NCBI GenBank assembly: GCA_964057225.1
Contig: OZ059895.1
Location: 13,144,001 to 13,208,000, forward strand
Source of the DNA: Auanema rhodensis
Lineage: Eukaryota; Animalia; Nematoda
Direction: 5' to 3'
DNA length: 64,000 nt
The translations under genes and the position numbers were made by a program. A model generated the notes under the pieces. The model had not been told where the DNA came from, did not search any database, and saw only the letters and a list, made by a program, of their open reading frames with translations. Of this stretch, positions 1 through 64,000 are shown piece by piece. The first letter of the stretch is position 1. The number at the start of each line of letters is the position of its first letter.

Positions 1-373
1 CGTAAGCGAAAATACCTGATATTCAATGATTTACATACTTATCCTCGTTATTGTTTTTTTTCCAATTTCATGTTAGTTATGTAATTTTCTACGTTACATC
101 TAAATTCCTCGATGATATCAAATCTTATGAGCTCCAAATACAATAAATTAAAAAAGGTTTCACAGTTGTATAGTGTTAAAACAATGTTTGTTTCAATAGG
201 AAATAGATAGAAACAGTAAAGTTAAGATGAAGGTTCATAAACTACTGGTTTATAACTGTAATATAGAAATAAGATTGAAGATATTTTGATGCCTTGGGTT
301 GAGCTATCTAAGTAAAACTGCTGGAAAATTAAAAACATTTGTTACGGAAGAGATAAAAATGAAAATCAGCTGC

Positions 374-402
374 ATTGCGTACTTTCAACGTGGTATGATC
401 GT
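374..402 (-). repeat. Partial direct duplicate of 5S nt 5-33 just downstream of the terminator (in each full unit)
   Basis: attgcgtactttcaacgtggtatgatcgt versus the gene copy atggcgtactttcaacgtggtatggtcgt at 504-532, an offset of 130 bp. Confidence 0.92.
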
Positions 403-403
403 T

Positions 404-418
404 AAAAAAATTTGAAAA
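404..418 (-). terminator. Pol III oligo-dT terminators (T4 followed by T7) after the 5S gene; present in every full unit
   Basis: Minus strand reads ...GTAAGC TTTT CAAA TTTTTTT immediately after the gene. Confidence 0.8.
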
Positions 419-536
419 GCTTACGGCACCCGGGATTCCCAAGCCGTCTCCGATCCAAGTACTAACCGGGCCCAACGTTGCTTGACTTGCCAGATCGGAC
501 GAGATGGCGTACTTTCAACGTGGTATGGTCGTAAGC
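418..536 (-). rRNA. 5S ribosomal RNA
   Basis: Reverse complement GCTTACGACCATACCACGTTGAAAGTACGCCATCTCGTCCGATCTGGCAAGTCAAGCAACGTTGGGCCCGGTTAGTACTTGGATCGGAGACGGCTTGGGAATCCCGGGTGCCGTAAGCT, 119 nt, with the eukaryotic 5S motifs CCGATCT, GTTAGTACTTGGAT and TGGGAA; close to C. elegans 5S as I recall it. Confidence 0.97.
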
Positions 537-902
537 GAAAATACCTGATATTCAATGATTTACATACTTATCCTCGTTATTGTTTTTTTTCCAATTTCAT
601 GTTAGTTATGTAATTTTCTACGTTACATCTAAATCCCTCGATGATATCAAATCTTATGAGATCCAAATACAATAAATTAAAAAAGGTTTCACAGTTGTAT
701 AGTGTTTAAACAATGTTTGTTTCAATAGGAAATAGATAGAAACAGTAAAGTTAAGATGAAGGTTCATAAACTACTGGTTTATAACTGTAATATAGAAATA
801 AGATTGAAGATATTTTGATGCCTTGGGTTGAGCTATCTAAGTAAAACTGCTGGAAAATTAAAAACATTTGTTACGGAAGAGATAAAATTGAAAATCAGCT
901 GC

Positions 903-935
903 ATGGCGTACTTTCAACGTGGTATGGTCGTAAGC
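903..935 (-). pseudogene. Truncated 5S (nt 1-33 only), representative of ~45 short units
   Basis: The 5S 5' end runs straight into spacer (GCAGCTG...). The unit is 130 bp shorter and lacks the internal A box/IE/C box promoter. Confidence 0.9.
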
Positions 936-1344
936 GAAAAAATCTGATATTCAATGATTCACATACTTATCCTCGTTATTGTTTTTTTTCAATTTCATGT
1001 TAGTTATGTAATTTTCTACGTTACATCTAAATTCCTCGATGATATCAAATCTTATGAGCTCCAAATACAATAAATTAAAAAAGGTTTCACAGTTGTATAG
1101 TGTTAAAACAATGTTTGTTTCAATAGGAAATAGATAGAAACAGTAAAGTTAAGATGAAGGTTCATAAACTACTGGTTTATAACTGTAATATAGAAATAAG
1201 ATTGAAGATATTTTGATGCCTTGGGTTGAGCTATCTAAGTAAAACTGCTGGAAAATTAAAAACATTTGTTACTGAAGAGATAAAATTGAAAATCAGCTGC
1301 ATGGCGTACTTTCAACGTGGTATGATCGTTAAAAAAATTTGAAA

Positions 1345-1463
1345 AGCTTACGGCACCCGGGATTCCCAAGCCGTCTCCGATCCAAGTACTAACCGAGCCC
1401 AACGTTGCTTGACTTGCCAGATCGGACGGGATGGCGTACTTTCAACGTGGTATGGTCGTAAGC
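1345..1463 (-). rRNA. 5S ribosomal RNA
   Basis: 119-nt copy carrying the C68T variant. Confidence 0.95.
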
Positions 1464-1872
1464 GAAAATACCTGATATTCAATGATTTACATACTTATCC
1501 TCGTTATTGTTTTTTTCCAATTTCATGTTAGTTATGTAATTTTCTACGTTACATCTAAATCCCTCGATGATATCAAATCTTATGAGATCCAAATACAATA
1601 AATTAAAAAAGGTTTCACAGTTGTATAGTGTTTAAACAATGTTTGTTTCAATAGGAAATAGATAGAAACAGTAAAGTTAAGATGAAGGTTCATAAACTAC
1701 TGGTTTATAACTGTAATATAGAAATAAGATTGAAGATATTTTGATGCCTTGGGTTGAGCTATCTAAGTAAAACTGCTGGAAAATTAAAAACATTTGTTAC
1801 GGAAGAGATAAAATTGAAAATCAGCTGCATTGAGTACTTTCAACGTGGTATGATCGTTAAAAAAATTTGAAA

Positions 1873-1991
1873 AGCTTACGGCAGGCGGGATTCCCAAGCC
1901 GTCTCCGATCCAAGTACTAACCGGGCCCAACGTTGCTTGACTTGCCAGATCGGACGGGATGGCGTACTTTCAACGTGGTATGGTCGTAAGC
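1873..1991 (-). rRNA. 5S ribosomal RNA, GG107-108CC variant
   Basis: 119-nt copy; plus strand ggcaggcggga instead of ggcacccggga. Confidence 0.9.
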
Positions 1992-2799
1992 GAAAATACC
2001 TGATATTCAATGATTTACATACTTATCCTCGTTATTGTTTTTTTTCCAATTTCATGTTAGTTATGTAATTTTCTACGTTACATCTAAATCCCTCGATGAT
2101 ATCAAATCTTATGAGATCCAAATACAATAAATTAAAAAGGTTTCACAGTTGTATAGTGTTTAAACAATGTTTGTTTCAATAGGAAATAGATAGAAACAGT
2201 AAAGTTAAGAGGAAGGTTCATAAACTACTGGTTTATAACTGTAATATAGAAATAAGATTGAAGATATTTTGATGCCTTGGGTTGAGCTATCTAAGTAAAA
2301 CTGCTGGAAAATTAAAAACATTTGTTACGGAAGAGATAAAATTGAAAATCAGCTGCATGGCGTACTTTCAACGTGGTATGGTCGTAAGCGAAAAAATCTG
2401 ATATTCAATGATTTACATACTTATCCTCGTTATTGTTTTTTTTCCAATTTCATGTTAGTTATGTAATTTTCTACGTTACATCTAAATTCCTCGATGATAT
2501 CAAATCTTATGAGCTCCAAATACAATAAATTAAAAAAGGTTTCACAGTTGTATAGTGTTAAAACAATGTTTGTTTCAATAGGAAATAGATAGAAACAGTA
2601 AAGTTAAGATGAAGGTTCATAAACTACTGGTTTATAACTGTAATATAGAAATAAGATTGAAGATATTTTGATGCCTTGGGTTGAGCTATCTAAGTAAAAC
2701 TGCTGGAAAATTAAAAACATTTGTTACTGAAGAGATAAAATTGAAAATCAGCTGCATTGCGTACTTTCAACGTGGTATGATCGTTAAAACAATTTGAAA

Positions 2800-2918
2800 A
2801 GCTTACGGCACCCGGGTTTCCCAAGCCGTCTCCGATCCAAGTACTAACCGGGCCCAACGTTGCTTGACTTGCCAGATCGGACGGGATGGCGTACTTTCAA
2901 CGTGGTATGGTCGTAAGC
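2800..2918 (-). rRNA. 5S ribosomal RNA
   Basis: 119-nt copy carrying the T102A variant. Confidence 0.95.
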
Positions 2919-3328
2919 GAAAATACCTGATATTCAATGATTTACATACTTATCCTCGTTATTGTTTTTTTTCCAATTTCATGTTAGTTATGTAATTTTC
3001 TACGTTACATCTAAATCCCTCGATGATATCAAATCTTATGAGATCCAAATACAATAAATTAAAAAAGGTTTCACAGTTGTATAGTGTTTAAACAATGTTT
3101 GTTTCAATAGGAAATAGATAGAAACAGTAAAGTTAAGATGAAGGTTCATAAACTACTGGTTTATAACTGTAATATAGAAATAAGATTGAAGATATTTTGA
3201 TGCCTTGGGTTGAGCTATCTAAGTAAAACTGCTGGAAAATTAAAAACATTTGTTACGGAAGAGATAAAATTGAAAATCAGCTGCATTGAGTACTTTCAAC
3301 GTGGTATGATCGTTAAAAAAATTTGAAA

Positions 3329-3447
3329 AGCTTACGGCAGGCGGGATTCCCAAGCCGTCTCCGATCCAAGTACTAACCGGGCCCAACGTTGCTTGACTTG
3401 CCAGATCGGACGGGATGGCGTACTTTCAACGTGGTATGGTCGTAAGC
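3329..3447 (-). rRNA. 5S ribosomal RNA, GG107-108CC variant
   Basis: 119-nt copy. Confidence 0.9.
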
Positions 3448-4255
3448 GAAAATACCTGATATTCAATGATTTACATACTTATCCTCGTTATTGTTTTTTT
3501 TCCAATTTCATGTTAGTTATGTAATTTTCTACGTTACATCTAAATCCCTCGATGATATCAAATCTTATGAGATCCAAATACAATAAATTAAAAAGGTTTC
3601 ACAGTTGTATAGTGTTTAAACAATGTTTGTTTCAATAGGAAATAGATAGAAACAGTAAAGTTAAGATGAAGGTTCATAAACTACTGGTTTATAACTGTAA
3701 TATAGAAATAAGATTGAAGATATTTTGATGCCTTGGGTTGAGCTATCTAAGTAAAACTGCTGGAAAATTAAAAACATTTGTTACGGAAGAGATAAAATTG
3801 AAAATCAGCTGCATGGCGTACTTTCAACGTGGTATGGTCGTAAGCGAAAAAATCTGATATTCAATGATTTACATACTTATCCTCGTTATTGTTTTTTTTC
3901 CAATTTCATGTTAGTTATGTAATTTTCTACGTTACATCTAAATTCCTCGATGATATCAAATCTTATGAGCTCCAAATACAATAAATTAAAAAAGGTTTCA
4001 CAGTTGTATAGTGTTAAAACAATGTTTGTTTCAATAGGAAATAGATAGAAACAGTAAAGTTAAGATGAAGGTTCATAAACTACTGGTTTATAACTGTAAT
4101 ATAGAAATAAGATTGAAGATATTTTGATGCCTTGGGTTGAGCTATCTAAGTAAAACTGCTGGAAAATTAAAAACATTTGTTACTGAAGAGATAAAATTGA
4201 AAATCAGCTGCATTGCGTACTTTCAACGTGGTATGATCGTTAAAACAATTTGAAA

Positions 4256-4374
4256 AGCTTACGGCACCCGGGTTTCCCAAGCCGTCTCCGATCCAAGTAC
4301 TAACCGGGCCCAACGTTGCTTGACTTGCCAGATCGGACGGGATGGCGTACTTTCAACGTGGTATGGTCGTAAGC
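4256..4374 (-). rRNA. 5S ribosomal RNA (left neighbour of the retroelement)
   Basis: 119-nt copy; its 5' end lies ~227 bp from the 5' LTR. Confidence 0.95.
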
Positions 4375-4597
4375 GAAAATACCTGATATTCAATGATTTA
4401 CATACTTATCCTCGTTATTGTTTTTTTTCCAATTTCATGTTAGTTATGTAATTTTCTACGTTACATCTAAATCCCTCGATGATATCAAATCTTATGAGAT
4501 CCAAATACAATAAATTAAAAAAGGTTTCACAGTTGTATAGTGTTTAAACAATGTTTGTTTCAATAGGAAATAGATAGAAACAGTAAAATTAAGATGA

Positions 4598-4601
4598 AGG
4601 T
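4598..4601 (+). other. Target-site duplication AGGT (second copy at 16277-16280)
   Basis: Uninterrupted units read aagatga-AGGT-tcataaac; the left flank ends in AGGT and the right flank starts with AGGT. Confidence 0.9.
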
Positions 4602-4986
4602 TGTTCCATACATAACTTATAGAGAAGGCGGTTGACTACGTCAACCGACTTTAGTTTAATCAAATAAAATAAGAAACTAGAATTCGGAAGCTTTTTAGAA
4701 AAGATTCCACGGAATAAGGTGGAACGTAATTCTTTTTATACAAATTCATTCACTTTTTACATTCTATAGTTTGCTATATAAACCCGTAGAAAACACACTA
4801 AGGAGATCTTCTATCATGTAGTTTTAGACTTTAACTTTACTTGTTTGTAGTTTATAACATTTCCTATTGTAGTTTTCTCTATATAATAAAACGGTTGCTA
4901 ATTTAACTACTTGTTGAACAATGAAACCCTTGCACAAAATCCATCTGAAAACCCTAGTCGGAACCCTAGGGCAATCAAATGGAACG
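4602..4986 (+). repeat. 5' LTR (385 bp)
   Basis: TGTTCCAT...ATGGAACG. Identical to 15892-16276 except 4687 G/A and 4841 T/C. TATATAAA at 4775-4782, AATAAA at 4885-4890. Confidence 0.96.
4775..4782 (+). promoter_or_regulatory. Putative LTR TATA box
   Basis: TATATAAA in mid-LTR, upstream of an AATAAA, consistent with a U3-R-U5 layout. Confidence 0.55.
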
Positions 4987-5004
4987 TGGAGGTTCCACCG
5001 AGAT
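4987..5004 (+). promoter_or_regulatory. Primer-binding site, tRNA-Gln
   Basis: TGGAGGTTCCACCGAGAT directly after the 5' LTR is the reverse complement of ATCTCGGTGGAACCT-CCA, the 3' end of metazoan tRNA-Gln. Confidence 0.88.
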
Positions 5005-5570
5005 CCGTCTATAACGGACGGATCTCTATGGACCATTTCCGCTACTTTTCGAAATCCTTTTTGTATTCAAAATCTTTTATCCTTCATATCAAAACTTTAT
5101 ATAATATTCAAACTTCTATTTCTAAAATTGTCAATTTTATCTCCTAAATGTTACCCGAATTTTATCTTTACTTCATTCTTTCTTATTTTATTTCATACAT
5201 ATATATTAAAAGCATATAATGCATGAAAACTCTTTTGAAACAAACAAATCAAAACATTTATTGTCATAATCTATTTATAAAATACTTTAAAAACATTTAT
5301 TCATTATCATTTATAAGACATTTTCAAAAAAAAAAAAAAAAACTACCAAAACATATTCTTGAATCATCTATTTTTTTTTCTCTTCGTAAAACTTCCTATT
5401 CATAAACCATAAACTATTCTATTTATTCAAGCCCGTGAGAAACAATACCAGACTTTCTCGGGACATCGTGCGGAGGCGTACACTTTTGATATAAGACGCG
5501 CATTCATTTGAAATTAACCCTTTTTCGGTCCTATATGAGAATTACAAAACGTAATATTTTTTTGAAGTTA

Positions 5571-5870
5571 AGTGGTCCCACCTAGCAGAGCCCAGGGGAG
5601 CAGAAGCAACGTTAAAAGGGAACGTCTTCTGCGGGTTCGCTTAGGCACGAGAAGCCTGTGTACCTGATCTTGTCCATGACTGAAAAGGCACAATACACAG
5701 ACCACTGTCTCGCATCTCATGCCTCTTCGTGAGATAAGAACCCGGTCCTTTGCTAAGGTCACACGTAGTTGCGGACTCGTGTATGAACCTGACCAGGCTA
5801 TTCTCCGACTAGAGACCCGCTGCAGGCTGGCCCCCTGACAGAAATAGGAGTCGCGCATACCAACCCCATA
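5571..5870 (+). other. GC-rich structured leader element (candidate packaging/dimerisation signal or IRES)
   Basis: GC-rich island within an AT-rich leader, with nested complementary stems visible by eye (agtggt/accact, gagccc/gggttc, gcagaag/cttctgc, ctgtgta/tacacag, atctcatg/cgtgagat, ggtca/tgacc). Function is inferred. Confidence 0.5.
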
Positions 5871-5942
5871 TTGTTTCTTACGTTTGTATATATAAGCTCA
5901 GTCTTCGTTGGTTAATAATTTCCTTCCAGGAAACCAACAAAA

Positions 5943-8900
5943 ATGGCTGACACAGCGAATCAAAACCCTCCGCCGGGAAATAATACCCAAAACACTACAA
6001 ATAGCGAAGAGAATACCCAGACAGTGGAAGCAGCACTGCATAGAAACCAAAGAAAAAGAGGACCACCGGATGCATTTCGACCACATGCGAAACATCCGAA
6101 AACTAACGCTAAATCAAAGAAATTACCCCCCATTCCGGGCACACCGCTAACCGCTAAAAAACTTTATACAACTGCTATCAAAACTACTAGGCATGCGATA
6201 AGTTTGAATAAAAATAAAGCAACATCTAGTAAATCCACGCCCAAACGCTCTTCTCACTCTCCAAAAACAGTCATTGACACCGGCACTAACACTTATCTTC
6301 CAAATCACACTTCTCCTCAACGTCCTATTCAAACCGAAAACGCGGAAATCCTCACTTCTCCTATTCCTAAAAATTCCCCCTCTTCCACTGATCAATCTTT
6401 GCATGGGCACTCTCTGTCTCCTGTCTCTTCTTCGTCAGACAATAACATAAATTTGACTTCGAATGTTACAGAGCAGAGAAGTCGCCCTCAAATGGCAAAT
6501 CAGATGGAGCAAGATAATCCTCCTATCGCGAGAGCCAACAATGTTTCTATTCGCCATCATAAACCTACGCTTTATGATGGATCCGTACCATTCAATCTCT
6601 ACATGCAAAGACTAGAAGGATATTTTGATGCACTTCAAGTCCCTATTGCCGAGAGACTTTCCCATCTTTATCTACTTCTTGGAACGGACAGAGCCGCCGA
6701 AGCTCTGCAAACTATACCAGCAGAAGACTTACGCCAAGGATGGAACCACGTCAAACGTCTACTATCGGAGAAATTACAACCTCCAGAAAAGAGGGATGCT
6801 GCATTTACGAAACTCACCCATTTGAAACAAGGAGAAAACGAAACGGTACAAAATTTCGCGCAACGTTGCAGAAATCTCGCTTACGAATCATGCAACATGG
6901 ACTCAACAGCTGACGAAAGAATACTACGTGTTTCGTTCTTAGGAGGACTAAGAAAGACTTTAAGAACACACGTCAATAACCGCAGCCCTATAACCTTCGA
7001 TGCAGCTGTAACTATCGCCGAAACAGTAGAAGCCGACGAAGATCCGTCGCTACATATCAACAACTTGATCAAAAACGTGGAACAATTAGAGATCAATAAC
7101 GGTCTCATAAACCACATGAGAACCTCACAACAGGACAAAACCCATGACGAATCACAAACACACCAACCAAGAACGTTTTATGGAAATCAATCAAGACCAC
7201 AACGCCCACAGGAACAATGGAATCAAAGAAGAGGAGGATACCGCCCACCAAGATACCAGGACGACCGACAAAATAACCGTCCCAACTTCAGACAAGATAA
7301 CAGAAACAATGGATACCAACGAGGATACAACAGTTATCGTAGTCCTCAACGGTACGATAGATACAACGATCGATACGATAACAGAAGAAACGACCGATAT
7401 GATAACAGAGGAAACGATCGACATGAGCACAGAGGAAACGACCGATACAACCGCGGAAACTATCACGATCGCGGATTCCAACAAAGAAATCACAACACTT
7501 TGCATGGACAACATAACAGGTACAGAGATCGTACCAGAAGCCCTAGCGTTCGTTTTCACGTTAACAAAGTGGAGAAAGAAACAGGAAAAACAAGGAAGAC
7601 ACTTCCGTTCATACCGCTATTCTTATCCGTCATCGCTTTATCTTTGATACCCTGTCAGGCAGACAATACCTATCAACTCTGCATCGGCAAACGAGGAGGT
7701 ATTTTCCTCGAACCACCTCGACCAACAACCTGCTCAGACTATGCACACAAAGACGGAGTCAAGATAAAAACAGTGGAACTATTTGCAGAAAATATGAACT
7801 ACAAAGAATGGGAAGCATGGAAATGCTCCAAGGAAATCTATAAAGCTTGCGCCTACGACTTATTCTTCATCAGGGAAAACAACCTCACATTACTCCGAAT
7901 AGAACCAGCCACTCCACAAGAATGCAAAACAGCCATTCAAGAGAGACGACACACGGATAACAACCTCAATCGGGAAGCTCCAGGACTATTCAAAACTCCT
8001 ATGCCTACCAATACTCAATCAAAATCGTTCTGGTCATCCTCTTGCACAACAAAATCAAGATTCACATTAGAAAGAGGAATGATGACTAGCCTACACGATG
8101 ACACTATAATCTCCGACTTGTTTATCAACACTGAGGGATGCACTAAACAACAAGGTGTATGCAACACCACAAACGCAGTTATCACATGGATCCCACCCAA
8201 TAACCATCGAAATTGTGATTACACAACTTTAGGAAAATTCGAAGCACTAATCAATAATGATACTGTTATAATCTCGGAAATACAAGGAGCATTCATCCTC
8301 AACGACGACACGCCAGACCCTATTGCTACAAGATGTATGAATAAGAACATCTATTCAACTGACAGCGGTACGTACATTTCCATCAACGAGTTAAAACCCC
8401 GACGTCAAAAGAGAAAAGCACCACAGGAGTACCCTACGAGATTCTTCAACATCACTATCTATCAATCACTTCGCCTCACAGACAGTTCTACAGGATTACT
8501 ACCAATGTACCAAACATATCGAAATCGTAAAAGACTGGATAGTACCTATAACCTTATAGACTACCTCAAAACATCTAGCGTACACATAGGGCTCATCAAA
8601 TTCCTACAACTGGAAGCATCAAAACTAAAATATCGACTCTTATGGCACAACTACACCGATATCAACATGGTTATCCTACACACACTCGCAGAAGCCGAGA
8701 TTCGACTTTCCACAGAAATCGCCATTGAACATCTATTACCATCAGAAATTACGGCAAAACTCAGCAAGCAAATCACTATCAGCGACTTTGCCACACGATT
8801 ACTAAACCACAAAGGCGACTATCTCGAACGAGCAAGACAAATAGCACTCGAAATAGCACAGACACCTACAACTCTGGCTACAGGAGAAACTATTCCATCG

Positions 8901-11900
8901 TTGGAGGAATACTTATACCAACTTTACCCACCCAGAATGACAAAACTGCCTAGATCACGTACAGACACACAGGTCTACACCCAGATAGACGAAATACAAA
9001 AATTTCTCGAATACCTAGCTCAAAACAATCGTCTAAGCCGGATATCAAAAGAGGAAAGAGAAGCAGAAAACAAGAAATGGGCTGATCTCACAAGACAGTC
9101 AAATTCTTCAGCGATTACCTTTCCCAACTATACTCTCATCTTCAACGGACACGCACAAAACTACGGATTCCCGAAAACACTACCTACAGCCAGACCCATC
9201 ACGGAAGAAGACAGCTTATTATTTCAACAAACATATCTTCAGCTCATTGAGTCACCGGGTGCTAGTCCTACGACAACCACTACCACAACTACTACAACTA
9301 CAACAACCACTAGAACCCCTGCAACCACAGTTGATCCGACAACTACTACTTATCGGACACCTTTACCTCAATTCACAACCACACCAAGGAGATATCATTA
9401 TTACCAGAGTACAACAACTCCAGTAACTCCACCACCACGTCTTCTCACTACCACACCTCGCAGAGAACCTCCTAGGACAATTCCCACAACTCGGATTACC
9501 ACAAAACGAGCAACAACAACTCAACCGGTAGAGGAAATTAAATCTCACACAGGATCACAAGCACACCTCAATTTCCTACGAACACGAGCAGATATTATTC
9601 AAAAATACGATGATCAACTACGACAACAAGATACAAGGTCTCACCTCCAATACTCTACGTCAAAACTCGAGGAGGAAATCTTACAAGCTTTCCAAATAAC
9701 AAAGAAAAGCGTTTGCAGAATGCAAAATAAACAGCTACTTACCTGGTGGGCAATCCTGCAAATTAATCCGACCATAGGAATTCGCACTATGCTTCGTCGA
9801 CAGGACATTTCAGCCAAATTCGTCGGAGAACATCTCATCTACGTCATGCCATGCACCCCTGTACAAATAACACATGTATATTCGGATCACAAACGAGACG
9901 ATAAATGTTACCTGGAGACGCCTGTAGACACGGAACATCACGGCAAACTATTCATTACACCAGGATCAAGAGATTTGACACCATATGCTCACATCATAGC
10001 ATGCGATATGGCTACATCAGATCCCTACAAAATAAACAATCAATGGATGAAAGATAATTCAACATTGAATGTAACTCACTTCTCATTTTCGGATGAACTC
10101 ACATCTGTAAAAATTGATCACATTAAGTTCAACAATTCCAACATATTTTCAAACCTCACGGAGTCAACATTTCCAATGGCACTGGCTATCTCCTACGGAT
10201 CGAGCTTAGCATCCTTACAAGCCACTCTGCCAGGAAAGCTGAAACCAGTCTTCAAACAGTCTGGATTCTCTGATCTAAATCCAATAGGCATTATAGGAGG
10301 AACAGTTGGAACGACATTAATGTTAGCAGATAACATATCAAACAACGCAGAAAAACAAATCACAAATTTCTTCGAATATGTAGGAGAATCAATTACAGCA
10401 TGGATACTAAGGACACTAGCCATTATTGGAGGAATTCTCGTCGCAATAGGACTTATAACTGCTACCATCTGGGCATTAAAAATATATGCATGTACCACAA
10501 GGATACCAATCAATCAAATAACATTCAAAGAAGAAGAAGAAGAACCAAGGCGAGAAAATAAAGAAATCGAACTTCAGCAATTACAACCACTGAATAAATC
10601 TCAACAAAACAAATTCTATTCAAGAATCTCCCGATACGATCCCGACGCTCCACTATCAGACAACGACTTTCTAGCCTATCTACCACGATACGCCATGAAA
10701 GAATCAAGGATTAACTACATCGGAGGATCACGACTACCTTTCGTACCTCTCTCCATCCACAATCAGATCTTTACTGCTTTATGGGACACAGGAGCTTCTA
10801 TATCATATATGAAGGAAAGCACATTTCAACAACTACCGGCAGCAACGATGGTTGGTGAAAAGACAACAGCTATCGTAGCAAACAAATCACGGTTTTCCTT
10901 CCTGGGCTACACAAGACTTCCAATTGTTATTGGAAAAACAGAGATTGAGCACAAAATACTGATTTCTGCCAACAACCACTGCCCAGCACCTATCTTATTA
11001 GGAATAGACTTTATAGAAGCCCTCAGCAAAATAGGAATAAATACATCATTGCGACCACTTCAGAATTCATTGCTAATCGGAGATACAATAGTACCTCTAG
11101 CACAAGACTACTCACCGTGGACCGAGAACCACACGATAGCTCATGTAGTAAGCCTGGAAACTAAACAGTTTTACCCAGGAGAAACCAGATCGCTCACGTT
11201 GGAAGTAGACGATCCAGCATCATACGCACAAGCTTTTATAAGAAGTTCACAACGAATAGGAAAAATGACTTTCGCCCCTACAACTTTCACGCCAACAGGA
11301 TACGGGATTCAGATATTCGCTACAAATATCTCACCCGAAACAATCAAAATTAAAACAAATCAAGGAATCGGAACTGCTTACGCTATCCCAAAAGATATCA
11401 AAGAACAAAAAGGACAATACGTCCCACCGGAAGCAAGATGGGAAGAACAACTACCATACTTCCCAGACGACTTCATAAAGGATCTCGACGTAACAAACAC
11501 CATCTTCACCCAATTGGAAAGACAAGAATTAAAGAAAATAGTACTTAGAAATAAGGAAGCTTTCTTGAACGAGGATCGCAATATCGGACTTTTTAAAGGA
11601 CCAGTGGAACATAATATACCTATCATACCAGGAAAATTTCCATCATTTCAAATCACATACAGGATCCCTCTAACTCAACAAGAAGAAGTCGAAAAACAGG
11701 TGGAGGAAATGCTCGAACAAGGTATAATAGAACCATCAATTTCTATTACCACAAGTCCCGTTATACTCGTCAAAAAGAAGGACAAAACATACCGTTTTGT
11801 TACGGATTTTCGAGCATTAAATGCCATAACACTAAAGCAGATATACGTCATTTCAAACATACAAGATATTCTCGATCTAGCAGCAGGAGCATGCATCTTC

Positions 11901-14798
11901 ACTAACTTTGATTTGGTATCAGGATTCTTCCAAATACCTCTGCGTAAAGAAGATCGACATTTAACAGCATTTACTACAACTAGTGGTACATATCAATACT
12001 GTCGAATGCCCATGGGACTCTGTGGAGCCCCACATACATTCCAAAACGCAGTACGGTACCTACAACAACATGTACGCTGCAAACTCTTCGTATATCTAGA
12101 CGATCTTCTGCTTATATCAGAATCAACCACACAACACCTTCAAGATATCGAAGAAGTTTTGAGAGTAGCAATAGAGCTAGGATTCAAAATTAATCTGAAG
12201 AAATGCACCTTTGGACAAAGAGAAGTCAAGTTTCTCGGATTTATAGTCGGATATGAGGGAATAAAACCGGACCCTCAGAAAATTAAAGCCATCAGAGACT
12301 ACCCCAGACCAAAGTCAACAACAGGAGTCAGAGCTTTCATGGGCGTCGTTAACTACTTTCGAAGATTCATCAAAAATGCCGCGGGAATTGCCTCACCTCT
12401 CTACGACCTCACAAAAAAGGATAAAGCTTTCACATGGGGAGACAAAGAAGAAAAATCTTTCCAACACCTGAAGAAAGCCCTTTGTCAAGCACCGGTTCTT
12501 CAGGCACCTAGAGCAAAACGACCATACGTAGTTGAAAGCGACGGAAGCATAATTGCAGTAGGAGCAGTTCTATTGCAATCTGCGGATGATCAAGAACCAT
12601 TGCACCCAATAGCTTTCGCTAGCCGTAAACTAAACAAAGCAGAAAGGAACTACCCCCCGATTGAGATCGAAGCCTTAGCCCTAACTTTCGCAGTTCATCA
12701 GTTTCGCACCTACATCTTAGGAGCACCGATCAAAATCATAACCGATCATAGACCCTTAACTAGCCTTATGACAAGAAAAGACCTCATAGGAAGACTAGCC
12801 AAATTTCAAATAGTACTCCAAGAGTATGATATTGAAATTATCTATCGCCCAGGACGTCTTAATAGCGTTTGTGACGCATTATCAAGATACTTCGAAGACG
12901 AAATCAACGAAGCGAAGGAAAGAAAGAAGAAAACGAAAGAATCTCCCACGCATCAAATCTCTACTATTACAACTATCACGGACCTTCGGACAATTCAAGA
13001 GGAAACAGAATGGATCATGGAAACAAAAGAAAAGATTCAGAACAAAACAGCAGGAAGGCAACTAACAGATCGATATATAGTTCAAAATAATATTCTCTAT
13101 GCAAAGCCAAAAACAGCATTCCAAACACCTCGAGCCGTTCTACCCAATGATCCAACAATTACTACAGCAATAATTGATAAGTTTCATAAGGACCCATTAC
13201 TAGGAGCTCATCTAGAAATCAACAAAACACATGACTCAATTCTACGCCGTTATACATGGACAGGAATGCAAGAAGATATCACCAACTACGTCAACAGATG
13301 TCTTCAGTGCGCAAAAAGGAAAAATAACCCGCATGAAGCAACGGTGGAACCCATGAGAAACTTTCCCACCGTTTCACAACCTTGGGAAAGAGTTCACATG
13401 GACATTCTCGGACCACTACCACGAACACAAAACGGGAACAGATATATCTTATCAATACAGGACGCGTTCTCCAAATGGATAATAGCAACACCATTATTAA
13501 GACAAACATCAGAAGAAATCATAACAGCAATTAAGAAAAACCTGTTCTTTGTTTTCGGACCACCAAAAAGGATCATAACGGACAACGGATCCAATTTTGT
13601 TTCTCACGAATTCAAAACAATGTGCGAACAACTAGGTTCCGAGCATCATACAACTATGCCATATTACAAGAATGCAAATGGACAAGTGGAACGACTACAC
13701 AGAACACTAGAAGAAGCACTAACGTCGTACGTAAATACGGAACAGGACAATTGGGATGATATACTACCTAAGATAGTATTCACACTCAACAGGCTACCTA
13801 ATGCCACAACTCGCACACCGCCCTACGATTGTATCTTTGGTCAGGCAGCGCGACTACCAATCGACCACAACCTGGACACTCCCGCACCCACTCTCAAACC
13901 CACAGGAGATTTACATGAGAAAATATACGAAAGGATAACAAGGAACAATGAGAAGATGAAGAAGAAATACGACGAGGCACACAAGATACAAGAACGAGAA
14001 CTCTACGTGGATAACAGAGCTCTCGTCAAACGGGCAAAGCCCACCAACAAACTGCAAGCAGTCAGTGATGGACCGTACCTCATAAAAGAAATAAATAAAA
14101 ATAATGTCATATTAGCAGATGACGACGGGAATAGAATACGGGCTCATAAGAATAATATAAGATACTTTCCACCCGATGACAATAACATCGAGGAAAGCGA
14201 GCACGGCAGAAATGACGCGGGATCCGCTATTTATAGCAACAGGTCCCGGCACGATCAGGTCAATACGCGCGCTCAGAACAACGGTCAAGCCACGCCCCCA
14301 ATTTCTGATTCGGACAGCGATAACGAGGAGGAGTTCTACGAACAAAGCCGACCTATAATAACAACTAAAGAAACAATAACACCGCAGGAAGATACGTTGG
14401 AAAGACAACAAGAAAGTTATCAATCGGAATCTGGACTAGATACAGCAGACAAGACATCTACGAACAAAGAAGAAAACAACCAATTCCAACAATTGGTCGA
14501 CAAAATTGGAGAAGAAACAAGACAAGAGCTCTACGAAGAAAGACAAAAAGAGTTACCTACAATCAAAAGATGGAGCTCAGCTCTCAAATTGGCACTCGGT
14601 TTAGAAGACAAAAATCCGATTACTCCTCCAAAACCGTTTCACGTACCAATAAGGTACAACAGCGTGATACCCCCTTTAAAACCTAAAAGTAGGCTTACAC
14701 GCTCTCAGATACCTGATGCCCATATCAATTTACCAAACACATCGGTTGAACGAAAGAAACGACCTTCAACAGTGATAGGAGGACCAACAACTATCTAA
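5943..14798 (+). CDS. Gag-Env-Pol polyprotein (2951 aa): capsid, class III fusion glycoprotein, aspartic protease, reverse transcriptase, RNase H, integrase
   Basis: Single ORF. Gag motif LKQGENETVQNF; signal peptide aa ~554-573; TM aa ~1487-1512; LWDTGA; YLDD; RNase H ESDGS...EIEALA...TDH; integrase H-H-CxxC, D-D35-E and GPY. Confidence 0.96.
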   Translation: MADTANQNPPPGNNTQNTTNSEENTQTVEAALHRNQRKRGPPDAFRPHAKHPKTNAKSKKLPPIPGTPLTAKKLYTTAIKTTRHAISLNKNKATSSKSTPKRSSHSPKTVIDTGTNTYLPNHTSPQRPIQTENAEILTSPIPKNSPSSTDQSLHGHSLSPVSSSSDNNINLTSNVTEQRSRPQMANQMEQDNPPIARANNVSIRHHKPTLYDGSVPFNLYMQRLEGYFDALQVPIAERLSHLYLLLGTDRAAEALQTIPAEDLRQGWNHVKRLLSEKLQPPEKRDAAFTKLTHLKQGENETVQNFAQRCRNLAYESCNMDSTADERILRVSFLGGLRKTLRTHVNNRSPITFDAAVTIAETVEADEDPSLHINNLIKNVEQLEINNGLINHMRTSQQDKTHDESQTHQPRTFYGNQSRPQRPQEQWNQRRGGYRPPRYQDDRQNNRPNFRQDNRNNGYQRGYNSYRSPQRYDRYNDRYDNRRNDRYDNRGNDRHEHRGNDRYNRGNYHDRGFQQRNHNTLHGQHNRYRDRTRSPSVRFHVNKVEKETGKTRKTLPFIPLFLSVIALSLIPCQADNTYQLCIGKRGGIFLEPPRPTTCSDYAHKDGVKIKTVELFAENMNYKEWEAWKCSKEIYKACAYDLFFIRENNLTLLRIEPATPQECKTAIQERRHTDNNLNREAPGLFKTPMPTNTQSKSFWSSSCTTKSRFTLERGMMTSLHDDTIISDLFINTEGCTKQQGVCNTTNAVITWIPPNNHRNCDYTTLGKFEALINNDTVIISEIQGAFILNDDTPDPIATRCMNKNIYSTDSGTYISINELKPRRQKRKAPQEYPTRFFNITIYQSLRLTDSSTGLLPMYQTYRNRKRLDSTYNLIDYLKTSSVHIGLIKFLQLEASKLKYRLLWHNYTDINMVILHTLAEAEIRLSTEIAIEHLLPSEITAKLSKQITISDFATRLLNHKGDYLERARQIALEIAQTPTTLATGETIPSLEEYLYQLYPPRMTKLPRSRTDTQVYTQIDEIQKFLEYLAQNNRLSRISKEEREAENKKWADLTRQSNSSAITFPNYTLIFNGHAQNYGFPKTLPTARPITEEDSLLFQQTYLQLIESPGASPTTTTTTTTTTTTTTRTPATTVDPTTTTYRTPLPQFTTTPRRYHYYQSTTTPVTPPPRLLTTTPRREPPRTIPTTRITTKRATTTQPVEEIKSHTGSQAHLNFLRTRADIIQKYDDQLRQQDTRSHLQYSTSKLEEEILQAFQITKKSVCRMQNKQLLTWWAILQINPTIGIRTMLRRQDISAKFVGEHLIYVMPCTPVQITHVYSDHKRDDKCYLETPVDTEHHGKLFITPGSRDLTPYAHIIACDMATSDPYKINNQWMKDNSTLNVTHFSFSDELTSVKIDHIKFNNSNIFSNLTESTFPMALAISYGSSLASLQATLPGKLKPVFKQSGFSDLNPIGIIGGTVGTTLMLADNISNNAEKQITNFFEYVGESITAWILRTLAIIGGILVAIGLITATIWALKIYACTTRIPINQITFKEEEEEPRRENKEIELQQLQPLNKSQQNKFYSRISRYDPDAPLSDNDFLAYLPRYAMKESRINYIGGSRLPFVPLSIHNQIFTALWDTGASISYMKESTFQQLPAATMVGEKTTAIVANKSRFSFLGYTRLPIVIGKTEIEHKILISANNHCPAPILLGIDFIEALSKIGINTSLRPLQNSLLIGDTIVPLAQDYSPWTENHTIAHVVSLETKQFYPGETRSLTLEVDDPASYAQAFIRSSQRIGKMTFAPTTFTPTGYGIQIFATNISPETIKIKTNQGIGTAYAIPKDIKEQKGQYVPPEARWEEQLPYFPDDFIKDLDVTNTIFTQLERQELKKIVLRNKEAFLNEDRNIGLFKGPVEHNIPIIPGKFPSFQITYRIPLTQQEEVEKQVEEMLEQGIIEPSISITTSPVILVKKKDKTYRFVTDFRALNAITLKQIYVISNIQDILDLAAGACIFTNFDLVSGFFQIPLRKEDRHLTAFTTTSGTYQYCRMPMGLCGAPHTFQNAVRYLQQHVRCKLFVYLDDLLLISESTTQHLQDIEEVLRVAIELGFKINLKKCTFGQREVKFLGFIVGYEGIKPDPQKIKAIRDYPRPKSTTGVRAFMGVVNYFRRFIKNAAGIASPLYDLTKKDKAFTWGDKEEKSFQHLKKALCQAPVLQAPRAKRPYVVESDGSIIAVGAVLLQSADDQEPLHPIAFASRKLNKAERNYPPIEIEALALTFAVHQFRTYILGAPIKIITDHRPLTSLMTRKDLIGRLAKFQIVLQEYDIEIIYRPGRLNSVCDALSRYFEDEINEAKERKKKTKESPTHQISTITTITDLRTIQEETEWIMETKEKIQNKTAGRQLTDRYIVQNNILYAKPKTAFQTPRAVLPNDPTITTAIIDKFHKDPLLGAHLEINKTHDSILRRYTWTGMQEDITNYVNRCLQCAKRKNNPHEATVEPMRNFPTVSQPWERVHMDILGPLPRTQNGNRYILSIQDAFSKWIIATPLLRQTSEEIITAIKKNLFFVFGPPKRIITDNGSNFVSHEFKTMCEQLGSEHHTTMPYYKNANGQVERLHRTLEEALTSYVNTEQDNWDDILPKIVFTLNRLPNATTRTPPYDCIFGQAARLPIDHNLDTPAPTLKPTGDLHEKIYERITRNNEKMKKKYDEAHKIQERELYVDNRALVKRAKPTNKLQAVSDGPYLIKEINKNNVILADDDGNRIRAHKNNIRYFPPDDNNIEESEHGRNDAGSAIYSNRSRHDQVNTRAQNNGQATPPISDSDSDNEEEFYEQSRPIITTKETITPQEDTLERQQESYQSESGLDTADKTSTNKEENNQFQQLVDKIGEETRQELYEERQKELPTIKRWSSALKLALGLEDKNPITPPKPFHVPIRYNSVIPPLKPKSRLTRSQIPDAHINLPNTSVERKKRPSTVIGGPTTI
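6492..7571 (+). other. gag: Gag domain (capsid plus Arg/Asn/Asp/Tyr-rich nucleocapsid-like tail)
   Basis: KPTLYDGSVPFNLYMQRLEGYF..., MHR-like LKQGENETVQNFAQRCRNLA and TFDAAVTIAETVE, typical of Ty3/Gypsy capsids; no CCHC knuckle. Confidence 0.85.
7602..10493 (+). other. env: Envelope glycoprotein domain, class III fusogen-like (type I membrane protein)
   Basis: Signal peptide LPFIPLFLSVIALSLIPCQA|D; Cys-rich ectodomain with many NxS/T sequons; furin site RRQKR (8400-8414); gB-like CRMQNKQL..W...INP...ISAKFVG...PCTPV...CY..P; TM WILRTLAIIGGILVAIGLITATIWAL. Confidence 0.85.
10722..11100 (+). other. Retropepsin aspartic protease domain
   Basis: ALWDTGASISY (catalytic Asp codon at 10785) and C-terminal ILLGIDF. 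Confidence 0.93.
11610..12890 (+). other. pol: Reverse transcriptase and RNase H domains
   Basis: SPVILVKKKD, RFVTDFRALN, DLVSGFFQI, MPMGLCGAP, YLDDLL (12093), KCTF, FLGF; then ESDGS, PIAFASR, EALA, TDHRPL, N..CDALSR. Confidence 0.96.
13180..14170 (+). other. Integrase (HHCC, DDE core, GPY/F region)
   Basis: FH...GAH...CLQC, PWERVHMDILGP, ITDNGSNF, NGQVERLHRTL, DGPY. Confidence 0.95.
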
Positions 14799-15002
14799 AA
14801 CAAGTTTGAAAATTCATTTTTTTATCATAATTACTTTATTTATACTTTTGCATCATTTTCCCATTTTTTCTCATCAAACAAACAACAATAATCAGTCATT
14901 CAAGTTTTCGAAATTTGATTTTTTTTTTGTCATCAATCACACTATCTCTCTAAAAATTCTACCTTCTCTGTTCAAAAAAAAAAAAAAAAAAACCTGCTTT
15001 GC

Positions 15003-15695
15003 ATGGAGCTATATAAGCTCAAAAACACCTCAAGCAGAAAAAAAAAATCCTCCGAATTCGACAAGATGTCGCTCAACCTTCCACCTCTACCCTGCGAGAC
15101 ACCCATCGAAATGATCAAGGAAAAATGGATCAACATCCATTCACTCCAAATTGAGCTACAAGAGCTGGAGAAAGACAACCCCAAGAAACTAAAGATTCTT
15201 CGGTCCTTCTCGGAGAATCTATCCAGAGTGACTCTATTGATAGAAACTCTGGAAAGGTTACAATGTTTATGTAACCATGAAGAAGACGAAATGGCAAAAA
15301 TGGCAAAGAACTGGTTGTCAGCCACCGTCCGCACCAAGTTCACCATCCGCAAACTGCGTCAAGAATTAGGCTATTCAATCCCAGAATACGAAGGCAGCGC
15401 TGATCTACTCCCGAGATGGGCCGCAGAAGAAATCTACAAGAGTTGGACAGAAGAGAGTTTAAACAAGTCCGCAAACCAGTCAATAAGGAAAGCTGGAGAA
15501 CGAGTTGGCCAAGCATTGAAGATTTTAATGGCAACTGGCGCCACCACCCAGAACCAGAAAGATATGAAAAAGAAGATATGCAACCAGACGACAGATTTGC
15601 TGACAGATCTCAGTCTCTACCACACATGGACCGTCGCTGGGCAGCATACAGCAACCAACTTTCAAATGGGACAAATCAATGAGGAGGAAGGATGA
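15003..15695 (+). CDS. Accessory ORF2 of unknown function (230 aa; a start at ATG 15066 would give 209 aa), predicted helical/coiled-coil
   Basis: Open 693-bp frame with coding-like composition between AT-rich poly-A/poly-T linkers inside the element; no signal peptide or TM; AATAAA at 15723. Confidence 0.7.
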   Translation: MELYKLKNTSSRKKKSSEFDKMSLNLPPLPCETPIEMIKEKWINIHSLQIELQELEKDNPKKLKILRSFSENLSRVTLLIETLERLQCLCNHEEDEMAKMAKNWLSATVRTKFTIRKLRQELGYSIPEYEGSADLLPRWAAEEIYKSWTEESLNKSANQSIRKAGERVGQALKILMATGATTQNQKDMKKKICNQTTDLLTDLSLYHTWTVAGQHTATNFQMGQINEEEG

Positions 15696-15891
15696 AAACT
15701 GCTAAGAAAGAGGTGATGAATCAATAAAACATTTTATTTTTATTTTTTTTTTTATTTTATCTATTCACTCTATTATTCACTTACCTATTCTATTATTCCT
15801 ATTCTTGTTTCAATTTTTTTTTGTTTCAAAAAAAAACACGAAATCTAATTTCTTATAGCTGAGGTCAGCTAACTTTTTTTCCTATAAGGCA

Positions 15892-16276
15892 TGTTCCATA
15901 CATAACTTATAGAGAAGGCGGTTGACTACGTCAACCGACTTTAGTTTAATCAAATAAAATAAGAAACTAGAATTCGAAAGCTTTTTAGAAAAGATTCCAC
16001 GGAATAAGGTGGAACGTAATTCTTTTTATACAAATTCATTCACTTTTTACATTCTATAGTTTGCTATATAAACCCGTAGAAAACACACTAAGGAGATCTT
16101 CTATCATGTAGTTTTAGACTTTAACTTTACCTGTTTGTAGTTTATAACATTTCCTATTGTAGTTTTCTCTATATAATAAAACGGTTGCTAATTTAACTAC
16201 TTGTTGAACAATGAAACCCTTGCACAAAATCCATCTGAAAACCCTAGTCGGAACCCTAGGGCAATCAAATGGAACG
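15892..16276 (+). repeat. 3' LTR (385 bp)
   Basis: Direct repeat of 4602-4986 with 2 substitutions; poly(A) signal AATAAA at 16175-16180. Confidence 0.96.
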
Positions 16277-16463
16277 AGGTTCATAAACTACTAATTTATA
16301 ACTGTAATATAGAAATAAGATTGAACATATTTTGATGCCTTGGGTTGAGCTATCTAAGTAAAACTGCTGGAAAATTAAAAACATTTGTTACGGAAGAGAT
16401 AAAATTGAAAATCAGCTGCATTGAGTACTTTCAACGTGGTATGATCGTTAAAAAAATTTGAAA

Positions 16464-16582
16464 AACTTACGGCAGGCGGGATTCCCAAGCCGTCTCCGAT
16501 CCAAGTACTAACCGGGCCCAACGTTGCTTGACTTGCCAGATCGGACGGGATGGCGTACTTTCAACGTGGTATGGTCGTAAGC
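16464..16582 (-). rRNA. 5S rRNA variant adjacent to the 3' LTR (GG107-108CC plus private C118T)
   Basis: 119-nt copy; aaaaacttac replaces aaaagcttac at 16465. Confidence 0.85.
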
Positions 16583-17390
16583 GAAAATACCTGATATTCA
16601 ATGATTTACATACTTATCCTCGTTATTGTTTTTTTTCCAATTTCATGTTAGTTATGTAATTTTCTACGTTACATCTAAATCCCTCGATGATATCAAATCT
16701 TATGAGATCCAAATACAATAAATTAAAAAGGTTTCACAGTTGTATAGTGTTTAAACAATGTTTGTTTCAATAGGAAATAGATAGAAACAGTAAAGTTAAG
16801 ATGAAGGTTCATAAACTACTGGTTTATAACTGTAATATAGAAATGAGATTGAAGATATTTTGATGCCTTGGGTTGAGCTATCTAAGTAAAACTGCTGGAA
16901 AATTAAAAACATTTGTTACGGAAGAGATAAAATTGAAAATCAGCTGCATGGCGTACTTTCAACGTGGTATGGTCGTAAGCGAAAAAATCTGATATTCAAT
17001 GATTTACATACTTATCCTCGTTATTGTTTTTTTTCCAATTTCATGTTAGTTATGTAATTTTCTACGTTACATCTAAATTCCTCGATGATATCAAATCTTA
17101 TGAGCTCCAAATACAATAAATTAAAAAAGGTTTCACAGTTGTATAGTGTTAAAACAATGTTTGTTTCAATAGGAAATAGATAGAAACAGTAAAGTTAAGA
17201 TGAAGGTTCATAAACTACTGGTTTATAACTGTAATATAGAAATAAGATTGAAGATATTTTGATGCCTTGGGTTGAGCTATCTAAGTAAAACTGCTGGAAA
17301 ATTAAAAACATTTGTTACTGAAGAGATAAAATTGAAAATCAGCTGCATGGCGTACTTTCAACGTGGTATGATCGTTAAAAAAATTTGAAA

Positions 17391-17509
17391 AGCTTACGGC
17401 ACCCGGGATTCCCAAGCCGTCTCCGATCCAAGTACTAACCGGGCCCAACGTTGCTTGACTTGCCAGATCGGACGGGATGGCGTACTTTCAACGTGGTATG
17501 GTCGTAAGC
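17391..17509 (-). rRNA. 5S ribosomal RNA
   Basis: 119-nt consensus-type copy. Confidence 0.95.
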
Positions 17510-20500
17510 GAAAATACCTGATATTCAATGATTTACATACTTATCCTCGTTATTGTTTTTTTTCCAATTTCATGTTAGTTATGTAATTTTCTACGTTACA
17601 TCTAAATTCCTCGATGATATCAAATCTTATGAGCTCCAAATACAATAAATTAAAAAAGGTTTCACAGTTGTATAGTGTTAAAACAATGTTTGTTTCAATA
17701 GGAAATAGATAGAAACAGTAAAGTTAAGATGAAGGTTCATAAACTACTGGTTTATAACTGTAATATAGAAATAAGATTGAAGATATTTTGATGCCTTGGG
17801 TTGAGCTATCTAAGTAAAACTGCTGGAAAATTAAAAACATTTGTTACGGAAGAGATAAAATTGAAAATCAGCTGCATTGAGTACTTTCAACGTGGTATGA
17901 TCGTTAAAAAAATTTGAAAAGCTTACGGCAGGCGGGATTCCCAAGCCGTCTCCGATCCAAGTACTAACCGGGCCCAACGTTGCTTGACTTGCCAGATCGG
18001 ACGGGATGGCGTACTTTCAACGTGGTATGGTCGTAAGCGAAAATACCTGATATTCAATGATTTACATACTTATCCTCGTTATTGTTTTTTTTCCAATTTC
18101 ATGTTAGTTATGTAATTTTCCACGTTACATCTAAATCCATCGATGATATCAAATCTTATGAGATCCAAATACAATAAATTAAAAAGGTTTCACAGTTGTA
18201 TAGTGTTTAAACAATGTTTGTTTCAATAGGAAATAGATAGAAACAGTAAAGTTAAGATGAAGGTTCATAAACTACTGGTTTATAACTGTAATATAGAAAT
18301 AAGATTGAAGATATTTTGATGCCTTGGGTTGAGCTATCTAAGTAAAACTGCTGGAAAATTAAAAACATTTGTTACGGAAGAGATAAAATTGAAAATCAGC
18401 TGCATGGCGTACTTTCAACGTGGTATGGTCGTAAGCGAAAAAATCTGATATTCAATGATTTACATACTTATCCTCGTTATTGTTTTTTTTCCAATTTCAT
18501 GTTAGTTATGTAATTTTCTACGTTACATCTAAATTCCTCGATGATATCAAATCTTATGAGCTCCAAATACAATAAATTAAAAAAGGTTTCACAGTTGTAT
18601 AGTGTTAAAACAATGTTTGTTTCAATAGGAAATAGATAGAAACAGTAAAGTTAAGATGAAGGTTCATAAACTACTGGTTTATAACTGTAATATAGAAATA
18701 AGATTGAAGATATTTTGATGCCTTGGGTTGAGCTATCTAAGTAAAACTGCTGGAAAATTAAAAACATTTGTTACTGAAGAGATAAAATTGAAAATCAGCT
18801 GCATGGCGTACTTTCAACGTGGTATGATCGTTAAAAAAATTTGAAAAGCTTACGGCACCCGGGATTCCCAAGCCGTCTCCGATCCAAGTACTAACCGGGC
18901 CCAACGTTGCTTGACTTGCCAGATCGGACGGGATGGCGTACTTTCAACGTGGTATGGTCGTAAGCGAAAATACCTGATATTCAATGATTTACATACTTAT
19001 CCTCGTTATTGTTTTTTTTCCAATTTCATGTTAGTTATGTAATTTTCTACGTTACATCTAAATTCCTCGATGATATCAAATCTTATGAGCTCCAAATACA
19101 ATAAATTAAAAAAGGTTTCACAGTTGTATAGTGTTAAAACAATGTTTGTTTCAATAGGAAATAGATAGAAACAGTAAAGTTAAGATGAAGGTTCATAAAC
19201 TACTGGTTTATAACTGTAATATAGAAATAAGATTGAAGATATTTTGATGCCTTGGGTTGAGCTATCTAAGTAAAACTGCTGGAAAATTAAAAACATTTGT
19301 TACGGAAGAGATAAAATTGAAAATCAGCTGCATTGAGTACTTTCAACGTGGTATGATCGTTAAAAAAATTTGAAAAGCTTACGGCAGGCGGGATTCCCAA
19401 GCCGTCTCCGATCCAAGTACTAACCGGGCCCAACGTTGCTTGACTTGCCAGATCGGACGGGATGGCGTACTTTCAACGTGGTATGGTCGTAAGCGAAAAT
19501 ACCTGATATTCAATGATTTACATACTTATCCTCGTTATTGTTTTTTTTCCAATTTCATGTTAGTTATGTAATTTTCCACGTTACATCTAAATCCATCGAT
19601 GATATCAAATCTTATGAGATCCAAATACAATAAATTAAAAAGGTTTCACAGTTGTATAGTGTTTAAACAATGTTTGTTTCAATAGGAAATAGATAGAAAC
19701 AGTAAAGTTAAGATGAAGGTTCATAAACTACTGGTTTATAACTGTAATATAGAAATAAGATTGAAGATATTTTGATGCCTTGGGTTGAGCTATCTAAGTA
19801 AAACTGCTGGAAAATTAAAAACATTTGTTACGGAAGAGATAAAATTGAAAATCAGCTGCATGGCGTACTTTCAACGTGGTATGGTCGTAAGCGAAAAAAT
19901 CTGATATTCAATGATTTACATACTTATCCTCGTTATTGTTTTTTTTCCAATTTCATGTTAGTTATGTAATTTTCTACGTTACATCTAAATTCCTCGATGA
20001 TATCAAATCTTATGAGCTCCAAATACAATAAATTAAAAAAGGTTTCACAGTTGTATAGTGTTAAAACAATGTTTGTTTCAATAGGAAATAGATAGAAACA
20101 GTAAAGTTAAGATGAAGGTTCATAAACTACTGGTTTATAACTGTAATATAGAAATAAGATTGAAGATATTTTGATGCCTTGGGTTGAGCTATCTAAGTAA
20201 AACTGCTGGAAAATTAAAAACATTTGTTACGGAAGAGATAAAATTGAAAATCAGCTGCATTGAGTACTTTCAACGTGGTATGATCGTTAAAAAAATTTGA
20301 AAAGCTTACGGCAGGCGGGATTCCCAAGCCGTCTCCGATCCAAGTACTAACCGGGCCCAACGTTGCTTGACTTGCCAGATCGGACGGGATGGCGTACTTT
20401 CAACGTGGTATGGTCGTAAGCGAAAATACCTGATATTCAATGATTTACATACTTATCCTCGTTATTGTTTTTTTTCCAATTTCATGTTAGTTATGTAATT

Positions 20501-23500
20501 TTCCACGTTACATCTAAATCCATCGATGATATCAAATCTTATGAGATCCAAATACAATAAATTAAAAAGGTTTCACAGTTGTATAGTGTTTAAACAATGT
20601 TTGTTTCAATAGGAAATAGATAGAAACAGTAAAGTTAAGATGAAGGTTCATAAACTACTGGTTTATAACTGTAATATAGAAATAAGATTGAAGATATTTT
20701 GATGCCTTGGGTTGAGCTATCTAAGTAAAACTGCTGGAAAATTAAAAACATTTGTTACGGAAGAGATAAAATTGAAAATCAGCTGCATGGCGTACTTTCA
20801 ACGTGGTATGGTCGTAAGCGAAAAAATCTGATATTCAATGATTTACATACTTATCCTCGTTATTGTTTTTTTTCCAATTTCATGTTAGTTATGTAATTTT
20901 CTACGTTACATCTAAATTCCTCGATGATATCAAATCTTATGAGCTCCAAATACAATAAATTAAAAAAGGTTTCACAGTTGTATAGTGTTAAAACAATGTT
21001 TGTTTCAATAGGAAATAGATAGAAACAGTAAAGTTAAGATGAAGGTTCATAAACTACTGGTTTATAACTGTAATATAGAAATAAGATTGAAGATATTTTG
21101 ATGCCTTGGGTTGAGCTATCTAAGTAAAACTGCTGGAAAATTAAAAACATTTGTTACTGAAGAGATAAAATTGAAAATCAGCTGCATGGCGTACTTTCAA
21201 CGTGGTATGATCGTTAAAAAAATTTGAAAAGCTTACGGCACCCGGGATTCCCAAGCCGTCTCCGATCCAAGTACTAACCGGGCCCAACGTTGCTTGACTT
21301 GCCAGATCGGACGGGATGGCGTACTTTCAACGTGGTATGGTCGTAAGCGAAAATACCTGATATTCAATGATTTACATACTTATCCTCGTTATTGTTTTTT
21401 TTCCAATTTCATGTTAGTTATGTAATTTTCTACGTTACATCTAAATTCCTCGATGATATCAAATCTTATGAGCTCCAAATACAATAAATTAAAAAAGGTT
21501 TCACAGTTGTATAGTGTTAAAACAATGTTTGTTTCAATAGGAAATAGATAGAAACAGTAAAGTTAAGATGAAGGTTCATAAACTACTGGTTTATAACTGT
21601 AATATAGAAATAAGATTGAAGATATTTTGATGCCTTGGGTTGAGCTATCTAAGTAAAACTGCTGGAAAATTAAAAATATTTGTTACGGAAGAGATAAAAT
21701 TGAAAATCAGCTGCATTGCGTACTTTCAACGTGGTATGATCGTTAAAAAAATTTGAAAAGCTTACGGCACCCGGGATTCCCAAGCCGTCTCCGATCCAAG
21801 TACTAACCGGGTCCAACGTTGCTTGACTTGCCAGATCGGACGAGATGGCGTACTTTCAACGTGGTATGGTCGTAAGCGAAAATACCTGATATTCAATGAT
21901 TTACATACTTATCCTCGTTATTGTTTTTTTCCAATTTCATGTTAGTTATGTAATTTTCTACGTTACATCTAAATCCCTCGATGATATCAAATCTTATGAG
22001 ATCCAAATACAATAAATTAAAAAAGGTTTCACAGTTGTATAGTGTTTAAACAATGTTTGTTTCAATAGGAAATAGATAGAAACAGTAAAGTTAAGATGAA
22101 GGTTCATAAACTACTGGTTTATAACTGTAATATAGAAATAAGATTGAAGATATTTTGATGCCTTGGGTTGAGCTATCTAAGTAAAACTGCTGGAAAATTA
22201 AAAACATTTGTTACGGAAGAGATAAAATTGAAAATCAGCTGCATGGCGTACTTTCAACGTGGTATGGTCGTAAGCGAAAATACCTGATATTCAATGATTT
22301 ACATACTTATCCTCGTTATTGTTTTTTTTTCAATTTCATGTTAGTTATGTAATTTTCTACGTTACATCTAAATTCCTCGATGATATCAAATCTTATGAGC
22401 TCCAAATACAATAAATTAAAAAAGGTTTCACAGTTGTATAGTGTTAAAACAATGTTTGTTTCAATAGGAAATAGATAGAAACAGTAAAGTTAAGATGAAG
22501 GTTCATAAACTACTGGTTTATATCTGTAATATAGAAATAAGATTGAAGATATTTTGATGCCTTGGGTTGAGCTATCTAAGTAAAACTGCTGGAAAATTAA
22601 AAACATTTGTTACTGAAGAGATAAAATTGAAAATCAGCTGCATGGCGTACTTTCAACGTGGTATGATCGTTAAAAAAATTTGAAAAGCTTACGGCACCCG
22701 GGATTCCCAAGCCGTCTCCGATCCAAGTACTAACCGAGCCCAACGTTGCTTGACTTGCCAGATCGGACGGGATGGCGTACTTTCAACGTGGTATGGTCGT
22801 AAGCGAAATAACCTGATATTCAATGATTTACATACTTATCCTCGTTATTGTTTTTTTTTCAATTTCATGTTAGTTATGTAATTTTCTACGTTACATCTAA
22901 ATTCCTCGATGATATCAAATCTTATGAGCTCCAAATACAATAATTTAAAAAAGGTTTCACAGTTGTATAGTGTTAAAACAATGTTTGTTTCAATAGGAAA
23001 TAGATAGAAACAGTAAAGTTAAGATGAAGGTTCATAAACTACTGGTTTATAACTGTAATATAGAAATAAGATTGAAGATATTTTGATGCCTTGGGTTGAG
23101 CTATCTAAGTAAAACTGCTGGAAAATTAAAAACATTTGTTACGGAAGAGATAAAATTGAAAATCAGCTGCATGGCGTACTTTCAACGTGGTATGGTCGTA
23201 AGCGAAAATACCTGATATTCAATGATTTACATACTTATCCTCGTTATTGTTTTTTTTTCAATTTCATGTTAGTTATGTAATTTTCTACGTTACATCTAAA
23301 TTCCTCGATGATATCAAATCTTATGAGCTCCAAATACAATAATTTAAAAAAGGTTTCACAGTTGTATAGTGTTAAAACAATGTTTGTTTCAATAGGAAAT
23401 AGATAGAAACAGTAAAGTTAAGATGAAGGTTCATAAACTACTGGTTTATATCTGTAATATAGAAATAAGATTGAAGATATTTTGATGCCTTGGGTTGAGC

Positions 23501-26500
23501 TATCTAAGTAAAACTGCTGGAAAATTAAAAACATTTGTTACTGAAGAGATAAAATTGAAAATCAGCTGCATGGCGTACTTTCAACGTGGTATGATCGTTA
23601 AAAAAATTTGAAAAGCTTACGGCACCCGGGATTCCCAAGCCGTCTCCGATCCAAGTACTAACCGAGCCCAACGTTGCTTGACTTGCCAGATCGGACGGGA
23701 TGGCGTACTTTCAACGTGGTATGGTCGTAAGCGAAATAACCTGATATTCAATGATTTACATACTTATCCTCGTTATTGTTTTTTTTTCAATTTCATGTTA
23801 GTTATGTAATTTTCTACGTTACATCTAAATTCCTCGATGATATCAAATCTTATGAGCTCCAAATACAATAATTTAAAAAAGGTTTCACAGTTGTATAGTG
23901 TTAAAACAATGTTTGTTTCAATAGGAAATAGATAGAAACAGTAAAGTTAAGATGAAGGTTCATAAACTACTGGTTTATAACTGTAATATAGAAATAAGAT
24001 TGAAGATATTTTGATGCCTTGGGTTGAGCTATCTAAGTAAAACTGCTGGAAAATTAAAAACATTTGTTACTGAAGAGATAAAATTGAAAATCAGCTGCAT
24101 GGCGTACTTTCAACGTGGTATGATCGTTAAAAAAATTTGAAAAGCTTACGGCACCCGGGATTCCCAAGCCGTCTTCGATCCAAGTACTAACCGAGCCCAA
24201 CGTTGCTTGACTTGCCAGATCGGACGCGATGGCTTACTTTCAACGTGGTATGGTCGTAAGCGAAAATACCTGATATTCAATGATTTACATACTTATCCTC
24301 GTTATTGTTTTTTTTCCAATTTCATGTTAGTTATGTAATTTTCTACGTTACATCTAAATTCCTCGATGATATCAAATCTTATGAACTCCAAATACAATAA
24401 ATTAAAAAAGGTTTCACAGTTGTATAGCGTTAAAACAATGTTTGTTTCAATAGGAAATAGATAGAAACAGTAAAGTTAAGATGAAGGTTCATAAACTACT
24501 GGTTTATAACTGTAATATAGAAATAAGATTGAAGATATTTTGATGCCTTGGGTTGAGCTATCTAAGTAAAACTGCTGGAAAATTAAAAATATTTGTTACG
24601 GAAGAGATAAAATTGAAAATCAGCTGCATTGAGTACTTTCAACGTGGTATGATCGTTAAATAAATTTGAAAAGCTTACGGCAGGCGGGATTCCCAAGCCG
24701 TCTCCGATCCAAGTACTAACCGGGTCCAACGTTGCTTGACTTGCCAGATCGGACGAGATGGCGTACTTTCAACGTGGTATGGTCGTAAGCGAAAATATCT
24801 GATATTCAATGATTTACATACTTATCCTCGTTATTGTTTTTTTTCCAATTTCATGTTAGTTATGTAATTTTCTACGTTACATCTAAATCCCTCGATGATA
24901 TCAAATCTTATGAGATCCAAATACAATAAATTAAAAAAGGTTTCACAGTTGTATAGTGTTTAAACAATGTTTGTTTCAATAGGAAATAGATAGAAACAGT
25001 AAAGTTAAGATGAAGGTTCATAAACTACTGGTTTATAACTGTAATATAGAAATAAGATTGAAGATATTTTGATGCCTTGGGTTGAGCTATCTAAGTAAAA
25101 CTGCTGGAAAATTAAAAACATTTGTTACGGAAGAGATAAAATTGAAAATCAGCTGCATGGCGTACTTTCAACGTGGTATGGTCGTAAGCGAAAAAATCTG
25201 ATATTCAATGATTTACATTTTTATCCTCGTTATTGTTTTTTTTCCAATTTCATGTTAGTTATGTAATTTTCTACGTTACATCTAAATCCCTCGATGATAT
25301 CAAATCTTATGAGATCCAAATACAATAAATTAAAAAAGGTTTCACAGTTGTATAGTGTTTAAACAATGTTTGTTTCAATAGGAAATAGATAGAAACAGTA
25401 AAGTTAAGATGAAGGTTCATACACTACTGGTTTATAACTGTAATATAGAAATAAGATTGAAGATATTTTGATGCCTTGGGTTGAGCTATCTAAGTAAAAC
25501 TGCTGGAAAATTAAAAATATTTGTTACGGAAGAGATAAAATTGAAAATCAGCTGCATTGAGTACTTTCAACGTGGTATGATCGTTAAAAAAATTTGAAAA
25601 GCTTACGGCACCCGGGATTCCCAAGCCGTCTTCGATCCAAGTACTAACCGAGCCCAACGTTGCTTGACTTGCCAGATCGGACGCGATGGCGTACTTTCAA
25701 CGTGGTATGGTCGTAAGCGAAAATACCTGATATTCAATGATTTACATACTTATCCTCGTTATTGTTTTTTTTCCAATTTCATGTTAGTTATGTAATTTTC
25801 TACGTTACATCTAAATTCCTCGATGATATCAAATCTTATGAACTCCAAATACAATAAATTAAAAAAGGTTTCACAGTTGTATAGTGTTAAAACAATGTTT
25901 GTTTCAATAGGAAATAGATAGAAACAGTAAAGTTAAGATGAAGGTTCATACACTACTGGTTTATAACTGTAATATAGAAATAAGATTGAAGATATTTTGA
26001 TGCCTTGGGTTGAGCTATCTAAGTAAAACTGCTGGAAAATTAAAAATATTTGTTACGGAAGAGATAAAATTGAAAATCAGCTGCATTGAGTACTTTCAAC
26101 GTGGTATGATCGTTAAATAAATTTGAAAAGCTTACGGCACCCGGGATTCCCAAGCCGTCTCCGATCCAAGTACTAACCGGGTCCAACGTTGCTTGACTTG
26201 CCAGATCGGACGAGATGGCGTACTTTCAACGTGGTATGGTCGTAAGCGAAAATACCTGATATTCAATGATTTACATACTTATCCTCGTTATTGTTTTTTT
26301 TCCAATTTCATGTTAGTTATGTAATTTTCTACGTTACATCTAAATCCCTCGATGATATCAAATCTTATGAGATCCAAATACAATAAATTAAAAAAGGTTT
26401 CACAGTTGTATAGTGTTTAAACAATGTTTGTTTCGATAGGAAATAGATAGAAACAGTAAAGTTAAGATGAAGGTTCATAAACTACTGGTTTATAACTGTA

Positions 26501-29500
26501 ATATAGAAATAAGATTGAAGATATTTTGATGCCTTGGGTTGAGCTATCTAAGTAAAACTGCTGGAAAATTAAAAACATTTGTTACGGAAGAGATAAAATT
26601 GAAAATCAGCTGCATGGCGTACTTTCAACGTGGTATGGTCGTAAGCGAAAAAATCTGATATTCAATGATTTACATACTTATCCTCGTTATTGTTTTTTTT
26701 TCAATTTCATGTTAGTTATGTAATTTTCTACGTTACATCTAAATTCCTCGATGATATCAAATCTTATGAGCTCCAAATACAATAAATTAAAAAAGGTTTC
26801 ACAGTTGTATAGTGTTAAAACAATGTTTGTTTCAATAGGAAATAGATAGAAACAGTAAAGTTAAGATGAAGGTTCATAAACTACTGGTTTATATCTGTAA
26901 TATAGAAATAAGATTGAAGATATTTTGATGCCTTGGGTTGAGCTATCTAAGTAAAACTGCTGGAAAATTAAAAACATTTGTTACTGAAGAGATAAAATTG
27001 AAAATCAGCTGCATGGCGTACTTTCAACGTGGTATGATCGTTAAAAAAATTTGAAAAGCTTACGGCACCCGGGATTCCCAAGCCGTCTCCGATCCAAGTA
27101 CTAACCGAGCCCAACGTTGCTTGACTTGCCAGATCGGACGGGATGGCGTACTTTCAACGTGGTATGGTCGTAAGCGAAAATACCTGATATTCAATGATTT
27201 ACATACATATCCTCGTTATTGTTTTTTTTCCAATTTCATGTTAGTTATGTAATTTTCTACGTTACATCTAAATCCCTCGATGATATCAAATCTTATGAGA
27301 TCCAAATACAATAAATTAAAAAAGGTTTCACAGTTGTATAGTGTTTAAACAATGTTTGTTTCAATAGGAAATAGATAGAAACAGTAAAGTTAAGATGAAG
27401 GTTCATAAACTACTGGTTTATAACTGTAATATAGAAATAAGATTGAAGATATTTTGATGCCTTGGGTTGAGCTATCTAAGTAAAACTGCTGGAAAATTAA
27501 AAACTTTTGTTACGGAAGAGATAAAATTGAAAATCAGCTGCATGGCGTACTTTCAACGTGGTATGGTCGTAAGCGAAAAAATCTGATATTCAATGATTTA
27601 CATACTTATCCTCGTTATTGTTTTTTTTCCAATTTCATGTTAGTTATGTAATTTTCTACGTTACATCTAAATTCCTCGATGATATCAAATCTTATGAGCT
27701 CCAAATACAATAAATTAAAAAAGGTTTCACAGATGTATAGTGTTAAAACAATGTTTGTTTCAATAGGAAATAGATAGAAACAGTAAAGTTAAGATGAAGG
27801 TTCATAAACTACTGGTTTATAACTGTAATATAGAAATAAGATTGAAGATATTTTGATGCCTTGGGTTGAGCTATCTAAGTAAAACTGCTGGAAAATTAAA
27901 AACATTTGTTACTGAAGAGATAAAATTGAAAATCAGCTGCATGGCGTACTTTCAACGTGGTATGATCGTTAAAAAAATTTGAAAAGCTTACGGCACCCGG
28001 GATTCCCAAGCCGTCTCCGATCCAAGTACTAACCGGGCCCAACGTTGCTTGACTTGCCAGATCGGACGAGATGGCGTACTTTCAACGTGGTATGGTCGTA
28101 AGCGAAAATACCTGATATTCAATGATTTACATACTTATCCTCGTTATTGTTTTTTTTCCAATTTCATGTTAGTTATGTAATTTTCTACGTTACATCTAAA
28201 TCCCTCGATGATATCAAATCTTATGAGATCCAAATACAATAAATTAAAAAAGGTTTCACAGTTGTATAGTGTTTAAACAATGTTTGTTTCAATAGGAAAT
28301 AGATAGAAACAGTAAAGTTAAGATGAAGGTTCATAAACTACTGGTTTATAACTGTAATATAGAAATAAGATTGAAGATATTTTGATGCCTTGGGTTGAGC
28401 TATCTAAGTAAAACTGCTGGAAAATTAAAAATATTTGTTACGGAAGAGATAAAATTGAAAATCAGCTGCATTGAGTACTTTCAACGTGGTATGATCGTTA
28501 AATAAATTTGAAAAGCTTACGGCAGGCGGGATTCCCAAGCCGTCTCCGATCCAAGTACTAACCGGGTCCAACGTTGCTTGACTTGCCAGATCGGACGAGA
28601 TGGCGTACTTTCAACGTGGTATGGTCGTAAGCGAAAAAATCTGATATTCAATGATTTACATACTTATCCTCGTTATTGTATTTTTTCCAATTTCATGTTA
28701 GTTATGTAATTTTCTACGTTACATCTAAATTCCTCGATGATATCAAATCTTATGAGCTCCAAATACAATAAATTAAAAAAGGTTTCACAGATGTATAGTG
28801 TTAAAACAATGTTTGTTTCAATAGGAAATAGATAGAAACAGTAAAGTTAAGATGAAGGTTCATAAACTACTGGTTTATAACTGTAATATAGAAATAAGAT
28901 TGAAGATATTTTGATGCCTTGGGTTGAGCTATCTAAGTAAAACTGCTGGAAAATTAAAAACATTTGTTACGGAAGAGATAAAATTGAAAATCAGCTGCAT
29001 GGCGTACTTTCAACGTGGTATGGTCGTAAGCGAAAAAATCTGATATTCAATGATTTACATACTTATCCTCGTTATTGTTTTTTTTTCAATTTCATGTTAG
29101 TTATGTAATTTTCTACGTTACATCTAAATTCCTCGATGATATCAAATCTTATGAGCTCCAAATACAATAAATTAAAAAAGGTTTCACAGTTGTATAGTGT
29201 TAAAACAATGTTTGTTTCAATAGGAAATAGATAGAAACAGTAAAGTTAAGATGAAGGTTCATAAACTACTGGTTTATATCTGTAATATAGAAATAAGATT
29301 GAAGATATTTTGATGCCTTGGGTTGAGCTATCTAAGTAAAACTGCTGGAAAATTAAAAACATTTGTTACTGAAGAGATAAAATTGAAAATCAGCTGCATG
29401 GCGTACTTTCAACGTGGTATGATCGTTAAAAAAATTTGAAAAGCTTACGGCACCCGGGATTCCCAAGCCGTCTCCGATCCAAGTACTAACCGAGCCCAAC

Positions 29501-30369
29501 GTTGCTTGACTTGCCAGATCGGACGGGATGGCGTACTTTCAACGTGGTATGGTCGTAAGCGAAAATACCTGATATTCAATGATTTACATACTTATCCTCG
29601 TTATTGTTTTTTTTCCAATTTCATGTTAGTTATGTAATTTTCTACGTTACATCTAAATCCCTCGATGATATCAAATCTTATGAGATCCAAATACAATAAA
29701 TTAAAAAAGGTTTCACAGTTGTATAGTGTTTAAACAATGTTTGTTTCAATAGGAAATAGATAGAAACAGTAAAGTTAAGATGAAGGTTCATAAACTACTG
29801 GTTTATAACTGTAATATAGAAATAAGATTGAAGATATTTTGATGCCTTGGGTTGAGCTATCTAAGTAAAACTGCTGGAAAATTAAAAACTTTTGTTACGG
29901 AAGAGATAAAATTGAAAATCAGCTGCATGGCGTACTTTCAACGTGGTATGGTCGTAAGCGAAAAAATCTGATATTCAATGATTTACATACTTATCCTCGT
30001 TATTGTTTTTTTTCCAATTTCATGTTAGTTATGTAATTTTCTACGTTACATCTAAATTCCTCGATGATATCAAATCTTATGAGCTCCAAATACAATAAAT
30101 TAAAAAAGGTTTCACAGATGTATAGTGTTAAAACAATGTTTGTTTCAATAGGAAATAGATAGAAACAGTAAAGTTAAGATGAAGGTTCATAAACTACTGG
30201 TTTATAACTGTAATATAGAAATAAGATTGGAGATATTTTGATGCCTTGGGTTGAGCTATCTAAGTAAAACTGCTGGAAAATTAAAAACATTTGTTACTGA
30301 AGAGATAAAATTGAAAATCAGCTGCATGGCGTACTTTCAACGTGGTATGATCGTTAAAAAAATTTGAAA

Positions 30370-30488
30370 AGCTTACGGCACCCGGGATTCCCAAGCCGTC
30401 TCCGATCCAAGTACTAACCGGGCCCAACGTTGCTTGACTTGCCAGATCGGACGAGATGGCGTACTTTCAACGTGGTATGGTCGTAAGC
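30370..30488 (-). rRNA. 5S ribosomal RNA
   Basis: 119-nt copy, representative of the mid-array. Confidence 0.95.
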
Positions 30489-33400
30489 GAAAATACCTGA
30501 TATTCAATGATTTACATACTTATCCTCGTTATTGTTTTTTTTCCAATTTCATGTTAGTTATGTAATTTTCTACGTTACATCTAAATCCCTCGATGATATC
30601 AAATCTTATGAGATCCAAATACAATAAATTAAAAAAGGTTTCACAGTTGTATAGTGTTTAAACAATGTTTGTTTCAATAGGAAATAGATAGAAACAGTAA
30701 AGTTAAGATGAAGGTTCATAAACTACTGGTTTATAACTGTAATATAGGAATAAGATTGAAGATATTTTGATGCCTTGGGTTGAGCTATCTAAGTAAAACT
30801 GCTGGAAAATTAAAAACATTTGTTACGGAAGAGATAAAATTGAAAATCAGCTGCATGGCGTACTTTCAACGTGGTATGGTCGTAAGCGAAAAAATCTGAT
30901 ATTCAATGATTTACATACTTATCCTCGTTATTGTTTTTTTTCCAATTTCATGTTAGTTATGTAATTTTCTACGTTACATCTAAATTCCTCGATGATATCA
31001 AATCTTATGAGCTCCAAATACAATAAATTAAAAAAGGTTTCACAGATGTATAGTGTTAAAACAATGTTTGTTTCAATAGGAAATAGATAGAAACAGTAAA
31101 GTTAAGATGAAGGTTCATAAACTACTGGTTTATAACTGTAATATAGAAATAAGATTGGAGATATTTTGATGCCTTGGGTTGAGCTATCTAAGTAAAACTG
31201 CTGGAAAATTAAAAATATTTGTTACGGAAGAGATAAAATTGAAAATCAGCTGCATTGAGTACTTTCAACGTGGTATGATCGTTAAATAAATTTGAAAAGC
31301 TTACGGCAGGCGGGATTCCCAAGCCGTCTCCGATCCAAGTACTAACCGGGTCCAACGTTGCTTGACTTGCCAGATCGGACGAGATGGCGTACTTTCAACG
31401 TGGTATGGTCGTAAGCGAAAATACCTGATATTCAATGATTTACATACTTATCCTCGTTATTGTTTTTTTTCCAATTTCATGTTAGTTATGTAATTTTCTA
31501 CGTTACATCTAAATCCCTCGATGATATCAAATCTTATGAGATCCAAATACAATAAATTAAAAAAGGTTTCACAGTTGTATAGTGTTTAAACAATGTTTGT
31601 TTCAATAGGAAATAGATAGAAACAGTAAAGTTAAGATGAAGGTTCATAAACTACTGGTTTATAACTGTAATATAGAAATAAGATTGAAGATATTTTGATG
31701 CCTTGGGTTGAGCTATCTAAGTAAAACTGCTGGAAAATTAAAAACATTTGTTACGGAAGAGATAAAATTGAAAATCAGCTGCATGGCGTACTTTCAACGT
31801 GGTATGGTCGTAAGCGAAAAAATCTGATATTCAATGATTTACATACTTATCCTCGTTATTGTTTTTTTTTCAATTTCATGTTAGTTATGTAATTTTCTAC
31901 GTTACATCTAAATTCCTCGATGATATCAAATCTTATGAGCTCCAAATACAATAAATTAAAAAAGGTTTCACAGCTGTATAGTGTTAAAACAATGTTTGTT
32001 TCAATAGGAAATAGATAGAAACAGTAAAGTTAAGATGAAGGTTCATAAACTACTGGTTTATATCTGTAATATAGAAATAAGATTGAAGATATTTTGATGC
32101 CTTGGGTTGAGCTATCTAAGTAAAACTGCTGGAAAATTAAAAACATTTGTTACTGAAGAGATAAAATTGAAAATCAGCTGCATGGCGTACTTTCAACGTG
32201 GTATGATCGTTAAAAAAATTTGAAAAGCTTACGGCACCCGGGATTCCCAAGCCGTCTCCGATCCAAGTACTAACCGAGCCCAACGTTGCTTGACTTGCCA
32301 GATCGGACGGGATGGCGTACTTTCAACGTGGTATGGTCGTAAGCGAAAATACCTGATATTCAATGATTTACATACTTATCCTCGTTATTGTTTTTTTTCC
32401 AATTTCATGTTAGTTATGTAATTTTCTACGTTACATCTAAATCCCTCGATGATATCAAATCTTATGAGATCCAAATACAATAAATTAAAAAAGGTTTCAC
32501 AGTTGTATAGTGTTTAAACAATGTTTGTTTCAATAGGAAATAGATAGAAACAGTAAAGTTAAGATGAAGGTTCATAAACTACTGGTTTATAACTGTAATA
32601 TAGAAATAAGATTGAAGATATTTTGATGCCTTGGGTTGAGCTATCTAAGTAAAACTGCTGGAAAATTAAAAACTTTTGTTACGGAAGAGATAAAATTGAA
32701 AATCAGCTGCATGGCGTACTTTCAACGTGGTATGATCGTTAAATAAATTTGAAAAGCTTACGGCAGGCGGGATTCCCAAGCCGTCTCCGATCCAAGTACT
32801 AACCGGGTCCAACGTTGCTTGACTTGCCAGATCGGACGAGATGGCGTACTTTCAACGTGGTATGGTCGTAAGCGAAAATACCTGATATTCAATGATTTAC
32901 ATACTTATCCTCGTTATTGTTTTTTTCCAATTTCATGTTAGTTATGTAATTTTCTACGTTACATCTAAATCCCTCGATGATATCAAATCTTATGAGATCC
33001 AAATACAATAAATTAAAAAAGGTTTCACAGTTGTATAGTGTTTAAACAATGTTTGTTTCAATAGGAAATAGATAGAAACAGTAAAGTTAAGATGAAGGTT
33101 CATAAACTACTGGTTTATAACTGTAATATAGAAATAAGATTGAAGATATTTTGATGCCTTGGGTTGAGCTATCTAAGTAAAACTGCTGGAAAATTAAAAA
33201 CATTTGTTACTGAAGAGATAAAATTGAAAATCAGCTGCATGGCGTACTTTCAACGTGGTATGGTCGTAAGCGAAAAAATCTGATATTCAATGATTTACAT
33301 ACTTATCCTCGTTATTGTTTTTTTTTCAATTTCATGTTAGTTATGTAATTTTCTACGTTACATCTAAATTCCTCGATGATATCAAATCTTATGAGCTCCA

Positions 33401-36400
33401 AATACAATAAATTAAAAAAGGTTTCACAGTTGTATAGTGTTAAAACAATGTTTGTTTCAATAGGAAATAGATAGAAACAGTAAAGTTAAGATGAAGGTTC
33501 ATAAACTACTGGTTTATATCTGTAATATAGAAATAAGATTGAAGATATTTTGATGCCTTGGGTTGAGCTATCTAAGTAAAACTGCTGGAAAATTAAAAAC
33601 ATTTGTTACTGAAGAGATAAAATTGAAAATCAGCTGCATGGCGTACTTTCAACGTGGTATGATCGTTAAAAAAATTTGAAAAGCTTACGGCACCCGGGAT
33701 TCCCAAGCCGTCTCCGATCCAAGTACTAACCGAGCCCAACGTTGCTTGACTTGCCAGATCGGACGGGATGGCGTACTTTCAACGTGGTATGGTCGTAAGC
33801 GAAAATACCTGATATTCAATGATTTACATACTTATCCTCGTTATTGTTTTTTTTCCAATTTCATGTTAGTTATGTAATTTTCTACGTTACATCTAAATCC
33901 CTCGATGATATCAAATCTTATGAGATCCAAATACAATAAATTAAAAAACGTTTCACAGTTGTATAGTGTTTAAACAATGTTTGTTTCAATAGGAAATAGA
34001 TAGAAACAGTAAAGTTAAGATGAAGGTTCATAAACTACTGGTTTATAACTGTAATATAGAAATAAGATTGAAGATATTTTGATGCCTTGGGTTGAGCTAT
34101 CTAAGTAAAACTGCTGGAAAATTAAAAACTTTTGTTACGGAAGAGATAAAATTGAAAATCAGCTGCATGGCGTACTTTCAACGTGGTATGGTCGTAAGCG
34201 AAAAAATCTGATATTCAATGATTTACATACTTATCCTCGTTATTGTTTTTTTTCCAATTTCATGTTAGTTATGTAATTTTCTACGTTACATCTAAATTCC
34301 TCGATGATATCAAATCTTATGAGCTCCAAATACAATAAATTAAAAAAGGTTTCACAGATGTATAGTGTTAAAACAATGTTTGTTTCAATAGGAAATAGAT
34401 AGAAACAGTAAAGTTAAGATGAAGGTTCATAAACTACTGGTTTATAACTGTAATATAGAAATAAGATTGGAGATATTTTGATGCCTTGGGTTGAGCTATC
34501 TAAGTAAAACTGCTGGAAAATTAAAAACATTTGTTACTGAAGAGATAAAATTGAAAATCAGCTGCATGGCGTACTTTCAACGTGGTATGATCGTTAAAAA
34601 AATTTGAAAAGCTTACGGCACCCGGGATTCCCAAGCCGTCTCCGATCCAAGTACTAACCGGGCCCAACGTTGCTTGACTTGCCAGATCGGACGAGATGGC
34701 GTACTTTCAACGTGGTATGGTCGTAAGCGAAAATACCTGATATTCAATGATTTACATTCTTATCCTCGTTATTGTTTTTTTTCCAATTTCATGTTAGTTA
34801 TGTAATTTTCTACGTTACATCTAAATCCCTCGATGATATCAAATCTTATGAGATCCAAATACAATAAATTAAAAAAGGTTTCACAGTTGTATAGTGTTTA
34901 AACAATGTTTGTTTCAATAGGAAATAGATAGAAACAGTAAAGTTAAGATGAAGGTTCATAAACTACTGGTTTATAACTGTAATATAGGAATAAGATTGAA
35001 GATATTTTGATGCCTTGGGTTGAGCTATCTAAGTAAAACTGCTGGAAAATTAAAAACATTTGTTACGGAAGAGATAAAATTGAAAATCAGCTGCATGGCG
35101 TACTTTCAACGTGGTATGGTCGTAAGCGAAAAAATCTGATATTCAATGATTTACATACTTATCCTCGTTATTGTTTTTTTTCCAATTTCATGTTAGTTAT
35201 GTAATTTTCTACGTTACATCTAAATTCCTCGATGATATCAAATCTTATGAGCTCCAAATACAATAAATTAAAAAAGGTTTCACAGATGTATAGTGTTAAA
35301 ACAATGTTTGTTTCAATAGGAAATAGATAGAAACAGTAAAGTTAAGATGAAGGTTCATAAACTACTGGTTTATAACTGTAATATAGAAATAAGATTGGAG
35401 ATATTTTGATGCCTTGGGTTGAGCTATCTAAGTAAAACTGCTGGAAAATTAAAAATATTTGTTACGGAAGAGATAAAATTGAAAATCAGCTGCATTGAGT
35501 ACTTTCAACGTGGTATGATCGTTAAATAAATTTGAAAAGCTTACGGCAGGCGGGATTCCCAAGCCGTCTCCGATCCAAGTACTAACCGGGTCCAACGTTG
35601 CTTGACTTGCCAGATCGGACGAGATGGCGTACTTTCAACGTGGTATGGTCGTAAGCGAAAATACCTGATATTCAATGATTTACATACTTATCCTCGTTAT
35701 TGTTTTTTTTCCAATTTCATGTTAGTTATGTAATTTTCTACGTTACATCTAAATCCCTCGATGATATCAAATCTTATGAGATCCAAATACAATAAATTAA
35801 AAAAGGTTTCACAGTTGTATAGTGTTTAAACAATGTTTGTTTCAATAGGAAATAGATAGAAACAGTAAAGTTAAGATGAAGGTTCATAAACTACTGGTTT
35901 ATAACTGTAATATAGAAATAAGATTGAAGATATTTTGATGCCTTGGGTTGAGCTATCTAAGTAAAACTGCTGGAAAATTAAAAACATTTGTTACGGAAGA
36001 GATAAAATTGAAAATCAGCTGCATGGCGTACTTTCAACGTGGTATGGTCGTAAGCGAAAAAATCTGATATTCAATGATTTACATACTTATCCTCGTTATT
36101 GTTTTTTTTTCAATTTCATGTTAGTTATGTAATTTTCTACGTTACATCTAAATTCCTCGATGATATCAAATCTTATGAGCTCCAAATACAATAAATTAAA
36201 AAAGGTTTCACAGCTGTATAGTGTTAAAACAATGTTTGTTTCAATAGGAAATAGATAGAAACAGTAAAGTTAAGATGAAGGTTCATAAACTACTGGTTTA
36301 TATCTGTAATATAGAAATAAGATTGAAGATATTTTGATGCCTTGGGTTGAGCTATCTAAGTAAAACTGCTGGAAAATTAAAAACATTTGTTACTGAAGAG

Positions 36401-39400
36401 ATAAAATTGAAAATCAGCTGCATGGCGTACTTTCAACGTGGTATGATCGTTAAAAAAATTTGAAAAGCTTACGGCACCCGGGATTCCCAAGCCGTCTCCG
36501 ATCCAAGTACTAACCGAGCCCAACGTTGCTTGACTTGCCAGATCGGACGGGATGGCGTACTTTCAACGTGGTATGGTCGTAAGCGAAAATACCTGATATT
36601 CAATGATTTACATACTTATCCTCGTTATTGTTTTTTTTCCAATTTCATGTTAGTTATGTAATTTTCTACGTTACATCTAAATCCCTCGATGATATCAAAT
36701 CTTATGAGATCCAAATACAATAAATTAAAAAAGGTTTCACAGTTGTATAGTGTTTAAACAATGTTTGTTTCAATAGGAAATAGATAGAAACAGTAAAGTT
36801 AAGATGAAGGTTCATAAACTACTGGTTTATAACTGTAATATAGAAATAAGATTGAAGATATTTTGATGCCTTGGGTTGAGCTATCTAAGTAAAACTGCTG
36901 GAAAATTAAAAACTTTTGTTACGGAAGAGATAAAATTGAAAATCAGCTGCATGGCGTACTTTCAACGTGGTATGGTCGTAAGCGAAAAAATCTGATATTC
37001 AATGATTTACATACTTATCCTCGTTATTGTTTTTTTTCCAATTTCATGTTAGTTATGTAATTTTCTACGTTACATCTAAATTCCTCGATGATATCAAATC
37101 TTATGAGCTCCAAATACAATAAATTAAAAAAGGTTTCACAGATGTATAGTGTTAAAACAATGTTTGTTTCAATAGGAAATAGATAGAAACAGTAAAGTTA
37201 AGATGAAGGTTCATAAACTACTGGTTTATAACTGTAATATAGAAATAAGATTGAAGATATTTTGATGCCTTGGGTTGAGCTATCTAAGTAAAACTGCTGG
37301 AAAATTAAAAACATTTGTTACTGAAGAGATAAAATTGAAAATCAGCTGCATGGCGTACTTTCAACGTGGTATGATCGTTAAAAAAATTTGAAAAGCTTAC
37401 GGCACCCGGGATTCCCAAGCCGTCTCCGATCCAAGTACTAACCGGGCCCAACGTTGCTTGACTTGCCAGATCGGACGAGATGGCGTACTTTCAACGTGGT
37501 ATGGTCGTAAGCGAAAATACCTGATATTCAATGATTTACATACTTATCCTCGTTATTGTTTTTTTTCCAATTTCATGTTAGTTATGTAATTTTCTACGTT
37601 ACATCTAAATCCCTCGATGATATCAAATCTTATGAGATCCAAATACAATAAATTAAAAAAGGTTTCACAGTTGTATAGTGTTTAAACAATGTTTGTTTCA
37701 ATAGGAAATAGATAGAAACAGTAAAGTTAAGATGAAGGTTCATAAACTACTGGTTTATAACTGTAATATAGGAATAAGATTGAAGATATTTTGATGCCTT
37801 GGGTTGAGCTATCTAAGTAAAACTGCTGGAAAATTAAAAACATTTGTTACGGAAGAGATAAAATTGAAAATCAGCTGCATGGCGTACTTTCAACGTGGTA
37901 TGGTCGTAAGCGAAAAAATCTGATATTCAATGATTTACATACTTATCCTCGTTATTGTTTTTTTTTCAATTTCATGTTAGTTATGTAATTTTCTACGTTA
38001 CATCTAAATTCCTCGATGATATCAAATCTTATGAGATCCAAATACAATAAATTAAAAAAGGTTTCACAGTTGTATAGTGTTAAAACAATGTTTGTTTCAA
38101 TAGGAAATAGATAGAAGCAGTAAAGTTAAGATGAAGGTTCATAAACTACTGGTTTATAACTGTAATATAGAAATAAGATTGAAGATATTTTGATGCCTTG
38201 GGTTGAGCTATCTAAGTAAAACTGCTGGAAAATTAAAAACATTTGTTACTGAAGAGATAAAATTGAAAATCAGCTGCATTGCGTACTTTCAACGTGGTAT
38301 GATCGTTAAAAAAATTTGAAAAGCTTACGGCACCCGGGATTCCCAAGCCGTCTTCGATCCAAGTACTAACCGAGCCCAACGTTGCTTGACTTGCCAGATC
38401 GGACGCGATGGCGTACTTTCAACGTGGTATGGTCGTAAGCGAAAATACCTGATATTCAATGATTTACATACTTATCCTCGTTATTGTTTTTTTTCCAATT
38501 TCATGTTAGTTATGTAATTTTCTACGTTACATCTAAATTCCTCGATGATATCAAATCTTATGAGATTCAAATACAATAAATTAAAAAAGGTTTCACAGTT
38601 GTATAGTGTTAAAACAATGTTTGTTTCAATAGGAAATAGATAGAAACAGTAAAGTTAAGATGAAGGTTCATAAACTACTGGTTTATAACTGTAATATAGA
38701 AATAAGATTGAAGATATTTTGATGCCTTGGGTTGAGCTATCTAAGTAAAACTGCTGGAAAATTAAAAATATTTGTTACGGAAGAGATAAAATTGAAAATC
38801 AGCTGCATTGAGTACTTTCAACGTGGTATGATCGTTAAATAAATTTGAAAAGCTTACGGCAGGCGGGATTCCCAAGCCGTCTCCGATCCAAGTACTAACC
38901 GGGTCCAACGTTGCTTGACTTGCCAGATCGGACGAGATGGCGTACTTTCAACGTGGTATGGTCGTAAGCGAAAATACCTGATATTCAATGATTTACATAC
39001 TTATCCTCGTTATTGTTTTTTTTCCAATTTCATGTTAGTTATGTAATTTTCTACGTTACATCTAAATCCCTCGATGATATCAAATCTTATGAGATCCAAA
39101 TACAATAAATTAAAAAAGGTTTCACAGTTGTATAGTGTTTAAACAATGTTTGTTTCAATAGGAAATAGATAGAAACAGTAAAGTTAAGATGAAGGTTCAT
39201 AAACTACTGGTTTATAACTGTAATATAGGAATAAGATTGAAGATATTTTGATGCCTTGGGTTGAGCTATCTAAGTAAAACTGCTGGAAAATTAAAAACAT
39301 TTGTTACGGAAGAGATAAAATTGAAAATCAGCTGCATGGCGTACTTTCAACGTGGTATGGTCGTAAGCGAAAAAATCTGATATTCAATGATTTACATACT

Positions 39401-42400
39401 TATCCTCGTTATTGTTTTTTTTTCAATTTCATGTTAGTTATGTAATTTTCTACGTTACATCTAAATTCCTCGATGATATCAAATCTTATGAGATCCAAAT
39501 ACAATAAATTAAAAAAGGTTTCACAGTTGTATAGTGTTAAAACAATGTTTGTTTCAATAGGAAATAGATAGAAGCAGTAAAGTTAAGATGAAGGTTCATA
39601 AACTACTGGTTTATAACTGTAATATAGAAATAAGATTGAAGATATTTTGATGCCTTGGGTTGAGCTATCTAAGTAAAACTGCTGGAAAATTAAAAACATT
39701 TGTTACTGAAGAGATAAAATTGAAAATCAGCTGCATTGCGTACTTTCAACGTGGTATGATCGTTAAAAAAATTTGAAAAGCTTACGGCACCCGGGATTCC
39801 CAAGCCGTCTTCGATCCAAGTACTAACCGAGCCCAACGTTGCTTGACTTGCCAGATCGGACGCGATGGCGTACTTTCAACGTGGTATGGTCGTAAGCGAA
39901 AATACCTGATATTCAATGATTTACATACTTATCCTCGTTATTGTTTTTTTTCCAATTTCATGTTAGTTATGTAATTTTCTACGTTACATCTAAATTCCTC
40001 GATGATATCAAATCTTATGAGATCCAAATACAATAAATTAAAAAAGGTTTCACAGTTGTATAGTGTTAAAACAATGTTTGTTTCAATAGGAAATAGATAG
40101 AAACAGTAAAGTTAAGATGAAGGTTCATAAACTACTGGTTTATAACTGTAATATAGAAATAAGATTGAAGATATTTTGATGCCTTGGGTTGAGCTATCTA
40201 AGTAAAACTGCTGGAAAATTAAAAATATTTGTTACGGAAGAGATAAAATTGAAAATCAGCTGCATTGAGTACTTTCAACGTGGTATGATCGTTAAATAAA
40301 TTTGAAAAGCTTACGGCAGGCGGGATTCCCAAGCCGTCTCCGATCCAAGTACTAACCGGGTCCAACGTTGCTTGACTTGCCAGATCGGACGAGATGGCGT
40401 ACTTTCAACGTGGTATGGTCGTAAGCGAAAATACCTGATATTCAATGATTTACATACTTATCCTCGTTATTGTTTTTTTTCCAATTTCATGTTAGTTATG
40501 TAATTTTCTACGTTACATCTAAATCCCTCGATGATATCAAATCTTATGAGATCCAAATACAATAAATTAAAAAAGGTTTCACAGTTGTATAGTGTTTAAA
40601 CAATGTTTGTTTCAATAGGAAATAGATAGAAACAGTAAAGTTAAGATGAAGGTTCATAAACTACTGGTTTATAACTGTAATATAGAAATAAGATTGAAGA
40701 TATTTTGATGCCTTGGGTTGAGCTATCTAAGTAAAACTGCTGGAAAATTAAAAACATTTGTTACGGAAGAGATAAAATTGAAAATCAGCTGCATGGCGTA
40801 CTTTCAACGTGGTATGGTCGTAAGCGAAAAAATCTGATATTCAATGATTTACATACTTATCCTCGTTATTGTTTTTTTTTCAATTTCATGTTAGTTATGT
40901 AATTTTCTACGTTACATCTAAATTCCTCGATGATATCAAATCTTATGAGCTCCAAATACAATAAATTAAAAAAGGTTTCACAGTTGTATAGTGTTAAAAC
41001 AATGTTTGTTTCAATAGGAAATAGATAGAAACAGTAAAGTTAAGATGAAGGTTCATAAACTACTGGTTTATATCTGTAATATAGAAATAAGATTGAAGAT
41101 ATTTTGATGCCTTGGGTTGAGCTATCTAAGTAAAACTGCTGGAAAATTAAAAATATTTGTTACGGAAGAGATAAAATTGAAAATCAGCTGCATTGAGTAC
41201 TTTCAACGTGGTATGATCGTTAAATAAATTTGAAAAGCTTACGGCAGGCGGGATTCCCAAGCCGTCTCCGATCCAAGTACTAACCGGGTCCAACGTTGCT
41301 TGACTTGCCAGATCGGACGAGATGGCGTACTTTCAACGTGGTATGGTCGTAAGCGAAAATACCTGATATTCAATGATTTACATACTTATCCTCGTTATTG
41401 TTTTTTTTCCAATTTCATGTTAGTTATGTAATTTTCTACGTTACATCTAAATCCCTCGATGATATCAAATCTTATGAGATCCAAATACAATAAATTAAAA
41501 AAGGTTTCACAGTTGTATAGTGTTTAAACAATGTTTGTTTCAATAGGAAATAGATAGAAACAGTAAAGTTAAGATGAAGGTTCATAAACTACTGGTTTAT
41601 AACTGTAATATAGGAATAAGATTGAAGATATTTTGATGCCTTGGGTTGAGCTATCTAAGTAAAACTGCTGGAAAATTAAAAACATTTGTTACGGAAGAGA
41701 TAAAATTGAAAATCAGCTGCATGGCGTACTTTCAACGTGGTATGGTCGTAAGCGAAAAAATCTGATATTCAATGATTTACATACTTATCCTCGTTATTGT
41801 TTTTTTTTCAATTTCATGTTAGTTATGTAATTTTCTACGTTACATCTAAATTCCTCGATGATATCAAATCTTATGAGATCCAAATACAATAAATTAAAAA
41901 AGGTTTCACAGTTGTATAGTGTTAAAACAATGTTTGTTTCAATAGGAAATAGATAGAAGCAGTAAAGTTAAGATGAAGGTTCATAAACTACTGGTTTATA
42001 ACTGTAATATAGAAATAAGATTGAAGATATTTTGATGCCTTGGGTTGAGCTATCTAAGTAAAACTGCTGGAAAATTAAAAACATTTGTTACTGAAGAGAT
42101 AAAATTGAAAATCAGCTGCATTGCGTACTTTCAACGTGGTATGATCGTTAAAAAAATTTGAAAAGCTTACGGCACCCGGGATTCCCAAGCCGTCTTCGAT
42201 CCAAGTACTAACCGAGCCCAACGTTGCTTGACTTGCCAGATCGGACGCGATGGCGTACTTTCAACGTGGTATGGTCGTAAGCGAAAATACCTGATATTCA
42301 ATGATTTACATACTTATCCTCGTTATTGTTTTTTTTCCAATTTCATGTTAGTTATGTAATTTTCTACGTTACATCTAAATTCCTCGATGATATCAAATCT

Positions 42401-43620
42401 TATGAGATCCAAATACAATAAATTAAAAAAGGTTTCACAGTTGTATAGTGTTAAAACAATGTTTGTTTCAATAGGAAATAGATAGAAACAGTAAAGTTAA
42501 GATGAAGGTTCATAAACTACTGGTTTATAACTGTAATATAGAAATAAGATTGAAGATATTTTGATGCCTTGGGTTGAGCTATCTAAGTAAAACTGCTGGA
42601 AAATTAAAAATATTTGTTACGGAAGAGATAAAATTGAAAATCAGCTGCATTGAGTACTTTCAACGTGGTATGATCGTTAAATAAATTTGAAAAGCTTACG
42701 GCAGGCGGGATTCCCAAGCCGTCTCCGATCCAAGTACTAACCGGGTCCAACGTTGCTTGACTTGCCAGATCGGACGAGATGGCGTACTTTCAACGTGGTA
42801 TGGTCGTAAGCGAAAATACCTGATATTCAATGATTTACATACTTATCCTCGTTATTGTTTTTTTTCCAATTTCATGTTAGTTATGTAATTTTCTACGTTA
42901 CATCTAAATCCCTCGATGATATCAAATCTTATGAGATCCAAATACAATAAATTAAAAAAGGTTTCACAGTTGTATAGTGTTTAAACAATGTTTGTTTCAA
43001 TAGGAAATAGATAGAAACAGTAAAGTTAAGATGAAGGTTCATAAACTACTGGTTTATAACTGTAATATAGAAATAAGATTGAAGATATTTTGATGCCTTG
43101 GGTTGAGCTATCTAAGTAAAACTGCTGGAAAATTAAAAACATTTGTTACGGAAGAGATAAAATTGAAAATCAGCTGCATGGCGTACTTTCAACGTGGTAT
43201 GGTCGTAAGCGAAAAAATCTGATATTCAATGATTTACATACTTATCCTCGTTATTGTTTTTTTTTCAATTTCATGTTAGTTATGTAATTTTCTACGTTAC
43301 ATCTAAATTCCTCGATGATATCAAATCTTATGAGCTCCAAATACAATAAATTAAAAAAGGTTTCACAGTTGTATAGTGTTAAAACAATGTTTGTTTCAAT
43401 AGGAAATAGATAGAAACAGTAAAGTTAAGATGAAGGTTCATAAACTACTGGTTTATATCTGTAATATAGAAATAAGATTGAAGATATTTTGATGCCTTGG
43501 GTTGAGCTATCTAAGTAAAACTGCTGGAAAATTAAAAACATTTGTTACTGAAGAGATAAAATTGAAAATCAGCTGCATGGCGTACTTTCAACGTGGTATG
43601 ATCGTTAAAAAAATTTGAAA

Positions 43621-43739
43621 AGCTTACGGCACCCGGGATTCCCAAGCCGTCTCCGATCCAAGTACTAACCGAGCCCAACGTTGCTTGACTTGCCAGATCG
43701 GACGGGATGGCGTACTTTCAACGTGGTATGGTCGTAAGC
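43621..43739 (-). rRNA. 5S ribosomal RNA
   Basis: 119-nt copy carrying the C68T variant. Confidence 0.95.
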
Positions 43740-46700
43740 GAAAATACCTGATATTCAATGATTTACATACTTATCCTCGTTATTGTTTTTTTTCCAATTT
43801 CATGTTAGTTATGTAATTTTCTACGTTACATCTAAATCCCTCGATGATATCAAATCTTATGAGATCCAAATACAATAAATTAAAAAAGGTTTCACAGTTG
43901 TATAGTGTTTAAACAATGTTTGTTTCAATAGGAAATAGATAGAAACAGTAAAGTTAAGATGAAGGTTCATAAACTACTGGTTTATAACTGTAATATAGAA
44001 ATAAGATTGAAGATATTTTGATGCCTTGGGTTGAGCTATCTAAGTAAAACTGCTGGAAAATTAAAAACTTTTGTTACGGAAGAGATAAAATTGAAAATCA
44101 GCTGCATGGCGTACTTTCAACGTGGTATGGTCGTAAGCGAAAAAATCTGATATTCAATGATTTACATACTTATCCTCGTTATTGTTTTTTTTCCAATTTC
44201 ATGTTAGTTATGTAATTTTCTACGTTACATCTAAATTCCTCGATGATATCAAATCTTATGAGCTCCAAATACAATAAATTAAAAAAGGTTTCACAGATGT
44301 ATAGTGTTAAAACAATGTTTGTTTCAATAGGAAATAGATAGAAACAGTAAAGTTAAGATGAAGGTTCATAAACTACTGGTTTATAACTGTAATATAGAAA
44401 TAAGATTGAAGATATTTTGATGCCTTGGGTTGAGCTATCTAAGTAAAACTGCTGGAAAATTATAAACATTTGTTACGGAAGAGATAAAATTGAAAATCAG
44501 CTGCATTGAGTACTTTCAACGTGGTATGATCGTTAAAAAAATTTGAAAAGCTTACGGCAGGCGGGATTCCCAAGCCGTCTCCGATCCAAGTACTAACCGG
44601 GCCCAACGTTGCTTGACTTGCCAGATCGGACGGGATGGCGTACTTTCAACGTGGTATGGTCGTAAGCGAAAATACCTGATATTCAATGATTTACATACTT
44701 ATCCTCGTTATTGTTTTTTTTCCAATTTCATGTTAGTTATGTAATTTTCTACGTTACATCTAAATCCCTCGATGATATCAAATCTTATGAGATCCAAATA
44801 CAATAAATTAAAAAAGGTTTCACAGTTGTATAGTGTTTAAACAATGTTTGTTTCAATAGGAAATAGATAGAAACAGTAAAGTTAAGATGAAGGTTCATAA
44901 ACTACTGGTTTATAACTGTAATATAGAAATAAGATTGAAGATATTTTGATGCCTTGGGTTGAGCTATCTAAGTAAAACTGCTGGAAAATTAAAAACATTT
45001 GTTACGGAAGAGATAAAATTGAAAATCAGCTGCATGGCGTACTTTCAACGTGGTATGGTCGTAAGCGAAAATACCTGATATTCAATGATTTACATACTTA
45101 TCCTCGTTATTGTTTTTTTTCCAATTTCATGTTAGTTATGTAATTTTCTACGTTACATCTAAATCCCTCGATGATATCAAATCTTATGAGATCCAAATAC
45201 AATAAATTAAAAAAGGTTTCACAGTTGTATAGTGTTTAAACAATGTTTGTTTCAATAGGAAATAGATAGAAACAGTAAAGTTAAGATGAAGGTTCATAAA
45301 CTACTGGTTTATAACTGTAATATAGAAATAAGATTGAAGATATTTTGATGCCTTGGGTTGAGCTATCTAAGTAAAACTGCTGGAAAATTATAAACATTTG
45401 TTACGGAAGAGATAAAATTGAAAATCAGCTGCATTGAGTACTTTCAACGTGGTATGATCGTTAAAAAAATTTGAAAAGCTTACGGCAGGCGGGATTCCCA
45501 AGCCGTCTCCGATCCAAGTACTAACCGGGCCCAACGTTGCTTGACTTGCCAGATCGGACGGGATGGCGTACTTTCAACGTGGTATGGTCGTAAGCGAAAA
45601 TACCTGATATTCAATGATTTACATACTTATCCTCGTTATTGTTTTTTTTCCAATTTCATGTTAGTTATGTAATTTTCTACGTTACATCTAAATCCCTCGA
45701 TGATATCAAATCTTATGAGATCCAAATACAATAAATTAAAAAAGGTTTCACAGTTGTATAGTGTTTAAACAATGTTTGTTTCAATAGGAAATAGATAGAA
45801 ACAGTAAAGTTAAGATGAAGGTTCATAAACTACTGGTTTATAACTGTAATATAGAAATAAGATTGAAGATATTTTGATGCCTTGGGTTGAGCTATCTAAG
45901 TAAAACTGCTGGAAAATTAAAAACATTTGTTACGGAAGAGATAAAATTGAAAATCAGCTGCATGGCGTACTTTCAACGTGGTATGGTCGTAAGCGAAAAA
46001 ATCTGATATTCAATGATTTACATACTTATCCTCGTTATTGTTTTTTTTTCAATTTCATGTTAGTTATGTAATTTTCTACGTTACATCTAAATCCCTCGAT
46101 GATATCAAATCTTATGAGATCCAAATACAATAAATTAAAAAAGGTTTCACAGTTGTATAGTGTTTAAACAATGTTTGTTTCAATAGGAAATAGATAGAAA
46201 CAGTAAAGTTAAGATGAAGGTTCATAAACTACTGGTTTATAACTGTAATATAGAAATAAGATTGAAGATATTTTGATGCCTTGGGTTGAGCTATCTAAGT
46301 AAAACTGCTGGAAAATTAAAAACATTTGTTACGGAAGAGATAAAATTGAAAATCAGCTGCATTGAGTACTTTCAACGTGGTATGATCGTTAAAAAAATTT
46401 GAAAAGCTTACGGCAGGCGGGATTCCCAAGCCGTCTCCGATCCAAGTACTAACCGGGCCCAACGTTGCTTGACTTGCCAGATCGGACGGGATGGCGTACT
46501 TTCAACGTGGTATGGTCGTAAGCGAAAATACCTGATATTCAATGATTTACATACTTATCCTCGTTATTGTTTTTTTTCCAATTTCATGTTAGTTATGTAA
46601 TTTTCTACGTTACATCTAAATCCCTCGATGATATCAAATCTTATGAGATCCAAATACAATAAATTAAAAAAGGTTTCACAGTTGTATAGTGTTTAAACAA

Positions 46701-49700
46701 TGTTTGTTTCAATAGGAAATAGATAGAAACAGTAAAGTTAAGATGAAGGTTCATAAACTACTGGTTTATAACTGTAATATAGAAATAAGATTGAAAATAT
46801 TTTGATGCCTTGGGTTGAGCTATCTAAGTAAAACTGCTGGAAAATTAAAAACATTTGTTACGGAAGAGATAAAATTGAAAATCAGCTGCATGGCGTACTT
46901 TCAACGTGGTATGGTCGTAAGCGAAAAAATCTGATATTCAATGATTTACATACTTATCCTCGTTATTGTTTTTTTTTTCCAATTTCATGTTAGTTATGTA
47001 ATTTTCTACGTTACATCTAAATTCCTCGATGATATCAAATCTTATGAGCTCCAAATACAATAAATTAAAAAAGGTTTCACAGTTGTATAGTGTTAAAACA
47101 ATGTTTGTTTCAATAGGAAATAGATAGAAACAGTAAAGTTAAGATGAAGGTTCATAAACTACTGGTTTATAACTGTAATATAGAAATAAGATTGAAGATA
47201 TTTTGATGCCTTGGGTTGAGCTATCTAAGTAAAACTGCTGGAAAATTAAAAACATTTGTTACTGAAGAGATAAAATTGAAAATCAGCTGCATGGCGTACT
47301 TTCAACGTGGTATGGTCGTAAGCGAAAAAATCTGATATTCAATGATTTACATACTTATCCTCGTTATTGTTTTTTTTTCAATTTCATGTTAGTTATGTAA
47401 TTTTCTACGTTACATCTAAATTCCTCGATGATATCAAATCTTATGAGCTCCAAATACAATAAATTAAAAAAGGTTTCACAGTTGTATAGTGTTTAAACAA
47501 TGTTTGTTTCAATAGGAAATAGATAGAAGCAGTAAAGTTAAGATGAAGGTTCATAAACTACTGGTTTATAACTGTAATATAGAAATAAGATTGAAGATAT
47601 TTTGATGCCTTGGGTTGAGCTATCTAAGTAAAACTGCTGGAAAATTAAAAACATTTGTTACTGAAGAGATAAAATTGAAAATCAGCTGCATTGCGTACTT
47701 TCAACGTGGTATGATCGTTAAAAAAATTTGAAAAGCTTACGGCACCCGGGATTCCCAAGCCGTCTTCGATCCAAGTACTAACCGAGCCCAACGTTGCTTG
47801 ACTTGCCAGATCGGACGCGATGGCGTACTTTCAACGTGGTATGGTCGTAAGCGAAAATACCTGATATTCAATGATTTACATACTTATCCTCGTTATTGTT
47901 TTTTTTCCAATTTCATGTTAGTTATGTAATTTTCTACGTTACATCTAAATTCCTCGATGATATCAAATCTTATGAGATCCAAATACAATAAATTAAAAAA
48001 GGTTTCACAGTTGTATAGTGTTAAAACAATGTTTGTTTCAATAGGAAATAGATAGAAACAGTAAAGTTAAGATGAAGGTTCATAAACTACTGGTTTATAA
48101 CTGTAATATAGAAATAAGATTGAAGATATTTTGATGCCTTGGGTTGAGCTATCTAAGTAAAACTGCTGGAAAATTAAAAATATTTGTTACGGAAGAGATA
48201 AAATTGAAAATCAGCTGCATTGAGTACTTTCAACGTGGTATGATCGTTAAATAAATTTGAAAAGCTTACGGCAGGCGGGATTCCCAAGCCGTCTCCGATC
48301 CAAGTACTAACCGGGTCCAACGTTGCTTGACTTGCCAGATCGGACGAGATGGCGTACTTTCAACGTGGTATGGTCGTAAGCGAAAATACCTGATATTCAA
48401 TGATTTACATACTTATCCTCGTTATTGTTTTTTTTCCAATTTCATGTTAGTTATGTAATTTTCTACGTTACATCTAAATCCCTCGATGATATCAAATCTT
48501 ATGAGATCCAAATACAATAAATTAAAAAAGGTTTCACAGTTGTATAGTGTTTAAACAATGTTTGTTTCAATAGGAAATAGATAGAAACAGTAAAGTTAAG
48601 ATGAAGGTTCATAAACTACTGGTTTATAACTGTAATATAGAAATAAGATTGAAGATATTTTGATGCCTTGGGTTGAGCTATCTAAGTAAAACTGCTGGAA
48701 AATTAAAAACATTTGTTACGGAAGAGATAAAATTGAAAATCAGCTGCATGGCGTACTTTCAACGTGGTATGGTCGTAAGCGAAAAAATCTGATATTCAAT
48801 GATTTACATACTTATCCTCGTTATTGTTTTTTTTTCAATTTCATGTTAGTTATGTAATTTTCTACGTTACATCTAAATTCCTCGATGATATCAAATCTTA
48901 TGAGCTCCAAATACAATAAATTAAAAAAGGTTTCACAGTTGTATAGTGTTAAAACAATGTTTGTTTCAATAGGAAATAGATAGAAACAGTAAAGTTAAGA
49001 TGAAGGTTCATAAACTACTGGTTTATATCTGTAATATAGAAATAAGATTGAAGATATTTTGATGCCTTGGGTTGAGCTATCTAAGTAAAACTGCTGGAAA
49101 ATTAAAAACATTTGTTACTGAAGAGATAAAATTGAAAATCAGCTGCATGGCGTACTTTCAACGTGGTATGATCGTTAAAAAAATTTGAAAAGCTTACGGC
49201 ACCCGGGATTCCCAAGCCGTCTCCGATCCAAGTACTAACCGAGCCCAACGTTGCTTGACTTGCCAGATCGGACGGGATGGCGTACTTTCAACGTGGTATG
49301 GTCGTAAGCGAAAATACCTGATATTCAATGATTTACATACTTATCCTCGTTATTGTTTTTTTTCCAATTTCATGTTAGTTATGTAATTTTCTACGTTACA
49401 TCTAAATCCCTCGATGATATCAAATCTTATGAGATCCAAATACAATAAATTAAAAAAGGTTTCACAGTTGTATAGTGTTTAAACAATGTTTGTTTCAATA
49501 GGAAATAGATAGAAACAGTAAAGTTAAGATGAAGGTTCATAAACTACTGGTTTATAACTGTAATATAGAAATAAGATTGAAGATATTTTGATGCCTTGGG
49601 TTGAGCTATCTAAGTAAAACTGCTGGAAAATTAAAAACTTTTGTTACGGAAGAGATAAAATTGAAAATCAGCTGCATGGCGTACTTTCAACGTGGTATGG

Positions 49701-52700
49701 TCGTAAGCGAAAAAATCTGATATTCAATGATTTACATACTTATCCTCGTTATTGTTTTTTTTCCAATTTCATGTTAGTTATGTAATTTTCTACGTTACAT
49801 CTAAATTCCTCGATGATATCAAATCTTATGAGCTCCAAATACAATAAATTAAAAAAGGTTTCACAGATGTATAGTGTTAAAACAATGTTTGTTTCAATAG
49901 GAAATAGATAGAAACAGTAAAGTTAAGATGAAGGTTCATAAACTACTGGTTTATAACTGTAATATAGAAATAAGATTGAAGATATTTTGATGCCTTGGGT
50001 TGAGCTATCTAAGTAAAACTGCTGGAAAATTATAAACATTTGTTACGGAAGAGATAAAATTGAAAATCAGCTGCATTGAGTACTTTCAACGTGGTATGAT
50101 CGTTAAAAAAATTTGAAAAGCTTACGGCAGGCGGGATTCCCAAGCCGTCTCCGATCCAAGTACTAACCGGGCCCAACGTTGCTTGACTTGCCAGATCGGA
50201 CGGGATGGCGTACTTTCAACGTGGTATGGTCGTAAGCGAAAATACCTGATATTCAATGATTTACATACTTATCCTCGTTATTGTTTTTTTTCCAATTTCA
50301 TGTTAGTTATGTAATTTTCTACGTTACATCTAAATCCCTCGATGATATCAAATCTTATGAGATCCAAATACAATAAATTAAAAAAGGTTTCACAGTTGTA
50401 TAGTGTTTAAACAATGTTTGTTTCAATAGGAAATAGATAGAAACAGTAAAGTTAAGATGAAGGTTCATAAACTACTGGTTTATAACTGTAATATAGAAAT
50501 AAGATTGAAGATATTTTGATGCCTTGGGTTGAGCTATCTAAGTAAAACTGCTGGAAAATTAAAAACATTTGTTACGGAAGAGATAAAATTGAAAATCAGC
50601 TGCATGGCGTACTTTCAACGTGGTATGGTCGTAAGCGAAAATACCTGATATTCAATGATTTACATACTTATCCTCGTTATTGTTTTTTTTCCAATTTCAT
50701 GTTAGTTATGTAATTTTCTACGTTACATCTAAATCCCTCGATGATATCAAATCTTATGAGATCCAAATACAATAAATTAAAAAAGGTTTCACAGTTGTAT
50801 AGTGTTTAAACAATGTTTGTTTCAATAGGAAATAGATAGAAACAGTAAAGTTAAGATGAAGGTTCATAAACTACTGGTTTATAACTGTAATATAGAAATA
50901 AGATTGAAGATATTTTGATGCCTTGGGTTGAGCTATCTAAGTAAAACTGCTGGAAAATTATAAACATTTGTTACGGAAGAGATAAAATTGAAAATCAGCT
51001 GCATTGAGTACTTTCAACGTGGTATGATCGTTAAAAAAATTTGAAAAGCTTACGGCAGGCGGGATTCCCAAGCCGTCTCCGATCCAAGTACTAACCGGGC
51101 CCAACGTTGCTTGACTTGCCAGATCGGACGGGATGGCGTACTTTCAACGTGGTATGGTCGTAAGCGAAAATACCTGATATTCAATGATTTACATACTTAT
51201 CCTCGTTATTGTTTTTTTTCCAATTTCATGTTAGTTATGTAATTTTCTACGTTACATCTAAATCCCTCGATGATATCAAATCTTATGAGATCCAAATACA
51301 ATAAATTAAAAAAGGTTTCACAGTTGTATAGTGTTTAAACAATGTTTGTTTCAATAGGAAATAGATAGAAACAGTAAAGTTAAGATGAAGGTTCATAAAC
51401 TACTGGTTTATAACTGTAATATAGAAATAAGATTGAAGATATTTTGATGCCTTGGGTTGAGCTATCTAAGTAAAACTGCTGGAAAATTAAAAACATTTGT
51501 TACGGAAGAGATAAAATTGAAAATCAGCTGCATGGCGTACTTTCAACGTGGTATGGTCGTAAGCGAAAAAATCTGATATTCAATGATTTACATACTTATC
51601 CTCGTTATTGTTTTTTTTTCAATTTCATGTTAGTTATGTAATTTTCTACGTTACATCTAAATCCCTCGATGATATCAAATCTTATGAGATCCAAATACAA
51701 TAAATTAAAAAAGGTTTCACAGTTGTATAGTGTTTAAACAATGTTTGTTTCAATAGGAAATAGATAGAAACAGTAAAGTTAAGATGAAGGTTCATAAACT
51801 ACTGGTTTATAACTGTAATATAGAAATAAGATTGAAGATATTTTGATGCCTTGGGTTGAGCTATCTAAGTAAAACTGCTGGAAAATTAAAAACATTTGTT
51901 ACGGAAGAGATAAAATTGAAAATCAGCTGCATTGAGTACTTTCAACGTGGTATGATCGTTAAAAAAATTTGAAAAGCTTACGGCAGGCGGGATTCCCAAG
52001 CCGTCTCCGATCCAAGTACTAACCGGGCCCAACGTTGCTTGACTTGCCAGATCGGACGGGATGGCGTACTTTCAACGTGGTATGGTCGTAAGCGAAAATA
52101 CCTGATATTCAATGATTTACATACTTATCCTCGTTATTGTTTTTTTTCCAATTTCATGTTAGTTATGTAATTTTCTACGTTACATCTAAATCCCTCGATG
52201 ATATCAAATCTTATGAGATCCAAATACAATAAATTAAAAAAGGTTTCACAGTTGTATAGTGTTTAAACAATGTTTGTTTCAATAGGAAATAGATAGAAAC
52301 AGTAAAGTTAAGATGAAGGTTCATAAACTACTGGTTTATAACTGTAATATAGAAATAAGATTGAAAATATTTTGATGCCTTGGGTTGAGCTATCTAAGTA
52401 AAACTGCTGGAAAATTAAAAACATTTGTTACGGAAGAGATAAAATTGAAAATCAGCTGCATGGCGTACTTTCAACGTGGTATGGTCGTAAGCGAAAAAAT
52501 CTGATATTCAATGATTTACATACTTATCCTCGTTATTGTTTTTTTTTTCCAATTTCATGTTAGTTATGTAATTTTCTACGTTACATCTAAATTCCTCGAT
52601 GATATCAAATCTTATGAGCTCCAAATACAATAAATTAAAAAAGGTTTCACAGTTGTATAGTGTTAAAACAATGTTTGTTTCAATAGGAAATAGATAGAAA

Positions 52701-55700
52701 CAGTAAAGTTAAGATGAAGGTTCATAAACTACTGGTTTATAACTGTAATATAGAAATAAGATTGAAGATATTTTGATGCCTTGGGTTGAGCTATCTAAGT
52801 AAAACTGCTGGAAAATTAAAAACATTTGTTACTGAAGAGATAAAATTGAAAATCAGCTGCATGGCGTACTTTCAACGTGGTATGGTCGTAAGCGAAAAAA
52901 TCTGATATTCAATGATTTACATACTTATCCTCGTTATTGTTTTTTTTTCAATTTCATGTTAGTTATGTAATTTTCTACGTTACATCTAAATTCCTCGATG
53001 ATATCAAATCTTATGAGCTCCAAATACAATAAATTAAAAAAGGTTTCACAGTTGTATAGTGTTTAAACAATGTTTGTTTCAATAGGAAATAGATAGAAAC
53101 AGTAAAGTTAAGATGAAGGTTCATAAACTACTGGTTTATAACTGTAATATAGAAATAAGATTGAAGATATTTTGATGCCTTGGGTTGAGCTATCTAAGTA
53201 AAACTGCTGGAAAATTAAAAACATTTGTTACGGAAGAGATAAAATTGAAAATCAGCTGCATTGCGTACTTTCAACGTGGTATGATCGTTAAAAAAATTTG
53301 AAAAGCTTACGGCACCCGGGATTCCCAAGCCGTCTCCGATCCAAGTACTAACCGGGCCCAACGTTGCTTGACTTGCCAGATCGGACGAGATGGCGTACTT
53401 TCAACGTGGTATGGTCGTAAGCGAAAATACCTGATATTCAATGATTTACATACTTATCCTCGTTATTGTTTTTTTCCAATTTCATGTTAGTTATGTAATT
53501 TTCTACGTTACATCTAAATCCCTCGATGATATCAAATCTTATGAGATCCAAATACAATAAATTAAAAAAGGTTTCACAGTTGTATAGTGTTTAAACAATG
53601 TTTGTTTCAATAGGAAATAGATAGAAACAGTAAAGTTAAGATGAAGGTTCATAAACTACTGGTTTATAACTGTAATATAGAAATAAGATTGAAGATATTT
53701 TGATGCCTTGGGTTGAGCTATCTAAGTAAAACTGCTGGAAAATTAAAAACATTTGTTACGGAAGAGATAAAATTGAAAATCAGCTGCATGGCGTACTTTC
53801 AACGTGGTATGGTCGTAAGCGAAAAAATCTGATATTCAATGATTTACATACTTATCCTCGTTATTGTTTTTTTTTCAATTTCATGTTAGTTATGTAATTT
53901 TCTACGTTACATCTAAATTCCTCGATGATATCAAATCTTATCAGCTCCAAATACAATAAATTAAAAAAGGTTTCACAGTTGTATAGTGTTAAAACAATGT
54001 TTGTTTCAATAGGAAATAGATAGAAACAGTAAAGTTAAGATGAAGGTTCATAAACTACTGGTTTATAACTGTAATATAGAAATAAGATTGAAGATATTTT
54101 GATGCCTTGGGTTGAGCTATCTAAGTAAAACTGCTGGAAAATTAAAAACATTTGTTACTGAAGAGATAAAATTGAAAATCAGCTGCATGGCGTACTTTCA
54201 ACGTGGTATGATCGTTAAAAAAATTTGAAAAGCTTACGGCAGGCGGGATTCCCAAGCCGTCTCCGATCCAAGTACTAACCGGGCCCAACGTTGCTTGACT
54301 TGCCAGATCGGACGGGATGGCGTACTTTCAACGTGGTATGGTCGTAAGCGAAAAAATCTGATATTCAATGATTTACATACTTATCCTCGTTATTGTTTTT
54401 TTTTCAATTTCATGTTAGTTATGTAATTTTCTACGTTACATCTAAATCCCTCGATGATATCAAATCTTATGAGATCCAAATACATTAAATTAAAAAAGGT
54501 TTCACAGTTGTATAGTGTTTAAACAATGTTTGTTTCAATAGGAAATAGATAGAAACAGTAAAGTTAAGATGAAGGTCCATAAACTACTGGTTTATAACTG
54601 TAATATAGAAATAAGATTGAAGATATTTTGATGCCTTGGGTTGAGCTATCTAAGTAAAACTGCTGGAAAATTATAAACATTTGTTACGGAAGAGATAAAA
54701 TTGAAAATCAGCTGCATTGAGTACTTTCAACGTGGTATGATCGTTAAAAAAATTTGAAAAGCTTACGGCAGGCGGGATTCCCAAGCCGTCTCCGATCCAA
54801 GTACTAACCGGGCCCAACGTTGCTTGACTTGCCAGATCGGACGGGATGGCGTACTTTCAACGTGGTATGGTCGTAAGCGAAAATACCTGATATTCAATGA
54901 TTTACATACTTATCCTCGTTATTGTTTTTTTTCCAATTTCATGTTAGTTATGTAATTTTCTACGTTACATCTAAATCCCTCGATGATATCAAATCTTATG
55001 AGATCCAAATACAATAAATTAAAAAAGGTTTCACAGTTGTATAGTGTTTAAACAATGTTTGTTTCAATAGGAAATAGATAGAAACAGTAAAGTTAAGATG
55101 AAGGTTCATAAACTACTGGTTTATAACTGTAATATAGAAATAAGATTGAAGATATTTTGATGCCTTGGGTTGAGCTATCTAAGTAAAACTGCTGGAAAAT
55201 TAAAAACATTTGTTACGGAAGAGATAAAATTGAAAATCAGCTGCATGGCGTACTTTCAACGTGGTATGGTCGTAAGCGAAAAAATCTGATATTCAATGAT
55301 TTACATACTTATCCTCGTTATTGTTTTTTTTCCAATTTCATGTTAGTTATGTAATTTTCTACGTTACATCTAAATTCCTCGATGATATCAAATCTTATGA
55401 GCTCCAAATACAATAAATTAAAAAAGGTTTCACAGTTGTATAGTGTTTAAACAATGTTTGTTTCAATAGAAAATAGATAGAAACAGTAAAGTTAAGATGA
55501 AGGTTCATAAACTACTGGTTTATAACTGTAGTATAGAAATAAGATTGAAGATATTTTGATGCCTTGGGTTGAGCTATCTAAGTAAAACTGCTGGAAAATT
55601 AAAAACATTTGTTACGGAAGAGATAAAATTGAAAATCAGCTGCATTGCGTACTTTCAACGTGGTATGGTCGTAAGCGAAAATACCTGATATTCAATGATT

Positions 55701-58700
55701 TACATACTTATCCTCGTTATTGTTTTTTTTCCAATTTCATGTTAGTTATGTAATTTTCTACGTTACATCTAAATTCCTCGATGATATCAAATCTTATGAG
55801 CTCCAAATACAATAAATTAAAAAAGGTTTCACAGTTGTATAGTGTTAAAACAATGTTTGTTTCAATAGGAAATAGATAGAAACAGTAAAGTTAAGATGAA
55901 GGTTCATAAACTACTGGTTTATAACTGTAATATAGAAATAAGATTGAAGATATTTTGATGCCTTGGGTTGAGCTATCTAAGTAAAACTGCTGGAAAATTA
56001 AAAACATTTGTTACGGAAGAGATAAAATTGAAAATCAGCTGCATTGCGTACTTTCAATGTGGTATGATCGTTAAAAAAATTTGAAAAGCTTACGGCACCC
56101 GGGATTCCCAAGCCGTCTCCGATCCAAGTACTAACCGGGCCCAACGTTGCTTGACTTCCCAGATCGGACGGGATGGCGTACTTTCAACGTGGTATGGTCG
56201 TAAGCGAAAATACCTGATATTCAATGATTTACATACTTATCCTCGTTATTGTTTTTTTTCCAATTTCATGTTAGTTATGTAATTTTCTACGTTACATCTA
56301 AATTCCTCGATGATATCAAATCTTATGAGCTCCAAATACAATAAATTAAAAAAGGTTTCACAGTTGTATAGTGTTAAAACAATGTTTGTTTCAATAGGAA
56401 ATAGATAGAAACAGTAAAGTTAAGATGAAGGTTCATGAACTACTGGTTTATAACTGTAATATAGAAATAAGATTGAAGATATTTTGATGCCTCGGGTTGA
56501 GCTATCTAAGTAAAACTGCTGGAAAATTAAAAACATTTGTTACGGAAGAGATAAAATTGAAAATCAGCTGCATGGCGTACTTTCAACGTGGTATGGTCGT
56601 AAGCGAAAAAATCTGATATTCAATGATTTACATACTTATCCTCGTTATTGTTTTTTTTCCAATTTCATGTTAGTTATGTAATTTTCTACGTTACATCTAA
56701 ATTCCTCGATGATATCAAATCTTATGAGCTCCAAATACAATAAATTAAAAAAGGTTTCACAGTTGTATAGTGTTAAAACAATGTTTGTTTCAATAGGAAA
56801 TAGATAGAAACAGTAAAAATAAGATGAAGGTTCATAAACTACTGGTTTATAACTGTAATATAGAAATAAGATTGAAGATATTTTGATGCCTTGGGTTGAG
56901 CTATCTAAGTAAAACTGCTGGAAAATTAAAAACATTTGTTACGGAAGAGATAAAATTGAAAATCAGCTGCATGGCGTACTTTCAACGTGGTATGGTCGTA
57001 AGCGAAAAAATCTGATATTCAATGATTTACATACTTATCCTCGTTATTGTTTTTTTTCCAATTTCATGTTAGTTATGTAATTTTCTACGTTACATCTAAA
57101 TTCCTCGATGATATCAAATCTTATGAGCTCCAAATACAATAAATTAAAAAAGGTTTCACAGTTGTATAGTGTTTAAACAATGTTTGTTTCAATAGAAAAT
57201 AGATAGAAACAGTAAAGTTAAGATGAAGGTTCATAAACTACTGGTTTATAACTGTAGTATAGAAATAAGATTGAAGATATTTTGATGCCTTGGGTTGAGC
57301 TATCTAAGTAAAACTGCTGGAAAATTAAAAACATTTGTTACGGAAGAGATAAAATTGAAAATCAGCTGCATTGCGTACTTTCAACGTGGTATGGTCGTAA
57401 GCGAAAATACCTGATATTCAATGATTTACATACTTATCCTCGTTATTGTTTTTTTTCCAATTTCATGTTAGTTATGTAGTTTTCTACGTTACATCTAAAT
57501 TCCTCGATGATATCAAATCTTATGAGCTCCAAATACAATAAATTAAAAAAGGTTTCACAGTTGTATAGTGTTAAAACAATGTTTGTTTCAATAGGAAATA
57601 GATAGAAACAGTAAAGTTAAGATGAAGGTTCATAAACTACTGGTTTATAACTGTAATATAGAAATAAGATTGAAGATATTTTGATGCCTCGGGTTGAGCT
57701 ATCTAAGTAAAACTGCTGGAAAATTAAAAACATTTGTTACTGAAGAGATAAAATTGAAAATCAGCTGCATGGCGTACTTTCAACGTGGTATGATCGTTAA
57801 AAAAATTTGAAAAGCTTACGGCACCCGGGATTCCCAAGCCGTCTCCGATTCAAGTACTAACCGGGCCCAACGTTGCTTGACTTGCCAGATCGGACGGGAT
57901 GGCGTACTTTCAACGTGGTATGGTCGTAAGCGAAAATACCTGATATTCAATGATTTACATATTTATCCTCGTTATTGTTTTTTTTCCAATTTCATGTTAG
58001 TTATGTAATTTTCTACGTTACATCTAAATTCCTCGATGATATCAAATCTTATGAGCTCCAAATACAATAAATTAAAAAAGGTTTCACAGTTGTATAGTGT
58101 TAAAACAATGTTTGTTTCAATAGGAAATAGATAGAAACAGTAAAAATAAGATGAAGGTTCATAAACTACTGGTTTATAACTGTAATATAGAAATAAGATT
58201 GAAGATATTTTGATGCCTTGGGTTGAGCTATCTAAGTAAAACTGCTGGAAAATTAAAAACATTTGTTACGGAAGAGATAAAATTGAAAATCAGCTGCATG
58301 GCGTACTTTCAACGTGGTATGGTCGTAAGCGAAAAAATCTGATATTCAATGATTTACATACTTATCCTCGTTATTGTTTTTTTTCCAATTTCATGTTAGT
58401 TATGTAATTTTCTACGTTACATCTAAATTCCTCGATGATATCAAATCTTATGAGCTCCAAATACAATAAATTAAAAAAGGTTTCACAGTTGTATAGTGTT
58501 TAAACAATGTTTGTTTCAATAGAAAATAGATAGAAACAGTAAAGTTAAGATGAAGGTTCATAAACTACTGGTTTATAACTGTAGTATAGAAATAAGATTG
58601 AAGATATTTTGATGCCTTGGGTTGAGCTATCTAAGTAAAACTGCTGGAAAATTAAAAACATTTGTTACGGAAGAGATAAAATTGAAAATCAGCTGCATTG

Positions 58701-59668
58701 CGTACTTTCAACGTGGTATGGTCGTAAGCGAAAATACCTGATATTCAATGATTTACATACTTATCCTCGTTATTGTTTTTTTTCCAATTTCATGTTAGTT
58801 ATGTAGTTTTCTACGTTACATCTAAATTCCTCGATGATATCAAATCTTATGAGCTCCAAATACAATAAATTAAAAAAGGTTCCACAGTTGTATAGTGTTA
58901 AAACAATGTTTGTTTCAATAGGAAATAGATAGAAACAGTAAAGTTAAGATGAAGGTTCATAAACTACTGGTTTATAACTGTAATATAGAAATAAGATTGA
59001 AGATATTTTGATGCCTCGGGTTGAGCTATCTAAGTAAAACTGCTGGAAAATTAAAAACATTTGTTACTGAAGAGATAAAATTGAAAATCAGCTGCATGGC
59101 GTACTTTCAACGTGGTATGATCGTTAAAAAAATTTGAAAAGCTTACGGCACCCGGGATTCCCAAGCCGTCTCCGATTCAAGTACTAACCGGGCCCAACGT
59201 TGCTTGACTTGCCAGATCGGACGGGATGGCGTACTTTCAACGTGGTATGGTCGTAAGCGAAAATACCTGATATTCAATGATTTACATATTTATCCTCGTT
59301 ATTGTTTTTTTTCCAATTTCATGTTAGTTATGTAATTTTCTACGTTACATCTAAATTCCTCGATGATATCAAATCTTATGAGCTCCAAATACAATAAATT
59401 AAAAAAGGTTTCACAGTTGTATAGTGTTAAAACAATGTTTGTTTCAATAGGAAATAGATAGAAACAGTAAAGTTAAGATGAAGGTTCATAAACTACTGGT
59501 TTATAACTGTAATATAGAAATAAGATTGAAGATATTTTGATGCCTCGGGTTGAGCTATCTAAGTAAAACTGCTAGAAAATTAAAAACATTTGTTACTGAA
59601 GAGATAAAATTGAAAATCAGCTGCATGGCGTACTTTCAGCGTGGTATGATCGTTAAAAAAATTTGAAA

Positions 59669-59787
59669 AGCTTACGGCACCCGGGATTCCCAAGCCGTCT
59701 CCGATCCAAGTACTAACCGGGCCCAACGTTGCTTGACTTGCCAGATCGGACGGGATGGCGTACTTTCAACGTGGTATGGTCGTAAGC
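59669..59787 (-). rRNA. 5S ribosomal RNA
   Basis: 119-nt consensus-type copy in the monomeric 529-bp zone. Confidence 0.95.
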
Positions 59788-62700
59788 GAAAATACCTGAT
59801 ATTCAATGATTTACATACTTATCCTCGTTATTGTTTTTTTTCCAATTTCATGTTAGTTATGTAGTTTTCTACGTTACATCTAAATTCCTCGATGATATCA
59901 AATCTTATGAGCTCCAAATACAATAAATTAAAAAAGGTTTCACAGTTGTATAGTGTTAAAACAATGTTTGTTTCAATAGGAAATAGATAGAAACAGTAAA
60001 GTTAAGATGAAGGTTCATAAACTACTGGTTTATAACTGTAATATAGAAATAAGATTGAAGATATTTTGATGCCTCGGGTTGAGCTATCTAAGTAAAACTG
60101 CTGGAAAATTAAAAACATTTGTTACTGAAGAGATAAAATTGAAAATCAGCTGCATGGCGTACTTTCAACGTGGTATGATCGTTAAAAAAATTTGAAAAGC
60201 TTACGGCACCCGGGATTCCCAAGCCGTCTCCGATTCAAGTACTAACCGGGCCCAACGTTGCTTGACTTGCCAGATCGGACGGGATGGCGTACTTTCAACG
60301 TGGTATGGTCGTAAGCGAAAATACCTGATATTCAATGATTTACATATTTATCCTCGTTATTGTTTTTTTTCCAATTTCATGTTAGTTATGTAATTTTCTA
60401 CGTTACATCTAAATTCCTCGATGATATCAAATCTTATGAGCTCCAAATACAATAAATTAAAAAAGGTTTCACAGTTGTATAGTGTTAAAACAATGTTTGT
60501 TTCAATAGGAAATAGATAGAAACAGTAAAGTTAAGATGAAGGTTCATAAACTACTGGTTTATAACTGTAATATAGAAATAAGATTGAAGATATTTTGATG
60601 CCTCGGGTTGAGCTATCTAAGTAAAACTGCTAGAAAATTAAAAACATTTGTTACTGAAGAGATAAAATTGAAAATCAGCTGCATGGCGTACTTTCAACGT
60701 GGTATGATCGTTAAAAAAATTTGAAAAGCTTACGGCACCCGGGATTCCCAAGCCGTCTCCGATTCAAGTACTAACCGGGCCCAACGTTGCTTGACTTGCC
60801 AGATCGGACGGGATGGCGTACTTTCAACGTGGTATGGTCGTAAGCGAAAATACCTGATATTCAATGATTTACATACTTATCCTCGTTATTGTTTTTTTTC
60901 CAATTTCATGTTAGTTATGTAATTTTCTACGTTACATCTAAATTCCTCGATGATATCAAATCTTATGAGCTCCAAATACAATAAATTAAAAAAGGTTTCA
61001 CAGTTGTATAGTGTTAAAACAATGTTTGTTTCAATAGGAAATAGATAGAAACAGTAAAGTTAAGATGAAGGTTCATAAACTACTGGTTTATAACTGTAAT
61101 ATAGAAATAAGATTGAAGATATTTTGATGCCTCGGGTTGAGCTATCTAAGTAAAACTGCTAGAAAATTAAAAACATTTGTTACTGAAGAGATAAAATTGA
61201 AAATCAGCTGCATGGCGTACTTTCAACGTGGTATGATCGTTAAAAAAATTTGAAAAGCTTACGGCACCCGGGATTCCCAAGCCGTCTCCGATCCAAGTAC
61301 TAACCGGGCCCAACGTTGCTTGACTTGCCAGATCGGACGGGATGGCGTACTTTCAACGTGGTATGGTCGTAAGCGAAAATACCTGATATTCAATGATTTA
61401 CATACTTATCCTCGTTATTGTTTTTTTTCCAATTTCATGTTAGTTATGTAGTTTTCTACGTTACATCTAAATTCCTCGATGATATCAAATCTTATGAGCT
61501 CCAAATACAATAAATTAAAAAAGGTTTCACAGTTGTATAGTGTTAAAACAATGTTTGTTTCAATAGGAAATAGATAGAAACAGTAAAGTTAAGATGAAGG
61601 TTCATAAACTACTGGTTTATAACTGTAATATAGAAATAAGATTGAAGATATTTTGATGCCTCGGGTTGAGCTATCTAAGTAAAACTGCTGGAAAATTAAA
61701 AACATTTGTTACTGAAGAGATAAAATTGAAAATCAGCTGCATGGCGTACTTTCAACGTGGTATGATCGTTAAAAAAATTTGAAAAGCTTACGGCACCCGG
61801 GATTCCCAAGCCGTCTCCGATTCAAGTACTAACCGGGCCCAACGTTGCTTGACTTGCCAGATCGGACGGGATGGCGTACTTTCAACGTGGTATGGTCGTA
61901 AGCGAAAATACCTGATATTCAATGATTTACATATTTATCCTCGTTATTGTTTTTTTTCCAATTTCATGTTAGTTATGTAATTTTCTACGTTACATCTAAA
62001 TTCCTCGATGATATCAAATCTTATGAGCTCCAAATACAATAAATTAAAAAAGGTTTCACAGTTGTATAGTGTTAAAACAATGTTTGTTTCAATAGGAAAT
62101 AGATAGAAACAGTAAAGTTAAGATGAAGGTTCATAAACTACTGGTTTATAACTGTAATATAGAAATAAGATTGAAGATATTTTGATGCCTCGGGTTGAGC
62201 TATCTAAGTAAAACTGCTAGAAAATTAAAAACATTTGTTACTGAAGAGATAAAATTGAAAATCAGCTGCATGGCGTACTTTCAACGTGGTATGATCGTTA
62301 AAAAAATTTGAAAAGCTTACGGCACCCGGGATTCCCAAGCCGTCTCCGATTCAAGTACTAACCGGGCCCAACGTTGCTTGACTTGCCAGATCGGACGGGA
62401 TGGCGTACTTTCAACGTGGTATGGTCGTAAGCGAAAATACCTGATATTCAATGATTTACATACTTATCCTCGTTATTGTTTTTTTTCCAATTTCATGTTA
62501 GTTATGTAATTTTCTACGTTACATCTAAATTCCTCGATGATATCAAATCTTATGAGCTCCAAATACAATAAATTAAAAAAGGTTTCACAGTTGTATAGTG
62601 TTAAAACAATGTTTGTTTCAATAGGAAATAGATAGAAACAGTGAAGTTAAGATGAAGGTTCATAAACTACTGGTTTATAACTGTAATATAGAAATAAGAT

Positions 62701-63371
62701 TGAAGATATTTTGATGCCTTGGGTTGAGCTATCTAAGTAAAACTGCTGGAAAATTAAAAACATTTGTTACGGAAGAGATAAAATTGAAAATCAGCTGCAT
62801 TGCGTACTTTCAATGTGGTATGATCGTTAAAAAAATTTGAAAAGCTTACGGCACCCGGGATTCCCAAGCCGTCTCCGATCCAAGTACTAACCGGGCCCAA
62901 CGTTGCTTGACTTGCCAGATCGGACGGGATGGCGTACTTTCAACGTGGTATGGTCGTAAGCGAAAATACCTGATATTCAATGATTTACATACTTATCCTC
63001 GTTATTGTTTTTTTTCCAATTTCATGTTAGTTATGTAGTTTTCTACGTTACATCTAAATTCCTCGATGATATCAAATCTTATGAGCTCCAAATACAATAA
63101 ATTAAAAAAGGTTTCACAGTTGTATAGTGTTAAAACAATGTTTGTTTCAATAGGAAATAGATAGAAACAGTAAAGTTAAGATGAAGGTTCATAAACTACT
63201 GGTTTATAACTGTAATATAGAAATAAGATTGAAGATATTTTGATGCCTCGGGTTGAGCTATCTAAGTAAAACTGCTGGAAAATTAAAAACATTTGTTACT
63301 GAAGAGATAAAATTGAAAATCAGCTGCATGGCGTACTTTCAACGTGGTATGATCGTTAAAAAAATTTGAAA

Positions 63372-63490
63372 AGCTTACGGCACCCGGGATTCCCAAGCCG
63401 TCTCCGATTCAAGTACTAACCGGGCCCAACGTTGCTTGACTTGCCAGATCGGACGGGATGGCGTACTTTCAACGTGGTATGGTCGTAAGC
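63372..63490 (-). rRNA. 5S ribosomal RNA (last complete copy, G82A variant)
   Basis: 119-nt copy; ccgattcaag on the plus strand. Confidence 0.93.
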
Positions 63491-64000
63491 GAAAATACCT
63501 GATATTCAATGATTTACATATTTATCCTCGTTATTGTTTTTTTTCCAATTTCATGTTAGTTATGTAATTTTCTACGTTACATCTAAATTCCTCGATGATA
63601 TCAAATCTTATGAGCTCCAAATACAATAAATTAAAAAAGGTTTCACAGTTGTATAGTGTTAAAACAATGTTTGTTTCAATAGGAAATAGATAGAAACAGT
63701 AAAGTTAAGATGAAGGTTCATAAACTACTGGTTTATAACTGTAATATAGAAATAAGATTGAAGATATTTTGATGCCTCGGGTTGAGCTATCTAAGTAAAA
63801 CTGCTGGAAAATTAAAAACATTTGTTACTGAAGAGATAAAATTGAAAATCAGCTGCATGGCGTACTTTCAACGTGGTATGATCGTTAAAAAAATTTGAAA
63901 AGCTTACGGCACCCGGGATTCCCAAGCCGTCTCCGATCCAAGTACTAACCGGGCCCAACGTTGCTTGACTTGCCAGATCGGACGGGATGGCGTACTTTCA

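Follow-up and report, generated by a model that had tools for sequence, protein, structure and literature searches.

The window, a 64,000-nucleotide stretch of Auanema rhodensis DNA, contains an 11,675-bp Ty3/gypsy retroelement (4602-16276) whose gag, env, and pol regions follow one another in a single open reading frame, and we propose that the encoded polyprotein likely makes two passes through the ER membrane and is likely cleaved, on the cytosolic face, by a protease that the element itself encodes. The layout itself is not new. The preliminary description had presented it as potentially undescribed, a novelty that falls by a condition that the description itself had set, since the same order has been published (PMC13524379 and PMC6431247). 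What we add is support for the membrane-threading model and a testable processing model for a published layout. Among the literature passages that we searched, none shows how such polyproteins are processed or whether particles infect, and none contains such a processing model; an intact young copy with four predicted cut sites makes the processing and particle questions testable.

Three ATG-started ORFs of at least 150 aa are present in the window, and the longest (5943-14798, + strand) runs for 2951 aa without a stop codon, as had been stated. At the local base composition, the chance that the 912 Env codons would be free of stops is ∼1e-22. The order Gag, signal, Env, membrane anchor, and PR-RT-RH-IN in one frame, also put forward earlier, is borne out, for Gag, Env, and PR-RT-RH-IN, by the succession of Pfam domains: Retrotrans_gag (aa 248-337), Monjiviricetes_fusion (PF24664, aa 1233-1376, E 1e-19, above the cut-off), protease (aa 1599-1694), RT (aa 1943-2102), RNase H (aa 2165-2295), and integrase (aa 2404-2575), with an additional match to Glycoprotein_B (aa 1233-1313) below the Pfam cut-off. 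Gag (aa 1-552; 5943-7598, +) comprises a low-complexity N-terminus, a capsid region, and a C-terminus rich in Arg, Asn, Gln, Asp, and Tyr, and a CCHC knuckle, looked for by motif, is absent from it. The Gag domain was correctly recognized in the preliminary description, but its start was placed at Met184 and the ORF begins 183 codons earlier. An overlapping ORF of 167 codons (7144-7647), for which Pfam gave nothing, coincides with the repetitive C-terminal part of Gag and was set aside as a by-product.

Pol (10722-14798, +) contains a protease (DTG), an RT (YLDD), an RNase H, an integrase (HHCC, D-D-E, GPY), and a low-complexity tail; the motifs that we take to be catalytic in the protease, RT, RNase H, and integrase are all present. 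Its best relative of solved structure is Ty3 Gag-Pol (E 9e-110). The RT motif is YLDD, not YVDN, the BEL/Pao marks Peptidase_A17 and DUF1758/1759/5641 are absent in the Pfam scan of the polyprotein, and Env does not come after Pol. Thirteen slippery-type heptamers occur in the ORF, none of which is required for the model.

Whereas the coding part of the element had been well described, its LTRs, target duplication, primer site, 230-codon ORF, and 5S flanks had been missed. The element displays the LTRs, target duplication, and tRNA primer site of Metaviridae. The 5' LTR (4602-4986, +; TG...CG) and the 3' LTR (15892-16276, +) are each 385 bp long and differ at two sites over this length, and they are bordered by a 4-bp target-site duplication, AGGT (left copy, 4598-4601; right copy, 16277-16280; both +), defined by comparison with empty sites. 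The spacer motif into which the element inserted has 109 matches in the window, and all but one (108) are empty sites with one copy, and the empty-site contigs jump 11,679 bases, i.e., 11,675 + 4. The element is intact, young, and recently inserted. A 5-bp duplication is compatible with the joint as well, at the cost of the TG with which both LTRs begin; the LTRs end in CG instead of the usual CA, despite the clean 4-bp duplication. No clear polypurine tract was seen in the sequence inspected ahead of the 3' LTR (before 15892).

The primer-binding site (4987-4998, +) is of the tRNA-Gln type, and its reverse complement is the 12-mer Gln_UUG_CUG given for the Caenorhabditis elements Clat_errantivirus_4 and Ctro_errantivirus_1 in supplementary file 1 of PMC13524379, a comparison that took in 30 of the 36 nematode rows of that file. 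The 5' leader (4999-5942, +) contains eight upstream ATGs and a match to a nematode-type splice acceptor that ends at 5929. An accessory ORF of 230 codons (15003-15695, +) lies 3' of pol; it has no Pfam match at E 0.1, and its Atlas matches are all under 0.9. Its position is that of the second half of the Cer1 RNA-export protein CERV (PMC10309623).

The flanks are a 5S rDNA array, and the insertion lies in a 5S rDNA spacer. Rfam finds 11 matches to 5S rRNA in the first 20 kb; the window as a whole holds 63 full-length 5S matches, together with 110 that are restricted to the first 28-33 bases of 5S, and array units of 529 and 399 bp fill the whole window outside the element. The nearest 5S gene of the host array (4256-4374, - strand; Rfam RF00001, 108 bits) has its 5' end ∼225 bp from the element, which lies upstream of it. 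This distance, and the fact that a single event is at hand, give no support to the idea that the element targets Pol III start sites as Ty3 does. Titles and the beginnings of abstracts yielded no literature on 5S-targeting nematode LTR elements, and the core of the spliced-leader gene was not found in the array spacer in a search with two motifs.

The Env ectodomain (aa 574-1490; 7662-10412, +) is predicted to be a class III fusogen of the gB/Monjiviricetes type, an assignment that is based jointly on the Pfam match, sequence matches to gB, and local fold matches, and not on a fit of the whole chain. The earlier suggestion that the middle region is a viral fusogen is strengthened by the PF24664 match and the predicted gB-like folds. 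An AlphaFold2 model of aa 574-1486, built from a 108-row alignment, has a mean pLDDT of 65 and a pTM of 0.53, with 319 of its 913 residues under a pLDDT of 50; its confident parts are a beta-rich region (aa ∼574-800) and a long helix plus beta region (aa ∼1205-1385). The PDB matches listed for this model are all herpesvirus gB (best E 3e-10), with low TM-scores of 0.17-0.25, and matches in a viral fold library are to gB and to glycoproteins of the rhabdo-like, nyami-, chu-, and xinmo-types (best E 2e-16), Nyavirus G among them.

The class III fold is divided by a low-confidence insert of ∼400 residues (8350-9550; aa ∼805-1200), inside which lie a furin-like RQKR at aa 821 and a Thr/Pro-rich stretch. 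Homologues have spacers here that are anywhere from tens to several hundred residues long, and this part of Env could vary because it binds a receptor or shields the protein. The ectodomain had been called Cys-rich, an overstatement for 14 Cys in 911 aa (1.5%), arranged in two blocks (10 at aa 580-798 and 4 at aa 1258-1354). It had also been called glycosylated, which is a prediction from 12 N-glycosylation sequons, at a density of 1.3 per 100 aa versus 1.1 in Gag and 0.7 in Pol.

A hydropathy scan of the whole protein detected only two strong hydrophobic segments, aa 553-571 and aa 1491-1509, in agreement with the internal signal and TM anchor that had been described. The first falls in the predicted internal signal sequence (aa 553-573; 7599-7661, +; hydropathy peak 2.08), with basic residues ahead of it; the second is the predicted transmembrane anchor (aa 1491-1509; 10413-10469, +; hydropathy peak 2.35), with basic residues behind it. 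In both cases, basic residues are more numerous on the predicted cytosolic side. An equivalent hydrophobic stretch lies ahead of Env in 55 of the 58 proteins examined, this element's included, versus 10 of 170 control windows. Based on these sequence features, the polyprotein probably has Gag in the cytosol, Env in the lumen, and Pol in the cytosol, which supports the topology that had been suggested.

Behind the anchor, a predicted cytosolic linker (aa 1510-1593; 10470-10721, +) contains two copies, at aa 1523 and 1590, of a putative protease motif, [VIL]-N-x-[VIL], which was chosen post hoc after inspection of the borders in homologues. Among the 33 proteins with a protease within 150 aa of the anchor, the motif occurs within 60 aa after the anchor in 20 (3.8 expected from shuffling) and in the 40 aa before the protease in 18 (3.0 expected), these two windows being able to overlap and the motif counts being inflated by the shared descent of the proteins. 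It is also found in the 50 aa before the signal in 10 of 26 Gag-linked proteins (1.4 expected). Lumenal control windows gave 9/33 (6.7 expected) and 4/33 (5.6 expected), and the window after the signal, also a lumenal control, gave 1/26 (2.1 expected). The motif is missing from the post-anchor window in 13 of the 33 proteins and from the pre-signal window in 16 of the 26. This polyprotein has 11 matches, four of them at aa 372, 540, 1523, and 1590 and seven elsewhere. The location of the motif just before the protease suggests self-cleavage, and [VIL]-N-x-[VIL] is likely a cleavage site of the element's protease; our literature search returned no paper linking the motif to this protease.

In the model that we propose, the unspliced RNA would be translated into Gag, after which the internal signal would route Env to the lumenal side of the ER, with a signal peptidase cut near aa 573. 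The anchor would then halt transfer, such that PR-RT-RH-IN would be made in the cytosol on the Env tail. The element's protease would cut at the [VIL]-N-x-[VIL] motifs at aa 372, 540, 1523, and 1590, taking Gag off the signal stub, trimming the Env tail to ∼15 residues, and freeing Pol, and Env may be cleaved at aa 824 by a protease of the furin type. In the last and least supported step, capsids would wrap themselves in membrane that carries Env, and class III fusion would bring them into other cells. As had been suggested, such a polyprotein would supply Gag, Env, and Pol in equal amounts, and it may keep Pol tethered for packaging and may be infectious.

Sacco et al. 2022 reportedly described non-canonical nematode endogenous retroviruses with one continuous gag-env-pro-pol ORF, an Env said to resemble nyamivirus glycoproteins, and small accessory ORFs. 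Chary and Hayashi 2026 (PMC13524379), who attribute to Sacco et al. 2022 the nematode ERVs in which ENV and POL are swapped, documented the GAG-ENV-POL order with a gB-type Env in Nematoda, Bryozoa, and Platyhelminthes. Our element has in common with the nematode GAG-ENV-POL "ancient errantiviruses" of that study a Ty3/gypsy Pol, a predicted gB-type Env, and the gag-env-pol order, as well as LTRs of a few hundred bp. In the available text of PMC13524379, the terms "polyprotein," "in-frame," and "fused" were not found, nor was a processing model.

The giant gypsy elements Burro/GYPSM1 of planarians have env in the same frame as its neighbors, after gag and ahead of pol (Arkhipova and Yushenova 2019, PMC6431247). 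Burro, like the element studied here, encodes one gag-env-pol polyprotein, and its env is similar to mononegavirus fusion glycoproteins; however, it exceeds 30 kb and has a polyprotein of ∼4,900 aa with CCHC knuckles and cargo domains (PMC6431247), whereas our element measures 11.7 kb and encodes 2951 aa with neither a knuckle nor a recognized cargo. Atlas virus and other nematode belpaoviruses likewise encode an envelope protein as part of a single polyprotein uninterrupted by stops, but in Atlas virus, Pol is of the BEL/Pao type (YVDN) and Env is C-terminal with a class II fold (PMC9094657), in contrast to the YLDD motif, the lack of BEL/Pao Pfam domains, and the predicted class III Env in the middle of our polyprotein. 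In nematodes, equal stoichiometry without recourse to a frameshift is nothing unusual, since no stop separates gag from pol in Cer1 (PMC10309623) and the Gag, Pol, and Env of Atlas virus are made as one polyprotein, in that order (PMC9094657).

A HMMER search with Env returned 263 matches at E ≤0.001, the best 150 of which were used; the homologue set consists of 151 distinct sequences from the matches listed, predicted proteins only. Among these matches, an anchor was called in at least 85 of the 151 homologues and is followed in the same protein by a protease or RT in at least 41; a Gag match precedes Env in at least 23, and at least 10 have Gag, Env-anchor, and Pol all together, while many of the remaining homologues are fragments. 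Most named homologues are gene models, in which splices or frameshifts could be hidden. Ten homologues were looked up, namely, six Caenorhabditis gene models and four proteins of 2338-2535 aa, and the latter occupy most of contigs of 7.9-11.3 kb, which leaves scant room for introns. A length-limited search through 4023 candidates identified three relatives, which come from Diploscapter, Aphelenchoides/Aphelenchus avenae, and Acrobeloides. When viral contigs were scanned with the polyprotein as query, seven pattern matches and no relative emerged. Four homologues (P0003, P0004, P0013, and P0017) show two or three protease-like motifs or matches behind the Env anchor, and P0013 also has two integrase zinc-finger stretches; some of the four may be gene models spanning nested or duplicated pieces.

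The RT-RH tree was built from 23 rows (18 env-bearing gypsy-type and 5 BEL/Pao), leaving aside env-less gypsy elements, the reference sequences of PMC13524379, and the Diploscapter protein P0002. In this tree, the element is sister to an env-pol protein of C. japonica (100/99), within a wider group that includes C. brenneri, C. nigoni, and Acrobeloides proteins (95/87), and the BEL/Pao rows separate at 100/99. The RT thus appears to group with nematode gag-env-pol elements, whose gB-type Env and gag-env-pol order also match those predicted here. Among the matches listed, the closest named relatives are all nematode, the nearest named ones being rhabditid elements, a pattern that by itself would point to a rhabditid nematode as the likely host. 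Seven long homologues among the same matches have no Pol match behind the anchor, and all six that were scanned are BEL/Pao elements with Peptidase_A17. These six (P0047, P0049, P0060, P0070, P0085, and P0092) have the same Env family, with signal and anchor, at the C-terminus of a BEL/Pao polyprotein, so that one fusogen family occupies two positions in two retroelement superfamilies.

The polyprotein might be processed as we propose while Env acts only in cell-to-cell spread within one animal, from soma to germ line, or as a membrane anchor for assembly, with no transmission between animals, and we give this reading slightly less than an even chance. It agrees with the nematode origin of all the closest named relatives and with the finding that pol and env of these elements follow host lineages, which points to mostly vertical inheritance (PMC13524379). 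Nevertheless, spread between animals is compatible with all our data, and the presence of the same Env family in BEL/Pao elements (six of six tested, with Peptidase_A17) means that the Env gene has moved between element lineages. A bolder view, which we hold only tentatively and consider rather unlikely, is that of a flavivirus-like retrovirus in which the membrane-threaded polyprotein, with protease sites at its two cytosolic membrane borders, would let Env trimers gather the tethered proteases and thereby tie the release of Gag and Pol to assembly on membrane that bears Env, and in which enveloped particles would pass between worms. The present copy, being intact and young, would then offer a natural system in which to study this. 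Should such polyproteins indeed be processed into infectious particles, they would constitute a second route to an enveloped reverse-transcribing virus, unlike the spliced env of retroviruses and errantiviruses.

Splicing or a second start could also place Gag-Pol and Env mostly on different messages despite an ORF that is continuous in the DNA, full threading being then a minor outcome. Cer1, a single-ORF element that uses splicing for CERV (PMC10309623), provides a precedent, and the element has acceptor matches at 9813, inside Env, and just before the first ATG, as well as eight loose donors in the ORF. However, according to splice-site patterns that follow the C. elegans consensus, the ORF contains no strict donor, versus 4.0 in synonymous shuffles (1.3% of shuffles are as low), and one strict acceptor versus 6.8 expected (0.3% as low), while the looser donors (8 versus 13.1 expected) do not depart significantly; no strict donor was found along the sense strand of the whole element. 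Furthermore, the only acceptor in the ORF lies upstream of the anchor, so it cannot be used to join Gag to Pol without the anchor, and separate messages would not require that, even in distant relatives, Env be joined in frame and without stops to both of its neighbors. We consider this explanation improbable, and the signal, motif, and splice evidence jointly favor an unspliced message, a polyprotein that crosses the ER membrane twice, liberation of Env by signal peptidase, and liberation of Gag and Pol by the viral protease. The acceptor-like site in 5914-5945 ends 13 bases before the first ATG, behind the eight upstream ATGs, and cis- or trans-splicing there could yield a message for translation distinct from the packaged RNA. 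In one presumed-RNA run, four short pieces matched, three of them in a Thr-coding repeat, and these have no bearing on expression; the runs listed as containing the element included no RNA run.

It is extremely improbable that the fusion arose by misassembly, or that the gene of a viral glycoprotein landed in frame, just once, inside an ordinary gag-pol element: a long tandem array is hard to assemble and the window holds one copy of the element, but base composition is equal across gag, env, and pol, at least half of the element's sampled words are present in nine DNA runs of three studies (one run possibly being the window's own source), a ∼9% diverged contig (run X4) crosses the Gag-signal-Env junction, and the layout, which the preliminary description had asked to be checked for this possibility, recurs in the at least 41 of 151 homologues with Env-anchor-Pol among the matches listed and is published (PMC13524379, PMC6431247). 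The Env-Pol junction is crossed by none of the 28 contig pieces listed (3658 further pieces exist), and none of the 15 joints listed skips Env. In three DNA runs, contigs are less deep in pol than in gag-env, contig depth being a quantity that cannot rank gene parts. In run X4, contigs that differ by 7-10% and are deeper cover the leader, gag, and env (5432-10322), whereas the pieces over pol, among the matches listed, are all near-identical to the window. The diverged contigs carry three single-base insertions near 8392-8398 that total one codon, and they may represent a more numerous sister family, possibly one without most of pol.
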